A DNA stretch of 64,000 nucleotides, taken from the IMG/VR virus record IMGVR_UViG_3300029920_000005. One strand, given 5' to 3'. Shown in pieces: positions 1-64,000 of this stretch. Made by a program: the position numbers and the translations under genes. The notes beneath the pieces are model-generated. The model saw only the letters and a program-made list of their open reading frames with translations. It had not been told where the DNA came from and did not search any database. Origin of the DNA: an uncultured virus (IMG/VR IMGVR_UViG_3300029920_000005). Lineage: Duplodnaviria > Heunggongvirae > Uroviricota > Caudoviricetes. Within the stretch, counting starts at the first letter, position 1. Every line of letters starts with the position of its first letter.

Positions 1-168
1 CAAACGAGCCATTTCTGTATTTTCAGATTTTAGCCTGTCGATTTCGGCCTGTGCGTCTGGTGGATATGTGTAGAGCGGAATTGCATCGGATTGTTTATCT
101 CGTTCGTTCCATCCATGGCACAGATACGGAGATACTTTTACTTTTCGCAATTCATCAGGCCGCATCCA
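1..168 (+). repeat. Near-identical copy of 62659-62826
   Basis: Direct comparison: CAAACGAGCCATTTCTG...CAGGCCGCATCCA with only a few mismatches, then divergence. Confidence 0.95.
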
Positions 169-312
169 TACGGCAGGCTCAGACTTCGGCACTTGAGCGA
201 TGATGGCTTCGAGGTTAATATTTCGAACATAAGATAAAGGCGCTGATCCAGTCACATGCGCATAGCACGCATCCCGCACGGACTCTGCCAATTGCTTGAT
301 GTAATCAGTCAT
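1..312 (-). CDS. Phage hypothetical protein (runs off the window); its C-terminal part matches 62443-62988
   Basis: ATG at 312 gives MTDYIKQL...WMRPDELRKVKVSPYLCHGWNERDKQSDAIPLYTYPPDAQAEIDRLK. Confidence 0.7.
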   Translation of the reverse strand, partial: MTDYIKQLAESVRDACYAHVTGSAPLSYVRNINLEAIIAQVPKSEPAVWMRPDELRKVKVSPYLCHGWNERDKQSDAIPLYTYPPDAQAEIDRLKSENTEMARL

Positions 313-563
313 GCTGCACTCGCTTTCTCGCGTGCGGTCAGCATGGCGTCTGCGATATCGTATGCATCCTCTGCGGCCTTGTTTACCCCGGTGAATTCGG
401 ACGGTGCCCACTCTTGCGCCAACATCCCCTGCATGGCCTTGGCCGCGAAATAGTCGCGCAGAGTCATGCCGTCTTCACCCCCGTCGACAGATGATACAAT
501 TTCACTGCCTACTGCGGCGATGTGCTGCGGAAACGCCGGGCCGCCATCGTTGATCTTAGTCAT
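309..563 (-). CDS. Conserved small phage protein (INDGGPAFP...GMTLRDYFAAKAMQG family)
   Basis: Widespread phage early-gene motif; start MTKIND overlaps the upstream stop. Confidence 0.8.
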   Translation of the reverse strand: MTKINDGGPAFPQHIAAVGSEIVSSVDGGEDGMTLRDYFAAKAMQGMLAQEWAPSEFTGVNKAAEDAYDIADAMLTAREKASAA

Positions 564-949
564 GCTGTTTGCTCCTGTTTGAGTATCCCTCGCCCGATCA
601 TCGTGATTCGCATTCTGGCCGTGGCCAGTCGGCGTTTTGCCGCTTTGCGCTGCTGGGCTAAATCGTGCGCGCACAGGCAGGCAGGGCAGATGGCCAGCTC
701 TTCACGGATTTCCGCGTCTGAGAGGTAGTAGATCTCGTCATCGATAACCTCTGGCTCATATGCGGCGTGCAGATGCGTCACGTCATCACCGTCTTTCCAC
801 TCCCCGTCTTCGCCGTAATATTCAAACCTCCCTTTGACGCCCTTGCAGCCATGCAGTGCGGACTGAAGGTCTTTCGACAGTCGTTTAACATCAGCTTGCG
901 CCAGCGCGATATTGCGAATTGCGTCTAAGGCGCGTTGACCTTTATCCAT
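560..949 (-). CDS. Phage hypothetical protein (CxxCxC)
   Basis: 129 aa ORF, conserved in the second prophage. Confidence 0.8.
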   Translation of the reverse strand: MDKGQRALDAIRNIALAQADVKRLSKDLQSALHGCKGVKGRFEYYGEDGEWKDGDDVTHLHAAYEPEVIDDEIYYLSDAEIREELAICPACLCAHDLAQQRKAAKRRLATARMRITMIGRGILKQEQTA

Positions 950-1076
950 TATTCCTCTCCCTCCTCATACCCAGGACGCATCACCAGCGATTCGCGCCAG
1001 TCGATTCCGATGGTGTCTATTGGCAATATATGATCGATACGCGCTTGAGCGTGCCATGATCCCCACGCACTTGTGC
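560..1076 (+). repeat. Highly similar copy of 63484-64000
   Basis: Paralogous 129-aa ORFs (MDKGQRALDAIRNIALAQ) and the adjacent gene end align without gaps. Confidence 0.95.
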
Positions 1077-1344
1077 CAACATCTGGGAGAGTGCTATAAC
1101 CAAATACGTGGCCGTCAGCATCCATTGCCACATACACAATCTCAGGCCGCAACACGCCCCAAGGAATGACGAGCTGACGGGGCTTGAGGCGGTAGCAACT
1201 GCTCAGGTGGATAAACGAGTTGCGTTTTCCCATCCACACTCCATCCGGCTGATAAGACTCCACGCTCGCCGGATCAGCAACCAGCGCCTCGACAATCTCG
1301 CTACGCTGTTCAGGCGTCATGTCTCTAAATTTGATCGGTTCCAT
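949..1344 (-). CDS. Phage hypothetical protein
   Basis: 131 aa ORF abutting its neighbour; 3' end conserved at 63873-64000. Confidence 0.75.
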   Translation of the reverse strand: MEPIKFRDMTPEQRSEIVEALVADPASVESYQPDGVWMGKRNSFIHLSSCYRLKPRQLVIPWGVLRPEIVYVAMDADGHVFGYSTLPDVGTSAWGSWHAQARIDHILPIDTIGIDWRESLVMRPGYEEGEE

Positions 1345-1426
1345 TGTTTCCGCTACTCCTTAAAATGTAAGTTGTTAGTTGCCATGGGGCGTTTCCCTTA
1401 CACATTTTGATAAACATTTCTTTTTG

Positions 1427-1488
1427 TCCGGACCGGGCGGCGGACTCGGCGGACCTAGCGGACCGGGCGGACCGGGCGGACCGGAAGG
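1427..1488 (-). repeat. 9-bp tandem repeats (GCGGACCGG-like) encoding SARSARSAESAARS
   Basis: Seen directly; lies in the short ORF 1325-1519, possibly a gene remnant. Confidence 0.6.
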
Positions 1489-1805
1489 CGCGTTGACCGT
1501 TGTCCATCATCACTCCCATGAAAAAGCCGCCTCAGTGGGCGGCGTGTTAGGCTGTTTAATACCGAGTCGTGATGCCATGCTTCTGCCTGAGCGACATTGC
1601 TCAATAGGAGATAAAAATGCATCAACTCACTCTGCAAGAAGTGCAGAAGGCCATTGCGCAAGCGCAGCCATCTCAACTCATGCTACTGAAGCAATCTGCC
1701 AAAAATTGGATTTATGAAGAACAGAATGGCGTTCTCAAGTTTGAGCTTGGCGTTCGTGATGCGCTTGATCGACTGCTGATAGCGTAAGGTCAGGAAGTCC
1801 TCCGG

Positions 1806-2720
1806 TCACGCCGCCACCAGCATCGCCTGAATTACATCCCGCGCGACCGGCGGGCAGACTGCATTGCCGAGCATGTGCATGGCCAACTTTGAAGTTTCCG
1901 GCAGGATGTAATCGGCAGGGAATCCCATCGCCGCCCTGGCCTCTTGCACACTGAGCATGCGCATCCGGTCGCCGTCGACAATCCCCCATCGATCTCGGGT
2001 GGTGATCGTGCCGATCGGGCGGGCGATGCTCCGGCCGCCGCGCTCGTTGCCGTAGTACGCCGTCAAGAACCGCTCACCGTGCTGCCGGCGCCCGTTCTCG
2101 ATCCGCTCCAGTGTCGCAGCGGCTCGCCCGGGCTTCTCGATCTGCGACCACTTCCCGCCGTCGAAGTCGATGATGCCGGACACTGGGACGTGCTCACGCT
2201 GTGGCAGGTTGAGCATCAGCGGGTACTGACTGCGCGTGCCGACGATAAAAAGCCGCTCACGGTTCTGCGGTACACCATGGTCAGCAGCGTCAACGATATG
2301 CGGAGACAGGCAGTAGCCCAGCGCTTCCATGGCCATACGCCATGCTGGGTACAGTGACCACTGCACAAATTCAGGCACATTTTCGATGATGCAGAACTGC
2401 GGACGGTGGTACTCGGCGGCAGAGACGACTGCCCAGGCTGTCGAGCGGCTGGCATCGTGCTGTGGGTTGCCGTGCTCTTTGCCGCGGGCTTTGCTGTGGC
2501 CTTGGCAGCAAGGGCTTGCCATCAGCAGGTCATGTGCCGGCACTTCCATCCACCGCGCCTGATGCAGGTCTTGGCAGGCATGCCGCGCGCCCGGATGATT
2601 GGCTTCGTGAATCTCAACCGCCGATTGCCAGTGGTTTGCGGCCCAGACGACATCGATGCCGGCCATGCGGGCGCCGGTGCTGAAGCCTCCAGCGCCGGCG
2701 AACAGGTCGATTGCTTTCAT
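1806..2720 (-). CDS. DNA cytosine-5 methyltransferase
   Basis: Motif I DLFAGAGG, catalytic SPCCQ, ENV, QNRER, terminal LGNAV. Confidence 0.95.
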   Translation of the reverse strand: MKAIDLFAGAGGFSTGARMAGIDVVWAANHWQSAVEIHEANHPGARHACQDLHQARWMEVPAHDLLMASPCCQGHSKARGKEHGNPQHDASRSTAWAVVSAAEYHRPQFCIIENVPEFVQWSLYPAWRMAMEALGYCLSPHIVDAADHGVPQNRERLFIVGTRSQYPLMLNLPQREHVPVSGIIDFDGGKWSQIEKPGRAAATLERIENGRRQHGERFLTAYYGNERGGRSIARPIGTITTRDRWGIVDGDRMRMLSVQEARAAMGFPADYILPETSKLAMHMLGNAVCPPVARDVIQAMLVAA

Positions 2721-2779
2721 GCGGGTTCCAGATATGAAGAAGCCCGCATCAGCGGGCTTGGTGGGTTAGGGTGGGGCGG

Positions 2780-3037
2780 TCAGACAGGCGCATTTTCCTG
2801 CGCTTTCACGGGCTTGCCGCAGACCGGGCAGAACGCGCACATGAACGACGTTTCTTTGCCTTTTCGGTAGCCGGACTTGTCCGCCTTCACCGTGTAGATC
2901 AGGCGAGGAACCTCATCCAATGTGGCCCCGAACACCATTGCGATTGATTGACACTCGACCGTCGCAGGCTTGCCCAACTTCTCGCTGTAATGCTTGGCCA
3001 GCTTGGGTTCGAGGTCGCGCATACATGTGCATTGCAT
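2780..3037 (-). CDS. Small zinc-binding phage protein (CxC...FCPVCG)
   Basis: 85 aa from MQCTC, with GGAG RBS. Confidence 0.7.
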   Translation of the reverse strand: MQCTCMRDLEPKLAKHYSEKLGKPATVECQSIAMVFGATLDEVPRLIYTVKADKSGYRKGKETSFMCAFCPVCGKPVKAQENAPV

Positions 3038-3074
3038 ATGGTTCTCCAGACATAAAAAATCCCGCCGGGCGGGA

Positions 3075-3239
3075 TCAGGGTTTTCGGTAAGTCTTGCGTA
3101 TGTCCAAACTGATTGACCGCCCGCGTCGCCGCAGTGCATTGGCCAGTCTGCACCGGTCGTGATGGCTGTTCGTCGCCTGACCGAGCAATCCGAAGTACGA
3201 ATTTGCCGTTTCAAACAGGTCGACTTTATCGATGTCAAC
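3075..3239 (-). pseudogene. C-terminal remnant of a DGR reverse transcriptase
   Basis: Startless frame VDIDKVDLFETANSYFGLLGQATNSHHDRCRLANALRRRG...KTYRKP*, resembling the SYxG thumb-domain tail of phage DGR RTs; followed by a terminator. Confidence 0.7.
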
Positions 3240-3408
3240 CACGCGCCGAATTGGCGCGATAGATCAAGACAACAAGCTCCAAGCATTCGCCGTCCAGCCG
3301 CTTCCCGTGGTCGCGGTAATTGCGCGGGAATTGACTGGCAAGCTTTTTGACTAAAATGGTGAGGTCGTAGGTCACCTTGTAGATCGGCAATTCGGAATGC
3401 AAAGACAT
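3235..3408 (-). pseudogene. avd: Truncated Avd-like four-helix-bundle protein (57 aa)
   Basis: MSLHSELPIYKVTYDL...FPRNYR...ECLELVVLIYRAN, then an abrupt stop at the junction with the RT fragment. Confidence 0.8.
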
Positions 3409-3420
3409 AAGTCAAAACCT

Positions 3421-3438
3421 GCGCGGGCGAGCCCGCGC
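3421..3438 (-). other. GC hairpin downstream of DGR target 1 (IMH-associated cruciform candidate)
   Basis: GCGCGGGC-GA-GCCCGCGC; a second hairpin AACCCGGC-TGGC-GCCGGGTT at about 4067-4086 follows target 2. Confidence 0.6.
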
Positions 3439-3454
3439 TTAAATGGATGAAGTG

Positions 3455-4045
3455 CTAAATGAACAATCTGCGGACGGCCAGCGCGCGCACCTCGTAGTCC
3501 TTGCTGATGTGGTATGGGCTGCCATCAGCGAAGACCTGGTCGTATGCGCTGCTCGGGCTGTACTGCGTGCTGGTGAGATACCAGCCCTTCGGAAACAGCG
3601 CCGCCATGTTGATTTCCACCAGCGCCAGCTCGCGCCGCGCCGGGAGGTAGAAATCGCTGAGGCCGTCGATGACGAGGCCTCGGGCCCATTCCGCCGCCGG
3701 ATGTTCGTGCTCCGATTCAACCAATGCCTTGGCATTGGCCCATCCATCCCAGTGGCTTTTCGCCCCCGGTTCGTCTTTGCCGTAACCGCCCCAAGCGATT
3801 TTCGCAATCTGGCCATCCGGATGCTCGGCGACGATCACGTAATACGGACGCGACCCGTCGGGTGGCACGATCAGCCCGGCGTTTTTTCCGCCTTGTCCCG
3901 GCCAGAGTTCGCCAGGGAGCGGCGTGCGCCCCATGTGCGATGTAAATATAGCTGCTTGGCTTTGCCGAGGTTCGGCGGTGCTTGCGTCGGCTGGCGCAAA
4001 ATTGATGGTCAAGTTCTGGATGGACAACTCGAATTTCGATCCCAT
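3455..4045 (-). CDS. Lcl/DUF1566 C-type lectin-fold protein, DGR target 1
   Basis: DFYLPARREL...WYLTSTQYS...VRALAVRR; C-terminal variable region rich in NNC codons. Confidence 0.85.
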   Translation of the reverse strand: MGSKFELSIQNLTINFAPADASTAEPRQSQAAIFTSHMGRTPLPGELWPGQGGKNAGLIVPPDGSRPYYVIVAEHPDGQIAKIAWGGYGKDEPGAKSHWDGWANAKALVESEHEHPAAEWARGLVIDGLSDFYLPARRELALVEINMAALFPKGWYLTSTQYSPSSAYDQVFADGSPYHISKDYEVRALAVRRLFI

Positions 4046-4101
4046 TCGTTTACTCCTGAAAAGGCAAACCCGGCTGGCGCCGGGTTAAATTGAAAAATGA
4101 C

Positions 4102-4713
4102 TTAATGGATGATGTGAATCGTGCGGACGGCGCGCACCCGCGCCTCATTTTCCTTAGTGGTGCTGGTTGTGCCGCCACCGGTGAAACTCTGAATCCAGGC
4201 GCGGCTGGACGAAAACTGCGTTGATGCCCAGTACCACTCGGCCTGCAAGGCGTGCTCATCGCCCTCACGGAAGCCTTCGATAGCGGTCTGTGTCGGGGAC
4301 TGCTCCGTGTACGGGTAGCCGAGCGGAAGGCTGGAAGTGTTGTCGCCGTCGCGGAACGAGCACGAATTGGCACGCGTGGTCGGTTTGAAATGGCGGTATA
4401 GCAGCTCCAGCTGGTCACGTGCCGGGATGGCCCAGTCAGTAAATCCGCCGATTTCCAGCATCAGCGCCTGCTTGGCCAGTTCGCTGCCAGCCTCGGCCAT
4501 GGCGATGGTATTGGCCAGACCATCGGTGTAGCTGCGGGCACCGGAAACGTCTTGTCCGTATTCGCCCCACACGCCTTCGAGATTGCCTTCTTTCCCGGAA
4601 ACGATCAGGGCGCGGGTCTCGCCGCCTTGCTTGAACAGTCCGGCGAAGAAGCCGCCTTCGAACGGGGTCAGCAGTTCGGTCGGGATAAGATGTGCTGCGA
4701 TTGCTTTTTGCAT
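4102..4713 (-). CDS. Lcl/DUF1566 protein, DGR target 2 or paralogue
   Basis: DWAIPARDQLELLY...WYWASTQFS...RVRAVR; start chosen at MQKAIA. Confidence 0.85.
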   Translation of the reverse strand: MQKAIAAHLIPTELLTPFEGGFFAGLFKQGGETRALIVSGKEGNLEGVWGEYGQDVSGARSYTDGLANTIAMAEAGSELAKQALMLEIGGFTDWAIPARDQLELLYRHFKPTTRANSCSFRDGDNTSSLPLGYPYTEQSPTQTAIEGFREGDEHALQAEWYWASTQFSSSRAWIQSFTGGGTTSTTKENEARVRAVRTIHIIH

Positions 4714-4852
4714 GTCAGTGTACTTAGTGCCCGGTGCGGGCGTAAAAAATCCCGCAATCGCGGGCTTGAATTTCATACCCCCGCGCGCTTCGTCCGAATG
4801 GACGCCGGCGCGCTGCATGAAACCGGTGAGGGACCGGGCGGGGTGGGTGGTG

Positions 4853-5017
4853 TTACGCGACCTGAGCCTTGAATTTCCAGCCGTCGCGGTCATTGGCCAG
4901 ATGTGCGTTGCGCTCCTCCAGCGCCTCGATCTGCCGCTCTTGCGAGGCGATCCGGGCTTTCAGCGCATCGTTCTCGATGATCAACTGCGCCAGCGACCTG
5001 TTTTCCGTGGTGTCCAT
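4853..5017 (-). CDS. Small coiled-coil protein (54 aa)
   Basis: MDTTENRSLAQLIIENDALKARI..., GGAGG RBS. Confidence 0.6.
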   Translation of the reverse strand: MDTTENRSLAQLIIENDALKARIASQERQIEALEERNAHLANDRDGWKFKAQVA

Positions 5018-5074
5018 AAATCCTCCGATAATGTTTTCTCATGGCGTGAAACACTCGATGTCGACTTCTCAAAC

Positions 5075-5977
5075 TCATCCAGCCGCATCCAATCCGCCGA
5101 GTGCCTCGATCAGCCCATCAACCAGGTCGCCCAGCTCCTCGACCATCAGCGTAAGCGTGGCCTCAAACAGGCTGGCGCTGTCGTCGCCAGCCTGACTGGC
5201 TTCATCCTGCAGGACATCGAGGAACTGAATGCGCTTGAGCTGCAGCGTGTCGGTCAGCACAAAGCGCACGCGCTCGTTCCAGATCAATCCGAGCTTCGTA
5301 ACCTGCTTGCCGGTGGCGATGTGCTGGCGAATTTCATCAGAGGTCAGATCCATGCGAACGCAGCGGATTACCGCACCGTTTTCGCTCGGGTCGCGCAGCT
5401 CGACTTCGGCATCCAGCTCAAAACCTTCTGGCGCTTCGCCCGCGGCCAGCCAATCGGTCATGGCGGTGTGCGGGGCAAACTTGGCGCGGGGCAAGGCAGC
5501 CGGGAACGGCGGCAGAGCCTCACGCAGTTTGCTGACCAGCGCTTCCGCCTTGCTGGATGTGGACGTGTCGACCATCAGCCATCTGCGGCGATTGTCGATG
5601 TAGGCGTTCAGGCGGCCTTCCCGGGTGAAGGCTTTCGGTAGCAGGTCATCGGTCACCTGTTCTTTTAATGCCTGCTTTTCCTTGTGGCCAATGCCGCGAT
5701 GGTCGCGCTGTTCGATCTCCAGCGCCTTTTCATCGACGGCTGCGCGGATCGTCACTACCGGCAGAACCTTGTCTTCGCGCTTGAGCGAGACCAGCAGGCA
5801 GTCGCGGGCCTTGAATACCGGGCTGCCGACGTGGCTTGCCGGCCAGACCCAGCCCTCGGTAAACCAGTCCAGTCCGGCGCATTTGGCGAACGGCGCTTTA
5901 TCCAGGCGTTCGGACAATGCCGCGCCGTCGACCGGGGCGGACAGGCGGAAAATTGAAAGTTGTTTGAACCAGGTCAT
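5075..5977 (-). CDS. rdgC: Recombination-associated protein RdgC
   Basis: MxWFKQLSIFRL, EDKVLP, LLPKAFT, GKQVTKLGLIW motifs; 300 aa. Confidence 0.95.
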   Translation of the reverse strand: MTWFKQLSIFRLSAPVDGAALSERLDKAPFAKCAGLDWFTEGWVWPASHVGSPVFKARDCLLVSLKREDKVLPVVTIRAAVDEKALEIEQRDHRGIGHKEKQALKEQVTDDLLPKAFTREGRLNAYIDNRRRWLMVDTSTSSKAEALVSKLREALPPFPAALPRAKFAPHTAMTDWLAAGEAPEGFELDAEVELRDPSENGAVIRCVRMDLTSDEIRQHIATGKQVTKLGLIWNERVRFVLTDTLQLKRIQFLDVLQDEASQAGDDSASLFEATLTLMVEELGDLVDGLIEALGGLDAAG

Positions 5978-7140
5978 GCGGCCTCCTGCTGTGCGCGCGC
6001 CGATGCGATAAAGGCTTCGGCATTCTTGATGGCACGTTCGCGGTGAATGTTGCTGCCGTCCCTGATGGATTCGATCAGGTCGAGCATGAGCTTGATGTGC
6101 TCGGGGTCGTCGCGGAGCGGGGCTGGTGCGGGCGCCGTTGCCACTGACGTGAGCTTGGGCGGCACAACCGCAATCGGTGCGGGTGCGGCTTCAACGACAA
6201 CCGGCGCCGGCTTCGGCAGGGCAGCCAGTTCGTCCTGCTGCCGCTTGATTTCAGCCTGTTGAGCTGCGAGGGCGTCGGCCTGAGTCTTGGCTGCACGCTC
6301 TTGCTCGACCCGGGCCGCGCCCAGCTTCCGGCGTTCTTCTGCAATAGCCGCAGACTCTGCGTCGCGTTGGATCTTGGCTTTGCGCTCCTGCTCTGCGCGC
6401 TCGTCAGCCAGTCGCTTGCGCTCGGCAGCAAGGGCGGCGGCGTCGGCCGCTTGCTGCTTGCGCTGGCGCTCAAATTCGTCGCGTTCCGCCTTGGCCCGAG
6501 CCTGCTCGGCTTCGGCCTCCTTGGCGCTGGTCAGCGCCAGATCCAGTTTTTCGAGCGCGGATTGCTTGGCTGACGCGGCGGTGGTGGTAAATTCTTCGAA
6601 GCTCGCGTCGATCTCGACTGCCGTGACTGTCTCGATTGCGCCCTGAATGTGTTCCGCCGACTTGCCGATGCAGTCCAGCGCCACCAGTCCGAATGCGTCG
6701 ATTCGGAATTTAATGGCGTCGATGCGCTCGGCTTCGATGCGCGCTTTCTCGGCTTTGATGGCCTCTTTACGCGCATCTTCGTCTTTGATGAGGGCGTCGA
6801 ACCGGGCTTCGTACGGCGTAACCTCGGCCTCCAGCGCCTTATAGTGCGAGTCAATCAGTTTGCCGATTTCGAGGATCGGTGCTTTGCGCTGCTGGCGCGT
6901 GGCGTTGGCGCCTGTGCGAATACCCTTGAACGTCGCGCGATGGGTCGTCGCCAGCTTGTAGCCCGCCGGGGTGGTGACGTCGATCTCTGCCGGAATGGCT
7001 GCGATAGCCAGCGCCAGCGCCGTGTGATGGCCGGCATAGACGGCGGTGACGTAGGTCACCGGGTCGATGGTTAGCAGATCGCGCGATGCGATCTCGGCCG
7101 GCTCGACCAGGGCGACGCCGGTTTGTTCGGGTTGTTCCAT
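5974..7140 (-). CDS. Long coiled-coil phage protein (recombination module)
   Basis: 388 aa, Ala/Glu/Lys-rich, RKAPILEIGKLID motif. Confidence 0.75.
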   Translation of the reverse strand: MEQPEQTGVALVEPAEIASRDLLTIDPVTYVTAVYAGHHTALALAIAAIPAEIDVTTPAGYKLATTHRATFKGIRTGANATRQQRKAPILEIGKLIDSHYKALEAEVTPYEARFDALIKDEDARKEAIKAEKARIEAERIDAIKFRIDAFGLVALDCIGKSAEHIQGAIETVTAVEIDASFEEFTTTAASAKQSALEKLDLALTSAKEAEAEQARAKAERDEFERQRKQQAADAAALAAERKRLADERAEQERKAKIQRDAESAAIAEERRKLGAARVEQERAAKTQADALAAQQAEIKRQQDELAALPKPAPVVVEAAPAPIAVVPPKLTSVATAPAPAPLRDDPEHIKLMLDLIESIRDGSNIHRERAIKNAEAFIASARAQQEAA

Positions 7141-7178
7141 GGCTTTCTCCACGAAAAACCCCGCCGAAGCGGGGCTGA

Positions 7179-7856
7179 TTATTTGGTGAGCGCGGCGCGG
7201 AGTCGCGGTTCGATGTTGGGCTGATTCAACAGCCATTTGACGTAATCGCGCGGAACCTGCGACAGCGGCACGCCGGCATGCTTGCCGAACGGCATTGCCA
7301 CCGGCACCAGTGCGTGCTCGGACAGCTCGTGCAACTCCTGCCAGCTCGTCACTTTCAGGTCATTCAGCAGCGCCAGTAGGATCTCGCGGCAGATACCGAC
7401 GTCAGCCAGGGCGCTGTGAGCGCTGCGCAATACCTCGCGCGCCGCTTTGCCCTTGAGGTAGTACAGCAGGGCGCTTTGCGTGTGGCTGTCGAGTGATGGC
7501 CATGCCATCCGCGCCAGCGCCAGGGTGTCGATCAACTTGACCGGCGGCTTGCCGATGACGATCCAGTCGAAGCCGTCGACGTTGTGGCCGATTAAGTAAT
7601 CGGTCGGCGGCAGCGCGAAATTCGTGTGCGACGGGCAGTCCACCAGGTCATCCGGATGAATGTGGTGCGTAGCCAGCGCGCCGAGGTTGATGCGTTTGGT
7701 CGGGTTGTAGCGCTGTTCAAACCGGTCAATAACTGCGCAGACCGGCGGTTCGTCCAATTCCAGCCAGGCGGCTTCAACCACGTCAGGCAGGGCGCCGGTC
7801 TTCTTGTCGATGTGGCCGGTGGTCTCAATATCAAAGATGCGTGCGGTTTGGGCCAT
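7179..7856 (-). CDS. DEDDh 3'-5' exonuclease (ExoX-like) with C-terminal MPFGKH domain
   Basis: DIETTG, GHNV, DTL, AHSALAD, MPFGKHAG...VPRDY..WL. Confidence 0.9.
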   Translation of the reverse strand: MAQTARIFDIETTGHIDKKTGALPDVVEAAWLELDEPPVCAVIDRFEQRYNPTKRINLGALATHHIHPDDLVDCPSHTNFALPPTDYLIGHNVDGFDWIVIGKPPVKLIDTLALARMAWPSLDSHTQSALLYYLKGKAAREVLRSAHSALADVGICREILLALLNDLKVTSWQELHELSEHALVPVAMPFGKHAGVPLSQVPRDYVKWLLNQPNIEPRLRAALTK

Positions 7857-7868
7857 GGTGAGCTCCGG

Positions 7869-8585
7869 TTAAATGCAGTGAATAATGACGCGGTTTTCAA
7901 GCCCGATCGGGGAAAATGGTATATCGTCGTCGATGTCGTTATATTTCTTCGGTTGAGGCTGTTCACGGCGCCCCGGCGGGGAAACCTTACTGGCGCTGCC
8001 ACCCTTGAGGCGCTTGACGGGGTTTGCCGCGATCCAGTCAACACGGGCAGCCAGCCGCTTCGGCTCTTTGCATTTGTCCCCGTCCAGCACTTCGGAAGCG
8101 ATCTTTTCATCCGACGGCGAGAACCAGGTGTCGAACAGGGCTTTTTCTTTCACTTCACCGCTGTCAGACAGATACTCTTCCATGCGGAAGAGGGCGCCAA
8201 TCGGCTTGCCCATCAACGCCGCCAGCAGCGGAGCCCGAACAAGCTGACGGGACTGAGATGCGGCGTCCCATTTCTCGATTTCGCCCATTACCGGGTCCGG
8301 CAGATCGCGCAGTCGCAGACAGGCCATCAACGAATCCAGCTCTTGAAAGCCGCCCTCATTGTCGGTCGGCTGGTGAGTGCTCTTGTCTTCGTATGTCAGA
8401 TTGCTATACCAGCGAGCTTCTTGCCCTGTCGTGGTCTTGAACGAAAACGAAATCCCGCTGGACGTCGTCTTCTGGACGTATTCAGCCACCAGCAAGGTGC
8501 CAACAAATTTACCCGGCTGCGTAATGCCGGACTGGCGGTTGTCGGCGGCGCGCGCCGATTCCGCGTTCAGGGTGCGAAAAGCCAT
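7869..8585 (-). CDS. Putative phage ssDNA-binding protein
   Basis: Follows the Sak4-like ATPase; acidic DIDDDIPF motif near the C-terminus. Confidence 0.65.
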   Translation of the reverse strand: MAFRTLNAESARAADNRQSGITQPGKFVGTLLVAEYVQKTTSSGISFSFKTTTGQEARWYSNLTYEDKSTHQPTDNEGGFQELDSLMACLRLRDLPDPVMGEIEKWDAASQSRQLVRAPLLAALMGKPIGALFRMEEYLSDSGEVKEKALFDTWFSPSDEKIASEVLDGDKCKEPKRLAARVDWIAANPVKRLKGGSASKVSPPGRREQPQPKKYNDIDDDIPFSPIGLENRVIIHCI

Positions 8586-8602
8586 TTGATTCTCCAGAAG
8601 TA

Positions 8603-9262
8603 TCAGGCGGCGGCAGCTTGGCCGATCCCGTAGTAATTACAGATGGCGGCGTCGACCGCCTCCAGGTCGTTGTCGATCATCGCGGCGTCAAACAAACCCA
8701 TTGGCGACTTGACGGTGTCGAACCCGCTGTTCCGGGTCGTAAAGTGGAACTGGCCATCCATAACCTTCGTGCGCAGGCAGATGGTTACCATGCCGTCCAG
8801 GGAGACTTTCTCATCGAGCATCTTCCCGATGGTCTTGATCTTCGTCATGCCGTCCGACGACGTGTCGGTGTGGCACAGGACATAGACCCGAACATCGTCA
8901 GGCAGATCCGCAGCATCCATGATGACTTTCCATGCGTGATGCCCGATCTCCGAGAACTTATCGAATCCGCGCTCGTCGGTACGGCGCATAAATTCGTTGC
9001 ACATCAGGTACTGGTAATCGTCGATGACGACCCGTTTGCGCGACGTTTTTTGCATCAGCTCGATGATTTTTTGATAGTCATCCGTCACGAAAATGTTTCC
9101 CGTTTTGCAGCTCTCGCGGTTGAACAGCTTCCACGTTGCGGAGCGGAACGGAAGCGGCTTCTTGATGCACTGAATCAGCAGCGTCTCTTCGGGCGGCATA
9201 TTGCGCATGCTTGCCGACTTCCCGGTCCCGGGCTCGCCAAGGATGAATGTGGTGATGCCCAT
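8603..9262 (-). CDS. AAA_24/Sak4-like ATPase (ssDNA annealing)
   Basis: Walker A GEPGTGKS, Walker B VVIDD, KTIGKMLDEK, KSPMGLF. Confidence 0.9.
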   Translation of the reverse strand: MGITTFILGEPGTGKSASMRNMPPEETLLIQCIKKPLPFRSATWKLFNRESCKTGNIFVTDDYQKIIELMQKTSRKRVVIDDYQYLMCNEFMRRTDERGFDKFSEIGHHAWKVIMDAADLPDDVRVYVLCHTDTSSDGMTKIKTIGKMLDEKVSLDGMVTICLRTKVMDGQFHFTTRNSGFDTVKSPMGLFDAAMIDNDLEAVDAAICNYYGIGQAAAA

Positions 9263-9276
9263 GGCTTATGTCCTCG

Positions 9277-9468
9277 TTATGCGAAATCGGCGCCAGCCAG
9301 AGCCTTTGCCATCTCGCGTTCGAATCGGTCGTTGCGGCGCAGCGTCAGGCTGCGATCCGCGTCAGTGATGGGGCGGTTTGTCGGGCCGCCCAGAATCAGC
9401 GAGCGGACCAGCGCAATGTGACCGGCGCGCTCCTTGCTCGCCCTGGGCGGCACATCCAGCGGCGCCAT
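9277..9468 (-). CDS. Hypothetical protein
   Basis: 63 aa, coupled to the upstream ORF. Confidence 0.5.
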   Translation of the reverse strand: MAPLDVPPRASKERAGHIALVRSLILGGPTNRPITDADRSLTLRRNDRFEREMAKALAGADFA

Positions 9469-9827
9469 CAGTCGAACCGACTACTGTAGTTGGCGTCTGA
9501 GCCGACGACGCGGCGCGGGGCGTTCTTGCGCTTGTCCTCAGCCATGAACACCATTTGCGCGGTCGCCTTTTTGATGCGCTGCAGGCCAACTTCGCTGTAG
9601 TCGTCAACGGGCGGCGACTTGTACGTCACGCCGTCAATCTGAATGAAGATGAAAATTTCGCCGCCGCCCATTATCTCTACATCCACATCGCAAAAATTCG
9701 GGAGCATCGCCTCGACCTTCTGCTTGAACTGCCCAGCGATGTAAACGGGGTCGCAGTCCGAATCGCCACCGGGCTTTTCGCCCCATTCGATGTCAAATTC
9801 ACCCATTTTGCTCATGATCAACCCCAT
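9468..9827 (-). CDS. Hypothetical protein
   Basis: 119 aa in the early leftward operon. Confidence 0.6.
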   Translation of the reverse strand: MGLIMSKMGEFDIEWGEKPGGDSDCDPVYIAGQFKQKVEAMLPNFCDVDVEIMGGGEIFIFIQIDGVTYKSPPVDDYSEVGLQRIKKATAQMVFMAEDKRKNAPRRVVGSDANYSSRFD

Positions 9828-9906
9828 TGCGTTTGAATCAGGCCGTAGGCGATGAAGATGATCACCGCCAAAACCACGGCGCCAATACGATTTTTGACAG
9901 AAGCCT

Positions 9907-10050
9907 TCATGCCGGCCTCCCTTGAATACCCACGACCCGCCCGATGGAATCCAGCACCATCAGCTGGGCATCACAGACGTGATGGGCGAGCGCTGGCACG
10001 GTGTAGCGCGTGCCGTCGCGCTCAACGACAGTGATCAGATAAGGCTTCAT
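9907..10050 (-). CDS. Small hypothetical protein (47 aa)
   Basis: MKPYLITVVERDG..., ATGA overlaps at both ends. Confidence 0.55.
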   Translation of the reverse strand: MKPYLITVVERDGTRYTVPALAHHVCDAQLMVLDSIGRVVGIQGRPA

Positions 10051-10238
10051 GCCATCTCCTTGCAGCGCCTTGGCCACTGCGCGTTGTCTGCCCGCTGGTA
10101 AGCCATGACGGACGGCTCAAGGCACGTTTTGATGATTGCCGCGATCTCGTCCGGCCCATCTCCGCGCCGATACGCCATAATCAGCCGGCTGGCGTCGATC
10201 ACTACCTGGACGCGAGCGGCTGCGATGTCGTTTTCCAT
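10047..10238 (-). CDS. Hypothetical protein
   Basis: MENDIAAARV..., GGAGG RBS. Confidence 0.6.
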   Translation of the reverse strand: MENDIAAARVQVVIDASRLIMAYRRGDGPDEIAAIIKTCLEPSVMAYQRADNAQWPRRCKEMA

Positions 10239-10706
10239 GCGACCTCCCAAAAAAGAAGCCCGCGCGCCGCGGGCAAACACTCACAGGATGAATTTGGCCG
10301 GACTTTCCCGGAGGTCAGCACTCTTTCCGCACCCTTGCCTATGCTCGGCCGTCGTCACGCGGCGGAACCCGCGCCCCTTGTTGGCTGACTCATTGGGGAA
10401 TCCCGTGTTTACGGCAGTAGGTTGCCAGCCCAGCGGGAGGAACTTTGTTGCCAAAATCGCCTGTCACGCGCCTTTGGAAACCGGCCTCACTCCCCAGTAA
10501 GGCCGTGCTGAGTTGTCCTTGCCCATCCCGATGCAGTTACATGATCGTCTCCCGGTGAGATACGCGGTCTTGCGTGGCGTCCGCGCTGCCCTTGAATCGG
10601 TACTGCTGTCCCATGAAGGCCGTTTCGGCTTACGCGCCCCTTCTGCCGTAGCTTCCGCTGCTGCGAACAGGCCTTCATGAGCCGCCTATTGCCAAGCGGC
10701 CAGCCT

Positions 10707-10922
10707 TTAAAACTCAATGTCGTCCATCGGGTCATCCAGCGGGGGCGACGGCGCGTCCGTCACTACCGGGCCGCGAATAACCTTGAAGCCAGGGCGCTCG
10801 CCGTAGAGCAGATAATTGCCGATAAAGCGACTCGTGTTAAAGACCACCGGCTTAAACCAGACGATGGAGTACGGCGCAAAAACGACGCATTCCGCGTCGT
10901 CGAAGTCGATCGTTTCGTTCAT
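10707..10922 (-). CDS. Hypothetical protein, first ORF of the PL operon
   Basis: 71 aa with AGGAG RBS. Confidence 0.6.
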   Translation of the reverse strand: MNETIDFDDAECVVFAPYSIVWFKPVVFNTSRFIGNYLLYGERPGFKVIRGPVVTDAPSPPLDDPMDDIEF

Positions 10923-11350
10923 TCCGCTCTCCTGTTGATCACCACAACGTCCTCAGTCGAAGCTGTTGTGGTGATGGCCCGTCGCCAGGCCACCGGTACT
11001 TCGCGATGTGTATAGCTGCTTGTGCGTTACCCGGGCGCTAACCGGTCAGTACCCCGTGCGTTGATCGCTATCCGTGACCGGGAACCTCGCCTCGCCACCT
11101 CCACCCGTTCGCTTCCGTTGTTGGGTCGCCTGGCCGTGGTCGCCAGTGCTGCATTCACTTCGTTCACCCGTTACTCGCCACGGTTTGATTGGCGCATCAC
11201 GTGTTTCATTACCTGGCTTTTCGTCGCCCGATTCGCACGCTTCCAGCTCGCTTTGTGCTCGCTGTGTTTGCTCCCGCTTTGCCGGCGCGGGGCTGCATCT
11301 GAGGCCGGGCCTAATACGCTTTCGCGCTTCGGCTGCTAATCCCTGCAAGT

Positions 11351-11363
11351 TGTGTAAAGAGCG
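11351..11363 (-). promoter_or_regulatory. boxA-like antitermination element
   Basis: CGCTCTTTACACA on the minus strand just downstream of PL; matches lambdoid boxA CGCTCTTTA. Confidence 0.7.
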
Positions 11364-11393
11364 TTGCTCGGTGTTGCTGAGCTGATGGAGTGA

Positions 11394-11478
11394 AGATTAC
11401 CTCGTGGGTAACTATAAGGCAAGACAAAAGATTACCTGCACATGGCGCGTGTGGCTTTTTTGGTTACCAAATGGGTAA
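11394..11478 (-). promoter_or_regulatory. PL promoter with OL operators
   Basis: TTGCCT-17bp-TAATCT (11422-11394); operators TTACCTCGTGGGTAA 11397-11411 and TTACCAAATGGGTAA 11464-11478, matching the OR palindromes. Confidence 0.85.
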
Positions 11479-11537
11479 TTGATTGTGCGGCAAGGGCAAA
11501 CTAGGAAGGGGTGAGGGCCAGGACGGCCCGTCATGTA

Positions 11538-11696
11538 TTACGCAGATTGGAGTGCGTCGGGATTGGAACGGAGGAAATCAAGGATGGCGGCGAGGTTGCC
11601 GCGTTTTTCGACTTTGAATTTGTTGTCATGCGAGAGGGTGATGCGCAGTTCGGCGAGAAGGGGGTAAACAGAACTGCCAAGGGTTTCGGTTTCCAT
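11538..11696 (-). CDS. Small ORF (52 aa) downstream of luxR; antirepressor candidate
   Basis: METETLGSSVYPLLAELRITLSHDNKFKVEKRGNLAAILDFLRSNPDALQSA; below the ORF-track cutoff; weak RBS. Confidence 0.5.
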   Translation of the reverse strand: METETLGSSVYPLLAELRITLSHDNKFKVEKRGNLAAILDFLRSNPDALQSA

Positions 11697-11803
11697 TGCG
11701 TGTTTCTGTAGATCGTTGAAAGAGGCAATAGGATGTCACAAACCCCTTGCAACGAACAGCGGGTAAAACAGGACATTTTTAGCGCGATATCTGACTGTGG
11801 TGC

Positions 11804-12556
11804 TCAGGTATTATTGGGGTTTCCAAAGAGAATATACACAAGGTGCGCCCGGCTGCGAGCCTTGTATTGCTTGATGATGCGGGCCACATGGCGCCGCACC
11901 GTCCTTGCGGTAATGCCGAGATTGGATGCTGTCTGAGTGTCGGATTGTCCGACGGCAATGCTGTCCGCTATTGACCGGTCCATATCCGTCAGCTCATACC
12001 GGAGGTCGCGTGGGGCGAGTACCCGCGAGGCGGCTGATGACATGTGCCGGTGCATCATGCCGATGATCTGACGCACCCCGGCATCCTCCTCCGCCCGCCG
12101 TCCTGCAAACGAAATGGTTACGCGGTGCGTGCCGTGGTCGTGTAAGTAGGTAAGGCCGTGCGTCATGTCGTGGCGCGCGCAGGCGGCGAGAAAGCGGGCA
12201 TGGCTCGGCGTGCGGCGATTTAATGTCGCCAAACTCTTGGACCAGAGGATCGGCGTATCCGGCTTCCCGTTGAGCACGGGGTCGACGTTCGCAAAATCCG
12301 CAGCCAGGTACAGGTCGATCCACTCGTCACTCCAGCCCACGTTCAGGATGTCGGCAAAAGTAGGGTGGTGACCGCCAAGCCCAGTAACCGCAATCAAAAT
12401 GGCCACATCACCGGAGAGTAGATGCTGTAGCCCGTGGCAAAATGCGCGCAGACCCTCCTTCTCCCGCGCCGTAGGTAGAGTCCCGGCCAGGCCCAGTACG
12501 GTATATGCCGTACCGGGCGGCACACTATTAAGTAGATCCATCGTTGTGCTGTCCAT
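11804..12556 (-). CDS. LuxR-family solo regulator (autoinducer-binding domain + HTH)
   Basis: W-IDL-Y, D-P, ILW, G in GWSDEWIDLYLAADFANVDPVL...ILWS...HGLT; C-terminal LuxR HTH LGITARTVRRHV. Confidence 0.9.
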   Translation of the reverse strand: MDSTTMDLLNSVPPGTAYTVLGLAGTLPTAREKEGLRAFCHGLQHLLSGDVAILIAVTGLGGHHPTFADILNVGWSDEWIDLYLAADFANVDPVLNGKPDTPILWSKSLATLNRRTPSHARFLAACARHDMTHGLTYLHDHGTHRVTISFAGRRAEEDAGVRQIIGMMHRHMSSAASRVLAPRDLRYELTDMDRSIADSIAVGQSDTQTASNLGITARTVRRHVARIIKQYKARSRAHLVYILFGNPNNT

Positions 12557-12608
12557 ATCTTAAACGTAGCGCAAAGCCGCGCAATGTACAGGATATGTCC
12601 CGCCGTGC

Positions 12609-12944
12609 CTATCTCTTTGATTCGATAATTAATTTGATAAGTTCCGCAATTGTTTCCGGCCCCTTGTCGAGCAACTTCTCAGCCAGGTCTTGCAGGGACT
12701 CGGCGACGAGGTAGGCGCCGTCCACCTGGGTGACCGGTTCCTTTTGGCCTTTGCCGGTTTCCAGCCATGCAGGATTCACGCGCAGCGCCTTTGCTATCTG
12801 CAAAAGCCGTGTTGTAGCACGGTTTTTCCCGCTTTCAAGGTCTCGAATGGTGGATACGCTGAGGCCAGCTTTTCTGGCGAGCTGCGCTTGTGTCATGCCC
12901 AGCGCGAGTCTCGCCGCGCGCAATCGGTCTGCAAAAAAGTCCAT
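12609..12944 (-). CDS. XRE-family HTH regulator
   Basis: RLRAARLALGMTQAQLARKAGLSVSTIRDLESG...WLETGKG. Confidence 0.9.
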   Translation of the reverse strand: MDFFADRLRAARLALGMTQAQLARKAGLSVSTIRDLESGKNRATTRLLQIAKALRVNPAWLETGKGQKEPVTQVDGAYLVAESLQDLAEKLLDKGPETIAELIKLIIESKR

Positions 12945-13115
12945 GCAATATTGTCGAGCATGGATTGCGTGTAATAACGCTTTAAGAATGGCGGAATAAC
13001 GCTATTGCTGGCACGCGGCGCCAGCAGGCGAGGCGATCAGGGGCAGGGTAGGGGAATAGGGTGGGCGTGAAAAAGCCCACACTGGGGCGGGCTGATTGGA
13101 GCGAATTATGACTGA

Positions 13116-13565
13116 TTACTGATCGGGATGCGTTTTCTTGATCTGATCGAGCAGGGCTTGAGTGTCTTTTAGTTGCTGCATCACCTGGGTCTGCGCGGCA
13201 GAAGTGTTCTTGCCGGATTCAAACGAGGCGACCATGTTGCTCAATACGGTTGCGTTGAACGCGGCTACCCCGAGGACAATGGCGAGGACGGCGGATATGC
13301 CGGTGACAATGATTGTAGTCTTTAGGCTCTTGATGGACGCCTGAGTGTCCTTGTTAGCCTCGACAAAGGCATCCATTTTATCTTCGATGCGCGAAACCCT
13401 GGCATCCATCTTGGCTTCGATGGTTTCCAGTTTGGCGTCGAGCAGTTCGACTGTGACAGGTGTGCTCATAGTGACATTATGGGTCAGGTCGCCTTCGCCA
13501 TCAACCCCGGCCACCCCTTGCTGCGGTTGCCATATATTGAGACTGATAACTTTACTTGCCGGCAT
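13116..13565 (-). CDS. Single-pass membrane/coiled-coil accessory protein
   Basis: GAGGAGG RBS, overlaps the upstream stop; TM segment IIVTGISAVLAIVLGVAAF. Confidence 0.7.
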   Translation of the reverse strand: MPASKVISLNIWQPQQGVAGVDGEGDLTHNVTMSTPVTVELLDAKLETIEAKMDARVSRIEDKMDAFVEANKDTQASIKSLKTTIIVTGISAVLAIVLGVAAFNATVLSNMVASFESGKNTSAAQTQVMQQLKDTQALLDQIKKTHPDQ

Positions 13566-13875
13566 CGTTGCCATCCTCCTCGCTGTAGCCTTGATCGACA
13601 TACCCCAACTCAACGTACATGTGATAGAAAACCTTCGAGAAAGTCATGACATAAGAGCAGTTGTCGCATATGAGCATTATCAGTTGAGTATTAAACCGCT
13701 CAAGTTTGTTGTTATTGCCGGGAACTGTCGTGGTTCCGGGTATGAATGCTTCGATCTGAACGGGTTCATGACCCGGAATCTCAGCCCGATGGCCCCACGT
13801 GAAGTTCTCACTGTTCCCGCATATCGGGCAGCCCTTGAAGCCTTTTTGCTTCAAATGATTCATGAATTTTTCCAT
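13552..13875 (-). CDS. Zinc-ribbon accessory protein
   Basis: CPICG...ICDNCSY; AT-richer than its neighbours. Confidence 0.75.
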   Translation of the reverse strand: MEKFMNHLKQKGFKGCPICGNSENFTWGHRAEIPGHEPVQIEAFIPGTTTVPGNNNKLERFNTQLIMLICDNCSYVMTFSKVFYHMYVELGYVDQGYSEEDGNDAGK

Positions 13876-13879
13876 ACTG

Positions 13880-13932
13880 CCCCTTGAGTGTTATTCCAAA
13901 ATCCGGTAGTGAAACAGCCCGCAATCGTGGGT
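13880..13932 (+). repeat. 53-bp intergenic repeat, copy A (terminator + RBS leader)
   Basis: 44/53 identical to 14532-14584. Confidence 0.85.
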
Positions 13933-13944
13933 GGTGGCGGCCGG

Positions 13945-14523
13945 CTACATCCGGGCGAGGAGCTCTCGCTTTTTGTTTTCAAACTCATCGTCCGTCAGTA
14001 CGCCGGCGCTATGCAGATCCTTGAGGCCAGAAACGGCTTTCAAGATTGACTCGTGCGAGCCGCCTTTGGGTTCTTGCATTGCCGGGGCGACTTGGGCGTG
14101 CATTCCGGACGTCGAAGCTCGATCCAGAATGTAAGCGGTTGCATCACGGAATTTCTGCGCCATTGCCTTGGTGTTTAGAGAAACGCAGTTCGGCGCCTTT
14201 GCCGGGTCTGTTCCCTTGGCTTGAGACCAGTAGCTCTTGTCGGTATTTTGCATGCCACCCGCCGAAAGCTCGAAGTACCCGCTCAGGAGCCCATACTTCA
14301 CTTCGACCCCGGCCACCCGTGCGTATGGCAATTGAAACACGTTATTGCCAAAAAATTGCCCCGTCATGAATCCACCCTTCGCCACAATGACTCGATGGGT
14401 TGTGCAGATGAGCGCCTGCTTGAATGCGCCCTTTATCTTAATTATTACCTTTTCTTCGGCAGTCAGGAGTGTCTGCAGCTCTTTTTCAAGCCGGTCTGGA
14501 AGTTCTTCTATTAGATGGTCCAT
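13945..14523 (-). CDS. Bacterial PH-like domain protein with C-terminal SHOCT
   Basis: ICTTHRVIVAKGG...VEVKYGLLSG; LKDLHSAGVLTDDEFENKKRELL. Confidence 0.85.
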   Translation of the reverse strand: MDHLIEELPDRLEKELQTLLTAEEKVIIKIKGAFKQALICTTHRVIVAKGGFMTGQFFGNNVFQLPYARVAGVEVKYGLLSGYFELSAGGMQNTDKSYWSQAKGTDPAKAPNCVSLNTKAMAQKFRDATAYILDRASTSGMHAQVAPAMQEPKGGSHESILKAVSGLKDLHSAGVLTDDEFENKKRELLARM

Positions 14524-14531
14524 GCAGCAAT

Positions 14532-14584
14532 CCCCTTGAGTGTCATTTTGAAATCTGGTCGTGAAAAAACCCGCAATCGCGGGT
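14532..14584 (+). repeat. 53-bp intergenic repeat, copy B
   Basis: 44/53 identical to 13880-13932. Confidence 0.85.
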
Positions 14585-14603
14585 CTGTCGTTCGTTCTTG
14601 TGT

Positions 14604-16199
14604 TTAATCGTCCACCGGCATAACGATCCGCGCATCAACCCCCGCATGCTTCTGCAAGAGATACAGTAGGTTGGCGCCGTCAAGTAACTCGATCGGTTTG
14701 TTGTTTGCAAACTCGAATGAAGCTTTGCCGTAACCGCTCGTCGCCACCAGGATACCCTTTGACGCGCCCTCGTTCTGCATGGTGCCAAATAAGTCACGAA
14801 CCGCGCTAACGCCAACGGTGTTTTTGTAGCGCTTGGCCTGGATGACAACCTTGCCGCCGAAGATCGGCCGCGGATCGTAGGCAATACAGTCCACGCCGCC
14901 GTCGCGCGATGCCTGTGTCAGCTTGGTTTCTAGCCCCATCTTCTGAAACAGATTTGTAATTAGCGACTCAAACTCACCCGGCGTCAGGTCCATTAAGTTT
15001 TGTCTTTCGTCTAACCCGGACAGAATATCGCTCTCAGTAATGAATCGCGGATCGTTCATGTTCAACTCAAGTATTGGTCGAACCGGGGCCAGCTCTGCCG
15101 GGTTGCGTGACACCGATGCGTTCAGCTGCTGCAGGCACGCCATAGGATCGACTCTACTCAGGTCAATAGCGGCGAATGTGTCTTTTGTGGTTCTGACAGA
15201 AACGACGCAATAACGAGTGTTCTGCCCTGTCGCCGGGTTGATGGTATCGACATACACACTGAGAACCGTGGTGTCGATATTGCCGTCAGTGTCAGCTTGA
15301 AATATCTCGTGCAGGCATCGCAGTGTAGTCTGCGCGATAATCGACGCGTAGATCTGCTTGCGCTGAGCGGCGAGTATCTTCGAATGGCTGAATGTGTCAG
15401 TAGCCTTTACGTGCTTCACTGCTTTTACATCAGGGGTAATCGTTTCAAATGGCGGAACATCATAGTTCACCACCAGTTGACGAGATTCAGGTGAGAAGAC
15501 AATGACGGAGGACTGCGGGAAGCCCTCAGGGAGCGAACTATGGGACAAAACAGCCGAGAAATAGCCTGAAATTGCGTCCGGGTTGTGCGCGCGAAGCGCC
15601 TTCGAGCACTCATCAATTGTTTTGTTGTGTTCGTCTGCTTGGCGTTTAATGCGGGCGACTTCTGCGGTGTATTCAGCCTTGCGTGCCTCTATTTTACCGA
15701 GTCGAAGCGCCTCGTCGGCCTCGTATTTTCTGAGCGCCTGCTGGCGTTTTCGGTCTGAAGCTTCCTTTTCCCGCTCGTACTTAGCTTTTCCTCCTAGCAA
15801 CATGAAAAACCAAGATGGGCGCGGGGTGACGTATTCCCAGTCTACGGGCGCGCGATTCGGCGTTTCAAGGTCTTCGAGATTTAGTACGGGAATATTGGGT
15901 TTGACAATCAGGCAGTCCAGTGAAAATTTCTTTCTACTGCGGATGCCGTCTGCAAGAATGCTGGATAGCTCTCCAATTCGAGCCTCCGCCTCTTCCGTCA
16001 TGCCGGCCGCTTCCTCCGCCCTTGACTCCAGGTAATCGCGTTTGCGCTCTTTTTCGTCGCGCGCGGAAGCTATTCTTGCTTCTCGTTCGAGTCTTGCCTG
16101 CTCCCGGGCGCTCCGGGCTGCATCCCTTGCTGACGCCCTTGCTTGACGTTCAAGCTCCCTGGATAACTGGTTAAGGCCACTAAAAAATCCCCTTGCCAC
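14604..16199 (-). CDS. Mrr-family restriction endonuclease with long N-terminal coiled coil
   Basis: EFESLITNLFQKMG...DGGVD...IQAKRY...GILVATS...ELLDG; GTG start after the terminator. Confidence 0.9.
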   Translation of the reverse strand: MARGFFSGLNQLSRELERQARASARDAARSAREQARLEREARIASARDEKERKRDYLESRAEEAAGMTEEAEARIGELSSILADGIRSRKKFSLDCLIVKPNIPVLNLEDLETPNRAPVDWEYVTPRPSWFFMLLGGKAKYEREKEASDRKRQQALRKYEADEALRLGKIEARKAEYTAEVARIKRQADEHNKTIDECSKALRAHNPDAISGYFSAVLSHSSLPEGFPQSSVIVFSPESRQLVVNYDVPPFETITPDVKAVKHVKATDTFSHSKILAAQRKQIYASIIAQTTLRCLHEIFQADTDGNIDTTVLSVYVDTINPATGQNTRYCVVSVRTTKDTFAAIDLSRVDPMACLQQLNASVSRNPAELAPVRPILELNMNDPRFITESDILSGLDERQNLMDLTPGEFESLITNLFQKMGLETKLTQASRDGGVDCIAYDPRPIFGGKVVIQAKRYKNTVGVSAVRDLFGTMQNEGASKGILVATSGYGKASFEFANNKPIELLDGANLLYLLQKHAGVDARIVMPVDD

Positions 16200-16254
16200 G
16201 GCTCGCCCCTTACTTGATGCAAAATAAAAGCCCGCATTTGCGGGCCTCCAGTAT

Positions 16255-16623
16255 TCAGTCTTTTTTCTTCGCGTCTTGCAGATCCATTGCTCGCTGCACA
16301 ATCTCAAAAATTGTAGCCCGGTCGAGGGCTGACAGTTTTGTCGCCAGATCATCAGGGGAGGACGCCTCAACAATCACATGACCGCCACCACTCAAAACCG
16401 GCGGGATGTCATCGTGCTGAACGTCCATCCACCCTTCTGATAGGTTGCGCACCACCTCAATCTTGCGCGCCATATCGTCGCCGATGTTCTTTTTCCCTGT
16501 CCTGATCCGGCTCAGGTAGTTCGATTCCACTTCTAAATCTTTTGCCAATTCCGCAGCTGCCCCTCGCGGCTCAACCAGCGATAGGAAGTTCTTCAGGCGG
16601 ATTTCTTTATTTGTGAGTCCCAT
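16255..16623 (-). CDS. cI: Phage repressor CI (HTH, no S24 peptidase domain)
   Basis: Divergent from cro across palindromic operators; NYLSRIRTGKKNIGDDMARKIE...GWMD; only 122 aa. Confidence 0.85.
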   Translation of the reverse strand: MGLTNKEIRLKNFLSLVEPRGAAAELAKDLEVESNYLSRIRTGKKNIGDDMARKIEVVRNLSEGWMDVQHDDIPPVLSGGGHVIVEASSPDDLATKLSALDRATIFEIVQRAMDLQDAKKKD

Positions 16624-16642
16624 CCGGAAATGGTAGTTGCGA

Positions 16643-16718
16643 TTACCCAATGGGTAAATGTGCTGTGGGGTGCTTTTGTGTTGATTTGCTTGCATATAAG
16701 TTACCCCTAGGGTAATCT
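16643..16718 (+). promoter_or_regulatory. OR operators and PR promoter
   Basis: TTACCCAATGGGTAA 16643-16657 and TTACCCCTAGGGTAA 16701-16715; TTGCAT-17bp-TAATCT 16690-16718. Confidence 0.85.
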
Positions 16719-16724
16719 TCGTCT

Positions 16725-16964
16725 ATGAATTTCAAAGAGTTTTGGGCCGAATTAGGCCCTGAAGAAAAGCAGATGTTTGCCAACTCGGTGACCCGGAAAA
16801 AGAAGTATCTGGATCACGTTGCCGCAGGGAGAAAGCTCCCCGGCAATGACTTGGCAGTCGACATCCAAAAGAAGACGGGCCGTAAGGTTACCGTCTATGA
16901 CCTTCTGCCGCTCCATGCCGAGAAGATCTGGCCAAAGGATGAATGGCAGTTGATCGAAAAATAG
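16725..16964 (+). CDS. cro: Cro/YdaS-like repressor
   Basis: 79 aa HTH divergent from cI, GRK.PG..LA..I...TG..VT..DLLP. Confidence 0.85.
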   Translation: MNFKEFWAELGPEEKQMFANSVTRKKKYLDHVAAGRKLPGNDLAVDIQKKTGRKVTVYDLLPLHAEKIWPKDEWQLIEK

Positions 16965-17090
16965 TTGTTTGGCGGAGACCTGCAGGCGGGGAAACCTGCT
17001 GGTCTCCTGGGGAATGAGCAAGGGCGTCGCTCACAGTTCGAATATACGGCAAGAAAATTGGAACGGATACATGAAAATGAAAGGCGAATC

Positions 17091-17549
17091 ATGCAAGTCG
17101 ATCACGTAAAGCGCCGCTTTCCCGGCTTCTTCTCGGCTATCCACGCCGACACAAGGCGCTTTCCTGACAACGGGATTACTGGCGCCGCCGAGGCAACCTC
17201 TCGCAACCCCGGGACTCTGTCCAATCAGCTCAAGCCGGATAACTACAAAGAAGCCCCGACGCTAGAGACCGCTCTGGAAATGATTGAGCTGACCCAGTCC
17301 GTTCGCACCGTCAATGCCATCGCGAGTCTTGTTGGCTGCGTCGCCGTCCGTGTCGACTCCCATTCCGCGCCCACTGACATCCGGACCTGCGCTGAGGTTT
17401 TGACGCAGCTGGCCTACAAGGTTGTGGGCTTCGGTCTTCTGGAGGGTAGCACCGGGCGCCTGACGCACACCCAGCGCGATGAGCAGGAATGCATCCTCAA
17501 CGAACTAATTCAGATGGCTCTTGCATATCGCAATGGACTCAAAGGGTAG
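17091..17549 (+). CDS. CII-like regulatory protein
   Basis: Position after cro; GITGAAE...NPGTLSNQLKP motif. Confidence 0.7.
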   Translation: MQVDHVKRRFPGFFSAIHADTRRFPDNGITGAAEATSRNPGTLSNQLKPDNYKEAPTLETALEMIELTQSVRTVNAIASLVGCVAVRVDSHSAPTDIRTCAEVLTQLAYKVVGFGLLEGSTGRLTHTQRDEQECILNELIQMALAYRNGLKG

Positions 17550-17647
17550 GGCGAAGCCTGCGGCCAATAACGAGCAGACAAGAAAAAGCCCACTTCATCG
17601 CGGGTGCAACCGCTCAGTGGGCTTAATCAACATTTGATGGAGTGATT

Positions 17648-18382
17648 ATGCAAAACACACCCTCGATAGTCAATAACAACCTCACGATGTCCAGTCGCGA
17701 AATCGCGGATCTGTGCGATAAGCGACACGACAACGTGATGGCCGACATTCGCACGATGCTTGTCGACCTGAATTTGGATCTACTGAAATTTCAGGGCATC
17801 TACCTGGACGCCTACGGGCGCCAGCAACCTTGTTACGGACTTGACCGCGAGCTGACCATGACGCTCGTCACCGGTTACAGCACGCTTTTGCGCAACCGCA
17901 TCGTCAAGCGCTGGATGGAGCTCGAAGCCAAGCCGGCGCCAGTTACAATCGAAGCCCCGGCGCCGCGCGGAGGCGAAATGCGTGGCATGGCCGTACTCAT
18001 GGCTGCCGGCGTCATCAAGGAGCGCGCCGCCGTTGCCGCGCTGCAATGCGTAGAGCGCGAGACGGGCGCTGACCTGACCGACTTCTATGCCGCCCTCCCG
18101 AACGTCGCCAGTGACCGCGCTGGCACCCTCAATGCAACCGATATCGCCGAGTCCATGGGCTGGTGCGGATTGAACAACAAACCGAACGCCCGTGTTGCCA
18201 ATGTGAAGCTGGCCGAGGCCGGACTGCAGGAACAGATCAACGGCGAATGGAAGCTGACCGACAAAGGCCAACAGCACGCCGAATACCGCCCCGTCGCCAC
18301 CGGGCGCTCGTCCAAGATGCAAATCCAGTGGAAGCCGTCCGTGCTGACCGTGCTGAAAGAAAAAGCGGGGGTGGCTGCATGA
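17648..18382 (+). CDS. Rha-family regulator/antirepressor with KilA-C-like tail
   Basis: MSSREIADLCDKRHDNVMADIR...LVTGYS..LR..IVKRWMELE. Confidence 0.85.
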   Translation: MQNTPSIVNNNLTMSSREIADLCDKRHDNVMADIRTMLVDLNLDLLKFQGIYLDAYGRQQPCYGLDRELTMTLVTGYSTLLRNRIVKRWMELEAKPAPVTIEAPAPRGGEMRGMAVLMAAGVIKERAAVAALQCVERETGADLTDFYAALPNVASDRAGTLNATDIAESMGWCGLNNKPNARVANVKLAEAGLQEQINGEWKLTDKGQQHAEYRPVATGRSSKMQIQWKPSVLTVLKEKAGVAA

Positions 18383-19245
18383 GTATCAAGCTGATGTCCC
18401 GCGCCTGGGAAATGGAAATCCCCACTGGACAAAAAATGATCCTCCTGGCACTGGCCGACCGCGCCAGCGACGAGGGTGAGTGCTGGCCGGGGAATGACGA
18501 ATTGAAGCGCAAGGGCAGCATGTCCAGCCGCTCGGTGGTAAGCCACATTGATTGGCTTGAAGACCATGGCCTGGTGCGCATTGAGCGTCGACAGAAAGGG
18601 AATCTTCGCCAGTCGAATCGCTACATCGTCACACTCGATTCGTATGTAGCGGCCGGCGGGCTGGTTAGATCAGAAAGTGCAAATTCTGCACATGCAACCG
18701 TTGCACATGCAAATTTTGCACATGCAGAATCTGCACCCCCGAATGTGCAAAATTTTCCAGTTGAAAGTGCAAATTCTGCACATTCCTTTAATGAAGATCC
18801 GTCATTGAACCATCAGTTAGATCCATCACTGGTGCAGGCAGCTGCTGACGCAGTGCCTAGGCCCCGCAATACTCGTCCGAAATCAGAGCCCAACCCCCTG
18901 AACGTCGATACGTGGAAAGCCTACAAGGCCGCCTACGTTGTTCGCTACGGCGTGCCGCCCGTCCGGAACCAGAAGGTCAACGGACAGCTCGCCAATCTGG
19001 TGAAACGCTTGGGCGCCAATGCCCCTCAGGTTGCCGCGTTCTACGTCGAGAGCGGTAACGGGTACTACGTCAGCCGTGGCCACTCTGCTGACTGCCTGCT
19101 GGCTGACGCCGAGAAGCTACACACCGAGTGGGCGACCGGGCGCCGGGTGACCCAGTCCACGGCTCGCCAAGCCGATGCCACGCAAGCCAATCTCGAAACC
19201 CACAACGGCGCGCTTGAAATCCTGCGTCAGAAGGGGCTGGCATGA
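18379..19245 (+). CDS. Replication initiator (O-like, HTH_36)
   Basis: MSIKLMSRAWE...KMILLALADRASDEGECWP; internal iterons. Confidence 0.9.
   Translation: MSIKLMSRAWEMEIPTGQKMILLALADRASDEGECWPGNDELKRKGSMSSRSVVSHIDWLEDHGLVRIERRQKGNLRQSNRYIVTLDSYVAAGGLVRSESANSAHATVAHANFAHAESAPPNVQNFPVESANSAHSFNEDPSLNHQLDPSLVQAAADAVPRPRNTRPKSEPNPLNVDTWKAYKAAYVVRYGVPPVRNQKVNGQLANLVKRLGANAPQVAAFYVESGNGYYVSRGHSADCLLADAEKLHTEWATGRRVTQSTARQADATQANLETHNGALEILRQKGLA
18673..18783 (+). repeat. Replication origin iterons
   Basis: Repeated TGCACATGCA units and two copies of GAAAGTGCAAATTCTGCACAT inside the initiator gene. Confidence 0.8.
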
Positions 19246-19904
19246 GCGCCGAGAAGATTCTTGAAGCCATCACCGTAACATCTGAACTGACCGGCACCAC
19301 GTTATCGGAAACGGCCAAGGCCATGATGACTGAGGACCTGCTGGCCTACCCGCTGCCCGCCGTGATGCATGCCCTGACGCGCTGCCGCAAGGAATTGACG
19401 GGACGCTTGTCGCTGGCGGCTGTACTGGATCGACTGCAGGGCTGCGATGGTCGACCCGGCGCCGAGGAGGCATGGGGGATGATCGCCGCCAGCCTGGCTG
19501 ATGAGCGGGTTAGCGTGGTCTGGTCGGAGGAAATGGCCCTGGCATCTACTGCCGCATCACCGCTGATCCAGATTGGCGACAAGGTCGGCGCCCGAATGGC
19601 ATTCCGTGAGACCTACGAACGGGTCATGGCTGAGGCCCGGGAAACCGGGCTGGCACCGAAGTGGACGCTATCCGCCGGCACTGATCGTGCAGGGAGGGAG
19701 AGTGCAATCAAAGTCGCCGTGCAGGCAGGGCGATTGACCACTTCTCATGCTGTCGCCCTGCTGCCGAGTGAATCCACCGAAATGCGGCACGAAATGCTGA
19801 CCGGGCAGGTGCTGAGCATCGAGGACAAGCGCCGCGCGGCCATTGCTCTTGGGAAGATTCAGGGACTGCTGGCGGCGAAGATTTCGCAAGGGGAAACGGC
19901 ATGA
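19242..19904 (+). CDS. Helicase loader-like replication protein (P position)
   Basis: Follows the initiator; DGRPGAEEAW, GARMAFRETY. Confidence 0.7.
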   Translation: MSAEKILEAITVTSELTGTTLSETAKAMMTEDLLAYPLPAVMHALTRCRKELTGRLSLAAVLDRLQGCDGRPGAEEAWGMIAASLADERVSVVWSEEMALASTAASPLIQIGDKVGARMAFRETYERVMAEARETGLAPKWTLSAGTDRAGRESAIKVAVQAGRLTTSHAVALLPSESTEMRHEMLTGQVLSIEDKRRAAIALGKIQGLLAAKISQGETA

Positions 19905-20353
19905 CCGATACCGTCTACCGCGAGTTTGAGTTGAAAAGCGAAAGCGTCGCTGGCGCGCTATGGCAGTTCCTGAAACTCAACGCAAAAGCGCTCTCAGAAG
20001 CCGGTAAGCCCCTGTGGTGCATCGTTACCAATGACGCCAAGAAGCGCAACAACCTGCAGAACGCCAGGTACTGGAAGGCAGTACTGAAACCAATTGCAGA
20101 TCAAACCTGGGTGGCCGGTCGGCATTTTGAATCCAAGGCTTGGCATATCCACTATGCCGAAAAGTTCCTGCCGATGATCGAGGTTCCCATGCCAGACGGC
20201 AGTATTCGACTGGAACGCACGTCGACCACCGACCTGAAGGTCCGCGAGTTTTCGGAGTACATGCAGCAAGTTGAGGCTGATGCGGCTACTGAGCTTGGCG
20301 TCCGGTTCGATGCTGATCCGAGTCAGCGCCAGGCAGGAGGGCGTGGGTTATGA
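19901..20353 (+). CDS. ninB: NinB-like recombination protein
   Basis: KRNNLQNARYW...STTDLKVREFSEYM..VEA.AA..LGV. Confidence 0.85.
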   Translation: MTDTVYREFELKSESVAGALWQFLKLNAKALSEAGKPLWCIVTNDAKKRNNLQNARYWKAVLKPIADQTWVAGRHFESKAWHIHYAEKFLPMIEVPMPDGSIRLERTSTTDLKVREFSEYMQQVEADAATELGVRFDADPSQRQAGGRGL

Positions 20354-20658
20354 CTACCAAGGCGGAGAAAGCTCACATGAACCGCGTGGCCGAGATTGGC
20401 TGTATCGCCTGCCGCAAAGTCGGCTTCTACGGCACGCCGGCAGAGCTGCATCACATCCGCGAGACGGCCGGTATGGGTCAGCGATCTGATGCTGATGAGG
20501 TTATCCCGCTCTGCCCAGCGCATCACCGAGGAATCATGCATCCGGCCGTGCCGAGTATCCACCTTGCGCGCAAGGCGTTCATGCGCCAGTTCGGCAAAGA
20601 AGCCGATCTGGTTGGAGAAGTGAATGAGATTTTGAACCCAAGGGGAATGGCGGCATGA
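20350..20658 (+). CDS. Ref-like HNH nuclease
   Basis: GCIACR, ELHHIR, IPLCPAHHR. Confidence 0.8.
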   Translation: MTTKAEKAHMNRVAEIGCIACRKVGFYGTPAELHHIRETAGMGQRSDADEVIPLCPAHHRGIMHPAVPSIHLARKAFMRQFGKEADLVGEVNEILNPRGMAA

Positions 20659-20749
20659 GGCGAACAGGAATGAGAAAGCGGGTATACCGCGTGGCACTGG
20701 CCGTGGTGGTGGCCTGCACCGTGATATTTCCGTTGGCGATGGGGCTGCG

Positions 20750-20935
20750 GTGATCTGGCACCGGGTGACGGATCTGTGTATCGAGTCCGGCGCCTGGCGG
20801 ATTTTTCGATATCCGATGGGCGACCCGGAATATTTCGAATTGTGGTGCTGGCCGAAGTTTATCGGGCGGTTTGATACATCGGAACAAGCAAAGGGGAGTG
20901 CATTAAGTGGAGCAAAGCAATCAGCAGGAGGTTGA
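20750..20935 (+). CDS. Hypothetical protein
   Basis: 61 aa in the nin region. Confidence 0.45.
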   Translation: MIWHRVTDLCIESGAWRIFRYPMGDPEYFELWCWPKFIGRFDTSEQAKGSALSGAKQSAGG

Positions 20936-21251
20936 CCCGACTGGCACCGATCAGCACCAGCCCGGCGCAAAGTTGGACGCAGGCAAGGTACGGCCAGACC
21001 TGATCCTGTCCGGCATGCCGCGCGCGCTGCTGGCGGTCGCCCAGGTAGCCACGTTCGGCGCCGCGAAATACACAGAGGGCGGCTGGCAGGCTGTGCCGGA
21101 TGGAATCAAGCGCTACACCGCCGCTATGGATCGCCACCGTCTCAAAGAGACGTTCGAACCGGTTGATGCCGATTCGGGTATTGCCCATCAGGCGCACCTC
21201 GCATGGAACGCGCTGGCGCGGCTGGAATTGATGTTGCGGGAGGTTGTATGA
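20907..21251 (+). CDS. dATP/dGTP diphosphohydrolase domain protein (DUF5664-like)
   Basis: GAKLDAGK, FGAAKY..GGW, DADSGIAHQAHLAWNAL. Confidence 0.85.
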   Translation: MEQSNQQEVDPTGTDQHQPGAKLDAGKVRPDLILSGMPRALLAVAQVATFGAAKYTEGGWQAVPDGIKRYTAAMDRHRLKETFEPVDADSGIAHQAHLAWNALARLELMLREVV

Positions 21252-21378
21252 GGCACGCAGTATGTCCGCCAGTGTTTACCACGGCGATTTGGATTGAGCT
21301 GGCCGTCTTCGTCGCGATGTGGGCGGGCGCGATGTGGGCGATTCATCGGATGGAGCGGGATTTCGAGGAGGGGAAGAA

Positions 21379-21582
21379 ATGAAAGTGACAATCACCGAAG
21401 GGCTGATCCTGATCGAGGGCTTTGACCGGCCGGCGACTGCCGGGGCAGTGGGCCACTCGTGCCGCACCGCCGCGCAAGAGGCCGCGGCCTGGGCCGTGAA
21501 GCGACTGGGCGAGGAGATGGAAAAGTCGCTCGCCTTCTACCGGACCGGCGAGCCGATCGACAACATTGCGACGGGCGATTAA
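21379..21582 (+). CDS. Hypothetical protein
   Basis: GAGG RBS, 67 aa. Confidence 0.5.
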   Translation: MKVTITEGLILIEGFDRPATAGAVGHSCRTAAQEAAAWAVKRLGEEMEKSLAFYRTGEPIDNIATGD

Positions 21583-21927
21583 ATGACCAGTGCTACGGAG
21601 CGCATGCAGGCGCTGGGGCGACTCAAGACCGGCGCCATGAACAAAACCGAAGCCGCGTACGCGCAACTGCTGGAGATGCGCCGCCAGGCCGGCGAGGTCG
21701 ATTGGTACAAGTTCGAGGGTATCAAGTTCCGACTGGCTGACAACACGTTCTTCACTGTTGATTTTGCCGTTATGAGAAGCGATGGCGTTATGGAGATGCA
21801 TGAGGTTAAAGGCTTCATGCTTGATGACGCAAATGTGAAGATAAAAGTTGCGGCATCGCTGTATCCGTTTGTCTTCAAAGTTATTCGAAAAGGAAGGGGC
21901 GGATCATGGCAAGTGACCGAGATATAG
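21583..21927 (+). CDS. DUF1064-like PD-(D/E)xK endonuclease
   Basis: MNKTEAAY, FTVDF, HEVKG. Confidence 0.85.
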   Translation: MTSATERMQALGRLKTGAMNKTEAAYAQLLEMRRQAGEVDWYKFEGIKFRLADNTFFTVDFAVMRSDGVMEMHEVKGFMLDDANVKIKVAASLYPFVFKVIRKGRGGSWQVTEI

Positions 21928-22568
21928 AGCGCTTTCTGGCGAAGGCGATCAAAAGGGATAGTGGCTGCTGGGACTGGGTTGCTGGCAAGAAGGGCGGCGG
22001 ATACGGGGTCTTTTATCTGAACGGCAAGGTGAGAGGGGCGCACCGAGCCTCGCTATTTCTTTTTAAAGGCCATGATCTCGATACCCCGCTTGACGCCATG
22101 CATTCTTGCGACAACCCAGCATGCGTCAACCCGGATCACCTTGTTTATGGATCTAGGACGGAAAACATGCGTGACGCATCAACTAAAGGGCGAATTGTCA
22201 GGGCTCAGGATTGGCATGGTGAGCAGAATCCAAAATCAAAATTGTCGAGTAGGCAAGTTCAGGAAATTATCTGCTTGGCGGCGAGTGGTTCAACAAGAAC
22301 CGAGATCTCGGCAAGGTTCAAGGTATCTGACGTTAGGGTCTCTCAGATTCTAAAGTCAGCAGGGATGTCTTCTGCGCTAACGGCAACTGAGGCGGCGGCT
22401 CGGGTGCGCCGCGCGAAAACGCATTGCAAGCGCGGGCATCCGTTGAGTGGCGATAACCTTCGAATTAATACAAACGGGGGCAGAATCTGCATCCAATGCA
22501 ACAAGGCAAATGCATTGGCAAGGAAGACAAAGAAGGACGGCGGCGGCTGGGCGGTAGAAGAATTTTGA
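21906..22568 (+). CDS. HNH homing endonuclease
   Basis: CWDW, AHR, HSCDNPACVNPDHL, THCKRGH. Confidence 0.9.
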   Translation: MASDRDIERFLAKAIKRDSGCWDWVAGKKGGGYGVFYLNGKVRGAHRASLFLFKGHDLDTPLDAMHSCDNPACVNPDHLVYGSRTENMRDASTKGRIVRAQDWHGEQNPKSKLSSRQVQEIICLAASGSTRTEISARFKVSDVRVSQILKSAGMSSALTATEAAARVRRAKTHCKRGHPLSGDNLRINTNGGRICIQCNKANALARKTKKDGGGWAVEEF

Positions 22569-22606
22569 TTATTGGGGCGTAATTCAAAAAGGGGCGGGCA
22601 AGGGCG

Positions 22607-23155
22607 ATGATGTATCTAAACGACGAGCATGCAATTCGAAAATGTTTCGAAACATTGGAGCGCAACGGGCTGAAAATCGCCACCTACGGGGAGAATGTGC
22701 CGTCAACCGGCAGCAAGCTGAGCATTGGGGAATGCCACGTCAATGCTGCCTGGGTGATTAAATGGTTGATGGAGCTGCCAGCGCATCAGGGGCTGGTGCT
22801 GCGGCTGAAGTATGGCACCGACAATGAGACTCGCCGCGACGTGACGCTGGATCTGTCCTCGTTCGTGGTGCTGGAGATGGGGCGTGCGAGTATCAACAAA
22901 GCGCAGGCCCATTTCATTCTGTCGATGTGGGCGCAGCCTAAGCTGATTGCGAAAGAATACGCATCAGGGTGCAGGCCGGAAAAGAAGATCACGCCGGCCG
23001 ATTATATTGACGCGTTCGACGTCAGTCCGGACTCGGCCACCAGGCATATCCGACGCGTGTTCGACCTGGTGGATCGCTGGCGCCGGGAGGCTATCGCCGC
23101 TGTCCACCCCAAGCTGCAAAAACTGATCAGAGAGGATTTGGCGATGGTTGCTTGA
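22607..23155 (+). CDS. Putative late antiterminator (Q position)
   Basis: Last nin gene, immediately followed by a consensus promoter. Confidence 0.6.
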   Translation: MMYLNDEHAIRKCFETLERNGLKIATYGENVPSTGSKLSIGECHVNAAWVIKWLMELPAHQGLVLRLKYGTDNETRRDVTLDLSSFVVLEMGRASINKAQAHFILSMWAQPKLIAKEYASGCRPEKKITPADYIDAFDVSPDSATRHIRRVFDLVDRWRREAIAAVHPKLQKLIREDLAMVA

Positions 23156-23180
23156 CGCGAACTGCGGATTTGACTACTAT
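23152..23180 (+). promoter_or_regulatory. Late promoter PR'
   Basis: TTGACG-17bp-TACTAT. Confidence 0.75.
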
Positions 23181-23290
23181 AAACATGTAGTCTGCAATTT
23201 TTGCGTCTACCAGAAATCAAACCCGCCAGCGCCAAGCGTTCGCGGGTTTGATTCATTCCAGCACCACACCAAATTCATAACCCCACATCT

Positions 23291-23479
23291 TCACCGGTGT
23301 GGGGTTTTTTGCATCTCAGTAATCAGCAACTGACGGATAGCTGCGGCACCGACTTCACCGGCCCACGCCTTCACATCGGGCGGCACTTTGACAGTGAGAG
23401 CGACGAGGCCAGCGGCTCCGTCTTCTGCCTTGCGGCCGGCGCCCGGTCGAGCGCCTCCGCGTTTTGGTTGTTCGGCCAT
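23291..23479 (-). CDS. Aca-like small DNA-binding protein (RGGARPGAGRK + RHH-like)
   Basis: Last gene of an antisense operon, after the AcrIC5-like gene. Confidence 0.7.
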   Translation of the reverse strand: MAEQPKRGGARPGAGRKAEDGAAGLVALTVKVPPDVKAWAGEVGAAAIRQLLITEMQKTPHR

Positions 23480-23480
23480 G

Positions 23481-23819
23481 TCAGTTCAGAACGAAGTCTT
23501 CGTCGAATTTTGCCTTGTGCGCAGCCATGTAGGCGTCGAGAAATTCTTGATCGGTCTCGACTGTGCCATGGATTTGCTCGCACAGCTCGTCGTCCATCAG
23601 CGCGCGCGCTGCGGCCATATCCACCGGCTTGCCATTGAGCAGTACGTCAGTAGCGACTTCGGTGACAACGATTTCGCTGGGTTCGCCCAGCCGTGCAACC
23701 ATGTCCGCTTCGGACTTGTAGCCAGCATCTTGCGCTGCGATATCACGGGCTTCCTGTGCGGTTTCGGCTTCGATGATGCCAAAGTCACATGCGTTTGCTA
23801 CGACGTTAAATGCTTTCAT
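23481..23819 (-). CDS. Two-domain anti-CRISPR: unknown 55-aa domain fused to an AcrIC5-like domain
   Basis: C-terminal LNGKPVDMAAARALMDDELCEQIH...TDQEFLDAYMAAHKAKFDEDF matches my recollection of AcrIC5 (LNG..ID..AA..LMD.EL...LH...DQEFLDAY..AH.AKF); AGGAG RBS. Confidence 0.8.
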   Translation of the reverse strand: MKAFNVVANACDFGIIEAETAQEARDIAAQDAGYKSEADMVARLGEPSEIVVTEVATDVLLNGKPVDMAAARALMDDELCEQIHGTVETDQEFLDAYMAAHKAKFDEDFVLN

Positions 23820-23860
23820 GATGCGCTCCTGAGTGAGTGGTGTTTCGTTCCGTCCTGCTA

Positions 23861-23896
23861 TGATTGAATAGTATACCAATCAAACAGGATCCGCAA
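23861..23896 (-). promoter_or_regulatory. acr promoter with inverted-repeat operator
   Basis: TTGCGG-17bp-TACTAT; TGATTG-N10-CAATCA straddles the -10. Confidence 0.75.
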
Positions 23897-23948
23897 GATT
23901 TATTTGAGCCGCGCTTGCGAGTGTGGCTTTTTTGCATTCTGGGCACCC

Positions 23949-24146
23949 ATGAAGCTATCCGTCACCATTGGCACCGACTACCAGCTGCCTACGGGCCGGT
24001 ACGCGCGCTGTGTCGCCATCGAGCATCACCAGGTGTCATTCGTCTATTGCTGCTCAGGCGAGCCGGTAGCGATCCCAATGCAGCACGCATGGGAGCTATG
24101 GGGCCATCCGGCACCGTACGCTGCTTTCGAAGGGGCCGCGTCATGA
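23949..24146 (+). CDS. Hypothetical protein
   Basis: MKLSVTIG..., coupled to the next ORF. Confidence 0.5.
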   Translation: MKLSVTIGTDYQLPTGRYARCVAIEHHQVSFVYCCSGEPVAIPMQHAWELWGHPAPYAAFEGAAS

Positions 24147-24292
24147 TCGGACTTAAGACAGAAGATCGCCAGGGTGAGCATTCACTCGGTCGGATCGCCG
24201 AGGCCGCGCACGAAAGCCGGCAGGGCGTCGAGGATCCGGAAGACTGGATTGAGGCCGGCACGCAGCAGATAACCGAAGACGAGCAATCATAG
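24143..24292 (+). CDS. Hypothetical protein
   Basis: 49 aa, ATGA overlap. Confidence 0.4.
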   Translation: MIGLKTEDRQGEHSLGRIAEAAHESRQGVEDPEDWIEAGTQQITEDEQS

Positions 24293-24538
24293 CGAGAACG
24301 CCATGCCTGATATCGAACCCCAAGTCGCCGAACACCCGGCGCACCAGTTCCTAGACGCGATTCTGGAATGTGCCAGACAGCTAGGCGGCGATGCGCAGGG
24401 TGAGCTCCAGTATTTGGTGGGCGAGGTGCGGAAGGTGCTGTAACAACAACTGGTATTGTCGGGTGCTGATATAACCCCGGCAAAAACGCATCAAATCACC
24501 TAAGTGGTATTACGTGACGCCTAGGAGGCGATGCCCCT

Positions 24539-25351
24539 ATGGCTAGAGAACTTACACCAAAACAGCAGAGATTCGTCGAAGAGTACCTGCTTGACCTTGA
24601 CCCAGAACAAGCGGCACTAAGGGCTGGGTACAGCCCAAGCGTGGCAAGGTCAAAGGCGTTTCAATGGGTAAGCAAAAGTAAGCAAAATCCCAGCAAGAAT
24701 ATTGCTGTTGCCGTGCAAAAAGCGATGCAAGCGCGCTCAGAAAAGACCGGCATTACAGCTGAGGCTGTGTTGGAGCGACTGTGGAATATTGCCACTGCCG
24801 ATCCGAATGGTCTGGTCGAATACCGCCGCAACTGCTGTCGGCACTGTTGGGGCGAAGACCATCTATTTCAGTGGACGGAAGGCGAGTTTACCGAGGCGCA
24901 GCGCAAGGCCGACGACAAAGGCGACGATCCCCCCGAAATTCAAGGTGGCTTTGGTTTCAATGCCACCCGCGTACCGCACCCCGAATGTCCAGAATGCGGT
25001 GGCGATGGACGCGGGCACGTTCACATCCACGACACGCGCAAGGTCAAAGGCGCCGCCCGTCTGATCTATGCCGGCGTAAAGCAAGGCAAGGATGGCACTG
25101 AGCTGAAGATCGTCGATCAATTATCGGCTCTGAAACAGGTTGCCGAGCACGTTGGATTGTTTCGCGACAAGGATGCGAATAGGCGGGCTCAGGAAGCGCA
25201 CGAATCACACATGGCGATTGCGGCCCTTGATGCGGAGACGAAACGCCTCGCCTTGGCTTCCCAAAAAACCACGGATCAATCGAGCGACGAAATGAGTTCT
25301 GAATACAGGTTGCCGGTCGATGAAGATATCCCCCAGAAACCAATCCTCTGA
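24539..25351 (+). CDS. terS: Terminase small subunit
   Basis: LTPKQQRFVEEYLLD...AALRAGYS; CRHCWG and CPECGGDG. Confidence 0.92.
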   Translation: MARELTPKQQRFVEEYLLDLDPEQAALRAGYSPSVARSKAFQWVSKSKQNPSKNIAVAVQKAMQARSEKTGITAEAVLERLWNIATADPNGLVEYRRNCCRHCWGEDHLFQWTEGEFTEAQRKADDKGDDPPEIQGGFGFNATRVPHPECPECGGDGRGHVHIHDTRKVKGAARLIYAGVKQGKDGTELKIVDQLSALKQVAEHVGLFRDKDANRRAQEAHESHMAIAALDAETKRLALASQKTTDQSSDEMSSEYRLPVDEDIPQKPIL

Positions 25352-26669
25352 AGCCGTCAAACTGACGCCAAAGCAGGCGAATATTTACGTATGGGGCTGG
25401 CAGCCAGAAGCCCGGTTTCGTGACGCGGTCTGCGGGCGCCGATTCGGTAAGACGTTCCTCGGTAAAGCCGAGATGCGCCGCGCGGCGCGCCTGGCTTCTC
25501 AGTGGGGTGTGAGCGTTGAGGATGAAATCTGGTACGCCGCCCCGACTTTCAAGCAAGCCAAGCGCGTTTTCTGGCGCCGACTGAAGCAGGCCATTCCGCC
25601 GTCATGGCGTGATGGTAAGCCGAACGAAACGGAGTGCGTCATCACCTTAAAGTCCGGCCACATCATGCGTGTGGTCGGGCTGGATAATTACGATAACCTG
25701 CGCGGATCGGGGTTATTCTTTGTCCTGGTCGATGAGTGGGCCGACTGTACGTACCGGGCGTGGGAAGAAGTGCTGCGCCCAATGCTGTCGACGTGCCGCT
25801 ACATTGTCGATGAGGCCGAGCGGCGCGGCGGCCATGCTTTGCGGATTGGCACCCCCAAAGGGTTCAACCATTGCTATGACACATACAGCAAGGGCCAGCC
25901 CGGTGGCGCCAAAGACCACAAGTCATGGTTATATACGTCGCTGCAGGGCGGCAACGTCCCGCCGGAAGAAATTGAAGTCGCCAGGTCCGACATGGACCCG
26001 CGTACGTTCCGGCAGGAATACGAAGCCAGCTTTGAAAATTTTGCCGGGCGCGTTTATTACGCATTTGACCGGCGCCATAACGTCAAGAAATGCCCACATA
26101 ACCCCGCATTGCCCATCCATGTCGGGATGGATTTCAACGTCAACCCGATGTCGGCGACGATTTTTCAGGAACAATCGGACGGCGAAGTGTGGCAGACCGG
26201 GGAAATCATTATCCCGACCAGTGATACCGGGGAGATGGCGAGAGAAATTAAGACGAGGTATGGGCGAATGGCGAATGGTGGCGCGCAGGACGTGTCGCAC
26301 ATCACCGTTTACCCGGATCCGGCCGGTGCGCAGCGCAAGACCAGCGCGCAGGGCAAAACCGACATTAGTATTCTGCGCGACGCGGGGCTGAGGGTGATCG
26401 CCATGTCGTCGCACCCTCTGGTGCGCGACCGCATTAATCTAGTCAATGGCCGCTTCTTGAGTGCCGCGGGGAAGCGAGCTCTTTATGTCGACCCGTCCTG
26501 CAAAGAGTCGGTCAAGTGCTACGAGCAGCTGACCTACAAAGAAGGCACGAACGAGCCAGACAAGAAAATGGGGCTGGATCACGTTCCAGACGCGACCGGT
26601 TATTATCTCTTCACCCGGTTCGCGCATACGCCAGCCCACGCAAAACACGTCCCGCACATGAATCGATAA
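25320..26669 (+). CDS. terL: Terminase large subunit
   Basis: GRRFGKT, LRG, VLVDE, GMDFN, DH..DA nuclease motifs. Confidence 0.95.
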   Translation: MKISPRNQSSEAVKLTPKQANIYVWGWQPEARFRDAVCGRRFGKTFLGKAEMRRAARLASQWGVSVEDEIWYAAPTFKQAKRVFWRRLKQAIPPSWRDGKPNETECVITLKSGHIMRVVGLDNYDNLRGSGLFFVLVDEWADCTYRAWEEVLRPMLSTCRYIVDEAERRGGHALRIGTPKGFNHCYDTYSKGQPGGAKDHKSWLYTSLQGGNVPPEEIEVARSDMDPRTFRQEYEASFENFAGRVYYAFDRRHNVKKCPHNPALPIHVGMDFNVNPMSATIFQEQSDGEVWQTGEIIIPTSDTGEMAREIKTRYGRMANGGAQDVSHITVYPDPAGAQRKTSAQGKTDISILRDAGLRVIAMSSHPLVRDRINLVNGRFLSAAGKRALYVDPSCKESVKCYEQLTYKEGTNEPDKKMGLDHVPDATGYYLFTRFAHTPAHAKHVPHMNR

Positions 26670-26679
26670 CAGGCTCCTC

Positions 26680-28137
26680 ATGTACAAAACTATTCAATCA
26701 ACGTGGGATCGGGATAAAGATATGCCGCCGCGCGCGTTCCGCCTATCGATGCTGCGGCGCGTACTGGACGGCACGATGTACGACAAACTGCCGCACCCGT
26801 TTCACACCGAATCGACCGGCGCTGATGAATATGTCCCGCTGCGCGACCGGCGCCCGAGCGTCAGAACCAATCTTTGCCGCACTGTGGTGGATGATTCGAT
26901 TGCCCTGCTTTTTTCCGAAGGGAATTTCCCGACCGTAGAGCTGCCGAACCTCGATCAAAAAAAGCAGATGAAACGCCTACTGGATGAAATCGGGCTGAAT
27001 GAAGTCATGATCGACGCGGCGACGCGCGGCAGCGTGGGCAGCATTGCCATCATGCTCAAGGTACTTAAAAACCGAGTTTTCTTGGGTGTCATGGATACCG
27101 ACACCCTGACGCCGGAATGGGATCCGCAGGCGCCAGATACACTGGTGACAGTCGCCGAGCAGTACAAGGTCAGCGGCAAAGACCTTGATGCTGCGGGCTA
27201 TGCCATCCTTGACGACGAGCTTGGCGCCACATTCTGGTTTCGTCGCGAGTGGGACGCGAATGCAGAGACGTGGTTCTGGCCATGGAAGGTCGCAGACGAC
27301 GCCACGACCACGCCAAGCGTCGACAATGAGCGCACCGTTACTCACAAACTGGGTTTTGTGCCGGTCACCTGGGTGAAAAATTTACCCGGCGGTGATGACA
27401 TCGACGGCGCATCGACTATGCACACCGAGGCGATCGACTGTCAGATTGAAGTCGATTATCAGCTGTCGCAGGCTGGCCGTGGACTGAAATTCATGTCCGA
27501 CCCGACCCTGGTGATTACCGAGGACGGGGATAGTGGCAATCAAGGGCCAAGGATCAAGGGCGCCGCCAACGCGCTGATGCTGGACAAGGAAAGCGACGCC
27601 AAGCTGCTGGAAATCAACGGCGCCGGCGTGGCGGCGGTCATCGACTACGTCAAGCATCTGCGCGAGATTGCGCTCGAAACCATGCACGGCAATCGGGCGA
27701 GCAATGAAAAAATTGCCGCAGCGCAGTCCGGCCGTGCCATGGAAATGCTGAATCAGGCCCTGATCTGGCTGGCGGGTAAGCTGCGAATCAGCTACGGCAA
27801 GGGCGCCATCATCGATCTGGTCGCCATGATTGTGCGCGCGTCCGACAAGTTGGCGCTGCAATTCAAGGATGGCACCAAGATAGGAAAATTCGACCAGGCT
27901 GCGCAGATCAGCCTGCGCTGGCCGGCATGGTACTCGCCAACCCTGGGTGACATGCAGGCGCGCGCTGTGACGCTGGGCCTACTCGTCGACAAAGCGCTAC
28001 TGAGCCGCGAGACCGCGATCAAGATCCTCGCAGCCGAGTACGACATCGAGGACGCTGCCGCCGAAAAGCTGCTGGCCGACGCCGATATGGCAGAGCGCAA
28101 TGCAAACGCCACCATTACTGCGACAATCCCGGAATAA
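26680..28137 (+). CDS. Portal protein (SPP1-like)
   Basis: Follows terL; 485 aa; SGRAME motif. Confidence 0.85.
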   Translation: MYKTIQSTWDRDKDMPPRAFRLSMLRRVLDGTMYDKLPHPFHTESTGADEYVPLRDRRPSVRTNLCRTVVDDSIALLFSEGNFPTVELPNLDQKKQMKRLLDEIGLNEVMIDAATRGSVGSIAIMLKVLKNRVFLGVMDTDTLTPEWDPQAPDTLVTVAEQYKVSGKDLDAAGYAILDDELGATFWFRREWDANAETWFWPWKVADDATTTPSVDNERTVTHKLGFVPVTWVKNLPGGDDIDGASTMHTEAIDCQIEVDYQLSQAGRGLKFMSDPTLVITEDGDSGNQGPRIKGAANALMLDKESDAKLLEINGAGVAAVIDYVKHLREIALETMHGNRASNEKIAAAQSGRAMEMLNQALIWLAGKLRISYGKGAIIDLVAMIVRASDKLALQFKDGTKIGKFDQAAQISLRWPAWYSPTLGDMQARAVTLGLLVDKALLSRETAIKILAAEYDIEDAAAEKLLADADMAERNANATITATIPE

Positions 28138-28141
28138 CGGT

Positions 28142-28250
28142 GTCTCAAACTGCAAGTCTCACAAATTAAGGTCTCATAAGTCGGTTTTATTAGGTGTGAG
28201 ACACGATTTTTGAGGCTTTTTCGCAGTCTCAAAACTTAGAAGTGTGAGAC
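28142..28250. repeat. Cluster of six GTCTCA/TGAGAC half-sites (res-like site)
   Basis: GTCTCA at 28142, 28156, 28171, 28226; TGAGAC at 28197, 28245; AT-rich spacers. Confidence 0.7.
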
Positions 28251-28272
28251 TCGCGAAATTACGGAGTAATCC

Positions 28273-29103
28273 ATGGCAAATAGCAGCTCGCAGGCGGAAT
28301 TTATCGTCCAGACCCCCGGAGTGCTCAATGCAGTAGCCGGCGCGGTAATGATGGCGCTGGACCTGAACAACAACCCACAAGCCGCCAGCAACAACAATCC
28401 CGTGCCGATTGTTGATGCATATGACGCGCCCGTCACAGCGACATGGACCGCAGCTACCGCGCTGAATGCCGCAATCGTGCTGGTCACTCAGGGCATGGAT
28501 TCGGTCGCGGTGACAATCCAGCCGAGCGGGACGATTACCGCCGGCGCGATCACTTTCGAGGTGTATGACGGCGCCAATTGGGTACCGATTAAATGCGCCC
28601 GGGAGACGAGTTACAACACCGACAGCACTTACAGCCTGGTAGGGGCTGGCGCGATTCAGGGCTGGACGGTCCCCGCTGCCGCATTCCCACAAGTCCGCAT
28701 CCGACTGTCGACCGCCATAACGGGCACGTCGCCCAGCGTGCTGGTGACTGCAATCGCCAGCAGCGCACCGGATGTCTCTGTCGTGACTGCTGACCTTGAC
28801 CCGCAACAGGCCATGCACCCTGGGGTGCTGACCCTGCAGGCGCAGCAGGTTGTCAACATCGGCAGCGCGTCCGCATCGTCCGCCGTCGTGCAGGCGACCA
28901 CCAATCGAATCGTGCTGATTGCGTCATCAGCGTGCTGGGTGGCCATTGGCAGCGCGCCAAATGCAGTCTATGCCGGCGCCGGGTGTATTTTTGTCCCTGC
29001 CGGTATGCCGCTGCCACCCATCGCTGTGACGGGTGGCGTGACCAAGGTCGCTGTGGTCGAGTCCAGCGCCGCCGGTTACCTATCTATTCTCGAATCCGTG
29101 TAA
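28273..29103 (+). CDS. Hypothetical beta-rich protein, probably virion-associated
   Basis: 276 aa, GGAG RBS, between portal and scaffold. Confidence 0.65.
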   Translation: MANSSSQAEFIVQTPGVLNAVAGAVMMALDLNNNPQAASNNNPVPIVDAYDAPVTATWTAATALNAAIVLVTQGMDSVAVTIQPSGTITAGAITFEVYDGANWVPIKCARETSYNTDSTYSLVGAGAIQGWTVPAAAFPQVRIRLSTAITGTSPSVLVTAIASSAPDVSVVTADLDPQQAMHPGVLTLQAQQVVNIGSASASSAVVQATTNRIVLIASSACWVAIGSAPNAVYAGAGCIFVPAGMPLPPIAVTGGVTKVAVVESSAAGYLSILESV

Positions 29104-29179
29104 TTTCCGAACCACCGGCTTGATGCCGGAAGTCAATCCAGCCCGCTTGATGCGGGCTTTTTCTTTTTGCGAGGGCCAG

Positions 29180-29791
29180 ATGCTCAATCGTCGATTTTTT
29201 ACCCGCCAGACCCGTCTCATGTCCGATGAACCCAGTGCAGCAGCAACGACCGTTACGCCACCCGCGCCCGTTTCGGGTAAGGAGACGTTCAGCCGCGAGT
29301 ACGTGCAAGAACTGCGGCAGGAAAATGCCAGCTACCGCACTCGCGCCCAGGACGCCGAAAAGCGCGCGCAGGAGGCCGCAGATGCGGCAAAGGCCGCGAA
29401 AGAAGCCGCTGATGCCGTGGCAGCGAAAGCGGTGACCGATGCAGATGCTCGCGTCGCCGAAACGCACTCCAAGGCCGAGCAGCGCGTGATTCGCGCCGAG
29501 CTGAAAGCTGAGGCGATCAAGGCCGGCATGGTCGATCTGGATGGCTTGATGCTGGCCGATCTGACCGCCGTGAAGATTGACGAAAATGGCGAGGTCGTAG
29601 GCGCCGCCGAAATGATGGCCGCGCTCAAAGAGTCAAAGCCGTACCTGTTCGGGACGAAGGTCGCCAGCACGGCAAGCCCTGAAAAGCCCCCGAAAAAAGA
29701 AGATCCCAAACCGTTTAACGCCAAAACCGCCACCCCTGAAGAGCTGACGGCGAAAGCGCGTGAGCTTGGGATCACCCTCAAGAAACGCTAA
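29180..29791 (+). CDS. Head scaffolding protein
   Basis: YVQELRQENASYR coiled coil, KPYLF; precedes the capsid gene. Confidence 0.85.
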   Translation: MLNRRFFTRQTRLMSDEPSAAATTVTPPAPVSGKETFSREYVQELRQENASYRTRAQDAEKRAQEAADAAKAAKEAADAVAAKAVTDADARVAETHSKAEQRVIRAELKAEAIKAGMVDLDGLMLADLTAVKIDENGEVVGAAEMMAALKESKPYLFGTKVASTASPEKPPKKEDPKPFNAKTATPEELTAKARELGITLKKR

Positions 29792-29860
29792 GCAGCATCC
29801 GCAAGCCCGTGAGTCCAGACGACGAGGGCAGATAAAACACCCATCGTTTAAGGACTCATA

Positions 29861-31222
29861 ATGCCTCTCAATAATCTACCGACCGCGCTGCAGTCGGTCA
29901 TTCAAGCCGGCTTTCTCGAACATCAATTCGGGCTGCCGCTGAAAGCAAAACTCGGTTTTCGTGAGATTGCCGACCGCGAACCGTTCACGGGCAACATTGG
30001 CGAGACAATCACCAAGACCCGAAGCGGCCTGCTGGCTGCGGTCACCACTCCGATGGCCCCTGCTGCAAACACTGACCTCACCAGCGGCCTGACCCCGCAG
30101 ACCTTCAGTGTTGAACAGTACATCCTGCAGGTGGCGCAGTACGCGAATAACGCGATGCTCAACATCGTGACGCAAAAGGTTGCGATCGCTGACATCTTCC
30201 TGCGCAACGCATGGACTCTGGGCGAACAGGCATTTCGCTCGATCGACACCCTTGCGCAGCAGGCGCTGTACAACACTTACATGGGCGGCAATACCCGGGT
30301 GCGCGTCACCCTGGGCGGCGCCAACGTCACCATTTCGGTAGATGACATTCGTGGCTTCCAGACCACGCTGAACAGCGCCGGCCAGGTCGTTCCGATTTCC
30401 AGTGCCAATCCGGTGAATGCGACTGTCGGCTCCGACGTGTACAGCCTGACGGGCGCGACCGCTGACGGCACGAACGTTTCGACCGCGCCGGGCGGCATTT
30501 CCGGGACGCTGACGTTCGCCACCAGTGTGACCGTTGCCGATGGCACCGCCGGTAACGCCGTGGTTTCTGCTGTGGCCCCGTACGTCATTCGCCCGAGCAC
30601 TAGCTCCGGTAATGTAATGGCGGCGACCACTGCAGCCATCTCCGGCGCGAGCGATATCAACCTCGGCAAGCTGACCATGCAAATGGTCCTTAACGCCAAG
30701 GCCACCATGTCGGCCAATGCCGTGCCGCCGGTGGACGCTACCGGGCTGTACCACCTCTACATCGACCCGATCCAAGCGACCGGACTGTATAACGACCCGG
30801 CGTTCCAGCAGTTCTTCCGCGGTCAAGTTGGCTCGGAAGAATACAAGAAGGGCGTTATTGCCGAAATGCTGGGCGTGCGCATCATCGAGACCAACCTGAA
30901 TCCGGTGCAAACCCTTGCCGGTGTCGGTGTTGTTCGTCGCGGCATTCTGGTGGGTCAAGGCGCGTTGGTTGAAGGTGAATTTACCAATACCGCTTACTCC
31001 GAAGCTCTGGCCGGCGTGGATCGTGACGACCTGATCGTCATCATCGACGGCATTGCTCACGTGACTCGCGAGCCGCTGGACGCGCTGAAGCAAGTTGTGA
31101 CCCAGACCTGGTCGTACATCGGTGGCTTTGTCGTCCCGTCCGATACCCTGGCCAATCCGAACACCATCCCGACGGCCAATAATTCGGCTTACAAGCGCGG
31201 CGTGATGCTGGAATCGTTGTAA
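29861..31222 (+). CDS. Major capsid protein
   Basis: 453 aa after the scaffold; position and composition. Confidence 0.85.
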   Translation: MPLNNLPTALQSVIQAGFLEHQFGLPLKAKLGFREIADREPFTGNIGETITKTRSGLLAAVTTPMAPAANTDLTSGLTPQTFSVEQYILQVAQYANNAMLNIVTQKVAIADIFLRNAWTLGEQAFRSIDTLAQQALYNTYMGGNTRVRVTLGGANVTISVDDIRGFQTTLNSAGQVVPISSANPVNATVGSDVYSLTGATADGTNVSTAPGGISGTLTFATSVTVADGTAGNAVVSAVAPYVIRPSTSSGNVMAATTAAISGASDINLGKLTMQMVLNAKATMSANAVPPVDATGLYHLYIDPIQATGLYNDPAFQQFFRGQVGSEEYKKGVIAEMLGVRIIETNLNPVQTLAGVGVVRRGILVGQGALVEGEFTNTAYSEALAGVDRDDLIVIIDGIAHVTREPLDALKQVVTQTWSYIGGFVVPSDTLANPNTIPTANNSAYKRGVMLESL

Positions 31223-31268
31223 TCAAAGCGGGGCGGTTTAATCGCCGCCCTGTTTTCTGGAGTGAGCA

Positions 31269-31565
31269 ATGGACGAACAAGAACAGATCGACAGCCAAGG
31301 CGTTGCCGAGCAACCCGAAGCGCCGGCCGAGAAGTCGAAGCCAGCGCGCAAAACCAAGAAGTCAGACGTGCCCGAGGCGGGCGCCGAGCAATCCGAAGCG
31401 CCGAAGCGCATTTTTTTTGTGCTGCTGAAGTCGCAAAGCATCGTCACCGAATGTCGGACGCACAAGCTGCATAAGAAGGGCGATGAATTTGACGCCGTAG
31501 ACGACGCCGCAATCATCACCGCACTGGCCAAGGCTGGCGCGCCGCTCGAACAGATCGAGAAATAA
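31269..31565 (+). CDS. Hypothetical head-associated protein
   Basis: 98 aa after the capsid gene. Confidence 0.6.
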   Translation: MDEQEQIDSQGVAEQPEAPAEKSKPARKTKKSDVPEAGAEQSEAPKRIFFVLLKSQSIVTECRTHKLHKKGDEFDAVDDAAIITALAKAGAPLEQIEK

Positions 31566-31567
31566 TC

Positions 31568-31963
31568 ATGGCCTTCGTCCCGTTCGTTTTTACCGATGCG
31601 CAGCTGGTCGATGTGCGGCGCTTCTGCGGCTACCCCGCTTACGGCGATGGCTCGGTCGTGTTTCCGGCGCCGTGGATCATGCGCCAGTACCTCGCGCTTG
31701 AATATCGAATGCAGCACATGGACGTGAACGAGGGCAATGTCGTGGTCAATACGTACCTGACCAACCTTTACACACTGGAATCGGCGATCCCTGGCGCCAG
31801 TGCGAACCTCGATACCGACGAAGCTGCCGTGTGGAAGCACAACAAGCACGAAGTGCGCGACCGGGTAAATTTGCTCGACATGTGGCGCCGGCGCTTGTGC
31901 GACTTCATGGGCGTGCCGCCCGGGCCGAATTTTGGCGGACGCAGTAGCGCGCTGGTGGTGTGA
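31568..31963 (+). CDS. Head-tail adaptor-like protein
   Basis: DVRRFCGYPAYG motif; position. Confidence 0.65.
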   Translation: MAFVPFVFTDAQLVDVRRFCGYPAYGDGSVVFPAPWIMRQYLALEYRMQHMDVNEGNVVVNTYLTNLYTLESAIPGASANLDTDEAAVWKHNKHEVRDRVNLLDMWRRRLCDFMGVPPGPNFGGRSSALVV

Positions 31964-32226
31964 TGGATATCCCGCAGATCGTCATTCCCGACACAATTCC
32001 GCCCGAGATCCGCCTGCCACTGCAAATGATGATCGAAGGCCGCGTCAAGCAGATTGCCCTGGTCATCGAAGACGATGAAGGCTGCATCCACGACATGTAT
32101 TCGAGAATCGACGGGCAGGGCAGCGCCTTTGCGATGGTCGGCGCACTCGAAAATCTCAAACGGGACTACATGCGACGGCACATCGAGTCGCGCATTAAGT
32201 ATGCCGAGCGAGAGGATGACGAATGA
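31963..32226 (+). CDS. Hypothetical protein
   Basis: Coupled ORF. Confidence 0.55.
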   Translation: MDIPQIVIPDTIPPEIRLPLQMMIEGRVKQIALVIEDDEGCIHDMYSRIDGQGSAFAMVGALENLKRDYMRRHIESRIKYAEREDDE

Positions 32227-32870
32227 ACGGCGCAACGATCAACGCGAAGGTCTGGGCGGGCTACGCCAAGGCCGCGAGCATCATTGGCACCGAATACCAG
32301 CACTTCCGGCCGTCGAGCGCAAACTGGCCGCTGTCTGGCATTAATGCTATGGCCAACATGATGGTCAGCCTGAATGCGGACGATCCGAAATTTTCCCGGC
32401 CAGAGGTGTACGGGAAGATGACCTGGTACGCCGTGGCGGATGGTAGCCAGTTGCAGGTCGGTGACTATCTTGTGGGAATCGAGGGGACGCTGTACGTTGC
32501 CGCGCTACAGCAGATGCTGCCGATCTACGTCGTGGACTGCAATCGCACCATCAGCGTGCTGCGGGTCACTCTGGCCGGCGCCAGCGAGGGATTTATTGGA
32601 CAGTCCGGCGACACGACAAGCACTGAGGTCGCACTGATGACCGGGTGGCCTGCCAGCATTCGGCAGGGGTCGAAGGGCGAGAAAAATGAGGTGCAGCTGC
32701 CGACCGATGTCCGGACGCCATGGTGGCAGATCCTGTTGCCATCGTGGACGGGCGTCACGCTGCGCACGTCGGACATCATTATCGACGACCTCGGGCGCAA
32801 ATATCTCGTGTCCAGCGCTGAATTAACCGATATGGGCTGGCGCATCACCGCTACCCAGCAGCAGGTATAG
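32223..32870 (+). CDS. Head closure/neck protein
   Basis: Position; 215 aa. Confidence 0.6.
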   Translation: MNGATINAKVWAGYAKAASIIGTEYQHFRPSSANWPLSGINAMANMMVSLNADDPKFSRPEVYGKMTWYAVADGSQLQVGDYLVGIEGTLYVAALQQMLPIYVVDCNRTISVLRVTLAGASEGFIGQSGDTTSTEVALMTGWPASIRQGSKGEKNEVQLPTDVRTPWWQILLPSWTGVTLRTSDIIIDDLGRKYLVSSAELTDMGWRITATQQQV

Positions 32871-32872
32871 CC

Positions 32873-33718
32873 ATGGCGGACGTTCAGGATGTGCTCAACA
32901 CGCTCGCCACGACCGTGGCGGGCATTCTTTACCCGAATGGCACCGGCGGCGGCAGCGTTACCGGTTCGCCAATCAAGGTCATGACCGGATGGCCAGTGCC
33001 GAACATTTTGCAAACAGACCTGTCTGCCGGCACGTCGCACGTCAGCGTGTTTGAGTCGCCCGGCAGCGAGCGCAATACCACGCGGTACGCGCCAAAAGGC
33101 CATGTCATGTCGATCGCACCAGCGACGATCACCTTAGCCGCGGTAGGTCGCGCGCTAACGGTCGGTGGCGCCATGCCGTCGCCATTTACGCCTGAAAACG
33201 TGGCGGTGATTGTCGAGGGACAGGCTTTTATCTATCCGATCCAGCCGACCGACACGCTGACATCGATCGCAACTGGGCTGTCGTCGCTGATTGCCGTGGA
33301 ATTTCCCGGGACGATCAGCAGTGGCGCCGTAATCACACTGCCAGTCGGCGTCAGCGCCCAGGCCGCCCGTGTCGGCACTACGGGTATCGTCACAACCGAG
33401 TGGGAGCGGCAGGAGCAGCTATTCCAGATCACCGTTTGGGCGCCTGACTCGCCCACCCGGGCCACGATTGGCGCGGCAATCAAGGCTGCGCTGGCGCAGA
33501 TCAACTTTTTAACCATGATCGACGGCTTCGGCGCTCGATGCCGGTACAAATCCAGCCGGCTGTCTGACGAGGTGCAAAACGCCGCGGTCTACCGCCGCGA
33601 CCTGTTTTACACCGTCGAATACGCAACCACGGTCACCGAGCAAGTCGCCACTGTCGTGGCCGTGACCACTACTTACGAAACCGAGGCCGGCACGCCGATC
33701 CTCATCCGGAGCTACTGA
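32873..33718 (+). CDS. Neck/tail terminator protein
   Basis: Position before the sheath; 281 aa. Confidence 0.6.
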   Translation: MADVQDVLNTLATTVAGILYPNGTGGGSVTGSPIKVMTGWPVPNILQTDLSAGTSHVSVFESPGSERNTTRYAPKGHVMSIAPATITLAAVGRALTVGGAMPSPFTPENVAVIVEGQAFIYPIQPTDTLTSIATGLSSLIAVEFPGTISSGAVITLPVGVSAQAARVGTTGIVTTEWERQEQLFQITVWAPDSPTRATIGAAIKAALAQINFLTMIDGFGARCRYKSSRLSDEVQNAAVYRRDLFYTVEYATTVTEQVATVVAVTTTYETEAGTPILIRSY

Positions 33719-33909
33719 TGGCAGACATCCAAGAAACAGTGCAGGCGGCCGAGCAACAGCAGGTCGTCACAAAAACTCACGACCTCGTCGTCGTTCACCC
33801 GTTCGGCAAATACCGTCGTGGGGATGCGATCACTGACGACGCCGAGATTCACCAAGTATTAACCGGTGAGAGTGCGCATCAGGTGCGCCGCGTGTTCGTC
33901 GCGCAATAA
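33718..33909 (+). CDS. Small structural protein
   Basis: 63 aa coupled ORF. Confidence 0.6.
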   Translation: MADIQETVQAAEQQQVVTKTHDLVVVHPFGKYRRGDAITDDAEIHQVLTGESAHQVRRVFVAQ

Positions 33910-33969
33910 CCGCTCAACCATTTTCGATTCAGGCCGCCTCCGGGCGGCTTTTTTTATGGGGAATCCCTC

Positions 33970-35937
33970 GTGATCTATCAATTTGGGCAGATCAACACCG
34001 CTGGCGCGCTGGCGCCTGGCGTTGACGTGCAAATCGTCGCGCCACCGGCCGTTGTTCAGGGCGCATCGACCAGCGGCTATGGGCTTGTCGGCGTGGCGTC
34101 GTGGGGGCCGGTCAATTCTCCGCTGCTCACCGGGTCGCCGCAGGCCAATGCAATGAACTGGGGCAACCAGACCGTGCGCATGCACGATTTGGCGACCGCC
34201 ATTGCCGTCGCGTTCCAGCTCGGTCAGTCCAACAACATCGCTGTGCGCGTCTCTGACGGCACCGATACCGCAGCAACCGCCCAGCTGCTCGACGGCTCGG
34301 CGGTCAACGGTGCGACGATCACCGGCATGTATACCGGCGTTCTCGGTAATCAGCTGGTCGCCACCGTTGGCGCGGGCACGCAGGCCAACAGTAGCAAGCT
34401 GACGCTGGCGCTGCCGGGCTTCTCCGGCGAGGTATACGACAATCTCGCCCAGGGCGTGGCCAGTGGCACCGTCACTGCCGGCACGGGCTTCACGTCGACC
34501 CCGACCGTCAGTATCTCCGCCCCGCAAGCGGCTAACGGCCAGCAGGCCACCGGTTCGGTGTCGCTCAAGGTCATTACGGCCACCAAGAGCAATGCGGGGT
34601 CGGGTTACGTGACCGGCGATACGATCACCCTGCAGAATGGCGTGATCCTGACCGTGACCGCCACGGCTGGCGCCATTACCGCGCTGACCGTGACCAATGC
34701 CGGCAATATCGCTGGCGGCGCAGCCCCGACTAATCCGGTTGCTCAGCTGTCGACCTCTGGCGTCGGTGTCGGCGCCACTGTGACGCTGGTCTGGGGTCTC
34801 GGCGTATTTACACCGGGCGTGATCGGTAGCGGCTACACGTCTGCCACCGCAACGCTGAATGGCGGCGGCGGAACGGGCGGCGCAATCGCACTGACCACCA
34901 GTGTCTGGCCGAATCTGGTCAGCGCGGTCAATAACGGTCAGTCCGGTGTGCGCGGCCCGTCGCAAATCGCCATTGCAACCATCGGAACCTCTGCTGCCGT
35001 ACCCGCATTGGCGTCGTATACCCTGTCTGGCGGTACTGATGGCGCGGCCGGCGTAACCGACACGACCCTGCTGGGCTCGAATACCGCACCACCGACCGGC
35101 ATGTACTGCCACCAGTCGACCAACGTCCAGACCTTGAATCTCGTCGACCACCAGACGTCGAGCCAATGGAGCGCTATCGGCGCGTTCTGCCTGCTGAATG
35201 GCATTTTCGGTGGTGGCAACGGCACTCCGGGACAGACGATTGCCTCGACAGCTGCGGCACTCAACACGGCCGGCGTCGATAACTACTGCTTCAAAGATCT
35301 GACGGGCGACTGGGTCTACTGGCAGGACACGGTCAATAACGTGCAGCGAATGCTGGCGCCGATGACGATCTGGGCGCCGATGCGCGCAAACATGGCGCCG
35401 AATCAGTCAACCCTGAACAAGCCGGTCAACGGCATCATCGGCACTATCCGCAGCGCGGCGAATCAGCCGTATTCGGACGCCGAGCTGCTGGCCGCGTGCA
35501 ATGGGCGTGTCGACATGCTGGCGAATCCGTCGGCTGGTGGCAATTATTTCAGCTTCCAAACTGACCGCAACACATCCAGCCAGGCCGCAACAAACTCCGA
35601 AGCCTACACCACGATGACGAACTTCCTGGCGCTGACGCTTGCCGCGAATTACGGGTTTGCCATCGGTAATCCGCAAACCGGAGACTTGCGAAAGGATATT
35701 ACCGACTCACTGAGCGCGTTCCTTACCGGACTGTGGAAAGTGAGCAAGTACATCGGCAACGTCAACGCGCCGAGTGCGATCCCATTCAAAATTACTCTAA
35801 ATGCATCGAACAACCCGAATAGTCAGGTCGCGCTCGGCGTAATGAGCGCACTGGTGCAAGTGACCTATCTGTCAATTGTCCGCACGTTCCTGATCAGCCT
35901 GCAGGGCGGATCGAGCGTTCAAGTCACCGTCCAGTAA
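33970..35937 (+). CDS. Tail sheath protein
   Basis: PGVDVQ...GLVGVASWGPVN, LSGGTDG; 655 aa. Confidence 0.9.
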   Translation: MIYQFGQINTAGALAPGVDVQIVAPPAVVQGASTSGYGLVGVASWGPVNSPLLTGSPQANAMNWGNQTVRMHDLATAIAVAFQLGQSNNIAVRVSDGTDTAATAQLLDGSAVNGATITGMYTGVLGNQLVATVGAGTQANSSKLTLALPGFSGEVYDNLAQGVASGTVTAGTGFTSTPTVSISAPQAANGQQATGSVSLKVITATKSNAGSGYVTGDTITLQNGVILTVTATAGAITALTVTNAGNIAGGAAPTNPVAQLSTSGVGVGATVTLVWGLGVFTPGVIGSGYTSATATLNGGGGTGGAIALTTSVWPNLVSAVNNGQSGVRGPSQIAIATIGTSAAVPALASYTLSGGTDGAAGVTDTTLLGSNTAPPTGMYCHQSTNVQTLNLVDHQTSSQWSAIGAFCLLNGIFGGGNGTPGQTIASTAAALNTAGVDNYCFKDLTGDWVYWQDTVNNVQRMLAPMTIWAPMRANMAPNQSTLNKPVNGIIGTIRSAANQPYSDAELLAACNGRVDMLANPSAGGNYFSFQTDRNTSSQAATNSEAYTTMTNFLALTLAANYGFAIGNPQTGDLRKDITDSLSAFLTGLWKVSKYIGNVNAPSAIPFKITLNASNNPNSQVALGVMSALVQVTYLSIVRTFLISLQGGSSVQVTVQ

Positions 35938-35997
35938 CCGTCAATCAACCCATGAAGCCCGCCTTTGCGCGGGCTTTTTCTATTTCAGGAGCCGCAA

Positions 35998-36438
35998 ATG
36001 GGGGCACCCAACAGTTTTAACGTGGGCCGCGACGGGTATCAGCTGACGATTATCGATTCGTTGCTCGGCCCGATCACGTTCGACGGCATCACGTCGTTCT
36101 CGACCAAGCCCGCGATGGTCAAGCTGAAAAGCGTGAGCATTGACGGCCGCATTCGTCATCGCGTTATTCCCGACGGCCACACCGGCACGATCGAGCTGGA
36201 TCGTCAGGACTCGTCGTTCGATACCTATTTCGCCGCGCAGGAAGCCGCCTACTTCGCCGGACTGGCGCCGAGCGACATCTTCATTACGCACACAATTCAA
36301 GAGCTGGACGGCACCACGTCGCAGTTTCAGTACATGGATGTCACTCTGATTCCGGACGACGCCGGCAATTGGAAAGGGCAGGACAAAATCACCGAAAAGC
36401 TGACCTGGGAAGCGGGCAGCAAAATCCAGCTGAGTTAA
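35998..36438 (+). CDS. Tail tube protein
   Basis: 146 aa directly after the sheath. Confidence 0.8.
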   Translation: MGAPNSFNVGRDGYQLTIIDSLLGPITFDGITSFSTKPAMVKLKSVSIDGRIRHRVIPDGHTGTIELDRQDSSFDTYFAAQEAAYFAGLAPSDIFITHTIQELDGTTSQFQYMDVTLIPDDAGNWKGQDKITEKLTWEAGSKIQLS

Positions 36439-36441
36439 ACC

Positions 36442-36840
36442 ATGACCAAAGTCACAGTAAGACCCGATCGTTCCGCCCAAGCTGGCGCCGCTTCAACGCC
36501 AAGCGAGCAAATCATCCAGGGCGTGACCGATGAATTTGCCGTTGAGGACTCCAACGGGCGCCAGATCACGCTCAAAAAGCCTGGCATTCTCGCGCAGTAC
36601 CGCCTGATCGAAATGATGGGCGAGTCGGCCAAGAATCAAGTCTACATGGCCATGGTTCTGCCGATCCTCTACGTCACTGCGATTGACGGCGCCCCGGTCC
36701 CGCCTCCGGCCAAAAAGTCGCAGGTTGAAGCGCTGATTTCCCGCCTTGACGACGCGGGCGTTGATGCAGTGATGACTGCCATCAATGAGCGCTTCGGCGC
36801 GGCCAATCCGGATGAGGATAAAGAAGCCTTAAAAAAGTAG
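36442..36840 (+). CDS. Tail assembly chaperone (G)
   Basis: Ends in the slippery A AAA AAG just before its stop. Confidence 0.8.
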   Translation: MTKVTVRPDRSAQAGAASTPSEQIIQGVTDEFAVEDSNGRQITLKKPGILAQYRLIEMMGESAKNQVYMAMVLPILYVTAIDGAPVPPPAKKSQVEALISRLDDAGVDAVMTAINERFGAANPDEDKEALKK

Positions 36841-37010
36841 TTCAGGCCGGCCCGATCCGCGAGGCGCTGTGGCTGGTCAAGCACAATGTCCCGTTCGACG
36901 TGGCGTTCCAGCTGGACGACGTCACCCGGGCGGGCTGGTGCATCATTTTTTCCGAGATGGAAGGGCAGACATTCGATTTCAACGCGATGGATTTCAAAAA
37001 GGCTGAGTGA
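36831..37010 (+). other. -1 frameshift site and GT extension
   Basis: AAAAAAG 36831-36837; the -1 frame is open: VVQAGPIREALWLVKHNVPFDVAF...KKAE*. Confidence 0.8.
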
Positions 37011-37516
37011 TGGAATTTGCGAACATGGGTGCGCTGGCCATACATCTCCTCGAAGCTGAGGCGGCGACGCTGCGCGCGCTGGAAATTGGCCTCGATTCGT
37101 GTGCGACCCATGTCAAAAAAGTCGCGAAGGAGGAAATCGGGGAATACCAGCCAGCCGTCGGCCCATTTCAGGACTGGGCTGAACTGGCGGATTCGACCGA
37201 AGCGGATAAGGCGCGCAAGGGCTATCCGCTCGATGCGCCGCTACTGCGGACTGGCGAAATGCGCGACGAGATCACGCATGAGGTCAGCGGGTTGGAGGCT
37301 GTGGCGGGGGCGAAAGACGAGGGCGCCGGAAAGATCCTGCAGTATCACGAGTTTGGCACGTCAAAAATGCCGCCTCGACCGGTATTGGGTCCGGCGATGT
37401 TCCGCAGCCGGAGCTTCATCCAGGAGCGATTGGGTGCGGCCGTTCTATCCGGACTGTTTCACGGCGCAAAAATTGACTCGTCGCTCGGTTACGACGGCGA
37501 GACGTCAGAACAGTGA
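37010..37516 (+). CDS. Tail completion/virion morphogenesis protein
   Basis: PLLRTGEMR, HEFGTSKMPPRPVL. Confidence 0.75.
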   Translation: MEFANMGALAIHLLEAEAATLRALEIGLDSCATHVKKVAKEEIGEYQPAVGPFQDWAELADSTEADKARKGYPLDAPLLRTGEMRDEITHEVSGLEAVAGAKDEGAGKILQYHEFGTSKMPPRPVLGPAMFRSRSFIQERLGAAVLSGLFHGAKIDSSLGYDGETSEQ

Positions 37517-37759
37517 CGCAATGATCGCATACATGATTGCACAAAATGCGGCCAGGGCGAGCAGGCCAAAGACCATGGCTACTGACGACATGGTAAATAA
37601 CAGTAGGCAGTTTTGGTTGCGGTCGGCCTTTTCAGCCTTTGTCATTGGCGGCTGCTCGACTCTTTGTTGTAGCTTGCGCCAGTCTGGCGGCACATCTTCA
37701 GGCGGTACGTCCTCGATTTGTTCGCCGTTCCACTGAATCACGCGGTGTTTTTTTGCCAT
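37505..37759 (-). CDS. Antisense small membrane protein (moron)
   Basis: C-terminal hydrophobic stretch; fills the gap before the tape measure gene. Confidence 0.55.
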   Translation of the reverse strand: MAKKHRVIQWNGEQIEDVPPEDVPPDWRKLQQRVEQPPMTKAEKADRNQNCLLLFTMSSVAMVFGLLALAAFCAIMYAIIASLF

Positions 37760-37789
37760 GGCTTCAATCTTTCGTATGGATAAATCATT

Positions 37790-40069
37790 ATGGCATTCGA
37801 AGCCTACAGCGTCGCGGTAAAGCTCTCGCTGATTAACAATGTCAGCGCCGGGTTGTTGCTGATCAGCAAGAGTTTGCAGAGCGCAAATATGGACGCCAAG
37901 CTATTGCAAAGTAGCCTTGGAGCCATCGGTAAAAGAATGGCCATCGGTGGTGTGATGTTTGCCGGCGGCTTGGCTATTGCCTCTCTATTCAAAGCCCCGA
38001 TCGAAGAAGCCGAAAAGTACCAGAACGCATTGACTCGGTTCAAGCAGATGAACCTGGGCGACGCAGTCAATAAGGACGCCGATTCGATGGCGCGGCATGC
38101 CAATGCGTTCGGCACGTCCGCGACCGAGATGATGAACACGCTGCGCGACCTGCATGCGGCGTTCGGCAGTTACAACGAGGCCAAGCAGTTCGCGCCAAAG
38201 GTCGCTGCGTTGAATGCAGCCAACAAGTCCATCTATGGCGATGGGCATGGCGTGGACGAGGGTGAAACCAAGGCATTGGCCAAGGTGATCGAGATGCGAG
38301 GCGGCACGGTCAACCCGGCCGCGTTCAATCGCGAACTGGATCTGATGCAGCGAATGAAGAACGCCACGGGCGGCGTTCTCGACGCAAAAATGCTGCGAGC
38401 TTACATGTCCACCGCTGGCGTGGCGGGCCGGTCGCTGAGCGACAAAGGCCTGGAAAACATGTCGGGGCTAATCGTTGAAATGGGCGGTCAGCGCGCCGGT
38501 ACCGCAACGATGAGCATGTATCAAAACCTCATCGGTGGGCGCACTACAAAAAAGGCTATGGGCGAACTCGCCAGCCTGGGCCTTGGCACTTTGTCCGAGG
38601 CAAAGTCCGGCCACGTTGGCGGAGCACAAAAAACCACTCAGACCCTGACCAATATCAAGGGCGCCGACGAGCTCAAGGCCGATCCGGTTGGCTGGATCAA
38701 AGACGTCCTGCTCCCGCAGTTCAAGGCGAAGGGGATCACGGATCAGTCGACGATTCTGAAGACCATCAACGACATCATGACCAATCGCACCGGGTCGAGT
38801 ATGGCGTCAATCACGGCGACGCAGCTAAGTGTGATCATGAAGGATGCGGCAAATGCCCGCAATGCCCACGGCGTTGACGCGACGATAAAGGATGCGAAAG
38901 GGACGCTGAGCGGCCAGATGGCTGACCTATCGGCCAAGTGGTCTGGCGTCATGCTTGAACTGGGCGTGACCGTGCTGCCGATGGCCATTTCTGCTGTCCG
39001 GCACCTGATCCCGGTTCTTCAGTCGCTCTCGACGTTCATTCAGAACAATCAGACGGCGGTGAAATTATTCGCCGGCGCGCTGCTGGGACTGTCTGCATTC
39101 CTGATGGGCGGCGGACTGATCAACATGATCATCGCGGCAGGGCGGGGGTTTGGCTTGCTGTATACCGTGCTCGGCCGGGGCCCGGGGATATTGAGTGCAT
39201 TGGCGCGGTACGGCTCGACGTTAGGCAAAGCGTTCTTTGCGCTACGCACGGGAATCGTGGCATTAGCTACGTCGCCGTTCGTAGCGGGACTTGCCCAGGC
39301 AGTATTTGGCCCGTTTATCCTTCTTGGCAAGGTAGCTGCCACTGCCGGCCGGGCGCTACTGCCCGTGATGGGTTCCATCATCACATTTTCGGCGCGAATG
39401 CTGGGCTCTGGCATTCTGCTGTTGCTCAAAGGCATGTATCTCGGTGTTGACTTGGTGGCGCAGGGCCTATTGTTCGCCGGTCGCGCCATGCTCATGAACC
39501 CAATCGGCCTCACCCTGACCGCTATTGGCGTTGCCGCCTACCTGGTCTATCGGAACTGGGACACCATTCTGCCAAAGCTCAATGCCACATGGACGAGCGC
39601 CAAGAATGGATTGATTGCCTTCGGGGCTTGGCTGGGCGACTTTTTTGGCAACATGCGGGACTCGCTCAAAGCGTTGTTCCTCCCCGTCTGGACGGCAATA
39701 AAGCCGGTCGTGCCGCTACTCGCCGGCGTGGCTGGGGCGGCGTATCTGATCTGGAAAGATTGGGGCACCATCCTGCCCAAGCTAAAGACCATCTGGAGCG
39801 CGATTACTGACGGTATTCTGAACATGTGGAATCACATCAAGTCGTTTTTCGGACTGGGTGGCGATGTAACGAAAGACACCGGCAAGCCCAAGCAGACCTT
39901 TATTCCAAAGAGCGCTGCCGGCACCATTCAGGTTCATTCCACGATCAATATGGATGGCAAGAAAGTGGCTGAGGGCGTTTCAACCCATCAAGGCCGCTGG
40001 GCCAACTCGCCGTACTCGGGCAGTGGCCATGACGGCAATCTGGCCATGCCGCTACCGGGCGCTCGGTAG
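37790..40069 (+). CDS. Tape measure protein
   Basis: 759 aa, LMNPIGL...YRNWD repeats. Confidence 0.9.
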   Translation: MAFEAYSVAVKLSLINNVSAGLLLISKSLQSANMDAKLLQSSLGAIGKRMAIGGVMFAGGLAIASLFKAPIEEAEKYQNALTRFKQMNLGDAVNKDADSMARHANAFGTSATEMMNTLRDLHAAFGSYNEAKQFAPKVAALNAANKSIYGDGHGVDEGETKALAKVIEMRGGTVNPAAFNRELDLMQRMKNATGGVLDAKMLRAYMSTAGVAGRSLSDKGLENMSGLIVEMGGQRAGTATMSMYQNLIGGRTTKKAMGELASLGLGTLSEAKSGHVGGAQKTTQTLTNIKGADELKADPVGWIKDVLLPQFKAKGITDQSTILKTINDIMTNRTGSSMASITATQLSVIMKDAANARNAHGVDATIKDAKGTLSGQMADLSAKWSGVMLELGVTVLPMAISAVRHLIPVLQSLSTFIQNNQTAVKLFAGALLGLSAFLMGGGLINMIIAAGRGFGLLYTVLGRGPGILSALARYGSTLGKAFFALRTGIVALATSPFVAGLAQAVFGPFILLGKVAATAGRALLPVMGSIITFSARMLGSGILLLLKGMYLGVDLVAQGLLFAGRAMLMNPIGLTLTAIGVAAYLVYRNWDTILPKLNATWTSAKNGLIAFGAWLGDFFGNMRDSLKALFLPVWTAIKPVVPLLAGVAGAAYLIWKDWGTILPKLKTIWSAITDGILNMWNHIKSFFGLGGDVTKDTGKPKQTFIPKSAAGTIQVHSTINMDGKKVAEGVSTHQGRWANSPYSGSGHDGNLAMPLPGAR

Positions 40070-40226
40070 CAACACATAGCCGCTTCTGGGCGGTTTGTTC
40101 ATCTCAGTCTCACGGTTTGCGCCGCGGGGCTTTTTTTACGACTACGGATAGGCCGGCCAGCCGACAAGCGCGCTTCCCGGGCGCGCTTCCGCAGTCTCCG
40201 AATCCGGGTTTCTGCGGGGGAATCCC

Positions 40227-40751
40227 ATGAATAAACCAATAGATCCGAACGGCCTGTTCACGATGGTGACCGTTGATATTGACGGAGAGCCAAGGGCGTC
40301 GACAGAAGTGATTGCCCAAGGCGTCGAGCAGCAGCACCCCAGTGCCATGAAACTGATAAAGAAGCATCTCGCCGCCTTTGAGTCGTTCGGCTTGGTCAGA
40401 TTTGAAATCCGACCAAGATTAAAGGGGCGTCACGGTGGCGGCAACGTTGAATTTGCCATGCTCAACGAACATCAGGCCGCGCTGCTGATTTCATTCATGC
40501 GCAACACACCAAAGGTCATCGACTTCAAAGTTTCGCTTATCCGTGAATTTTTCCGGATGAGTGAAGCGCTCCAGCGTCGCGACATGGGTCTGTGGCAACA
40601 GATGCAAGCCTTGATCGCCCGTGAGGTCGAATCGAAAGTGCGAGCCTCGTTTGGCTCTCGCCTAATGCTTGAGCGGAAACGCGAGAAGCCGCGATTTGAC
40701 CAAGAGCGACGTCGGCTTGAAAGCCAGATCCAGCCATCCCTCCTCAACTGA
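40227..40751 (+). CDS. Rha-family regulatory protein
   Basis: FGLVRFEIR, LNEHQAALLISFMRNT..V..FK..LI.EF. Confidence 0.8.
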   Translation: MNKPIDPNGLFTMVTVDIDGEPRASTEVIAQGVEQQHPSAMKLIKKHLAAFESFGLVRFEIRPRLKGRHGGGNVEFAMLNEHQAALLISFMRNTPKVIDFKVSLIREFFRMSEALQRRDMGLWQQMQALIAREVESKVRASFGSRLMLERKREKPRFDQERRRLESQIQPSLLN

Positions 40752-40789
40752 CCCGCTCCGGCGGGTTTTCTCTTTTCTGAAGGCCGTTA

Positions 40790-41785
40790 ATGGATCCGAT
40801 TTTTCTGGTGCTCGGTGATTTCGTGTTTCAGGACATGGAAATCCCTGAAAGCATTCCGTTCGGCGGCTCCCAGCAATTGGCTGTCAAAAAACTGATTGGC
40901 GGCGGACGTGTCATCGATGCCATGGGCACCGATCCGAAGCCGATCGAATGGTCGGGGACGTTTTTCCCGACGGCAGACGGCCAGTCCGCCCTTGATCGCG
41001 CACAGCAAATTCAGGGCATGAAGGACGATGGCCGGCCATTGCAGTTGTCGTGGGATCAGATTTTGCTGTACGTCTACATCAAGGATTTCGAGCCGGATTA
41101 TCGATTCGGCCGCATTCCGTACAAGATTTCATTCGAGATCCTGGTTGATGCGACGCAGCCATTTTCGGCCGCTACCGGCACGCCACTGGATACCGGCGCG
41201 GATGACGGGCAGCAGGACGTTGATGACTTGATTGGCAACGATGTTTACGCGGCAAGCAATCTTGCGGCCGAACTGACGAGCGGCATTTCGTCACTGATGG
41301 GCGACGTTGTTTCGGCGATCAATGCCGTGACGTCATTTGTCGGCGCGGTCGAGAGTGTCGTCGCGCCAATCATGCAGACCGTATGCGGCTTGATGAATGC
41401 CGTATCGATTCTGTCCGGAACAGTGGATGGCACACTGAATAGCGCCAGCAGCCCCGGTGGCGTCGCCTCGTCAACCTCACCGATGGCAAATCTGGCAGCG
41501 TACGAAGCGCAGCTCGCGGCCAATAGCCAGCAGACCAGCCTGGTGCAACTACAGGCGCTACTCGGACGGATCCTGAAAAACCTGCAGCAGGTCAACTCCA
41601 GCGTCAAAACGGTCACGGTTTCAGGCGGCAATTTGTTTGATGTCGCTGCCAAACAGTACGGCGATCCGACCGCTTGGACGGTCATCGCCCAGGCAAACGG
41701 CCTTGCTGATCCACAGCTCACCGGTATCGTCACGCTCATCATTCCGCCGTATAGCGGTGCGAGCGCTGGCGTTCTCGGCTCATAA
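40790..41785 (+). CDS. Tail tube initiator with C-terminal LysM
   Basis: GNLFDVAAKQYGDPTAWTVIAQANGL. Confidence 0.8.
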   Translation: MDPIFLVLGDFVFQDMEIPESIPFGGSQQLAVKKLIGGGRVIDAMGTDPKPIEWSGTFFPTADGQSALDRAQQIQGMKDDGRPLQLSWDQILLYVYIKDFEPDYRFGRIPYKISFEILVDATQPFSAATGTPLDTGADDGQQDVDDLIGNDVYAASNLAAELTSGISSLMGDVVSAINAVTSFVGAVESVVAPIMQTVCGLMNAVSILSGTVDGTLNSASSPGGVASSTSPMANLAAYEAQLAANSQQTSLVQLQALLGRILKNLQQVNSSVKTVTVSGGNLFDVAAKQYGDPTAWTVIAQANGLADPQLTGIVTLIIPPYSGASAGVLGS

Positions 41786-41793
41786 GGTTACCC

Positions 41794-42909
41794 ATGATTC
41801 CATTTACGCAACCGACCGCTCGCAGCCCGCGTGGCGCCGTGAAGGTCAATGGCGAAATCATAGAGGGCTGGGTCGAGTTTGAGGTGGAAAATGTCGGCTA
41901 TTACAGTGCCGACACGTTCCATTGCACGTTTGCCGCCAGCCTGCTGCCCGCGGGCCGCAACGTGAATTGGTTCTCGCAACAGCAGGACATGTATGTCGAG
42001 CTTTTTATCGGCTTCCCGGCCAACCCGGATCTTTACCGGACTGCGGAGCTGTCAAGCTGGATCTACGGGCAGGTCGATGATATCGATGTCGATCCGGTGA
42101 CTGGTCTTATCACAGTCTCCGGACGGGATCTGACTCGGGTTTTCATCGACAAGAAAACCACGCAAAAGTGGCCGAATCAGACGTCCAGCCAGATCGCCGC
42201 CGCACTAGCAAAAGAGCACGGACTTTCGTCGGTCATCACGCCGACCAAGACCAAGACAGGTAAATATTACGAAATCGACCACGTCACGATTGCGAATGAG
42301 CAGAGTGAATGGGACATCCTGAATTACCTGGCTGACAGCGAAGGCTTCAAGGTCTGGGTGCGCGGGCAGACATTGTATTTCATGCCAGCCCCAGATCCGG
42401 CCAACACCGCCCCGTATCAGCTGATCTGGCAGCCGTCGATGCAAGGCGGCTCACCTGTCGCCAATTTTGAGCAGATCAAGCTCAAGCGGGCACTGACGGT
42501 GTCGCGCGGGGTTCAGGTCAAGATCCGCAGTTGGAACAAAAAGCAGGCCAAGGGCTTCACGGTCTCCTATCCGGCGACCGCTAAAAGCATCAAGGTCGGC
42601 AAATCCAGCATCGGCGCGGGCGCGCAGGTCTACAGCAAGCGCGTGCCGAACCTGACGCATGACCAGGCGCTGCAGTACGCGCAAAACTGGTACCAGCAGA
42701 TCGTTGCACACGAAATGACCCTCGATGTGACGATGCCCGGGGATAACAACCTCGACACCACGTCGATCATTCGCGTGTCCGGCACCGGAACAGCGTTTGA
42801 CCAGTTGTACTATCCGGACGCCATTACGCGCCACCTCAGTTTTTCGGGTGGCTACAGCATGACCGTTGCGGCCAAAAATCATTCACCCGACTCGGAGATC
42901 ACGCTATGA
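41794..42909 (+). CDS. Baseplate hub (gpD/gp27-like)
   Basis: ADTF, SGRD, position. Confidence 0.8.
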   Translation: MIPFTQPTARSPRGAVKVNGEIIEGWVEFEVENVGYYSADTFHCTFAASLLPAGRNVNWFSQQQDMYVELFIGFPANPDLYRTAELSSWIYGQVDDIDVDPVTGLITVSGRDLTRVFIDKKTTQKWPNQTSSQIAAALAKEHGLSSVITPTKTKTGKYYEIDHVTIANEQSEWDILNYLADSEGFKVWVRGQTLYFMPAPDPANTAPYQLIWQPSMQGGSPVANFEQIKLKRALTVSRGVQVKIRSWNKKQAKGFTVSYPATAKSIKVGKSSIGAGAQVYSKRVPNLTHDQALQYAQNWYQQIVAHEMTLDVTMPGDNNLDTTSIIRVSGTGTAFDQLYYPDAITRHLSFSGGYSMTVAAKNHSPDSEITL

Positions 42910-43610
42910 GCCACGGCAGCAATCTCCTGACAAACGCGATGCGCCAGCACGCCAAAGCGGCAATGGGCGATATCGCGATGCCCGAGCATGCAGTGATTAC
43001 CAGCTACGACATGAGTAATCACGCGGTCAAAGTCACGGCTGAGCCGACAGACCCGGATGCGGAGCCTATCGAGTCCAACTGGATGCCCTTGGGCGCCATT
43101 GGCATTGGCAACGGATGGGGCCTTGCGGTCGGCCCGAATATCGGCGACCAGGTGCTCGTTGTTTTCGAACATGGAGACCGCTCATCAGGATCCATCGTCG
43201 ATCGGTATTTTTCGACCACGCAGCAGGCTATTGCTGTGCCGTCCGGGGAAATTTGGGCGGTACACCAGACCGGAAGCTCCTTGAAGCTGACCAATGACGG
43301 AAAGGTATCCGTTAATTCGAGTAGTGATACCGATATCACAGTGGGCGGCAACGCCAACATCACCGCGACCGGAAACGCAACCATCACGGCAAAAATATGC
43401 TCGGTCATTGCCTCGGCCTCGGCTGCAATCACCGCGCCGGCAATCACCCTGGGCGCGAGTGGTCAATCCCTGCTCGGGTTTGTGACGTCAGCGTTTATGT
43501 CGCTGTTCAACGATCACACTCACCCTGTAACTGGCGTCGGATCGCCAACCGATGTGCCAACCCAGCAGATGACGGACTCGCAAATTACGACCACGGTAAC
43601 CGGGGGCTGA
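42906..43610 (+). CDS. Baseplate spike (gpV-like)
   Basis: PNIGDQVLVVF, terminal HTH metal motif NDHTHP. Confidence 0.9.
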   Translation: MSHGSNLLTNAMRQHAKAAMGDIAMPEHAVITSYDMSNHAVKVTAEPTDPDAEPIESNWMPLGAIGIGNGWGLAVGPNIGDQVLVVFEHGDRSSGSIVDRYFSTTQQAIAVPSGEIWAVHQTGSSLKLTNDGKVSVNSSSDTDITVGGNANITATGNATITAKICSVIASASAAITAPAITLGASGQSLLGFVTSAFMSLFNDHTHPVTGVGSPTDVPTQQMTDSQITTTVTGG

Positions 43611-43611
43611 C

Positions 43612-44010
43612 ATGGATCTTTACCATTATTACGGGGGCGATTTGAGCGCCTCGCCATCCGGCGATCTAATGCTTGCCAGCCCCATGGTAACTGGCAACCA
43701 GCGCATCTACCGGCGCCTGTCGACCAATCCGCAGCTCAATGATGCCGCCGGAAGTCCGGTTGCCTCGCCGGATTACACATGGCAGCCGGCCTACGGCGCG
43801 GGGCTGGGGCGTAAGATCGGTTCGCCAGGCAATACGCCGGCACTCAAGGCCCTGATAAAGGGGCAAATGCTGCAAGAGGCCGTCGTGGCCACGTCCCCCA
43901 AACCTCAGATCAGCGTCACACAGAGCGGCAACACATCATCCGTCGATATCCAGTACACCGACGCCAACACGGCGACGACGCAACTCGTATCTTTCGACGT
44001 AACCCAATAG
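43612..44010 (+). CDS. Baseplate wedge/sheath initiator (gpW/gp25-like)
   Basis: YGAGL motif; position. Confidence 0.75.
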   Translation: MDLYHYYGGDLSASPSGDLMLASPMVTGNQRIYRRLSTNPQLNDAAGSPVASPDYTWQPAYGAGLGRKIGSPGNTPALKALIKGQMLQEAVVATSPKPQISVTQSGNTSSVDIQYTDANTATTQLVSFDVTQ

Positions 44011-44016
44011 GCAACC

Positions 44017-45141
44017 ATGGCGAACCTAAATACACAGTCGTTTTCGAGTATCGTCAGTAACTTTGCCACGGCAGTGCAGGGCGCGTGTTCGTCGCTGATT
44101 GACTTCACCGTAGGCTCAATCTTGCTGGCAGTCGGGCAGGCAACCGCAGGCGTGGCGTTGTGGCTGCAAGGCCTGATCATGCAGGTGCTGGCCGTCACCC
44201 GGGCATCTACATCGAGCGGGACTGATCTCGATAGTTTTTTCGCGCAATTCGGATTTGCCAGACTTCCAGCAGTGGCGGCCAGTGGCCAGGTGACGTTTGC
44301 GCGGTTCACGCCAACCAATCAGGCAAATATCCCGGTTGGCGCGACGGTAACATCAAGCGATGGCACGGTGGTTTTTACCGTCATCGCCGATACGACCAAT
44401 GCCAACTACAGCGCCGGGCTCGGCTATTACGTCATCCCGGCCGGCCAATCGAGCATCAGCGTTACCGTCCAGTGCACAGTCGCCGGTACGGTCGGCAACC
44501 TGGCGCTCGGCGCGCTCAACACGCTCGGTACGGCGATCAGTGGTGTGGACTACGTCACAAATGCAGCAGCATTTATCAATGGCGTCGCAGCCGAACTTGA
44601 TCCTGCGGCGCGCTCGCGCTTCGTGCTCTGGATTGCCAGCCTTGAAGCCGCGACGCTGGCGGCGGTTCAAAACGCCATCGAGTCGGTGGCGCAAAATATC
44701 AGCGGCGTCATCCTCGAAAACGCGCTGTACACCGGGGTCGCGCAGTACGGCGTGTTTACCGTCATCGCGGACGATGGCACCGGCAACCCATCATCGACAA
44801 CGCTATCGAATGTCAGCAACGCCGTCGAGGCAGCCCGACCGCTGACGGTCACCTACAGTGTGCATGGCCCGACGGTTATCACGGCAACGGTATCGATGGC
44901 GGTGTCCGTGGCGGCGGGGTATGTACCGGCAACGGTCTACGGACTGGTCCAGGCGGCCGTGCAGGCCTATATCAACGGCCTCGGCGACGATAACAATCTG
45001 CCCTGGTCCATGCTGGCGACCACGGCGTACAGCGTCGCAGGCGTAACCAATGTCACGAATGTCCTGCTCAACGGAGGCACGGCGGATCTGTCTTGCACAA
45101 ATGTTCAGCGCATTCTGGCCGGCACAATCACGGTGAGCTGA
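44017..45141 (+). CDS. Baseplate J-like protein
   Basis: SGTDLD, RLPAVAASGQVTF, GTVGN. Confidence 0.9.
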   Translation: MANLNTQSFSSIVSNFATAVQGACSSLIDFTVGSILLAVGQATAGVALWLQGLIMQVLAVTRASTSSGTDLDSFFAQFGFARLPAVAASGQVTFARFTPTNQANIPVGATVTSSDGTVVFTVIADTTNANYSAGLGYYVIPAGQSSISVTVQCTVAGTVGNLALGALNTLGTAISGVDYVTNAAAFINGVAAELDPAARSRFVLWIASLEAATLAAVQNAIESVAQNISGVILENALYTGVAQYGVFTVIADDGTGNPSSTTLSNVSNAVEAARPLTVTYSVHGPTVITATVSMAVSVAAGYVPATVYGLVQAAVQAYINGLGDDNNLPWSMLATTAYSVAGVTNVTNVLLNGGTADLSCTNVQRILAGTITVS

Positions 45142-45142
45142 C

Positions 45143-45823
45143 ATGACGGGAGATCAAAACGACATCATCGGCCGCCTGCAGGGCTACCTGCCACGCGGCT
45201 GGTTCGGAGATTGGAGCGAGGCGCCGGTCATTGGCGGGGTGCTGGCCGGCATTGCCTCGGTGCTGGCCACATCCTATCTACTGATCCAGTTTGCGCGCGC
45301 GCAGACGCGGCTCGGGACTTCATCGGGCGGCTGGATCGATCTGTGGGCTGCGGATTTTTTCGGTGAAAACTTACCGCGCAACCCGTACGAATCCGACGCG
45401 AGCTACATCACCCGCATTCAAGCAAGCATTTTCCAGCAGAAGTCCACCAGGCCCGCGATGGCCAACATGCTGACCAAGCTGACCGGGCGCGCGCCGATCA
45501 TTTTCGAACCGAATCGCCCGCTGGATACCGGGTGCATGGGCATTAATAGCGGCCCAAACAGCTTTTGCGGCGTGGCGCGCGCCGGGTCGCTGGTGCCATA
45601 TATGGCACTAATTACCGCTTACCGTCCGCTCGTCTCCGGTGGGTCAGTCGGGGCAGGGTACTGCAACGCTGTCGTGCGCACCGCTGCGCGCGAGCCTGGC
45701 TCGCTCAGCTACACCGGATCTCTTTCGGCTGAAATTTCAACCGCTTCTGACGCAGTCATTTTCGCAGCAATCAACGCCTGCCGACCGATTGGCACGAACG
45801 TCGGCGTCGCCATAACAAACTAA
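45143..45823 (+). CDS. Baseplate wedge (gpI-like)
   Basis: IDLWAADFFG..LPR...ESDASY..RI. Confidence 0.75.
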   Translation: MTGDQNDIIGRLQGYLPRGWFGDWSEAPVIGGVLAGIASVLATSYLLIQFARAQTRLGTSSGGWIDLWAADFFGENLPRNPYESDASYITRIQASIFQQKSTRPAMANMLTKLTGRAPIIFEPNRPLDTGCMGINSGPNSFCGVARAGSLVPYMALITAYRPLVSGGSVGAGYCNAVVRTAAREPGSLSYTGSLSAEISTASDAVIFAAINACRPIGTNVGVAITN

Positions 45824-45833
45824 GGAAAATTAC

Positions 45834-46397
45834 ATGAATGCAGCTCAGGTCGGCGTCAGCGCCGCGCTGGCGGCTTACTGCACCCTTTTTAACAGTGGCT
45901 CGCTGGTATTTCTGTCCGGGACTCAGCCGGCATCACCCGAAACGGCATTGAGTGGTAACACCACGCTCTGCACGGCGACTTATTCCTCGTCGGCTTATGG
46001 GTCACCGGCGTACAGCAGTCCGAACATGCAGGCATCGGCCAGTTTTACTGCGGGGTCGTTCAACCCGGTAGCCGGTGGGGCTTGCACCTTCGCGCGCGGC
46101 TACGAAACCAACGGCACGACCGCCCTGGCCGACTTTACCGTCGGCTCCAATTGGCTGGCCTCGCAGCCGGTCGTTCTGGGTCAGTATTGCTACGCCAATG
46201 GCAATACCTACAAATGCACCACGGCGGGCACGTCGAGCACGGTCACGCCGTCCGGCACCACGACTTTCACTGACGGCACGGCGGTTTGGACGTATCAAGG
46301 CTCGGGCCAGCTATTTGACATCATGATCAGCAACCCGATCATCCAGCTCGGCGTTGCCATTTCCGTGACTCAAACCATGAAGATGCCAGCGGTGTAA
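45834..46397 (+). CDS. Virion protein with carbohydrate-binding-like module
   Basis: GNTYKCTTAGTS...DGTAVWTY. Confidence 0.65.
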   Translation: MNAAQVGVSAALAAYCTLFNSGSLVFLSGTQPASPETALSGNTTLCTATYSSSAYGSPAYSSPNMQASASFTAGSFNPVAGGACTFARGYETNGTTALADFTVGSNWLASQPVVLGQYCYANGNTYKCTTAGTSSTVTPSGTTTFTDGTAVWTYQGSGQLFDIMISNPIIQLGVAISVTQTMKMPAV

Positions 46398-46406
46398 GGG
46401 GCGACC

Positions 46407-48938
46407 ATGACAATTGGCGGCGGACTCAAGGGCGCTGCCTACTGCAACGCCGTCACCTATTCTGCCGTCTCAGAGCCGCAATCTGCGGGCTATACGGGCT
46501 CGCTGGCCTACGAAGTTCAGATCGTTCCGGCTATGGCGGGTGGCGCGGCATTTTGTAATGCGGTTGCCTATTCGGCGGTTCATGAGGCGCTGTCAGCCGG
46601 ATACGTCGGGTCGTTTGGACCCCATCCTACTGCCTCGGCGTTACAGGTGTCGTCCAGTGTCGTGGCAACGCCAGTCGCGATGGCGGTTTCCGCGTCGTCT
46701 CTGGGAGGACTACTTTCCAGCGGCTCCGGCGCATCTTTGTTTTCGACAGCATTCTCCGCGTCGCTTGGCGCGCTGTCAGCGGCCACTACTGTCACATCAA
46801 AAGATGTGGTTGTCGTCACATCGTCTGACGGCCTGCTGACTATTGGTGGCGGATCACAAAGTCAGACTGTGGCAGCTGCCGGCACCCTGAGCGGCTTGTC
46901 GATCATCTGTTCCGCCGTCCGTACCGAATCTGCGGCGGCTGCTATCTTGCTGGGTGGGCTGTCGTCAGCCGTGCAGGCTGCGCAATCTGATTTATCTACC
47001 GCATCCAGCAGTGCAGGACCGCTGTCCTCGCCCATCTCAGCGACGGATCAAGCGAAAAGCGCGGCAGTCACTGCATCCCTGGGCGCGCTGTCGTCGGCCG
47101 TCACGGCGGTTGAGTTGGCAGCGACTGCAACGTCCGCATCGCTCGGCGCGCCGTCAGCCGGGGGGCAGGCAGCTCAATCGGAGGCTGCTGCAGCGTCGAG
47201 CGTGGGCGGTTCGCTATCGGCCCCATTCACAGCCTCGCCGCAACAGGCCGGCGTGGCGGCATGCGCACTGGGCGGGCTTTCGTCGTCAGCAACGACAGTC
47301 GAGACTCGATCTGAATCCGAGGCCTCTACGCTCGGTGGGTTGACGGCAGTGGTTGTCGCAACAACCGGGGTTTCGACGGCCGGTGCATCGGCTACGGGGC
47401 CGCTATCTTCGGGCTGCGTTGGCGCTCAGGCTTTGAGTGCATCTGGTACTGACGCGCTCGGCGGGCTGTCGATTTCCGCGTCAGCAGTCATGTCGGAATC
47501 CTGCATTGCCGCTGGCGGCCTTGGCAGCCTGTCAGTAAGCGCCCAAGCGACGCAGTCTGATGCCGCGTCAGTCGCAACCGCTGCTGGCGCTCTATCAACA
47601 GCCGGCGCTGGCGCAGAAATCCGGGCGGCGGTTATCGGCGGCGCTGTCGGCGGGTTGGTTTCCGTCGCCACTGCTACTCAGCCCGGATCTGCGGGCGCGT
47701 CCAGTGCCGCTGGCGGCCTGTCGTGTGCCATCGCGGCTGCGCAGTCATCTGGCGCGGTGGCATCGGGTGCCATCGGGCCGACATCCGGTACCGCAGGTGC
47801 AGCTGAATCGCTATTGGCGGCAGCGGTCAGTCAGATGGGCGCGCTATCTGCGCCATCATCGGTCGTGCGGCAGTCGAGTGCCGCTGCCAATGCCAGCTTG
47901 CCGTCGCTATCGACCAGCGCTTCGGCGGTGGAAGTAGCCGCTGTTTCGGCGGCACTCGGCGCGCAGCAGTCTGGATCTGTAGCGCAGCAGGGGGAAGCTG
48001 CTCTTGTAACGGCATCGCTCGGCTCAATCGGGTCATCTGCCTCAGTGTCGCGACAGGGTGCTGTTGCTGCCGCGCCGCAACTTGGATCGCTGTCGGCCGC
48101 TATCGCTGCAGTAGTGGGCGCGGACACGGGCAATGCCTCATCTGCGATCACATTGCAATCCAGCGGCACCGTTGTCGCAAAAGCGACGGCAGCATCGGGC
48201 GTCGCGCTAACGCTGCTCGCGCAGGGGCGGGCCAGCCAATCAGCGATGGCCTCGGGCTTTGGCGCGCTCGGCGACGTCGAAGGCGGCCAGGCGCAGATGA
48301 TGCTGACCATCATTGCCTCCGGCGTGCTTGCTGCGTTTTCGTCCAGCGCCTCTGCGGCATTCTGCTACCCGCCTGACGCGAGCTTTTATACCCAGATCCC
48401 GGTGCGCAGCTTCTACGCCCCAGCGGAGGCCCGGCCGTTTTACGCCGCAATTTCAGCTCGGTCATTTTATGCGGAGGCGTCAGTGAGGTCGTTCTATTCG
48501 GCGCTGCCGGCGCGCAGCTTCTATATGCCAGTTTGGGCGAGGGCTTTTTATGCCACGGTCCCGATCAGAAATTTTTATGCAGGAATTGGACCCATGACGA
48601 CGATGATGAGCCAGAAAGACCCTGGCGAGACCTTTGTACTGACGTTCGACGCCACAGCAGGCCTCGCGCCTGGCGAGATACTGACCGCCATTACATCAAC
48701 CACAATCAGTGCTCAGATTGGAGTCGACCCCGGCCCTGTTTTGACTTTGTCCGGAGCCACAATCAACCCGACTGCGCTGACCGTCGCCGGCAATAGCATT
48801 GCCATTGGTGCGGCAGTGCAGGTTGTCGCATCGGGAGGGCTGACTGGCTGCCATTACCTGATTTCTATCACCGTACAGACGAGCAATCCTGACAAAGTGC
48901 TGGTGCTGAAAGCACTGCTACCGGTCCTATCGACCTGA
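46407..48938 (+). CDS. Ala/Ser/Gly-rich repetitive fibre-like protein
   Basis: 843 aa; periodic LGxLS repeats, eight 9-aa xFY repeats, terminal KDPGE..TFD domain. Confidence 0.75.
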   Translation: MTIGGGLKGAAYCNAVTYSAVSEPQSAGYTGSLAYEVQIVPAMAGGAAFCNAVAYSAVHEALSAGYVGSFGPHPTASALQVSSSVVATPVAMAVSASSLGGLLSSGSGASLFSTAFSASLGALSAATTVTSKDVVVVTSSDGLLTIGGGSQSQTVAAAGTLSGLSIICSAVRTESAAAAILLGGLSSAVQAAQSDLSTASSSAGPLSSPISATDQAKSAAVTASLGALSSAVTAVELAATATSASLGAPSAGGQAAQSEAAAASSVGGSLSAPFTASPQQAGVAACALGGLSSSATTVETRSESEASTLGGLTAVVVATTGVSTAGASATGPLSSGCVGAQALSASGTDALGGLSISASAVMSESCIAAGGLGSLSVSAQATQSDAASVATAAGALSTAGAGAEIRAAVIGGAVGGLVSVATATQPGSAGASSAAGGLSCAIAAAQSSGAVASGAIGPTSGTAGAAESLLAAAVSQMGALSAPSSVVRQSSAAANASLPSLSTSASAVEVAAVSAALGAQQSGSVAQQGEAALVTASLGSIGSSASVSRQGAVAAAPQLGSLSAAIAAVVGADTGNASSAITLQSSGTVVAKATAASGVALTLLAQGRASQSAMASGFGALGDVEGGQAQMMLTIIASGVLAAFSSSASAAFCYPPDASFYTQIPVRSFYAPAEARPFYAAISARSFYAEASVRSFYSALPARSFYMPVWARAFYATVPIRNFYAGIGPMTTMMSQKDPGETFVLTFDATAGLAPGEILTAITSTTISAQIGVDPGPVLTLSGATINPTALTVAGNSIAIGAAVQVVASGGLTGCHYLISITVQTSNPDKVLVLKALLPVLST

Positions 48939-49021
48939 CGTAAATCAAGCCAATTCAACCGCCTCCGGGCGGTTTTTCATTTCTACGGCCGCCAATAGGC
49001 GGTTTTTTATTTGGGGATTAC

Positions 49022-50959
49022 ATGAGACGGATCGAAACCTCGGTCGGGCAGCAAATTTATGAGTGGATGTGGTCTGCGCAAGCCCAGTACACCATGACCG
49101 CCATTGCCAAGGCGTGCGCGGCATTGTTTGGCACGAGCGAAACCGTAGTTAATGGCTTGACCTGCTCTGCGACCAGCCCCGCAACAATGACCGTGCAGAT
49201 TGGTGCTGGCGAGATCTACCAGATAGAGCCGATCGAGGCGACCGCCTGTGGTACGTTGCCGCAAAACACGGCTTACAGCATCCTGAAACAGGGCATCCAG
49301 CTCGGCACGTACACGACCTCGACGCTCGCCACCCCTGGCACCTCTGGCCAGTCGATCAATTATTTGATCGAAGCGCAGTACCAAGATCAGGATTTGAGTC
49401 TTGACCCGACGACCGGCAATAGCCCTGTCGTGCTGCAGTTCTACGACGCCGCGACCCCGTCCTCGCCCTGGTCCGGCCCGAATAATGCCGGCACATCGAG
49501 CAATACCTTTCGCGACGGTATCGTTGCATACCAGGTTAAGGCCGGCGTTGCCGCCGCTTCCGGCTCGCAAGTCACGCCGACCCCGGACACCGGCTATGTC
49601 GGCCTGTGGGTCGTTACTGTGCCATACGGCGCCACATCGCTGACCAGCGCCAATATCGCGCAATACGCCGGCGCCCCGATCCTGCAAGACAGCGTGCTGC
49701 AGATGCTCCTGAAGGGCAATGGCAATTACGCCGTCGATGCCGGTGTCGCAAACGCGTATGTCGTTACTCCGACCGGCCCGGTGCCGGATGCATTGACCGA
49801 CGGGCTGGAAGTGTCGTTCTATGCTGCGCACCCGAACACCACGGCCAGCACGCTGAACGCATGGGGTTCCGGCGCCAAGCCGCTGACCGGCATGGCCGGG
49901 GCTCTGCAGGGGGGTGAGATCGTCACCGGCATGTACCGAGCCAAATATTCGACTGCGACTGGCGGCTTCCAGTTGATCGGGCAGGGTGCAGGCGCCCTGC
50001 AGGTCGCCCCCGCCACCCAGTCCGAGCACGCCGTGCAGATGGGACAGATTCAGGCGCAGGCCGGCACGGCTTTCACGTCAGCTGGTACGGCGCCGGCATA
50101 TACGATTACGCCGACCCCTGCCGTTACCAACACCGCGCCAACCCGGCTGCGCGTTAAATTCCCATCGGCCGGCACGACGGGCAGTAATACGCTGGCGGCA
50201 TCCGGGCAATCAGCGTTACCGCTGATGCAGTACGCGCCCGGCGGGACATTGATCCCCGCCACTATCACCGCAGGCCTGTTGAGCGATTGCGAATGCGATG
50301 GTACGCATTGGATTGTGCTGGATCCCGTATCTGCGCCGGGCGGGTTTAGCGGGTACGGGACAATCTCTGCGTCGCGGTCGCTGACCGTCTCAGACATTGG
50401 CCAGGCGCTTTTCGCCAGCGCAAATAACTGCACGCTCACACTGCCAACGCCGACGAGCTTGGGCGTGGTCAGTGGCGCGGCAGTCCTAATTTTTACAGAT
50501 GGCGAAACGGGAACCGTTGTCACTGCCGGGTCTGGGGTAACCCTGAACGGCCCTGGCGGGGCGTCCAGCTCCATCACAATGAATAGCGGCCAATCCATGA
50601 CGATTGTCGCGGTCGGGACGACTACATGGCAGGTCGTCAGCTCAACCGCCTCGCTAGGGGCAAACGGAGATTTTGGCTCGTCGCTCGGCGGAGCCGGATA
50701 CCAGAAGCTTCCGGGCGGGCTGATTATTCAGTGGGGCTATGTGACGACAAATAGCTCAGGTGTTGCCACTTTTACACATCCAATTGCTTTCCCGAATAAC
50801 AATTTCCGCGTCTTTGTTACGTATCAATCCGGAATATTGACGGCAAATTTTGTCAACGGCGGGGGTGGAACGCTGACGGCGTCTACTGCATGCGTATCCA
50901 ATGTATCGAATGCTGCAGTAAGTGGTGCGGTCGTAAACTTTTTTGTTATTGGAGACTAA
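49022..50959 (+). CDS. Tail fibre protein
   Basis: YAVDAGVANAY, APATQSEHAVQMGQ, GYQKLPGGLIIQWG. Confidence 0.9.
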   Translation: MRRIETSVGQQIYEWMWSAQAQYTMTAIAKACAALFGTSETVVNGLTCSATSPATMTVQIGAGEIYQIEPIEATACGTLPQNTAYSILKQGIQLGTYTTSTLATPGTSGQSINYLIEAQYQDQDLSLDPTTGNSPVVLQFYDAATPSSPWSGPNNAGTSSNTFRDGIVAYQVKAGVAAASGSQVTPTPDTGYVGLWVVTVPYGATSLTSANIAQYAGAPILQDSVLQMLLKGNGNYAVDAGVANAYVVTPTGPVPDALTDGLEVSFYAAHPNTTASTLNAWGSGAKPLTGMAGALQGGEIVTGMYRAKYSTATGGFQLIGQGAGALQVAPATQSEHAVQMGQIQAQAGTAFTSAGTAPAYTITPTPAVTNTAPTRLRVKFPSAGTTGSNTLAASGQSALPLMQYAPGGTLIPATITAGLLSDCECDGTHWIVLDPVSAPGGFSGYGTISASRSLTVSDIGQALFASANNCTLTLPTPTSLGVVSGAAVLIFTDGETGTVVTAGSGVTLNGPGGASSSITMNSGQSMTIVAVGTTTWQVVSSTASLGANGDFGSSLGGAGYQKLPGGLIIQWGYVTTNSSGVATFTHPIAFPNNNFRVFVTYQSGILTANFVNGGGGTLTASTACVSNVSNAAVSGAVVNFFVIGD

Positions 50960-50961
50960 TT

Positions 50962-51519
50962 ATGGGACAAAAATTCGCAGCATACGACGCAAATGGCAAT
51001 GTGACCGCGTTTTACGACAGCACCGACAGCCCGGTCCCGGCCGGTGTCAACGCAATTGAGATCACTGATACGCAGTGGCAGACGTGCCTGAATCAGGCAG
51101 GCTGGACGGTGGTCAGCGGGGTGTTGGTTGCGCCTCCCGCTCCAACGGCGGCTCAGTTACTCGCGCAAGCGCAGGTCGCGCAAATCACGAAATTGACCGC
51201 AGCATACGAAGCCGCAATCACCGCTCCGGTCAGTTATACGACGGTCGGCGGCGCGACCGCGACATTCACACAATCTGCGACGAATACGCAGAATTTGCAG
51301 AACGCCTTGGTCGCCAGCGCGAAATCGCAGTCGTGGCCGCTTAATCTATGGCTCAATTCCAGCGGTCAGCCGGTAACGCCGTTCACCTATGCGGACCTGC
51401 AGGGCCTTGCAGCGGCAATGGAGGCTGCAGATACGCCGGAATACATGGATTTACTGACGAAAGTGGCTGCAGTGAACGCTGCGACCACGGTCGCGGCAGT
51501 GCAGTCCGTGACGTTCTGA
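50962..51519 (+). CDS. Tail fibre assembly protein (DUF4376-like)
   Basis: AIEITDTQWQ...APPAPT; AATTVAAVQSVTF end. Confidence 0.8.
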   Translation: MGQKFAAYDANGNVTAFYDSTDSPVPAGVNAIEITDTQWQTCLNQAGWTVVSGVLVAPPAPTAAQLLAQAQVAQITKLTAAYEAAITAPVSYTTVGGATATFTQSATNTQNLQNALVASAKSQSWPLNLWLNSSGQPVTPFTYADLQGLAAAMEAADTPEYMDLLTKVAAVNAATTVAAVQSVTF

Positions 51520-51586
51520 TCAGACATCCCAGCAGCAAACAATAACCCGCCGCGAGCGGGATTTTTTATGACAGAAATGAGGCGAA

Positions 51587-51832
51587 ATGACAATCACCGA
51601 GGTGCTTCTGTCCATCATGAGCGGGCTGCTGTCGATCCTGCTGGCTGCCATTGGCTGGTGGCTGGTCAACCTGCATGACAAGCACGAAAGGTTGCGCGCA
51701 GCGCACGAGGAATTGCGTGTCGAGGTAGCGGGCCAGTTCTTGAAAAAGGATGAGATCCGGGAGATGTTCAGTGAATTTAAGCGCGACCTCACGGAATTAA
51801 TTGAGCGCGCAACTGGAAAGGGAAGGGAATGA
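51587..51832 (+). CDS. Holin/antiholin-like single-TM protein
   Basis: N-terminal TM, overlaps the endolysin start. Confidence 0.6.
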   Translation: MTITEVLLSIMSGLLSILLAAIGWWLVNLHDKHERLRAAHEELRVEVAGQFLKKDEIREMFSEFKRDLTELIERATGKGRE

Positions 51833-52293
51833 ACCAGACATTACTTGAAGCTGAATTGCGCAGGGACGAGGGTGTGCGTTACACGATCTATCTGGACACG
51901 GCCACGCCACCTCGGCGGACCGTAGGGGTTGGCCACAACATCGACGCAAAGCCACTGCCGGCCGGCTGGACCTGTCCGCTGACTGATGCGCAGGTCGACC
52001 AGTTGCTGGCCGAGGATCTGCAGTCTGTTTTCGCTGGCCTTGATGCGCATCTGCCATGGTGGCGCCAGCTTGACGATGTGCGCTCGCGCGTCATCGCGAA
52101 CATGGCGTTCAACATGGGTACCGGCGCGCTACTTGGGTTCCCGCATGCGCTCGCTTGCATGCAGTCCGGCGACTATTCAGGGGCCGCTGCGCAGATGGAA
52201 GCTAGCGCCTGGTATCGCGAAGTTGGCGCGCGCGCCGTGCGTCTGTGCCAGGCCATGGCCACCGGCGTGATGCCGGACGAGCCAGCCGTCTAA
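51829..52293 (+). CDS. Endolysin (GH24, T4-lysozyme-like)
   Basis: DEG...YLDT...TVGVGHN, NMAFNMG, SAWYREVGARA. Confidence 0.92.
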   Translation: MNQTLLEAELRRDEGVRYTIYLDTATPPRRTVGVGHNIDAKPLPAGWTCPLTDAQVDQLLAEDLQSVFAGLDAHLPWWRQLDDVRSRVIANMAFNMGTGALLGFPHALACMQSGDYSGAAAQMEASAWYREVGARAVRLCQAMATGVMPDEPAV

Positions 52294-52318
52294 ACACATA
52301 ATTTAATGTGTAAAACAC

Positions 52319-52340
52319 ACCCGCTTCGGCGGGTTTTTTC
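52319..52340 (+). terminator. Intrinsic terminator after the endolysin
   Basis: ACCCGCTTCGGCGGGTTTTTT. Confidence 0.7.
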
Positions 52341-52355
52341 GTTTGTGGAGCCAAT

Positions 52356-52958
52356 ATGCCCGAATCCCTGCAGTCTTTTGACCTGGTCGACCTTGCGCAG
52401 TATACGAAAGAGGGCGCGTACTCGCCCACTGCCTCGAAGGACTTTCACTTGTTCTATGTTGGGCGTGATGACGTCCATGACATCCTGAAGCACGTTCTGT
52501 CCCGCGTCACCGTGAGCCTGTACCTCAACATGTTCGGCTACGACGATGACGAGCTGAACGAAATCATTATGGGCATCGTCCACGACCCGTCGATCACCTG
52601 CGTCATCACCCTGGACAAGTCCCAGGCCGGTGGCGTGCACGAAAAGCGTTTACTGGACTCCGACGCCGCGCGCGACCCGGTGGGCTTCAACACGCACTTT
52701 GTCATCGGCAATTCCGCAACCCATCAGATCAGCCACACCAAGGGCTTTGTTGCTGACGGCAAGGTCGGAGGCGAAGGCTCAACCAACTGGAGCAACTCCG
52801 GCGAGGGCACGTTTGTCGTCAAGGGGCAGCCTGGCGGCATCGGCTACAAGGCGCAGAACAACACTCAAACCATTTTCACCTGTCCTGATGCGCTCGCCCG
52901 GTTCCAAGCCGAACTGCTGGCAGAACACATCGCAGCACAGCGCAAAGCATCCACGTAA
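52356..52958 (+). CDS. Phospholipase D-superfamily protein (single HKD)
   Basis: HTKGFVAD plus GSTNWS. Confidence 0.88.
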   Translation: MPESLQSFDLVDLAQYTKEGAYSPTASKDFHLFYVGRDDVHDILKHVLSRVTVSLYLNMFGYDDDELNEIIMGIVHDPSITCVITLDKSQAGGVHEKRLLDSDAARDPVGFNTHFVIGNSATHQISHTKGFVADGKVGGEGSTNWSNSGEGTFVVKGQPGGIGYKAQNNTQTIFTCPDALARFQAELLAEHIAAQRKAST

Positions 52959-52967
52959 GGAGCCGAA

Positions 52968-53198
52968 ATGCCTAAATTCGATCAGAAGTTCATCGGGGCC
53001 GCGCTGATTCTCGCCGCCTGGTATGCGCTGGTGCTGCAGGGGTTGGCGCCGGTAACGCAGTTCATCGACACACTGCAGGTGGCGTTGGCCGGTCTGGGCG
53101 TATATCACGTCGCCAGTAATCGCCCGCCGCCCGCGACTACAGTCGCATCCGTGCAAATCTCACCCGCCCAGCAATCCACTCAGGAGTCCTCGCAATGA
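52968..53198 (+). CDS. Two-TM holin-like protein
   Basis: Two hydrophobic segments, 76 aa. Confidence 0.6.
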   Translation: MPKFDQKFIGAALILAAWYALVLQGLAPVTQFIDTLQVALAGLGVYHVASNRPPPATTVASVQISPAQQSTQESSQ

Positions 53199-53629
53199 AA
53201 AAGATCCTCACCCTGATCGTCGTCGCATTCGCCTTTTGCCTGGCTGGCTGCGCCTCGCTACCGAAAGCGGCGACCGCTCAAACCCCGGCGCAAGTCGCCG
53301 CGCAGGTCTGCCCGTCACTGCAATCGGTCGTCTCGGTGTTGTCCGTGCCGGGCGCCATCGATGCGTCCGACGCAGCCAATGTAGCCAAGGCTGCACCGGT
53401 CATCGCCTCGGTCTGCTACGCGCCTGCCGCCGCCACCGCCATCAACCTGAAGTCGTTGCAGGTCGACGCCGTGCCGGTATTGCTCAAAGCGATCCAGGCT
53501 GCGCCGAACATCTCTTCCAAGGATAAGCAGGACGCTACACTCGGCATCGCCATCGCTCAGGCCGCGATTGCGCCAGTGATCGCTCAAGCCGAGGCGTCTG
53601 CGCCGCTGACAGCGAGTGCCGCAAAATGA
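53195..53629 (+). CDS. Lipoprotein (spanin candidate)
   Basis: Signal peptide with LAGC lipobox. Confidence 0.75.
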   Translation: MKKILTLIVVAFAFCLAGCASLPKAATAQTPAQVAAQVCPSLQSVVSVLSVPGAIDASDAANVAKAAPVIASVCYAPAAATAINLKSLQVDAVPVLLKAIQAAPNISSKDKQDATLGIAIAQAAIAPVIAQAEASAPLTASAAK

Positions 53630-53748
53630 TCCACGACATCCTCATTGCAGTCGGTGGTTTCGTCGGCGGCGTCATTGCGCTGGCCGTTGTTGGTCCGCTC
53701 GTAGCTGCGCTGTTCGGCGGCTGGGTTATGTGGAGGGGTAGCAAATGA
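53626..53748 (+). CDS. Small hydrophobic peptide (40 aa)
   Basis: MIHDILIAVGGFVGGVIALAVVGPLVAALFGGWVMWRGSK; ATGA overlaps on both sides. Confidence 0.6.
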   Translation: MIHDILIAVGGFVGGVIALAVVGPLVAALFGGWVMWRGSK

Positions 53749-54542
53749 GCAAAATCCGACTCGCATTCTCGGGGTCGGGCTTCCGGTTGGGGGCGCACAT
53801 CGGCGCCCTGAAAGCCGTGCTCGATGCCGGATATGACGTGGTTGAGGTCGCGGGCACGTCCGGTGGCTCGATCTGCGCCGCATTGTTTGCCGCCGGCATG
53901 CCGATTGTCGACATGGTTGAGCTCGTCTCTACGATGGACTGGTCGCCGCTGCTGACGTTCGATCCGTGGTCCGGTCTGCGCAATGGCGGCTACTGCTCGG
54001 GCGACAAGCTGCTGGCGTTTCTGCACGGTAAAACCGGTGGCAAAACGTTCGCCGAATTGTCGATCGACCTGAAAATTATCGCGTCCGACCTGGGCGGCGA
54101 AAAGCAGGTTGTATTCAGTAAGGCAACCACGCCTGACATGCCGATTGCCCTGGCCGCGCGCGCCAGCGCGTCGATCCCGTTCGTCTACACTCCGGTCAAA
54201 TATCAAGGCATGACCCTGGTGGATGGCGGGTGCTGTGACAACCTGCCCGCCGACGCACTGACGGTCGACGCCGCGCCGCGCCTCGGCGTTTATCTCCTGT
54301 CGGACGATCCGCCGGCTCAAAGCATGGATCTGGCCACGATGGCCGGGCGGGTGATCGATTTGATGTTGGCGAGCAATGAAGATTTGCATGTCGCCAGCGC
54401 AGAAAAATCCGGCGCGCGAATCGTGCGCGTTGAAACCGCGTACGCAAACTCGCTGGATCGAAATATGCCGGCGGCGATCCGTCAGCGCCTGTTTGATGAT
54501 GGATATGCAGCGGCCGACGCGGCACTGAAAGGCATGGCATGA
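53745..54542 (+). CDS. Patatin-like phospholipase
   Basis: GSGFRLG, GTSGG, DGG catalytic motifs. Confidence 0.93.
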   Translation: MSKIRLAFSGSGFRLGAHIGALKAVLDAGYDVVEVAGTSGGSICAALFAAGMPIVDMVELVSTMDWSPLLTFDPWSGLRNGGYCSGDKLLAFLHGKTGGKTFAELSIDLKIIASDLGGEKQVVFSKATTPDMPIALAARASASIPFVYTPVKYQGMTLVDGGCCDNLPADALTVDAAPRLGVYLLSDDPPAQSMDLATMAGRVIDLMLASNEDLHVASAEKSGARIVRVETAYANSLDRNMPAAIRQRLFDDGYAAADAALKGMA

Positions 54543-54889
54543 GCAAGCTGCGCGAAGTAGCCCCGGGCTTGATGCGGTTCAAGTGTCCGGGGTGCGGTGG
54601 CTTCCATGATATCCCGGTTCGGAGCGCGTCTGAGCCTGGCTCGCAATGGATCTGGAATGGCAGTGTCGACAGGCCGACCCTGACACCGAGCGTACTGGCT
54701 CGATCCGGTCACTACATAGACCCGGGCAGTTGCTGGTGCAAGTACTACGCAGAGCATCCGGAAAAGACTCCGCATTTCAAGTGCGGAATCTGTCACTCAT
54801 TCGTCACTGACGGATATATCCAATATCTGACCGATTGCACCCACGCGCTCGCAGGCCAGACTGTAGCGCTTCCTGACATCGAGGAGTGA
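54539..54889 (+). CDS. DUF6527-like Cys-rich protein
   Basis: CPGC, WNG...PTLTPSVL, CHSFVTDG.IQYL.DCTH. Confidence 0.75.
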   Translation: MSKLREVAPGLMRFKCPGCGGFHDIPVRSASEPGSQWIWNGSVDRPTLTPSVLARSGHYIDPGSCWCKYYAEHPEKTPHFKCGICHSFVTDGYIQYLTDCTHALAGQTVALPDIEE

Positions 54890-55161
54890 ATGTGAAAAAG
54901 TACAAAATCAAAAGAATGGCCGCCACGCTGGTGCTGCTGCTGATCGGCTTCGCGGTCGGCTGGGACGTGGGCGCATGGCGCGCACCAGTGGTGCGGACGG
55001 TCATCCGGTTCGTGCAGCCACTGCCGACACCGTCGTGTCCGGTCATTAAGTCAGCGGCGACGCCGGCTAAGCATGCCCACAGGCACCATCGGCATCATCA
55101 TTGGCGCGCGGTCGCGTGCGTCAATCCGCCCGGCTCAGCGCCAGCCGTATCCCCTCGCTGA
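54886..55161 (+). CDS. Membrane-anchored small protein
   Basis: N-terminal TM, His-rich tail. Confidence 0.5.
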   Translation: MNVKKYKIKRMAATLVLLLIGFAVGWDVGAWRAPVVRTVIRFVQPLPTPSCPVIKSAATPAKHAHRHHRHHHWRAVACVNPPGSAPAVSPR

Positions 55162-55504
55162 CATTCCCGTCACCCAGGCGCTTCGCTGCCTCAAGGCTCG
55201 CGGCGTCAAGGTACACATTGACCCGCTTGCCCCCCTCCATCTCTGCTGGCCGCCCGACTGTAGGCCACTCGATTTCGTCCAGCTTGTCGCGCCAGTAGTC
55301 CGCCGTGCCGGGCGTGCGGTCAAAGCGGTGGAACGCGATCTGGCGATTGCTATAGGTCAGTACGGCGGCGAGCTTCTGCCCGTCGAGGTCGCTCCGATTG
55401 ACGAGCGCGACAAAAGCCTCGGAGGCGGCGCCTTGGTCAGCCGTAATGGTCTTCGACTCAGGCAGTACCTGCTGATCGAAGGTGCGCAAATAGACTCGAT
55501 ACAT
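55121..55504 (-). CDS. Aca-like regulator with C-terminal RHH
   Basis: GRP....GKRVNVYLD.......LGDGNVSEGIRLAL; last gene of the operon. Confidence 0.7.
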   Translation of the reverse strand: MYRVYLRTFDQQVLPESKTITADQGAASEAFVALVNRSDLDGQKLAAVLTYSNRQIAFHRFDRTPGTADYWRDKLDEIEWPTVGRPAEMEGGKRVNVYLDAASLEAAKRLGDGNVSEGIRLALSRAD

Positions 55505-55551
55505 GGCGATCTCCGGCGAAAAGCCCCGGCCTCCCGGGGCGTAATATGGTT

Positions 55552-55833
55552 TTATTTTTGAGTCGCAGCTTTTGCGAAAGCCTTCCCGTACCGGATCGCT
55601 GCGGCGGCATCAAAATTCGCGCCTCCCTCACTCAAAAATTCAAGCTGCGCTTCCAGTGCGGCCTCGTCGACCGCGTACCCGCTTTCGATTTGAGCCTCAG
55701 CCGCGTACTGCCCGGCCAGCTGCTCGGCGGTAAATTCGATGCCCTGCATGCCCTCGGTAAATGGCGCATCGTTGATCAGGTCTACTACGGCGGCAAAGCT
55801 TGCGGCGCTGCGGATCGATAGGCTGGCGTACAT
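55552..55833 (-). CDS. AcrIF6-like anti-CRISPR
   Basis: VVDLIND...EQLAGQYA.EA...LEAQLEFLSEGGANFDAAAAI resembles my recollection of AcrIF6 (IIEAINND...EIAGYYAWDA...AHLEVLEERGAKIDRDAAI). Confidence 0.7.
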   Translation of the reverse strand: MYASLSIRSAASFAAVVDLINDAPFTEGMQGIEFTAEQLAGQYAAEAQIESGYAVDEAALEAQLEFLSEGGANFDAAAAIRYGKAFAKAATQK

Positions 55834-55917
55834 GCGATTCTCCAAATTTCGTGCGGCATATGCCGCGCTGCCTGTTCGGCAGTGAAGAGGAGGCCCGGTT
55901 TCCCGGGCTGTTTTCGA

Positions 55918-56259
55918 TTATTGGGTTACTTCGGTGGCGACGATCTCGCTGGGGGCGCCAAGCTGCGCAACCATGTCGTCTTCGGACTTGTAACCAGCGT
56001 CTTGTGCTGCGATATCGCGGGCCTGTTGAGCGGTTTCGGCTTCGATCAGGCCGAAATCGCAGGCGTTTGCCGTGACCTGCCAGGTCTTCATTTGATTACC
56101 AAGAGCGACGACGCCGTCTTCGTCAACGATGCGCAGACCGCGCCAGCCCAGATTGCTTTCCAGCTCCGCCAATGCCGATTTTGCTTCTGCCAGGGTTTCG
56201 AAATCACCTTCAGCTACGGGTTCGAACTGAAAGCTGGTGCGCGATTGAATGGTGAACAT
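55918..56259 (-). CDS. Two-domain acidic protein, candidate anti-CRISPR
   Basis: First gene of the operon; its C-terminal 55 aa are 45/55 identical to the N-terminus of 23481-23819. Confidence 0.75.
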   Translation of the reverse strand: MFTIQSRTSFQFEPVAEGDFETLAEAKSALAELESNLGWRGLRIVDEDGVVALGNQMKTWQVTANACDFGLIEAETAQQARDIAAQDAGYKSEDDMVAQLGAPSEIVATEVTQ

Positions 56260-56333
56260 GATGGCGATCCTTTATCTGATCTTCCCGGAACCCGCCGGTG
56301 CGGTGGATGGTGTTGTTTGCCGTCCATGAGTTA

Positions 56334-56377
56334 ATTATATACACACTAAATTATTTTGCAAGAATTATGTATGTATA
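56334..56377 (-). promoter_or_regulatory. acr promoter with inverted-repeat operator
   Basis: TTGCAA-16bp-TATAAT; TATACACAC (56338-56346) and GTATGTATA (56369-56377) form an inverted pair. Confidence 0.75.
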
Positions 56378-56400
56378 AAACAAAATATTCTGAGGTGCGC

Positions 56401-56970
56401 ATGAAGAAAGGCAAAGTCTCGAAGCTCAGACCGACGCAATGCGTCGTCGGCCTGGCTGAGGTCGCGGTCAAAAAGGCCGAGCTGTCGGCGCTATCGCCGC
56501 GCAAGCTGGATGAATACTTGCTGGCGCACCCGATTCCGTGCGTAGTCGGCCCGGGCGAGCATTTACACCTGGTCGATCATCATCACATGGGGCTGGCGCT
56601 GACGCAGATGAATCACCCTGACTGCTACATCGAGGTCGTGCATGACCTGTCGACCGTGCCGGAGGGTAAATTCCATCGCGTGATGCAGGCGCTGGATCTA
56701 CTGTACCTGCGCGCTGATGGGCAGGATTTGCCGTTGTACCGACTACCGAAGCGCCTGGCCGACCTGGCTGATGATCCATACCGGTCGCTGGCCGGGTTCG
56801 TGCGCAAGCGCGACGGGTTCGTCAAAGTGCCGGTGCCGTACACTGAGTTCGCATGGGCTGACTTTTTCCGCTCGCGAGTGCGTATCGACGATTGGAGCGC
56901 GGCGATTGAGCGGGCGTTAGAACTGGCGGTGTCGATTGAGGCGCAGTATCTTCCGGGGTTTGCTGGTTAA
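56401..56970 (+). CDS. ParB-like nuclease (ParBc_2 type)
   Basis: LRPTQ..VG, PIPCVVGP, LVDHHH, DDPYRSLAG, EFAWADF. Confidence 0.85.
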   Translation: MKKGKVSKLRPTQCVVGLAEVAVKKAELSALSPRKLDEYLLAHPIPCVVGPGEHLHLVDHHHMGLALTQMNHPDCYIEVVHDLSTVPEGKFHRVMQALDLLYLRADGQDLPLYRLPKRLADLADDPYRSLAGFVRKRDGFVKVPVPYTEFAWADFFRSRVRIDDWSAAIERALELAVSIEAQYLPGFAG

Positions 56971-57161
56971 AGCCTGGCGTACCCATGCGCGCGCCGGGTC
57001 TTGTCAATCTCGTTCATTCGTTCGCGGGAATAGGGTTCGGTGGCAGTGCCGCCGCTGCGCGACCACCGGCCACCCCATGATCGAATGATCACGGTCTGGC
57101 CGAATAAATCGTGTTGCACAGCGACGGCGTAATACCGTGACGGGCTGATATAGATACGCAT
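56967..57161 (-). CDS. Small WGR-domain protein
   Basis: RYYAVAVQHDLFG..VIIRSWGG; ends RRAHGY. Confidence 0.7.
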   Translation of the reverse strand: MRIYISPSRYYAVAVQHDLFGQTVIIRSWGGRWSRSGGTATEPYSRERMNEIDKTRRAHGYARL

Positions 57162-57292
57162 GATGATTGCACCAGAGGGGGAGTGGGCGCATTCAGCATG
57201 GCAGGGTGATCGGGCTTTGGGAAAGCTCAAGATGGCGGAATTGCGGGAAATTACGTGAAAGTGTTGCGTTATAACCCATTGTTTTTGCTCGC

Positions 57293-57356
57293 TTGAGCAT
57301 CTGCGCAACTGAGTATTTGAGCGTCTGCGCATTTGATCAATTGAGCATTTGCGCAT
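57293..57356. repeat. Eight tandem 8-mers (YTGMGCAT consensus), centromere-like
   Basis: TTGAGCAT CTGCGCAA CTGAGTAT TTGAGCGT CTGCGCAT TTGATCAA TTGAGCAT TTGCGCAT directly after the RHH gene stop. Confidence 0.8.
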
Positions 57357-57598
57357 TACGGATCGCGGCCGCTCGGGTTTTTGATGGGGCCAAGGCCATC
57401 GGCGGCACGCAGCAGGTTTAGGCCTTGGACGATTAGCGATTGCATCGGCTCGTGACGGCTGGTCGCCCAATTCTTGATGGCCTGGTGATCGTCGAAGTAA
57501 AGCCAGACGCCGACTTTCACTTTGTCCGGTTTGGCGATCTCGGCGCGCGCTGGCGCATCATCATCAACCAGGAACGATTTCAGGTCTATTTCCGGCAT
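57356..57598 (-). CDS. RHH centromere-binding protein (ParG-like)
   Basis: KVKVGVWL...HQAIKNWA.....MQSLIVQGLNLL; overlaps the parA end. Confidence 0.75.
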   Translation of the reverse strand: MPEIDLKSFLVDDDAPARAEIAKPDKVKVGVWLYFDDHQAIKNWATSRHEPMQSLIVQGLNLLRAADGLGPIKNPSGRDP

Positions 57599-58212
57599 AG
57601 TTCCTCCTTAACCCACGCCCATAGTGCGGTCATTTCAAGCGCCGCCTTGTCGCGCGGCTTGTATTCGTTGACCGATAGCCCGAGGGAAATAGCGTCCTCA
57701 AACGGCAACCGGTCGCCAATCCAGCACGGGATCACCGCGCCCAGTCCAGCCAGGTCAGCAGCGGTCTTATGCGCCTGATCCCGGCGACGCGCATGCACCC
57801 GGGTCAGTAGGAAATAGGGCGCCTTGCCCGCCGCGCGCGCCATTTTCGCCGAAGCTTGCACGCGGGCTATTTCGAGCGCCGCAGACGGCCTGACCGGGAT
57901 AATGATCATGTCGGCAGCTTGGGCGATCTGCGAGGACTCGTGTGCAAGGTGCGGCGGGCTATCAATGACCGCCAGGCTGAAGCCCTTGTTGTGCGCGGTG
58001 TGGATCGCCAGCTGCAACTCAGACGCATGCACCGCGGTGACGACCGGCGTTTCGGATACGCGCTGGCGCGCCCAGCTGGATGCGGATTTCTGCGGGTCGG
58101 CGTCCAGTAGGATGACGCGCTCGCCATCGTCCTGTGCGCGGCAGCTAGCGTGAATGGCCGTGGTGGATTTCGTTCCGCCGCCTTTCTGGCCGAAAAATGC
58201 GATCGTTTTCAT
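57586..58212 (-). CDS. parA: ParA-family ATPase (short, type Ib)
   Basis: QKGGGTKST, LLDADPQ, VIDSPP, ADMIIIPV. Confidence 0.9.
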   Translation of the reverse strand: MKTIAFFGQKGGGTKSTTAIHASCRAQDDGERVILLDADPQKSASSWARQRVSETPVVTAVHASELQLAIHTAHNKGFSLAVIDSPPHLAHESSQIAQAADMIIIPVRPSAALEIARVQASAKMARAAGKAPYFLLTRVHARRRDQAHKTAADLAGLGAVIPCWIGDRLPFEDAISLGLSVNEYKPRDKAALEMTALWAWVKEELCRK

Positions 58213-58370
58213 GCGGGCACCTTGGTGACGTACAGTTTGAAAATGACAACCTGTTTGTGCTGGTCGACGAAATAATTGATGTGTTCGATCCGCTGGTCAG
58301 GCGCTTTGAAATCCTTGGCGTAGTGATCGACCACTTCCGGGAGCGGAACTTCCTCATAGATGATGTCCAT
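58209..58370 (-). CDS. Small hypothetical protein
   Basis: 53 aa, ATGA overlap with parA. Confidence 0.55.
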   Translation of the reverse strand: MDIIYEEVPLPEVVDHYAKDFKAPDQRIEHINYFVDQHKQVVIFKLYVTKVPA

Positions 58371-58439
58371 GGGTTTCCTTTGGGCGTAAAAAAGCCCGCG
58401 AGTGCGGGCGGGGTCAGTACACATCCGGCAGTGCGCCGG

Positions 58440-59615
58440 CTATTTCTTCAATCGCTGCTGGTCTAGAAAATCAGACCAGTCCTGCATCATCGTGCGGCGC
58501 TCATCCATGTATTGCGCGTGGTTGTACGCCGCTTTGACCTTGTTGCGCTCCAAGTGCGCCAGCTGGATCTCGATCACTTTTTCGGGGTAGCCGAGCTCAT
58601 GCAGGATTGTTGAGGCGGTCGAGCGAAAGCCGTGGCCAGAGACAACGCCTTTGAAGCCGATTAGCTCAATGAGCCGGTTGATGGTCGTGCCGGTAATACT
58701 GTCATCTGGGCGTCGCGTATTGGGGAATACGAACGGCCTGCCTCCGTGGAACTTCTGCATGTGGTGAAGAATGGTAATGGCCTGGCGCGACAGTGGGACA
58801 ATATGATCAGTGCCCATCTTCATTTTGTCACCGGGGATGCGCCACGTCTGGTCGTCCAGACTGAAGTCATCCCACGTGGCGCGGCGGATCTCGATGGTGC
58901 GAACAAAGGTCAGCAGCATGAACTGTGCGGCGTTTTTTGCCGGGCCATAGCCCTGATAAGCATCGAGCGCGCGCAGGAACTGAGGCAAGTCATCAAGCCG
59001 CAGCGGTTTATGGTGACTGACCGGTGCTCGCTTCACGACACCGCCAAGCGGTGCCGTTGGGTCGTTGTCGCAGCGCAGAGTTGTTATACCGTGCCTGAAT
59101 GCCGCGCCGGCCCACTGGCGCGCATTCCGCGCAACAACCGGCGCGCCCCGTTTTAGTATCGCGTTGATCAGATCAAGACATTGCGCTGAAGTAACGGACC
59201 GAATCGGCAAGTCGCCAATACCGGGATAAACGTCAGCCGCCAGTGTTTTCTCTACTTGACGTTTGTATGGAGCGCTCCAGTGCTGGTTGGCTGCGATCCA
59301 CTCCTCTGCGACCATGCGGAATGTATTCTGATCTTGGTTGATTTGCCGGGCTATGGCTGCTTTTTTTGCCGTGTTCGGACTCTGTCCCGATGCCACCAGT
59401 GCGCGCGCCGCTTCCAGTAATTTGCGCGCATCTGCCAGGCCGACGGAGGGGTATTCTCCAATGGTAAACATACTGGCCTTTCCGTCCAGCCGGAAGCGGT
59501 AGCGCCATAGTTTTTGGCCGGATGGTCGTATCTCGACGCATAGCCCCTTGTGGTCAGCCAAGCGGTAGACCTTATCGGTCGGTTTGGCCTGTCGAATCTT
59601 GGTGTCTGACAGCAT
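58440..59615 (-). CDS. int: Tyrosine integrase (P4-like, N-terminal arm-binding domain)
   Basis: MLSDTKIRQAKP...; catalytic R (FVRT), HGFR, LAH, AAYN. Confidence 0.95.
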   Translation of the reverse strand: MLSDTKIRQAKPTDKVYRLADHKGLCVEIRPSGQKLWRYRFRLDGKASMFTIGEYPSVGLADARKLLEAARALVASGQSPNTAKKAAIARQINQDQNTFRMVAEEWIAANQHWSAPYKRQVEKTLAADVYPGIGDLPIRSVTSAQCLDLINAILKRGAPVVARNARQWAGAAFRHGITTLRCDNDPTAPLGGVVKRAPVSHHKPLRLDDLPQFLRALDAYQGYGPAKNAAQFMLLTFVRTIEIRRATWDDFSLDDQTWRIPGDKMKMGTDHIVPLSRQAITILHHMQKFHGGRPFVFPNTRRPDDSITGTTINRLIELIGFKGVVSGHGFRSTASTILHELGYPEKVIEIQLAHLERNKVKAAYNHAQYMDERRTMMQDWSDFLDQQRLKK

Positions 59616-59885
59616 TGTGAGTAAGGCCAGGTTAAATTGATCGCCAAATTGCGTTACTCACAATCTTACTCACAATTTAACGCGAAGGCATGCGAAAGGA
59701 TGCGAATTCATGCGAAGAGATAACTCGGGGAAGTTCGCCACGTAAGGATGCTACGCGATAGCATGCAACACAATGAGAGGCCCATGCCGGTTATCGATCA
59801 TCAACAGCATGGTGTGTGTTGAACCCTTGTGGTTGCTGTGTCTATTGGTGTGAGTGCGTGTATCTTACTCACAATCTTACTCACA
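59616..59885. promoter_or_regulatory. attP-like junction: arm sites, Xis-like repeats and core
   Basis: CTTACTCACA arm repeats: inverted at 59616-59625, tandem pairs at about 59654-59674 and 59864-59885; 10-bp-periodic TGCGAA x4 at 59681-59720. Confidence 0.85.
59790..59810 (-). other. att core corresponding to the first 7 codons of trpG/pabA
   Basis: ATGCTGTTGATGATCGATAAC = MLLMIDN, not continued by YDSF; lies between the arm sites. Confidence 0.8.
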
Positions 59886-60062
59886 TTGCCTTTTGATGAG
59901 GTTGGCTCGCCATTCATCAAACGCTTCCTTGGGCCAACGGGACGAGCAGCCATCCTTGATCGGTTTCGGGAACCGCCCGGCCTTCATGCGGCGGTAAATC
60001 GTCGCGTGATGATAGCCGGTCAGGGCGATTACATCCTTGAGAGTATAGAGCTGGCTTTCCAT
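59877..60062 (-). CDS. AlpA-family excisionase/regulator
   Basis: LKDVIALTGYHHATIYRRMKAGRFPKPIK...SRW. Confidence 0.9.
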   Translation of the reverse strand: MESQLYTLKDVIALTGYHHATIYRRMKAGRFPKPIKDGCSSRWPKEAFDEWRANLIKRQCE

Positions 60063-60186
60063 TATGACTCTTTCAGAAAAATGCCGCCACTGGGCAGCCG
60101 AATTGTGATGTGTTAAAAATGAGTAAACCGGGCAAAGCAAAGGCCGCATCAGCGGCCCGTCAGTTGTTCTTGCGGTAGCGGCATGC

Positions 60187-60585
60187 TCACGCCGCCAACT
60201 GCATCCGATCATGCTTTCGGAAAAACTCGTCAACCATCTCGTGCGCGTTATCGATGGCCGTCGAGACCATCCCGGTCGGCATTACCGCCAACAGGCCGCG
60301 ACACAGATCAAACGTCTGGCGTAGCGCCTCAAGCTCATCGCCCTTCGGCACAAAAGAACCGCGGTCATTGAATCGCACGCCGATATCAGCCAGCACATCT
60401 GCCGCAGCCTCGGATCGAGCCTTGGCCACCATCGCCAGACTGTCGGTGGCCCCGCCGCCACTGTGAGCCAGTACCTGATATCCGAGCTGCCAGATCATGC
60501 AATTGGCCTCACTCAGCGCGACGAACTGGTGCATCGTAAGATGCCCGGAGCGCAGCTCATCCAGAGCAAGGTAAGCCGGCAACAA
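60187..60585 (-). CDS. Phage hypothetical protein (start uncertain, possible 5' frameshift)
   Basis: Helical ORF; the nearest RBS-ATG at about 60646 is out of frame. Confidence 0.55.
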   Translation of the reverse strand: MLPAYLALDELRSGHLTMHQFVALSEANCMIWQLGYQVLAHSGGGATDSLAMVAKARSEAAADVLADIGVRFNDRGSFVPKGDELEALRQTFDLCRGLLAVMPTGMVSTAIDNAHEMVDEFFRKHDRMQLAA

Positions 60586-60802
60586 GATGTCGCGCTGGGC
60601 GTCTGCGGGTAGGTCTGCCTGATTTGCGCTTGCACTGCTTTTTCATCTCAACCTCCAAAAGGCGAAAATGGCGAGAAAATCAGATAGCCGATGAAAACCA
60701 CGACTTCGCCGGCCAGCAGATACAGCAGATCCCGATTCGCCTGGCAGAATTGCAAAGCGCCCATGGAAGGGCGCTTGTCGTGGGGCGGAATGGAGTTGGT
60801 TG

Positions 60803-60985
60803 TCAGCGCCATATCGGCGCCCCGTACGTGAGGGCTGCGACAGCCCCGCCAATAAATATTGACATAACAGCACACCCGCCGGCTTCGCTCGTGAACGGGT
60901 GTACGCCGCTAATCCAGCTGCAAAACCAACCGGCAAGCAAGGTTGCGGCAAAGACGACCCCGGTTGCGATTAAGCGCTGCCTCAT
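60803..60985 (-). CDS. Small two-TM protein
   Basis: 60 aa, GGAG RBS. Confidence 0.5.
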   Translation of the reverse strand: MRQRLIATGVVFAATLLAGWFCSWISGVHPFTSEAGGCAVMSIFIGGAVAALTYGAPIWR

Positions 60986-61148
60986 GATTTTGCTCCCGGC
61001 TTATGATGAACAAATTCGACGCACTTAACGACAACCGTCCCGTCTTTATCGGTTTTCATGACCGGCATGCCTTTAAATGGCAGCGACGAACAATCACGGA
61101 CGTCGAGGTGCTTGCATGCGGCGCACATGCTTCCGCTCGGGCGATGAT

Positions 61149-61346
61149 TCATGGCGCGACCTCCGGCACAGACGGCAGCGGCTCAGGGCATCCGCGATAC
61201 GCGCGCGTCATGCAACACTTCGTTACCGCACCAGTATTGCGACTGCCGGCAGCCCCGCACGCACCGCGGTGTTGATAAAGACCTGGCGACCAGCATTTTC
61301 GCTGCGGGCAGTTTTTGTCACAGCAGTCATACCCGTTGATTTTCAT
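61149..61346 (-). CDS. Small Cys-rich protein
   Basis: 65 aa, GGAGG RBS. Confidence 0.55.
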   Translation of the reverse strand: MKINGYDCCDKNCPQRKCWSPGLYQHRGACGAAGSRNTGAVTKCCMTRAYRGCPEPLPSVPEVAP

Positions 61347-61349
61347 GTC

Positions 61350-61715
61350 TCACCCTCCCGTCGCCGACACAAGATCCGGTTGCGAGTGGCAGATCCCGCA
61401 TGCGCCGTGATGCGCGGAGTCGGGGCAGGTCTGGCCGTGGTCGTGAGATGTCAAGGATTCCTTGACGACTGGCGCGGCGAGCATAGCGCGGGATATTCTC
61501 GCAGCCCACCAATCCGGGTCTTCGATGATTGTTCCGCTGGGCATTTCTCGCCGCAGCCATTCAACAAAGCCATCCGGAACACTCACCGGCTCCTGCGGGA
61601 TGCTGGCGAGGATGGCATGCGAATCCACCGGCTTCCGGTCACAGCCGCAGTCGTGCGCGGCATCAGTTGCATTGATCGCCGCAGTGATGAGTTTCAAATC
61701 ACGTTCTGCTCTCAT
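61350..61715 (-). CDS. Phage hypothetical protein
   Basis: EWLRREMPSGTII.DPDWWAARI motif. Confidence 0.6.
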   Translation of the reverse strand: MRAERDLKLITAAINATDAAHDCGCDRKPVDSHAILASIPQEPVSVPDGFVEWLRREMPSGTIIEDPDWWAARISRAMLAAPVVKESLTSHDHGQTCPDSAHHGACGICHSQPDLVSATGG

Positions 61716-62167
61716 TTCGTCCCTTTCAGTGCCGCGCGGCTGGCTTGCCAGTGCAGCCACGCGTTGCGCGTTTGCGCGTCGAGGTAATAGCCTTTCTCCG
61801 GGTTCCGATCGGTGAGGAATGCCGTGTACGTCTCAAACTCCGCCCGACTCTGCGCCTCGTCTGGCAGGGTAGGCGGTTGCGATGCGATGTAGAGCTGGGG
61901 CGAGTTTTGGTCAGCAACAGGGACGGCGTACGTTGCAACCAGTTGCCCATTGTCCAAGTAGTCAAAGCCGATGTGAATTGCTGTCACGGCATTCTCCCCA
62001 GGCATCGCCAGCGCGGCGCGGGCTTGCCATGCAGTCCACATGTCGGCGGTACGGCCCCATGTATAGCGCCCATCTGCGCGCCCCAGCGGCCTGGACTTCT
62101 CGCCGGCCAGCAGACGTTGTTGAATTTCAGCCCATTGCTTGTCAGTCAGTTTTGACGGGCGCCCCAT
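61712..62167 (-). CDS. Mosaic phage hypothetical protein
   Basis: MGRPSKLT start; two WxAWQAxxAAL modules. Confidence 0.6.
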   Translation of the reverse strand: MGRPSKLTDKQWAEIQQRLLAGEKSRPLGRADGRYTWGRTADMWTAWQARAALAMPGENAVTAIHIGFDYLDNGQLVATYAVPVADQNSPQLYIASQPPTLPDEAQSRAEFETYTAFLTDRNPEKGYYLDAQTRNAWLHWQASRAALKGTK

Positions 62168-62442
62168 GTCATTCACTCCATGTCTCAATGTTCGCAGTGT
62201 AGCGCAGGCCGCCGATTGATGCACCCCCGCCGGCACCCGCAATAACCGCCTCGATTTCCGGCGCAATACCTGACGCAGTAACGCAATCATCGAAGTCCAA
62301 TGCGGTGGTGGTCTTTGATATATCCCAGATTCATCGTTCACGCTCCCATTGATCTCGGCAATCAGCGTCGCACCAGCGGCGAGGTACTTCAAGTGCTTAG
62401 CCGCAGCATAGACAAACCCCGGTGGCAACCGGCCCGACTGGT

Positions 62443-62988
62443 TTACGGATAGACATCGCGGCGTCGGTCAGCATTTTCGCGCTCCTTCTCTACCATGTAT
62501 GCTACTTGCTCATCTTCCAGATCCTCATTGCGGGCAATCCCCGCCGCCTGCACCAACTCATAGTGTCGGCTGGCACGAAGGGTTTCGAGTTCAGCTTTAA
62601 GTCGATCAATCTCGTCTTGTTTTTCATCTAATCTTACAGCTTCAACACGAGTTGATAACAAACGAGCCATTTCTGTATTTTCAGATTTTAGCCTGTCGAT
62701 TTCGGCCTGTGCGTCTGGTGGATATGTGTAGAGCGGAATTGCATCGGATTGTTTATCGCGTTCGTTCCATCCATGGCACAGATACGGAGATACTTTTACT
62801 TTTTGCAATTCATCAGGCCGCATCCAGATAGAAGGATCAGGCTTCGGCAGTACCGTTTCGCTCGGGACGGCGTCAATCCAGTCAAGAGCGGCCTTGAGCG
62901 CATTCAGCAAATCCAGCTTATCCGCTTGGGCGGCTTGCCACGCCTCCCATGCGGTATTGGTTCTAACCAGTATCAGGATGATCATCAC
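62443..62988 (-). CDS. Mosaic phage hypothetical protein
   Basis: Shares its central part with the ORF at 1-312. Confidence 0.65.
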   Translation of the reverse strand: MMIILILVRTNTAWEAWQAAQADKLDLLNALKAALDWIDAVPSETVLPKPDPSIWMRPDELQKVKVSPYLCHGWNERDKQSDAIPLYTYPPDAQAEIDRLKSENTEMARLLSTRVEAVRLDEKQDEIDRLKAELETLRASRHYELVQAAGIARNEDLEDEQVAYMVEKERENADRRRDVYP

Positions 62989-63458
62989 GCAGCGTCCTTG
63001 AATGCCGGCGCAAGCGCCGCGTATTTGGCCCAGCGCTCGTCAGCGTTGCCAACGAATGCGGCCCAGGCTGCCACCTCCATGCCGGGCACGAGCTCGAGCA
63101 GCGCGCAGGCCAGCTGCCGGAGCATGCGCAGCTCGTCGCCATTGATCACCACCCGGTCGTTGATACCATTTCGCCGGCAGCGCTCTGCGGCCTCGATCCA
63201 TCCGTCGCCGGCGGATTCGGCCGCCCGCTTGAGCCCGGGGTGGTTGTAATAGAGCGCGGCGTCGTAGGCGGCCGAACAGTAGCGGGTGACGATGCGCGTT
63301 GTCGCGCCGTGACCATAGCCTTGGGCGACCTCGTGCAGGTGCGCGAGGAAGGGTAGTAGCTGGGTGTCGGCGTCCGCAGCACCAACGCGCTGCTTGCCGG
63401 CGATCATCAGCATCGGGTTGCGGGCCGCGCGCGGGATGCGCTTCGGTTTGGTGGTCAT
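62985..63458 (-). CDS. Phage hypothetical protein
   Basis: 157 aa coupled ORF. Confidence 0.7.
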   Translation of the reverse strand: MTTKPKRIPRAARNPMLMIAGKQRVGAADADTQLLPFLAHLHEVAQGYGHGATTRIVTRYCSAAYDAALYYNHPGLKRAAESAGDGWIEAAERCRRNGINDRVVINGDELRMLRQLACALLELVPGMEVAAWAAFVGNADERWAKYAALAPAFKDAA

Positions 63459-63483
63459 GCGGCACCGCCATCATTGATCTTGT

Positions 63484-63873
63484 TCATGCTGCTTTCTCCT
63501 GTTTGAGTATCCCGCGCCCGATCATCGTGATTCGCATTCTGGCCGTAGCCAGTCGGCGTTTTGCCGCTTTGCGCTGCTGGATTAAATCGTGTGCGCACAG
63601 GCAGGCGGGGCAGATTGCCAGTTCTTCGCGGATCTCGGAATCGGTTAGGTAGTCGAACTCGCCATCAATAGCCACTGGCTCATATGCGATGTGAAGATGT
63701 GTCACGTCATCACCGTCTTTCCACTTTCCGTCTTCACCTGAATATTCAAACCGCCCTTTGACGCCATTGCAGCCATGCAGTGCGGACTGAAGGTCTTTCG
63801 ACAGTCGTTTAACATCAGCTTGCGCCAGCGCGATATTGCGAATTGCGTCTAAGGCGCGTTGACCTTTATCCAT
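63484..63873 (-). CDS. Homologue of 560-949
   Basis: 129 aa, highly similar. Confidence 0.8.
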   Translation of the reverse strand: MDKGQRALDAIRNIALAQADVKRLSKDLQSALHGCNGVKGRFEYSGEDGKWKDGDDVTHLHIAYEPVAIDGEFDYLTDSEIREELAICPACLCAHDLIQQRKAAKRRLATARMRITMIGRGILKQEKAA

Positions 63874-64000
63874 TATTCCTCTCCCGCCTCATACCCAGGA
63901 CGCATCACCAGCGATTCGCGCCAGTCGATTCCGATGGTGTCTATTGGCAATATATGATCGATACGCGCTTGAGCGTGCCATGATCCCCACGCACTTGTGC
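63873..64000 (-). CDS. 3' end of the homologue of 949-1344 (partial)
   Basis: Near-identical DNA. Confidence 0.75.
   Translation of the reverse strand, partial: TSAWGSWHAQARIDHILPIDTIGIDWRESLVMRPGYEAGEE

What the first reader, a model, noticed from the sequence alone, without database searches (positions are those of the whole stretch)
23291..23896. Anti-CRISPR operon 1: AcrIC5-like domain fused to an unknown domain, with an RHH-type regulator
Seen: a two-gene antisense operon inserted just downstream of the late promoter, with a consensus promoter and an inverted repeat over its -10. The C-terminal half of the first gene matches AcrIC5 as I recall it. Known: acr genes sit upstream of autoregulatory aca genes that bind promoter inverted repeats, and Acr-Acr fusions exist (e.g. 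AcrIE4-F7). Inference: a dual-function Acr; the RGGARPGAGRK protein acts as an Aca and can serve as a new search marker.
Basis: partly seen in the sequence, partly recalled or inferred. Interest (0 to 1): 0.75.

Follow-up and report, generated by a model that had tools for sequence, protein, structure and literature searches.

The report
Two-domain anti-CRISPR with ribbon-helix-helix regulator
A phage carries a small two-gene cassette whose first protein joins a known CRISPR-blocking domain (AcrIC5) to a widespread unnamed domain, and whose second protein looks like a new type of repressor for such cassettes, so both unnamed parts could help find more phage counter-defence genes.

Summary
On the minus strand, gene 1 (23481-23819, 112 aa) and gene 2 (23291-23479, 62 aa) lie 1 nt apart between plus-strand phage genes. 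Residues 58-112 of gene 1 are an AcrIC5 domain (Pfam 62.3 bits against a cut-off of 27; model against 7YHR Z 10.0). Residues 1-57 belong to an unannotated, mostly viral family of 299 clusters. It often stands alone, in three loci directly before Aca10 homologues, and it is fused to about 60 different partner types. Gene 2 has a disordered Gly/Arg arm followed by a ribbon-helix-helix-like core (32 of 33 fold matches are RHH proteins, all at low Z). Close homologues of gene 2 sit behind the same conserved promoter and palindrome downstream of AcrIF11-family and AcrF31-family genes, and one is fused to an AcrIF1 domain. The best reading is an acr-aca operon with a two-module inhibitor and an RHH-type autorepressor. 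Corrections: the promoter is not consensus (7 of 12), the arm motif alone is not specific, and the inhibitory role of the N-terminal half is inferred only. No function was tested.

The parts
23891..23896 (-). likely -35 element, TTGCGG
   Evidence: Found by hand and by script: TTGnnn-17-TA(C/T)TAT sits at the same place in the window, L016, L017 and L019. It was not reported by the consensus scan.
23868..23873 (-). likely -10 element, TACTAT
   Evidence: It lies 17 nt after the -35 in all four related operons. It lies inside the palindrome.
23864..23883 (.). 20-bp imperfect palindrome TTGATTGGTA|TACTATTCAA, the candidate operator
   Evidence: Paired positions are 8 of 10 in the window, 7 of 10 in L016, 8 of 10 in L017 (with a G-to-A and C-to-T double change that keeps a pair), and 8 of 10 in L019 with 1 extra central base. 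It is the longest invariant block in the 4-way alignment. The 24-nt core occurs once in the window at up to 3 mismatches.
   Evidence: It is a perfect 6+6 in the window and 5 of 6 in L016, L017 and L019. It is an alternative register of the same operator region.
23820..23860 (-). 5' leader with a conserved GCAGGACG-AAC block and AGGAG (23826-23830)
   Evidence: The block is conserved in the 4-way alignment. The Shine-Dalgarno site was read. The transcription start was not mapped.
23481..23819 (-). gene 1, 112 aa, a two-domain acidic protein (pI 4.1)
   Evidence: The AlphaFold2 model has mean pLDDT 91.2. The same fusion architecture is seen in diverged proteins P0002, P0044, P0099 and in L012.
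23649..23819 (-). N-terminal domain (residues 1-57), unannotated family, strand-strand-helix-helix-strand
   Evidence: No Pfam, PHROGs, NCBIfam or PDB sequence match. A profile search found 299 cluster representatives at E<=0.001 and 131 at E<=1e-10. Fold matches are weak only: PurS Z 5.4, AcrIE2 Z 4.2.
23484..23648 (-). AcrIC5 domain (residues 58-112)
   Evidence: Pfam PF22147, 62.3 bits against a cut-off of 27. 7yhr_A E 8.3e-11. Foldseek TM 0.83, rmsd 1.5 A. VIA-align Z 10.0, rmsd 1.3 A, 56 residues, 52% identity.
23408..23479 (-). gene 2, Gly/Arg-rich N-terminal arm (residues 1-24, KRGGARPGAGRKAEDGAAG)
   Evidence: Low pLDDT (49-52) in the model. It is the most conserved part of the family: R7, G8, G9, R11 and G13-A18 are invariant in 10 sequences.
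23306..23407 (-). gene 2, RHH-like core (extended segment 25-33, helices 34-43 and 45-58)
   Evidence: The model has pLDDT 88-93 over residues 31-60. Of 33 chains with Z>=2, 32 are ribbon-helix-helix proteins and all have Z<=3.3.
23279..23306 (.). GC-rich hairpin that overlaps the end of gene 2 (stop codon at 23291-23293)
   Evidence: The scan calls it a plus-strand terminator with a T run. On the minus strand no T run follows it, so whether it ends the acr operon is not shown.

Best explanation
This is an anti-CRISPR operon (acr-aca type) placed antisense between the early and replication genes and the packaging genes of a phage.

Gene 1 is a two-module acidic inhibitor. Its C-terminal AcrIC5 domain most likely blocks target-DNA binding by type I-C Cascade. 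AcrIC5 has been shown to do this in CRISPRi assays, and another study predicts that it sits on the PAM-recognition site of Cas8c. This step is inferred here from homology.

Its N-terminal 57 residues form an independent module of a large unannotated phage family. The module most likely inhibits a second target, either another CRISPR-Cas type or another defence. This step is inferred from association only.

Gene 2, probably translationally coupled to gene 1, is a small ribbon-helix-helix protein with a Gly/Arg arm. It most likely dimerises and binds the 20-bp palindrome over the -10 element. That would shut the strong early promoter once enough inhibitor has been made, as Aca proteins do. This step is inferred from fold, position, a conserved operator and recurrence with other acr genes.
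For: AcrIC5 domain:
- (see the parts list).
- Function of AcrIC5: passages of PMC7913775 report that it blocks CRISPRi and also inhibits the E. lenta type I-C system. Passages of bioRxiv 10.1101/2025.06.06.658234 predict a Cas8c PAM-site complex.
- The fusion is real. The same architecture is found in diverged proteins (P0002 57-58% identity, L012 54%, P0044, P0099).
- AcrIC5 is also fused to an AcrF31 Pfam domain in P0005.
- The AcrIC5 domain is at the C-terminus in all 37 other viral loci examined; at most 13 residues of open frame follow it.

N-terminal domain as an autonomous module:
- Of 154 family proteins, 83 are stand-alone.
- In L006, L007 and L009 a stand-alone copy is followed within a few bases by an Aca10 homologue (7xi5 E 1.5e-22, 7.1e-19 and 3.2e-19). 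7XI5 is Aca10 (PMC9410881).
- P0018 and P0021 are RHH plus N-domain fusions.
- A second copy (79% identity) lies in a second small operon of this same window.

Gene 2 as an Aca:
- RHH-like model and fold matches.
- Close homologues follow an AcrIF11-family gene in L016 (NCBIfam NF052490, 134.8 bits against a cut-off of 50; 8dwq E 5.8e-41).
- They also follow AcrF31-family genes in L017, L018 and L019 (E 9e-28 and 2e-25).
- P0186 is an AcrIF1 Pfam domain fused to this module.
- The promoter, palindrome and leader are conserved while the cargo genes differ.
- Precedent for RHH regulators of acr operons: Aca14, and the RHH domains of AcrIF25 and AcrIE10 (abstract and passages of bioRxiv 10.64898/2026.07.27.740549).
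Against: - No experiment was done: no inhibition, DNA binding or expression was tested.
- The host and its CRISPR types are unknown, because the window's own assembly is not held.
- The N-terminal domain matches no known Acr by sequence. Its fold matches are in the noise range, with AcrIE2 only Z 4.2 at rank 10.
- Eight of the 27 other N-domain loci show no regulator. Most of these are short contigs.
- For gene 2, no Pfam or NCBIfam RHH family matches and a profile search of PDB sequences found nothing meaningful.
- All fold Z scores for gene 2 are at most 3.3. The strand is not formed in the monomer model.
- The window promoter matches only 7 of 12 positions and was missed by the scan.
- A narrow profile of close gene 2 homologues barely detects the more distant 'arm plus RHH' proteins next to N-domain or AcrIC5 genes (E 0.002-0.5 among 5,799 frames). 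Homology across that wider set is therefore not established.
- The arm motif also occurs on an S24 peptidase.
Confidence: 0.7

Rival explanations
1. The N-terminal domain is not an inhibitor in its own right. It is an accessory module (for example for stability, oligomerisation or delivery) that serves whatever effector is fused or co-encoded. Under this reading, gene 1 is a single-function AcrIC5 with a helper domain.
For: The domain is unusually promiscuous. Of 154 family proteins, 71 are fusions (52 with it at the N-terminal end, 16 at the C-terminal end, 3 in the middle). Their 74 partner segments fall into 60 clusters. The same phage carries it twice, each time with a different partner. 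No known inhibitor fold was matched.
Against: 83 of 154 are stand-alone. In L006, L007, L009, L010 and L043 a stand-alone copy is the only gene ahead of a regulator. A helper with nothing to help is hard to explain.
Confidence: 0.17
2. Gene 2 is a general small DNA-binding protein of the phage (for example an early-gene repressor, an antitoxin-like protein or a partition-type RHH protein). It happens to lie next to the acr gene and is not a dedicated autorepressor of this operon.
For: RHH proteins serve many roles: the fold matches include antitoxins, ParG, omega and NikR. The Gly/Arg arm also occurs on a UmuD/LexA-like protein. No family annotation exists; all 337 relatives found are unnamed.
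Against: In four distinct operons the gene sits last, behind the same promoter and palindrome, with unrelated acr cargo. In P0186 it is fused to an AcrIF1 domain. The palindrome occurs once in 64 kb, at its own promoter.
Confidence: 0.1
3. The minus-strand ORFs are not the real genes. Instead, the 159-aa plus-strand ORF 23388-23867 that overlaps them is coding, or the fusion in gene 1 is an assembly or frameshift artefact.
For: A long plus-strand ORF is present.
Against: Both minus-strand products have conserved homologues and domain matches. The identical protein is recorded on 61 contigs. The fusion recurs in proteins only 54-58% identical. The model is confident, with pLDDT 91.2.
Confidence: 0.02

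Closest known systems
AcrIC5 (Pfam PF22147; PDB 7YHR; Leon et al. 2021, PMC7913775)
   Same: Residues 58-112 match in sequence (52-54% identity to the solved chain) and in predicted fold (Z 10.0, rmsd 1.3 A). The domain is acidic and sits in an acr-type operon.
   Different: The solved chain is 59-60 residues long. Here the domain is the C-terminal half of a 112-aa protein. The regulator next to it is RHH-like, not the HTH protein Aca1 reported for acrIC5.
Natural Acr-Acr fusions such as AcrIE4-F7
   Same: Two small modules, each found alone elsewhere, are joined in one polypeptide. AcrIE4-F7 and a candidate fusion of AcrIC5-like and AcrIIC4-like folds are mentioned in passages of PMC10799925.
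   Different: Only one of the two modules here belongs to a characterised Acr family. The other is unannotated and far more promiscuous in its fusions (60 partner clusters).
Aca14, the ribbon-helix-helix Aca (bioRxiv 10.64898/2026.07.27.740549)
   Same: Both are small RHH regulators encoded last in acr operons, with an AT-rich inverted repeat over the -10 element.
   Different: Aca14 is described with a long helical extension that enters the major groove. It is associated with AcrIF23, AcrIF6, AcrVA3 and csx20 in Pasteurella and relatives. Gene 2 has only two short helices plus a disordered Gly/Arg arm. It travels with AcrIC5, AcrIF11, AcrF31 and AcrIF1 families. No Aca14 sequence was at hand, so homology was not tested. 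The preprint's supplements are closed.
Aca10 (PDB 7XI5; PMC9410881)
   Same: The logic is the same: a small dimeric repressor binds a roughly 21-bp palindrome that overlaps the promoter of an acr operon. Aca10 homologues directly follow stand-alone copies of the N-terminal domain in L006, L007 and L009.
   Different: Aca10 is a helix-turn-helix protein. Gene 2 is not.
RHH repressors with DNA-contacting N-terminal arms (Arc, AmrZ)
   Same: The top fold matches include AmrZ (Z 3.3) and Arc (Z 2.6). That their N-terminal arms contact DNA is recalled, not checked here.
   Different: There is no detectable sequence similarity. The arm here is a conserved GGARxGAGRK motif.

Membership tests
AcrIC5 (PF22147) | Sequence match above the family's curated threshold | tested here: met
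   62.3 bits against a cut-off of 27, E 4.6e-17, residues 61-109 covering profile positions 3-53 of 53.
AcrIC5 (PF22147) | Fold of the solved AcrIC5 structure (7YHR) | tested here: met
   Predicted model: VIA-align Z 10.0, rmsd 1.3 A, 56 residues. Foldseek TM 0.83 by target. This is a model, not a structure.
AcrIC5 (PF22147) | Small stand-alone protein, like the 59-60-residue solved chain | tested here: not met
   Here it is the C-terminal half of a 112-aa protein. About 6 of 37 other viral loci also have N-terminal extensions of 45 aa or more, so fused forms are part of the family's natural range.
AcrIC5 (PF22147) | Inhibits type I-C interference by blocking DNA binding | not testable with these tools
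   Needs a plaque or CRISPRi assay. Known for AcrIC5 itself from PMC7913775.
Aca proteins (functional class) | Encoded in the same operon, directly after acr gene(s) | tested here: met
   There is a 1-nt gap after gene 1 on the same strand. The position is the same in L016, L017, L018 and L019.
Aca proteins (functional class) | Recurs with different, unrelated acr genes | tested here: met
   AcrIF11 family, AcrF31 Pfam family, an AcrIC5 fusion (window), and fusion to an AcrIF1 domain in P0186.
Aca proteins (functional class) | Inverted repeat in the operon's promoter, conserved with the regulator | tested here: met
   The 20-21 bp palindrome over the -10 element has 7-8 of 10 pairs in 4 operons, including one compensatory double change.
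Aca proteins (functional class) | Binds that repeat and represses the promoter | not testable with these tools
   Needs an EMSA and a reporter assay.
Ribbon-helix-helix superfamily | Strand-helix-helix topology | tested here: inconclusive
   The monomer model shows an extended segment 25-33 followed by helices 34-43 and 45-58. Of 33 fold matches, 32 are RHH proteins, but all have Z<=3.3. No Pfam RHH family matches.
Ribbon-helix-helix superfamily | Homodimer with a paired two-stranded sheet | not tested
   Complex prediction was full or unavailable on every try.
Aca14 | Sequence homology to the Pasteurella multocida founder | not testable with these tools
Aca14 | Long helical extension beyond the RHH core (as described in the preprint) | tested here: not met
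   The 62-aa model has only two short helices and a disordered N-terminal arm. It is therefore not filed as Aca14.
Acr-Acr fusion (AcrIE4-F7 type) | Each half exists as an independent protein elsewhere | tested here: met
   The N-terminal domain is alone in 83 of 154 proteins. AcrIC5 is alone in, for example, L061 (58 aa).
Acr-Acr fusion (AcrIE4-F7 type) | Both halves are inhibitors | not testable with these tools
   The N-terminal half has no characterised relative.

The most novel reading that the evidence does not exclude
The N-terminal 57-residue domain may be the founding member of a large, so far unnamed family of phage counter-defence modules (at least 299 clusters at 50% identity). It works alone and also serves as a favoured fusion partner. 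On this reading, the roughly 60 different unannotated segments fused to it, and the genes sharing its operons, are a ready-made catalogue of new anti-defence domains.

Together with it, the 'Gly/Arg arm plus RHH' protein would be a new Aca family, distinct from Aca14. It already links four known Acr families and can be used as a guilt-by-association anchor.
Probability: 0.45. Interest if true: 0.75.

Novelty: new member of a known kind. Interest (0 to 1): 0.55.

Why it matters
Most anti-CRISPR genes have been found by looking next to a few helix-turn-helix Aca markers. This locus offers two further anchors.

- The first is an RHH-type regulator with a recognisable arm and a conserved operator. 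Among the loci examined, it already sits next to genes of the AcrIC5, AcrIF11 and AcrF31 families, and one homologue is fused to an AcrIF1 domain.
- The second is a small acidic domain that recurs in acr-type operons and in many fusions.

If the domain is an inhibitor, it adds a widespread family and points to many candidate partners. If the regulator binds its palindrome, it extends the recently reported idea that acr operons are also controlled by non-HTH repressors. The AcrIC5 half itself is ordinary.

Tried and rejected
- **Nearest GenBank phages.** No DNA match for 22600-25400. No tblastn match for gene 2. Gene 1 gave only four partial hits.
- **Own genome.** It is not held. The nearest record, G001, is an identical 24.7-kb fragment and gave no variation. 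Host CRISPR types therefore could not be checked.
- **Species-representative genomes.** The N-domain profile found nothing. The closer alignment found 2 loci, a Chromobacterium subtsugae prophage and a Methylococcales MAG.
- **Gene 2 profile against PDB sequences.** Only designed repeat proteins matched; rejected as noise.
- **hhalign of the wide gene 2 alignment against neighbours.** The neighbours of L008 and L012 show no similarity. They are called RHH-like by eye only. The neighbour of L011 gives probability 93.8%.
- **Narrow gene 2 profile.** It gives only weak scores for the distant arm-RHH proteins and none for gene C of the window's second operon. I therefore keep 'close family' and 'same architecture' apart. 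The wide profile's hits to L005, L010 and L043 are by construction.
- **Operator motif scan of viral contigs.** 8 loci were found: 7 from the already known set and 1 chance match in an unrelated AT-rich phage, L025. No new operons.
- **Fold searches for the N-terminal domain.** PDB Foldseek found nothing besides AcrIC5. VIA-wide gave best matches PurS Z 5.4, ribosomal proteins and AcrIE2 Z 4.2. BFVD gave only uncharacterised small phage proteins. The ESM Atlas gave only 'hypothetical', mostly viral clusters. No fold assignment is made.
- **Literature for 'AcrIF31' and 'AcrF31'.** 0 papers. The name comes from Pfam only.
- **Supplement of PMC7913775.** It could not be read, so identity of the N-terminal domain with an Acr candidate listed there cannot be excluded.
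- **Complex prediction for a gene 2 homodimer.** Never accepted and then declared unavailable.
- **Earlier findings of this scan.** Nothing was returned.
Full report
**What is there.** The window is phage DNA of about 58% G+C. The finding lies between an HNH endonuclease gene plus a 182-aa unknown (plus strand, ending at 23155) and three small ORFs followed by the small and large terminase genes (plus strand, from 23949). Two ORFs lie on the opposite strand. Gene 1 is 23481-23819 (112 aa from an ATG preceded by AGGAG). Gene 2 is 23291-23479 (62 aa), starting 1 nt after the stop of gene 1. The identical proteins are recorded on 61 and 62 contigs. Identical DNA is in four IMG/VR fragments and one metagenome contig.

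**Gene 1, C-terminal half.**
- Pfam PF22147 (AcrIC5) matches residues 61-109 at E 4.6e-17, 62.3 bits against a cut-off of 27.
- The solved AcrIC5 chain 7yhr_A matches at E 8.3e-11.
- An AlphaFold2 model built from 18 aligned sequences has mean pLDDT 91.2 and two compact domains.
- Its residues 57-112 superpose on 7YHR with Z 10.0, rmsd 1.3 A, 56 residues and 52% identity. Foldseek gives TM 0.83.
- AcrIC5 was found next to aca1 in Pseudomonas. It blocks CRISPRi and also inhibits a distant type I-C system (passages of PMC7913775). A preprint predicts that it covers the PAM-recognition site of Cas8c (passages).

**Gene 1, N-terminal half.** Residues 1-57 (strand-strand-helix-helix-strand, pI 4.1) match nothing in Pfam, PHROGs, NCBIfam or PDB sequences.
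- A profile of 11 sequences found 299 cluster representatives at E<=0.001, 131 of them at E<=1e-10, in 1.84 billion proteins.
- Of the 149 listed representatives scanned against Pfam, 2 carry AcrIC5, 1 is a long repetitive oddity and 146 have no family.
- Of 154 proteins with the domain, 83 are stand-alone. It is the N-terminal part of a fusion in 52, the C-terminal part in 16 and in the middle in 3. The 74 partner segments fall into 60 clusters, and the AcrIC5 partner cluster has 4 members.
- The Atlas's look-alike clusters are 'hypothetical' and, in three of the six rows shown, mostly viral.
- Fold searches gave only weak matches: PurS Z 5.4, and AcrIE2 Z 4.2 at rank 10. I assign no fold family.

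**Is the N-terminal half an inhibitor?** The evidence is associative. I examined 27 loci other than copies of the window's operon 1: 8 viral and 19 metagenomic.
- 3 have a stand-alone copy followed within a few bases by an Aca10 homologue. These are L006, L007 and L009, with 7xi5 E 1.5e-22, 7.1e-19 and 3.2e-19. 7XI5 is Aca10, which binds a 21-bp palindrome in its acr promoter.
- 3 have another HTH gene whose start overlaps its stop: L038 and L039, which are the same element, and L042.
- 10 have an 'arm plus RHH' protein by my wide profile: L005, L010, L011, L036, L043, L046, L047, L048, L050 and L052. L005, L010 and L043 are hits by construction.
- 3 have an RHH-like neighbour by eye only: L008, L012 and L041.
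- 8 show none. Most of these are contigs of 1-2 kb.

Two proteins, P0018 and P0021, fuse an RHH domain directly to this domain. Where a stand-alone copy is the only cargo before a regulator, it must act by itself. That argues against a pure helper role. Its target is unknown.

**Gene 2.** No family library matches it. Its model (pLDDT 73.9) has a disordered arm over residues 1-24, an extended segment over 25-33 and helices at 34-43 and 45-58. Against 48,161 chains, 33 scored Z>=2. Of these, 32 are ribbon-helix-helix proteins, including AmrZ, CopA, ArtA, PutA, SvtR, NikR, ParG, Arc, omega, several antitoxins and AcrIE10. All have Z<=3.3, as expected for about 38 residues. I take the fold as probable, not shown. 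A dimer model could not be obtained.

**Gene 2 behaves like an Aca.** Close homologues (45-64% identity) occupy the last position of operons with different first genes:
- an AcrIF11-family ADP-ribosyltransferase in L016 (NCBIfam, 134.8 bits against a cut-off of 50; 8dwq E 5.8e-41; 8DWQ is AcrIF11 Pae2);
- AcrF31-family proteins in L017, L018 and L019. A homologue with the sequence read from L017 (P0165) and one more (P0176) are named by their sources as Chromobacterium subtsugae and C. amazonense proteins, and the contig held as L031, a match of the same family, is C. subtsugae.

P0186 joins an AcrIF1 Pfam domain to this module in one protein. At least 337 relatives exist, all unnamed.

More distant proteins of the same architecture follow a stand-alone AcrIC5 in L061 and N-domain genes (listed above). 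A narrow profile barely detects them, so I do not claim that they are one family.

**Promoter and operator.** The window, L016, L017/L018 and L019 share a block running from the -35 element to the start codon, while their cargo genes are unrelated.
- The architecture is TTGnnn-17-TA(C/T)TAT. It matches 7 of 12 positions in the window and 9 of 12 in the others. It is not 'consensus' and was missed by the scan.
- A palindrome TTGATTGGTA|TACTATTCAA centred on 23873/23874 has 8, 7, 8 and 8 of 10 pairs in the four operons. L017 has a double change that keeps a pair, and L019 has one extra central base.
- Both registers cover the -10 element.
- The 24-nt core occurs once in the window.
- This mirrors what is reported for Aca10 and for the RHH regulator Aca14.

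**Comparison and novelty.** acr-aca operons, Acr-Acr fusions and, since a 2026 preprint, RHH-type Acas are all known kinds. The AcrIC5 half is a new member of a known family. The new points are:
- an unannotated, widespread and unusually fusion-prone domain with repeated acr-operon context;
- an RHH regulator with a conserved Gly/Arg arm that differs from the description of Aca14 (no long helical extension) and links four Acr families.

Whether it lies within the preprint's PSI-BLAST set cannot be checked here, because its supplements are closed and no Aca14 sequence is at hand. The arm alone is not specific: in L032 it heads a Peptidase_S24 protein next to a umuC-like gene.

**Verdict.** The AcrIC5 assignment and the Aca-like role of gene 2 are well supported by computation. 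The second inhibitory function is inferred. Nothing was tested at the bench.

Noticed in passing
window 55121-56361, minus strand: A second small operon with the same logic. Gene A (55918-56259, 113 aa) is an unknown 56-aa part plus a second copy of the N-terminal domain (79% identical to that of gene 1). Gene B (55552-55845, 97 aa) is acidic and unknown. Gene C (55121-55504, 127 aa) is an unknown ~85-aa part plus a VGRP arm plus an RHH-like end. A TTGCAA-16-TATAAT promoter lies upstream. L005 is the same sequence.
   Followed up: partly
window 23152-23312, plus strand: A promoter-like TTGACG-17-TACTAT site is followed by a hairpin that I read by eye (about 23225-23255; not reported by the scan) and by the terminator-like hairpin with a T run at 23279-23306 that the scan reports. 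It sits just before the 3' end of the acr operon. It resembles a lambdoid late promoter and terminator unit. If it is read through late in infection, transcription would run antisense across the acr operon.
   Followed up: no
L032 1293-1880: In a Methylococcales MAG, the KRGGARPGAGRK arm sits at the N-terminus of a 195-aa Peptidase_S24 (UmuD/LexA-like) protein next to a umuC-like gene. The arm is therefore a more general DNA-binding accessory.
   Followed up: partly
L019 3787-4188; L020 2106-2486; window 55121-55504: Proteins of 126-133 aa join an unknown N-terminal domain to a Gly/Arg arm and an RHH-like end. They have no Pfam or PDB sequence match. They are candidate self-regulating anti-defence proteins.
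   Followed up: partly
L012 about 3890-4000: The other phage with an N-domain/AcrIC5 fusion has a different small downstream protein. It also has a perfect 8-bp inverted repeat, TGCGTTGT...ACAACGCA, flanking its TACTAT -10 element (read by eye from the output).
   Followed up: no
L036 1028-1255; L046 1635-1790: A small, very acidic protein (51-75 aa, ending ...SNDxTxSFTAP) recurs in N-domain operons just before the arm-RHH gene. It is another candidate inhibitor.
   Followed up: no
L060-L096 (37 viral loci): The AcrIC5 domain is always at the C-terminal end; at most 13 residues of open frame follow it. About 6 of the 37 loci have N-terminal extensions of 45 aa or more.
   Followed up: partly
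window 23820-23860 and the aligned leaders of L016, L017 and L019: A GCAGGACG(A/G)AAC block in the 5' leader is conserved downstream of the -10 element. Its role is unknown. It could be a second protein site or an RNA element.
   Followed up: no
P0005 and P0248: An AcrF31-AcrIC5 fusion protein and a gene 2 homologue both list a longest contig of 15,918 nt, so they may be neighbours. This was not verified.
   Followed up: no

Follow-up and report, generated by a model that had tools for sequence, protein, structure and literature searches.

A small acidic module fused to AcrIC5 and kept twice in one prophage: a candidate family of anti-CRISPR proteins

The 64,000 nucleotides from an uncultured virus that were analysed here (the window) encode the same 55-residue acidic module at two sites. 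The module is conserved, under purifying selection and borne by mobile elements. Through a common polypeptide or a common operon it is tied to AcrIC4, AcrIC5, the N-terminal part of AcrIC6, AcrIC7, AcrIE5 and the regulator Aca10. That it serves anti-defence of some kind appears likely. Moderate confidence can be placed in the narrower statement that it represents a new, self-sufficient family of small acidic anti-CRISPR (Acr) proteins, most likely directed against type I systems. An earlier note on this DNA had proposed the module as a candidate inhibitor; this interpretation is supported, and the support comes from association.

The two copies and the reading frames that contain them are:

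23481..23819 (stop codon included), minus strand: open reading frame of 112 residues, the first 55 of which are the module
23655..23819, minus strand: module copy A, residues 1-55 of the 112-residue protein
55918..56259, minus strand: open reading frame of 113 residues that contains the second copy
55927..56091, minus strand: module copy B, residues 57-111 of the 113-residue protein

BLASTP aligns the two proteins with 45 of 55 residues identical (E 2e-31), precisely the count given in the earlier note, and the similarity ends exactly at the module borders. Each copy begins with its own methionine, as had been stated. The module had also been called acidic, and both copies have a net charge of -7.5 and a pI of about 4.1. 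In the DNA, 35 of 165 bases differ. By the method of Nei and Gojobori, about 20.3 of these changes are synonymous and about 14.7 non-synonymous (dS 0.98, dN 0.125, dN/dS 0.13). The many synonymous differences and the selection claimed before are thus borne out: the copies are under purifying selection in the minus-strand frame. The 60-nt flanks are identical at 15/60 and 12/60 positions, which is chance level. From the DNA divergence and the chance-level flanks it follows that the copies are old and separately embedded and do not stem from a recent duplication.

The strand needs a comment. A crude gene call based on GC3 favoured antisense reading frames on the plus strand (23388..23867 and 55882..56334), which are long and have a slightly higher GC3. 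Homology and the substitution pattern overrule this call and settle the minus strand for both copies. Because of these overlapping antisense frames, an automatic gene caller could pick the wrong strand at both fusion genes.

The window is one lambdoid-style prophage, running from early genes via terminase and tail genes to the integrase. On the left are early genes for a C5 methylase, RdgC, a CII-like protein, Rha and NinB. The small and large terminase genes start at 24539 and are followed by portal, scaffold, baseplate, tail fibre and lysozyme. Behind the structural genes there is an accessory block (patatin, DUF6527, ParB-like nuclease, ParA), which ends in the integrase (58440-59615). With unrelated flanks and both loci in this single prophage, the claim of an independent fusion, twice in one phage, holds.

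Further genes of this prophage may be mentioned in passing. A type IV methyl-directed restriction enzyme of 589 residues (14604-16373, minus strand; PADLOC mREase_IV, E 3.1e-96; Pfam Mrr_cat) lies beside a SHOCT/bacterial-PH protein (13945-14523, minus strand); the two have the look of a defence gene carried by the prophage. A patatin-like phospholipase (53745-54542, plus strand; Pfam E 5.2e-31, with a weak PADLOC match to a phospholipase effector) shares a 4-nt overlap with the gene of a DUF6527 zinc-ribbon protein (54539-54889, plus strand). Located just upstream of locus 2, the two genes may act together in defence or abortive infection. The prophage also encodes a LuxR-type regulator (11804-12556, minus strand), which has an autoinducer-binding domain and may let the phage sense quorum signals of its host. 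Among the Nin-region genes, a dATP/dGTP diphosphohydrolase N-terminal domain is encoded (20907-21251, plus strand; PF18909, E 6.6e-24); a companion gene for base modification was not seen within the window.

Locus 1 is a two-gene minus-strand cassette directly before the terminase genes. Apart from copy A, its features are:

23861..23886, no strand assigned: palindrome TGATTG-N10-CAATCA, which covers a -10-like hexamer TATACT, upstream of copy A
23493..23639, minus strand: AcrIC5 domain, residues 61-109 of the 112-residue protein (Pfam PF22147, PDB 7YHR_A)
23291..23479, minus strand: basic protein of 62 residues, pI 10.2, with the N-terminal arm G-x-GAGR-K/P, in the aca position; putative repressor
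23279..23306, no strand assigned (scored on the plus strand): G+C-rich, terminator-like hairpin at the end of the 62-residue gene, closing the operon

Here the module is indeed N-terminal to an AcrIC5-like domain, as the earlier note had it. Residues 61-109 match the Pfam AcrIC5 profile with E 4.6e-17 and 62 bits (cut-off 27), and the protein matches the solved AcrIC5 chain with E 8.3e-11. Judged by its sequence, the AcrIC5 domain is genuine. Its profile matches neither residues 1-55 nor the protein that contains copy B. Like the module, AcrIC5 is a small, highly acidic phage protein, and in the window it is covalently joined to copy A. What Pfam and the PDB match, however, is limited to residues 58-109; the module is separate and differs in predicted secondary structure. 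The exact 112-residue protein is present on 61 contigs.

The start codon of the fusion gene (ATG at 23819) is preceded, at a distance of 6 nt, by AGGAG, and the gene of the basic protein starts 1 nt past its stop. The palindrome upstream may serve both genes of the operon as operator and promoter; it was not among the sites given by the promoter scan. For the basic protein, no match was found in Pfam, NCBIfam or the PDB, profile search included, and its relative in locus L004 yields a weak Pfam match to MobC_2 only. Its AlphaFold2 model is of low confidence (pLDDT 62) and shows a disordered basic arm followed by two helices at 34-58. The protein may have a ribbon-helix-helix fold.

Locus 2 has a different composition. 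Besides copy B it comprises:

56334..56361, minus strand: sigma-70-type promoter TTGCAA-16-TATAAT (10/12), upstream of the 113-residue gene
56092..56259, minus strand: acidic N-terminal domain of 56 residues, charge -6.5, fused before copy B, without family match
55552..55845, minus strand: acidic protein of 97 residues, charge -8.2, second gene, with hairpins on both sides
55121..55504, minus strand: protein of 127 residues, last gene, with a ribbon-helix-helix-like C-terminus
55145-55228, minus strand: the ribbon-helix-helix-like motif, residues 93-120 of the 127-residue protein, detected by BLASTP to protein P0003

The order is promoter, 113-residue fusion, 97-residue protein and 127-residue protein, with hairpins between the genes. 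The promoter sits within an A+T-rich imperfect inverted repeat (56335-56380). As described before, the module is here C-terminal to another small acidic domain. The latter matches no family in Pfam, PHROGs or NCBIfam and no phage record, and its relatives are confined to its own cluster. The 97-residue protein likewise finds no family and no phage match, and its relatives, too, are those of its own cluster. The 127-residue protein matches PHROG 7830 weakly. Its motif shares 17 of 28 residues with the DNA-binding part of the module fusion P0003 (E 7e-9). The earlier note had called both loci acr operons. For locus 1, with its AcrIC5 fusion, the term stands. Since no known Acr is present at locus 2, the term derives there only from the module itself and the ribbon-helix-helix-like last gene.

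The module is not a peculiarity of this prophage. A phmmer search of 1.84 billion representatives yielded 126 proteins at E<=1e-3, 11 of those at E<=1e-10, each representing a cluster at 50% identity. Another 11 short relatives came from a word-indexed search; their names are all uninformative. From an alignment of 52 short members an HMM was built and used to classify 137 family proteins. P0005 proved to be a false positive of phmmer, a collagen-like repeat protein that the family HMM missed. The nearly invariant core of the alignment consists of G14, A18, A24, A29, G33 and Y34, and the consensus reads ARD-x-x-A-x-DAGY-x-SE-x-DM. AlphaFold2, fed with the same 52 sequences, predicts a beta-beta-alpha-alpha-beta arrangement with a pLDDT of 91.6 (strands 2-8 and 11-18, helices 21-31 and 37-44, strand 50-54). 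The module is a real protein family and, according to this model, folds independently.

Pfam, PHROGs, NCBIfam and PADLOC contain nothing that matches the module, and neither single-sequence phmmer nor a profile found a sequence relative in the PDB (2026 copy). Foldseek found no PDB match for the model at E<=0.001. An exhaustive fold search with VIA ranked PurS first (Z 5.3), with AcrIE2 (Z 3.8), T7 Gp2 (Z 3.2) and ClpS (Z 3.1) further down, all within the noise band stated for the tool. AcrIE2 (7CHQ), the best Acr in this comparison, is thus a weak and noise-level likeness: rmsd 3.2 over 55 residues, 14% sequence identity and a chain of 87 residues. In the BFVD the fold recurs only in small phage proteins that are unnamed or uncharacterised (best TM 0.80, 31% identity), and in the ESM Atlas only in unnamed clusters (scores <=0.84). 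A double-stranded RNA-binding identity was considered and dropped. P0126 was the only protein to match that motif (PF00035; 20.6 bits against a cut-off of 23), the module profile met the corresponding domain of PKR with E 0.17, and the predicted topology lacks the N-terminal helix.

The literature was equally silent. A table that lists about 100 published Acrs with their sequences, up to about 2022 (Data S1 of PMC10799925), does not contain any of the motifs DAGY, ARDL, ARDA, ARDI and SEADM. There, AGY occurs in unrelated contexts only (AcrIF6, AcrIIA25 and AcrIIC1). Full-text searches of the literature with the module motifs gave no match, and those under Acr names of later date gave none either. 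The earlier statement that the module matches no named Acr therefore agrees with Pfam, the PDB sequences and these look-ups. We see no evidence of its being known and consider it new by sequence; EVADES (268 anti-defence proteins), dbAPIS, Anti-CRISPRdb or the Acrs described after about 2022 may hold a relative.

In isolate-type collections the module is rare. With tblastn, 50,697 phage records gave a single match, in two pieces, to an uncultured Caudoviricetes, and 72,556 plasmids gave none. In the order that contains Candidatus Accumulibacter, 3 of 401 genomes have it, which is a rare and patchy distribution. Two hosts of module loci have names: Candidatus Accumulibacter conexus and Candidatus Aalborgicola. 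One carrier genome, G003, combines a module locus with both a type I-C and a type I-F system. A complex prediction for the module (alignment A6) with Cas8c of G003 returned 'no answer' (score 0.00); it was run without controls and is uninformative on binding. In another carrier genome, G061, no Cas1 or Cas8c match was found. The module gene of G061 (L016:1468-1746, minus strand) follows a 204-residue protein that resembles a RES-domain toxin by eye, and a 248-residue protein comes before that.

The family proteins differ widely in architecture. By HMM classification, 77 of the 137 stand alone, i.e., extend beyond the module by less than 35 residues at each end. A partner is attached C-terminally in 42, N-terminally in 12 and on both sides in 2; three proteins contain two module copies. 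With 56 proteins thus partnered, the module well deserves to be called modular. Altogether, 58 partner stretches of at least 35 residues were counted. For 46 of them no relative turned up within the set; the remaining ones fall into groups of 5, 3, 2 and 2.

The earlier note had suggested to look for linkage of the homologues to acr and aca genes. Both kinds of linkage were found. AcrIC5 is the partner not only in the window but also in P0082 (E 9.3e-12) and P0139 (E 1.6e-15), and AcrIC4 is the partner in P0043 (PDB 8DFO_M, E 1.9e-17). The next two links were drawn by motif look-up in the table of published Acrs and by comparison by eye. P0032 and P0053 have AcrIC7-like N-terminal halves with roughly 40% identity as judged by eye, and their motifs DAWDRC and GAEIE occur in that table only in the AcrIC7 row; a search of the phage collection for P0053 found no record. 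The N-terminal 40 residues of P0027 resemble the AcrIC6 N-terminus by eye, and PAATK and RWVR are found only in the AcrIC6 row. In L050 and L053, the part resembling the AcrIC6 N-terminus is encoded as a separate gene that overlaps the module stop. A full-length AcrIE5 homologue of 62 residues lies 73 nt upstream in L046 and L056 (9UPS_A, E 6.1e-7).

A further link comes from a protein without the module. P0141 is a natural chimera of AcrIE4 and AcrIC5 (Pfam AcrF31, E 5.1e-24, and AcrIC5, E 3.5e-17; 7VZM_A, E 9.4e-15, and 7YHR_A, E 1.8e-11 in the PDB). A proven Acr thus fills the very slot that in the window protein belongs to the module. In P0141, as in AcrIE4-F7 (7VZM), two small acidic inhibitor modules share one polypeptide of about 110-120 residues, and the 112-residue protein of the window has the same layout, AcrIC5 making up its C-terminal half. 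The difference is that the N-terminal module has no sequence similarity to AcrIE4 or AcrIF7 in PDB searches.

Some further observations belong to this context. AcrIC5 itself is a promiscuous C-terminal module: apart from P0141, it is joined in P0144 to a 113-residue part of no known family. P0140, a relative of the 112-residue protein, has a divergent N-terminal part that looks module-like by eye. A C-terminal partner of about 45 residues recurs, which by eye starts with W-x-x-W-E/V-D-G and ends with ARALG-V/I-D/E-VSE-x-LNV. It matches no family and is a candidate for a further inhibitor domain. It was seen in P0031 and P0010 and at these positions:

L033:459-767: recurrent partner of about 45 residues
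L046:3501-3800: the same partner
L056:1210-1509: the same partner
L057:2139-2501: the same partner

Directly upstream of the module gene of P0042, a pentapeptide-repeat protein of 97 residues is encoded (L029:3172-3465, plus strand; Pfam E 1.2e-22). Pentapeptide-repeat proteins can mimic DNA, and this one may therefore be an anti-defence candidate. P0042 itself has a tail that resembles AcrIF7, but at E 0.064 over 23 residues this similarity is weak and was not counted as a link. A 75-residue gene in L028, taken tentatively as AcrIF9-like, was discarded, as it has no PDB match.

As to aca genes, in five distinct loci (L009, L010, L033, L034 and L047) a helix-turn-helix gene of the Aca10 family follows directly after the module. 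A profile of the five sequences matches chain 7XI5_A with E 2.5e-29 (profile positions 13-69, chain residues 3-59). According to the available text of PMC9410881, 7XI5 is Aca10, the repressor of the acrIC7-acrIC6-aca10 operon, and its operator comprises 21 bp. In four of the five loci, but not in L033, a palindrome of 17-19 bp with a single central base was found upstream of the module, either at a sigma-70-like promoter or just behind it. By analogy, these palindromes recall the Aca10 operator.

As far as PMC9410881 and PMC7913775 describe it, the operon of Pseudomonas citronellolis is short, has a strong promoter and a palindromic operator and places Aca10 last. The five module loci are likewise closed by an Aca10 homologue, and AcrIC7 and the N-terminal part of AcrIC6, both from that operon, recur as the fusion partners mentioned above. 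The first gene, however, is the module, not AcrIC7. The window loci deviate further in that they do not end in Aca10 but in the 62-residue basic protein and the ribbon-helix-helix-like protein, respectively. On plasmids, regulators of the Aca10 family were found in 97 records of the plasmid collection, 63 of them from Klebsiella and mostly conjugative; Aca10-controlled cassettes hence reach well beyond Pseudomonas.

Other regulators are also involved. The basic family with the 'G-x-GAGR-P/K' arm (62-66 residues) occurs at locus 1 of the window and in L004, L011, L054, L028, L060, L061 and L042. In L020, an HTH_3 protein overlaps the module stop (Pfam E 1.2e-9). Two of the six small-regulator families are also fused to the module, and P0003, P0027 and P0109 join it to a small DNA-binding part. 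Beyond the five Aca10 loci, other small regulators lie near the module in 12 more of the 45 distinct loci. One of the six families is thus present within 800 nt on the same strand in 17 of the 45, a count that is partly circular, since the seed regulators were drawn from the same loci. In the remaining 28 none of the six was found within that distance and on that strand. Many neighbours are there ordinary early genes (Sak, ERF, NinG, antirepressor, small terminase) or genes of no known family.

An Acr with a built-in regulator would not be without precedent: AcrIIA1 and AcrIF24 are of this kind, and AcrIF25 has a ribbon-helix-helix part, according to the available text of PMC13551039 and PMC9410881. 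P0003, P0027 and P0109 resemble them. A recent precedent for a ribbon-helix-helix regulator in the aca position is Aca14, again as far as PMC13551039 describes it, and non-helix-turn-helix regulators similarly occupy this position at module loci. Compared with the described Aca families other than Aca14, the regulators of the module loci match Aca10 only.

How does all this add up? The fusions to AcrIC4, AcrIC5, AcrIC7 and the AcrIC6 N-terminus, the adjacent AcrIE5 homologue and Aca10 in five loci strengthen the reading as an Acr. The acidity, the rarity and patchiness and the swapping of regulators were counted in its favour, too. Against it we counted the 28 loci without any of the six regulator families, many of whose neighbours are ordinary early genes, the missing fold likeness to a known Acr above noise, and G061, where the module gene comes after a RES-toxin-like gene and neither Cas1 nor Cas8c was matched.

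The inhibitor could of course be aimed at something else. The module would then counteract a defence system other than CRISPR, for instance as a DNA-mimic-type inhibitor of a restriction or nuclease defence that shares islands and regulators with acr genes. We give this reading a small chance. The size and charge of the module would suit it, SAM methyltransferases lie downstream in L071 and L074, the pentapeptide-repeat protein lies upstream in L029, and a gene upstream in L011 matches Lar weakly (22 bits; the cut-off is 28.6). Moreover, Aca-controlled operons also hold anti-defence genes other than Acrs, according to the available text of PMC13551039. The restriction-related neighbours, however, are weak or generic, and all identifiable partners, as well as the one identifiable inhibitor neighbour, are type I Acrs.

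The diversity of the partners admits still another view: the module might be a helper and not an inhibitor, i.e., a domain for dimerisation, solubility or stability, an adaptor through which the partners reach the same host factor, or a repressor co-factor. More than 50 unrelated partners are extraordinary and keep this idea alive; the strongly conserved core motif and the direct fusions to DNA-binding parts are compatible with it. A mere helper should hardly be encoded so often by a gene with its own start and stop, as the 77 stand-alone proteins are, and it would not be expected in a slot where AcrIE4, a proven inhibitor, can replace it before AcrIC5. In L011, L020, L009 and L010, finally, the module is the sole gene before the regulator, which implies a function of its own. 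The helper is therefore rather unlikely.

A related and equally doubtful idea sees the module as a 'hub' domain, which either binds broadly to a feature common to class 1 effector complexes or acts as a potentiator that docks, stabilises or delivers the fused inhibitor. It would explain why one conserved unit of 55 residues is joined to so many unrelated partners. If true, these partners and the two acidic proteins of locus 2 would be a ready list of inhibitor candidates. That the module is some unrelated small early protein, be it a host-takeover factor that binds RNA polymerase or a protease or be it a lysogeny factor, and owes its acr links to mere clustering, is very improbable: many of its contexts are generic early or accessory phage regions, and uncharacterised phage proteins of BFVD share its fold, but the weak similarity to T7 Gp2 and ClpS lies within noise, and clustering hardly explains fusion to four Acr families together with Aca10 in five loci.

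If we adhere to the module as an anti-CRISPR protein, the following scenario can be envisaged. The gene would be transcribed early from a strong promoter and then be shut off by the DNA-binding protein encoded last, i.e., the 62-residue basic protein at locus 1, the 127-residue protein at locus 2 and Aca10 elsewhere. The product may work alone or joined to another inhibitor in a chimeric protein. It would bind a subunit of the Cas effector directly and independently of the fused partner, and thereby block binding of the target DNA or recruitment of Cas3. Within a chimera, it would contribute a second specificity or contact. The AcrIC5 fusion of the window may thus, like AcrIE4-F7, act on two sites or on two subtypes.

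To our knowledge, few Acrs have been described from environmental phages of the Betaproteobacteria type. If the module inhibits CRISPR-Cas, it would add a widespread family, 126 clusters, from just these phages. Its partners would offer a guilt-by-fusion route to further inhibitors, the more so as most of them have no relative among the rest. And the basic 'GAGRP' proteins, together with the ribbon-helix-helix-like ones, would widen the known regulators of acr genes beyond the helix-turn-helix type.

Follow-up and report, generated by a model that had tools for sequence, protein, structure and literature searches.

The locus lies at positions 55121-56400 on the minus strand of the window, the 64,000-nucleotide stretch of viral DNA that was analysed, and all operon elements were confirmed at their noted positions. 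It is called operon 2 here, operon 1 being a separate anti-CRISPR operon of the same phage. Three genes, denoted as g1, g2 and g3, are read leftward behind a structured leader, and the features, in the order of transcription, are as follows.

56365-56377, minus strand: left arm of the palindrome, a candidate operator, upstream of the -35 box
56334-56361, minus strand: sigma-70-type promoter, TTGCAA-16-TATAAT, agreeing with the consensus at 10 of 12 positions and kept in the nhmmer leader model
56338-56350, minus strand: right arm of the palindrome, overlapping the -10 box
56304-56326, minus strand: 5'UTR hairpin 1, UGGA.GG ... CC.UCCA, from folding, at the predicted mRNA 5' end
56285-56298, minus strand: 5'UTR hairpin 2, a CCGG stem with the conserved loop CGGGUU, from covariation in 17 leaders
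56268-56273, minus strand: SD of g1, AAAGGA, read from the sequence and aligned with the SD and start codons of cargo genes at related loci
55918-56259, minus strand: g1, 113 aa, pI 4.05, net charge -13.5
56092-56259, minus strand: N-half of g1, residues 1-56, an orphan
55921-56091, minus strand: C-half of g1, residues 57-113, a shared module
55892-55909, minus strand: GC hairpin GCCCGG-GAAA-CCGGGC, from folding, 3' of g1 and without a U-run on this strand
55860-55887, minus strand: solitary type I-F CRISPR repeat-like unit (Rfam CRISPR-DR4), a candidate RNA anti-CRISPR
55868-55882, minus strand: Cas6f-type hairpin CUGCC-GAACA-GGCAG, intact, with C6 and G20
55853-55866, minus strand: third hairpin of the g1-g2 spacer, GCGGC-AUAU-GCCGC, from folding, overlapping the diverged 3' part of the repeat unit
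55552-55833, minus strand: g2, 93 aa, pI 4.15, an AcrIF6-family protein
55523-55540, minus strand: GC hairpin GCCCCGG-GAGG-CCGGGGC followed by CUUUUC, from folding, before g3
55121-55504, minus strand: g3, 127 aa, with an N-domain (residues 1-80) and a C-terminal ribbon-helix-helix (RHH) at about residues 91-127

The preliminary description had given three leftward genes, a near-consensus promoter with an inverted repeat, and GC hairpins between the genes, and all of these stood: the genes are all on the minus strand, the two 13-nt arms are complementary at 10 of 13 positions in the window, and both hairpins, at 55892-55909 and 55523-55540, were recovered by folding. A promoter scan of the region returned 4 promoter-like sites, compared with 0.7 +/- 0.8 in shuffles. 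The g1-g2 spacer (about 84-87 nt) folds at -36.3 kcal/mol with a z of -4.25, a stability equalled by none of 200 shuffles, and the fold of the g2-g3 spacer is unexceptional (z -0.83, 31/200 shuffles). Based on its fold, the hairpin at 55523-55540 together with the CUUUUC behind it is a candidate weak terminator or attenuator ahead of g3; the terminator scan did not flag it on the minus strand. The window is phage DNA throughout, and the locus belongs to an accessory region of a temperate phage, with lysis genes on one side and the integrase on the other. The I-F repeat unit, the reuse of the cassette, the two UTR hairpins and the identity of the g1 C-half with part of operon 1 go beyond the preliminary description.

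The middle gene, g2, had been described as AcrIF6-like. Its single sequence reaches AcrF6 at E=0.88 only; profiles of 5 and 54 sequences matched PDB chain 6vqx_A at E=8.3e-8 and E=1e-13, respectively, covering residues 10-94 of 100, so that the profile similarity on which the resemblance had been made to depend is present. The AF2 model of g2 (pLDDT 97.1) retrieved 6vqx_A at rank 1 in Foldseek with TM 0.76/0.73 and an rmsd of 2.9 Å over 98 columns (E=0.039); all other matches stayed at TM <=0.53, and the fold thus matches AcrF6 alone. Homologues of g2 amount to 196 cluster representatives at E<=1e-3. In L100 and L102/L103, relatives with 38-47% identity are immediately followed by Aca2_YdiL genes (the Pfam E-values of these regulator genes being 2.4e-26 and 7.3e-22), and in L224 and L225 the next genes are, by eye, HTH genes. 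In the window, g2 is adjoined downstream by the RHH regulator gene g3. By sequence and by modelled fold, g2 is a member of the AcrIF6 family, and anti-CRISPR activity would be expected of it on that ground. Pseudomonas AcrIF6 is active against both type I-F and type I-E systems.

Between g1 and g2 lies the solitary repeat-like unit, separated by 30 nt from the g1 stop and by 26 nt from the g2 start. Against Rfam CRISPR-DR4 it scores 18.6 bits, below the gathering score of 35, with an E-value of 0.069 when 111 nt are searched and of 1 in 1.6 kb. Its positions 2-21 equal the consensus except for one loop base, and the 3' 7 nt differ. The 21/28 identities to the Rfam consensus fall below the 90% rule of SRUFinder, while the identity to the cognate host repeat may be higher. 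The 19-mer TTCACTGCCGNNNAGGCAG has one exact match in the 64 kb, compared with 0.07 expected even at <=2 mismatches, and 7 other viral contigs carry the 20-mer of the unit in genuine I-F repeats and mini-arrays. Furthermore, CTGCC-N5-GGCAG was present at only three places in 926,928 bases (both strands of 463 kb, from 96 loci not chosen for the hairpin), and all three lie 11-40 nt from an AcrIF6-family ORF, namely in the window's contig, L104 and L225. The Cas6f hairpin is thus found beside AcrIF6-family genes in 3 of 9 distinct loci and is missing from the other 6. When 80 loci with CTGCCGNNCAGGCAGC, from at least 119 stretches, were examined, none had an AcrIF6-family gene; these matches are mostly chance occurrences in coding sequence and therefore say little about I-F units beside AcrIF6-family genes. 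The unit was not found in 9 supplementary text files of PMC10651486.

According to the available text of that paper, C6 and G20 are essential in RacrIF1 and the 8-nt handle is largely dispensable, Racr candidates are enriched beside acr genes, and one racr follows acrIC5 after 11 nt on a single transcript (PMC10651486). The unit in operon 2 retains C6 and G20 and diverges in the 8-nt handle, and known RNA anti-CRISPRs likewise show divergence at the 3' end. By analogy, the lone I-F repeat hairpin probably acts as an RNA decoy. We also considered that it might be an element of the mRNA only, be it a stabiliser, a host-RNase site or the remnant of an old array, without engaging Cas6f and with the proteins alone acting. 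Such a role would suit its position in a spacer that is highly structured and contains two further GC hairpins, its Rfam score under the gathering score, its diverged 3' third, and the hairpin of L104, whose 5' flank is diverged as well. However, genuine I-F repeats are matched without a mismatch at the 19 specified-plus-loop positions. The hairpin also turns up next to AcrIF6-family genes whose proteins are only 38-46% identical and is absent from the other ~460 kb, and according to the available text of PMC10651486, RacrIF1 remains active when the handle has diverged. We consider a purely structural role unlikely. As a decoy, the unit would have a further consequence: since it lies between two coding genes, cleavage by Cas6f would also split the operon mRNA.

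The first gene, g1, had been presented as a novel two-domain acidic protein. Its acidic, fused nature was borne out and its N-half is an orphan; its C-half is the same module that occurs in operon 1. With the N-half of an AcrIC5 fusion encoded at 23481-23819, the C-half shares 82% identity; residues 61-109 of this fusion correspond to Pfam AcrIC5 PF22147 (62.3 bits vs a cut-off of 27, E=4.6e-17), and the module also stands free as a 59-aa ORF in another phage (L006). By sequence, the C-half is therefore not peculiar to operon 2. Regarding the proposal that the phage may counter types I-C, I-F and perhaps I-E, the Pfam match supports I-C for operon 1 at the family level, and activity against I-E would follow from the dual range of Pseudomonas AcrIF6 alone. 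Searches of PDB, Pfam and PHROGs with g1 returned nothing, as did the module profile against PDB, and the best Atlas values, 0.78 for whole g1 and 0.83 for the module, were both below lead level. For the N-half, relatives were confined to one 99% identical twin and one weak match of 24 residues; PDB gave none at E<=10, PHROGs none at E<=1 and the Atlas none above 0.78, and the best Pfam match was an unrelated HAAS family at E=0.052. A faint likeness of the N-half to AcrIC8 had been suspected as well and drew no support from the searched libraries, whose coverage of AcrIC8 is uncertain. An internal duplication within g1 was rejected because the N-half and the module show no relation in hhalign (probability 0.1).

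The two halves of g1 raise the question of whether they form one protein. If the module were translated alone from Met57, the 56 upstream codons would be a separate peptide or untranslated. The C-half indeed opens with its own Met (MKTWQV), which lines up with the module's beginning both in the AcrIC5 fusion and in L006, and the N-half lacks independent homologues. Against this, no stop codon separates the halves, the good SD (AAAGGA) stands before Met1 and no clear one before Met57, the start codons of the cargo genes in sister cassettes fall at Met1 in the alignment, and a 113-aa product 99% identical to g1 is on record. Separate translation seems distinctly unlikely on these grounds, and g1 is taken as one fusion protein. 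Its two small acidic domains are anti-CRISPR candidates, one of which is already fused to AcrIC5.

The last gene of the operon, g3, had been described as a two-domain RHH regulator with an extra domain of about 80 aa, and this description agrees with a separable N-domain (residues 1-80) and an RHH-like C-part in the model and the predicted dimer. For g3, 295 homologues were found. The N-domain is conserved at 60-77% identity, with invariant H59-R60-F61-D62 and W71-R72, and the N-domain and the C-part occur apart and in other fusions. The model (pLDDT 89.9) consists of a bbabb N-domain and two helices. Residues 90-127 superimpose on the RHH proteins ArtA (3gxq_B; Z 3.6, rmsd 1.6 Å, 38 residues) and MazE9 (8imh_B; Z 3.3), with rmsd values of 1.6-2.1 Å for the two. 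A homodimer with antiparallel strands at 94-99 was predicted at 0.42 vs 0.00 for the best control, a mark that was attained in 20 of 30 solved pairs and in 1 of 23 single chains, and the runs agree in at least 88% of contacts (pLDDT 74). Considering that RHH proteins form dimers as a matter of textbook knowledge, this pass may only reflect likeness to them. In PDB, nothing was found with the single g3 sequence or its profile. No Pfam family was significant, the best being CcdA at E=0.22 with 3 of 40 family members matched; Foldseek gave no match of the model at E<=1e-3 and VIA-align none at Z>=5 over 48,161 chains. When the RHH part was compared with 50,697 phage records, the sole match was a Pseudomonas phage with E=0.3, and no Pasteurella phage appeared. 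The inverted repeat lies in the operon's own promoter, where it flanks the -35 box and overlaps the -10 box.

The N-domain of g3 leaves room for a second function. g3 could be a bifunctional Acr-Aca protein, as is AcrIE10, in which the N-domain acts as an inhibitor or as a sensor of a defence protein whose binding relieves repression. AcrIE10 is a precedent, as far as the available text of PMC13530269 goes, and the N-domain is separable and strongly conserved, is fused to two different DNA-binding C-termini and also occurs free-standing, and counts phage antitoxin Dmd (Z 4.4) and AcrIF9 (Z 4.0) among its weak fold neighbours. However, every fold match of g3 falls under the level regarded as meaningful by the tool (Z<5), the N-domain is more conserved than is usual for Acr proteins, and a role in oligomerisation or RNA binding suits it equally well. 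A bifunctional g3 is thus possible and, in our judgement, rather doubtful.

Palindrome, promoter and 5'UTR travel together as a cassette. The nhmmer leader model matched 58 of 89 loci (62 hits, E<=1e-3), and a weak second leader-like site was found upstream of operon 1 (E=0.006). Across 28 related loci, 14 arm positions of the palindrome are 81% complementary, and one position changes symmetrically, being A:T in 12 loci and G:C in 12. The first cargo genes of the sister cassettes encode 25 different small proteins, 24 without a Pfam family and 1 NinX, and several sister cassettes are carried on plasmids. Such cargo and such carriers would also fit a cassette of general accessory or regulatory function with no relation to CRISPR, in which the AcrIF6-fold protein is otherwise employed. 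This seems very improbable indeed, given that one phage combines a type I-F repeat unit with a gene of the AcrIF6 family and, through operon 1, with an AcrIC5 domain, and that relatives of g2 are found in acr-aca2 operons. With an anti-CRISPR role preferred, the cassette, which came with 25 different cargo proteins, could be used to search phages and plasmids for new anti-defence genes.

The leader matched no Rfam family. When RNAalifold was run on the 201-column alignment of the 28 loci, only 6 pairs were predicted because the two leader variants were misaligned, and the named structures were tested instead. The segment of hairpin 1 folds as a hairpin in 24 of 26 related leaders, with differing stem sequences. 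For hairpin 2, 92.9% of cells in the 17 leaders are paired, and compensatory changes occur in all 5 pairs. Its covariation of 0.696 compares with 0.191 in shuffles, none of 500 reaching 0.696, and slid controls did not exceed 0.18; when the window's leader is folded as a single sequence, the MFE structure favours an alternative pairing. Furthermore, hairpin 2 comes in two variants. In all 11 classifiable loci with variant A the N-domain is of the g3 type, and in 13 of 14 with variant B it is of the 'WRLY' type, with 0 crossed cases. Since leader and regulator are co-inherited, this correlation may reflect two lineages rather than function.

The correspondence between hairpin 2 and the N-domain would permit two layers of control. 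The shared RHH domain would read the shared promoter palindrome, and the exchangeable N-domain would read the matching 5'UTR hairpin beside the ribosome-binding site. Cutting of the transcript at the repeat hairpin by host Cas6f would then tie up Cas6f and leave a separate acrIF6-regulator mRNA with a 5'-OH end. Taken jointly, a widespread modular anti-defence cassette with two control layers exerted by separate g3 domains, plus an anti-I-F response tuned by Cas6f, seems quite unlikely to hold in full. If true, the anti-I-F response would be tuned by the very enzyme that it attacks. With hairpin 2 covarying and linked to the N-domain, control at the RNA level by a non-HTH Aca becomes open to direct testing.

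Taken all together, it is likely that operon 2 is a self-limiting anti-CRISPR cassette, in which an AcrIF6-family g2, a Cas6f decoy and an acidic g1 would act under an RHH autorepressor, g3. The sequence features, the family membership of g2 and the modularity of g1 and g3 are directly supported, as are the conservation of the palindrome, the covariation of hairpin 2 and the recurrence of the repeat hairpin beside AcrIF6-family genes. Transcription would start from a strong promoter that is flanked and overlapped by the palindrome and would yield a transcript with a structured leader of two hairpins. The g1 domains would both be candidate inhibitors, one of them also fused to AcrIC5 elsewhere in the same phage. 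Host Cas6f would bind and cut the lone I-F repeat unit, whose hairpin is intact and whose 5'-handle part has diverged, and the product may tie up Cas6f and Cas7f in dead-end complexes, as for RacrIF1. Judging from homology and fold, g2 would attach to the type I-F surveillance complex and keep it from binding DNA. A dimer of g3 would bind the palindrome and, by analogy with the RHH regulators Aca14 and AcrIE10, shut the operon down after an early burst. Read in this way, operon 2 would be a compact natural locus that places a protein and a probable RNA inhibitor of one CRISPR type under an RHH autoregulator.

Comparing the locus with known systems, g2 and AcrIF6 (6vqx chain A, from the Csy complex with AcrF6) are both acidic proteins of about 93-100 aa with near-full-length profile homology, the same helical fold (TM 0.76) and relatives in acr-aca operons. 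They are 24% identical in the structural alignment, an EG-x-EG-IEF strand pair inserted in g2 has no counterpart in AcrF6 there, and g2 is paired with an RHH regulator, not with an HTH one. With RacrIF1 and RacrIC1, as covered by the available text of Camara-Wilpert et al. 2023 (PMC10651486), the repeat unit shares the character of a lone intergenic repeat-like unit of a phage with an intact Cas6f hairpin and, as with RacrIC1 after acrIC5, a place within an acr operon adjoining acr genes. Unlike these Racrs, its 3' 7 nt are off the I-F consensus and it scores under the Rfam and SRUFinder thresholds; it also has no promoter of its own and is placed between two coding genes. The pairing of an AcrIF6-family gene with a repeat hairpin is not mentioned in PMC10651486, from whose main text 'AcrIF6' is absent, nor is a pairing of AcrIF6 with a Racr described in the available text of the Aca14 preprint (bioRxiv 10.64898/2026.07.27.740549).

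In the text available for that preprint, Aca14 is an RHH Aca whose most common partners are AcrIF23, AcrIF6 and AcrVA3, and an inverted repeat covers the -10 box. Like g3, it is a small RHH protein that ends acr operons with an AT-rich inverted repeat on the -10 box. Aca14 often accompanies AcrIF6 and may control a second operon, and here the weak leader-like site precedes operon 1 (E=0.006). In contrast, g3 has an 80-aa N-terminal domain, and its likeness to Aca14, whose reference protein comes from Pasteurella, is set by description, not by sequence. The 5'UTR hairpin covaries here, whereas no RNA motif with covariation is reported for Aca14 operons in the available text of the preprint. AcrIE10, a solved RHH Acr-Aca fusion (Nat Commun 2026, PMC13530269), autorepresses its acr locus and, as far as the text at hand describes it, shares with g3 the fusion of an RHH to a second domain and an inverted repeat, there over the -10 and -35 boxes. 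The order of the domains is reversed, the RHH being N-terminal in AcrIE10 (PMC13530269), and the two have no detectable sequence likeness, the g3 sequence and profile having found no such PDB chain. Aca2, from what its partly available description gives, combines a promoter operator with conserved hairpins that lie downstream of the transcription start and ahead of the SD of the first acr gene, as seen here, and is an HTH protein in which one domain reads both DNA and RNA. Unlike in Aca2, the RHH of g3 is common to two cassette lineages, and the second UTR hairpin varies with the N-domain of the regulator.

On its sequence, operon 2 is an anti-CRISPR (acr) locus of known general design, with three genes (g1, g2 and g3) on the minus strand of 55121-56400. 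The preliminary description was correct on the promoter, inverted repeat, genes and hairpins, as seen from the promoter scan, arm pairing and spacer folds, and its interpretation was largely right overall, the finding being real.

Features of operon 2, of operon 1 (a second locus of the same phage) and of the neighboring integrase
56377-56365 and 56350-56338, minus strand: palindrome arms of 13 nt each, 10/13 complementary in the window
56361..56334, minus strand: promoter TTGCAA-16-TATAAT, 10/12 consensus bases in the promoter scan
55918-56259, minus strand: g1, 113 aa
55552-55833, minus strand: g2, 93 aa
55121-55504, minus strand: g3, 127 aa
58440-59615: integrase gene, beyond the ParA gene
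23481-23819, minus strand: module-AcrIC5 fusion of operon 1, 112 aa
23291-23479, minus strand: basic protein after the fusion, 62 aa, pI 10.2

The region contained four promoter-like sites versus 0.7 in shuffles, and the palindrome arms flank the -35 box and overlap the -10 box. Across 28 aligned copies, the arms were 81% complementary against 76% in column shuffles (0/500 reached the observed value) and at most 54% in slid controls, and one position switched between A:T and G:C, with 12 copies of each. Three hairpins follow one another in the fold of the g1-g2 spacer (-36.3 kcal/mol, z -4.25), a stability that none of 200 shuffles reached, and the g2-g3 spacer presented a 7-bp GC hairpin followed by CUUUUC, of unexceptional energy (z -0.83).

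The genes around operon 2 were phage-type throughout, with tail fibre and lysozyme genes to its left, then patatin-like and DUF6527 genes, and an AlpA-type excisionase gene near the integrase; tRNA genes and host genes were looked for in the window and none was found. The patatin-like phospholipase (E=5e-31) and the DUF6527 zinc-ribbon gene occupy 53745-54889 (+), within the same accessory region and just left of the operon. Divergent from the operon promoter, a ParB-like nuclease gene at 56398-56970 (+; Pfam ParBc_2, E=5e-46) adjoins a ParA-type ATPase gene at 57586-58212 (-) with a small ORF downstream, and small ParB-N-like proteins were seen by eye among the cargo of the sister cassettes L070, L073 and L077. 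The window also encodes a 589-aa protein with an Mrr-type restriction endonuclease domain (14604-16373, -) and a C-5 cytosine DNA methylase (1806-2720, -).

We assign g2 to the AcrIF6 family by sequence, predicted fold and context, so that the earlier likeness of the middle gene to AcrIF6 was borne out. A single-sequence search of solved structures gave AcrF6 at E=0.88 only. The first search among 5.8 billion proteins returned five relatives, whose profile matched AcrF6 (6vqx_A) at E=8.3e-8, and an exhaustive profile search reached 196 cluster representatives at E<=1e-3, of which 47 were at E<=1e-10. From these searches, an alignment of 54 sequences was compiled (the five first relatives and 49 of the 150 listed, kept at E<=1.5e-8 and a length of up to about 125 aa, with longer fused forms excluded), and its profile matched AcrF6 at E=1e-13 over residues 10-94 of 100. 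The AlphaFold model of g2 (pLDDT 97.1) had 6vqx_A as its top Foldseek match, with TM 0.76/0.73, rmsd 2.9 Å and 24% identity at a Foldseek E of only 0.039, and all other matches had TM of 0.53 or less. As for acr-aca context, genes for Aca2_YdiL, an anti-CRISPR-associated (Aca) regulator, lie directly downstream of g2 relatives in the fetched loci L100 and L102/L103, and in L227/L228 the g2 relatives are upstream of a longer protein ending, by eye, in an Aca2-like part.

Within the g1-g2 spacer, 55860-55887 was flagged as CRISPR-DR4, the type I-F repeat, by a permissive Rfam scan. At 18.6 bits, the match falls short of the gathering score of 35, and its E-value is 1 for a 1.6-kb search and 0.069 for 111 nt. 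Positions 2-21 of this unit equal the consensus bar one loop base and include the Cas6f hairpin CUGCC-N5-GGCAG, and 2 of its last 7 positions match. Its 19-letter pattern occurs once in the window, where 0.07 occurrences are expected even at two mismatches. The 20-mer recurs in seven other viral contigs within canonical I-F repeats, mini-arrays or lone units, some terminal units of which are likewise diverged at the 3' side. In the available text of PMC10651486, the stem-loop of RacrIF1, an RNA anti-CRISPR (Racr), with its C6 and G20 is described as essential, and substantial inhibition persists despite changes in the 8-nt handle; the same text reports Racr candidates enriched within 1 kb of acr genes and a type I-C racr 11 nt downstream of an acrIC5 homologue on one transcript. 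The window unit fits this description and lies below database thresholds; it was not found in the accessible part of that paper's supplementary text. By analogy, the unit is probably an RNA inhibitor of type I-F beside a putative protein inhibitor.

The hairpin recurs beside AcrIF6-family genes. Among 96 loci chosen independently of it (926,928 bases, both strands), CTGCC-N5-GGCAG was present in three places only, the window's contig, L104 and L225, each 11-40 nt from an AcrIF6-family ORF (upstream in L104, downstream in L225); three of nine distinct AcrIF6-family loci thus carry it and six do not. L156, L147 and L107 were found through the hairpin itself and stand outside this unselected survey, and among the matches listed in the hairpin-led scan, 0/80 loci examined had an AcrIF6-family gene. 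In L156, a promoter and leader (5'UTR) of the same type precede two cargo genes with the hairpin between them, and an RHH-like (ribbon-helix-helix) gene follows. On the reverse strand of L147 (~560-1010), four I-F-like units are interleaved with small genes behind such a leader, one in the 5'UTR immediately ahead of the first start codon, the other three consecutively between the first and second small genes. In L107 (119-500), an RHH gene that belongs to the g3 C-terminal family (E=3e-10) stands alone. Downstream of it come, in order, a stretch resembling a promoter, one I-F repeat, ~50 nt, a further repeat in degenerate form and a terminator, an arrangement that looks like an I-F mini-array or a Racr beside the regulator.

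For g1, a large protein collection contained only two relatives, a 99% identical twin and the window's own 23481-23819 product, whose N-half is 82% identical to g1 residues 57-113 and whose C-half is Pfam AcrIC5 (E=4.6e-17). The 57-residue shared module is free-standing in the viral locus L006 (59-aa ORF, 65% identity) and has no relative in PDB, Pfam or Atlas. In L001 (GenBank MW202816.1), a frameshift divides it into two short ORFs at 2510-2684, and a gene annotated 'cas system-associated protein' lies ~1.5 kb downstream. The N-half of g1 (residues 1-56) is an orphan with a single 24-residue match outside its own contig; comparison found no relation between it and the module. Both halves are acidic (pI 4.2 and 4.05). 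A small acidic module that this phage joins to a known Acr in one operon and to a second small acidic domain in the other fits a modular inhibitor, and g1 supplies two candidate domains of the locus. The leader of operon 1 (23291-23908, minus strand) resembles that of operon 2 only partially (weak nhmmer match, 23908-23838, E=0.006). The operon 1 promoter has its -10 box, TATACT, within a short repeat GATTG...CAATC, and the 62-aa protein of that operon has a GGARPGAGRK motif similar to the alternative C-terminal ends seen in some g3 relatives.

The best reading of g3 is a putative RHH autorepressor, given the fold and dimer predictions, its position at the operon end and the promoter palindrome. 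Its 295 relatives include several on plasmids of Cupriavidus, Ralstonia, Salmonella and others, and the profile loci comprised 71 viral and 6 genomic ones. Residues 1-80 are found on their own or joined to a different C-terminus, and residues 82-126 either on their own (~56 aa) or preceded by other N-terminal domains, of which there are at least five; since each part occurs apart, g3 consists of two separable parts, and the two-domain RHH regulator proposed earlier stands, its C-part being RHH-like in the model. No sequence library names g3 (CcdA, E=0.22, in 3/40 members). The model (pLDDT 89.9) comprises a bbabb N-domain, a linker and an extended segment with two helices; its best Foldseek match, phage antitoxin Dmd, was weak (TM 0.55 on target, E=0.25), and VIA-align gave no Z>=5. 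Residues 90-127 aligned weakly with the RHH proteins ArtA (Z 3.6, rmsd 1.6 Å, 38 residues) and MazE9 (Z 3.3). A homodimer of residues 84-127 was predicted with a score of 0.42 versus 0.00 for the best control, a mark attained by 20/30 solved pairs and 1/23 single chains, with at least 88% contact agreement between runs, pLDDT 74 and strand 94-99 antiparallel across the dimer. RHH dimers are well known, so this prediction may mirror likeness only.

Because ORF calls upstream of g3 relatives suggested conserved DNA, we built an nhmmer model of the window promoter and leader. It matched the window at 56381-56283 (E=6e-25) and gave 62 matches in 58/89 loci at E<=1e-3; at E<=1e-8, 35 distinct copies of this promoter-palindrome-leader cassette remained, including the plasmid loci L011 and L012. 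In L011 (Ralstonia plasmid pRsT78) and L012 (Salmonella IncI1 plasmid), leader and g3-type cassettes lie amid strings of small hypothetical genes. The first cargo genes vary by locus, encoding 25 distinct proteins of 54-204 aa, one of them NinX; 24/25 lack a Pfam family and 0/25 resemble g1. By folding alone, hairpin 1 of the leader forms in 24/26 leaders with differing stems, the failures being L043 (segment clipped by the anchor rule) and L085. In L101 (1880-3533), an AcrIF6-family gene lies behind a leader with a same-family hairpin 1 and a different perfect palindrome, TTGACC-N5-GGTCAA. Downstream of it are the genes of an acidic protein of 220 aa and of a 140-aa protein with an RHH-like N-terminus by eye, neither with a Pfam match.

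Hairpin 2 covaries: in 17 variant-A leaders, 92.9% of cells were paired with the misaligned L011 row scored as broken, compensatory changes occurred in 5/5 pairs, and the covariation score was 0.696 versus 0.191 in shuffles (0/500) and at most 0.18 in slid controls. Among 38 distinct leader-regulator combinations, 11 joined variant A to a g3-type N-domain, and in another 4 variant A had no regulator within the fetched stretch; variant B went 13 times with a WRLY-type N-domain plus the same RHH and once with RHH only. Nine of the 38 leaders were unclassified by rule, L084 and L020 among them being variant A by eye with a g3-type N-domain, and no crossed case was seen among the 38. The switching palindrome position shows the same split. 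In L104 (204-756), the AcrIF6-family gene with its upstream Cas6f hairpin is followed, by eye, by a 78-aa WRLY-type N-domain alone, without RHH. As leader and regulator are inherited together, the match may reflect two lineages rather than a functional match; RNA binding by the g3 N-domain is a testable idea that the leader link raises.

Among known systems, the parts of the July 2026 preprint available (10.64898/2026.07.27.740549) describe Aca14 as an RHH regulator whose most frequent companions are AcrIF23, AcrIF6 and AcrVA3, with an inverted repeat over the -10 box and the ability to control a neighboring AcrIF6-encoding operon; according to the preprint, no covarying RNA motif was detected in Aca14 operons. 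AcrIE10, according to the available text of PMC13530269, is a protein of solved structure that combines RHH with an Acr domain; it acts as a repressor of its own locus, and Cas7 releases it. The accessible portions of the literature examined on RHH Acas, AcrIF6 and Racr hold no description of the cassette or of the AcrIF6-hairpin pairing. Three features go beyond the descriptions found in these portions: a Cas6f hairpin that recurs next to AcrIF6-family genes, a promoter-palindrome-leader cassette in wide reuse, and a leader hairpin that covaries and follows the type of N-domain in the regulator.
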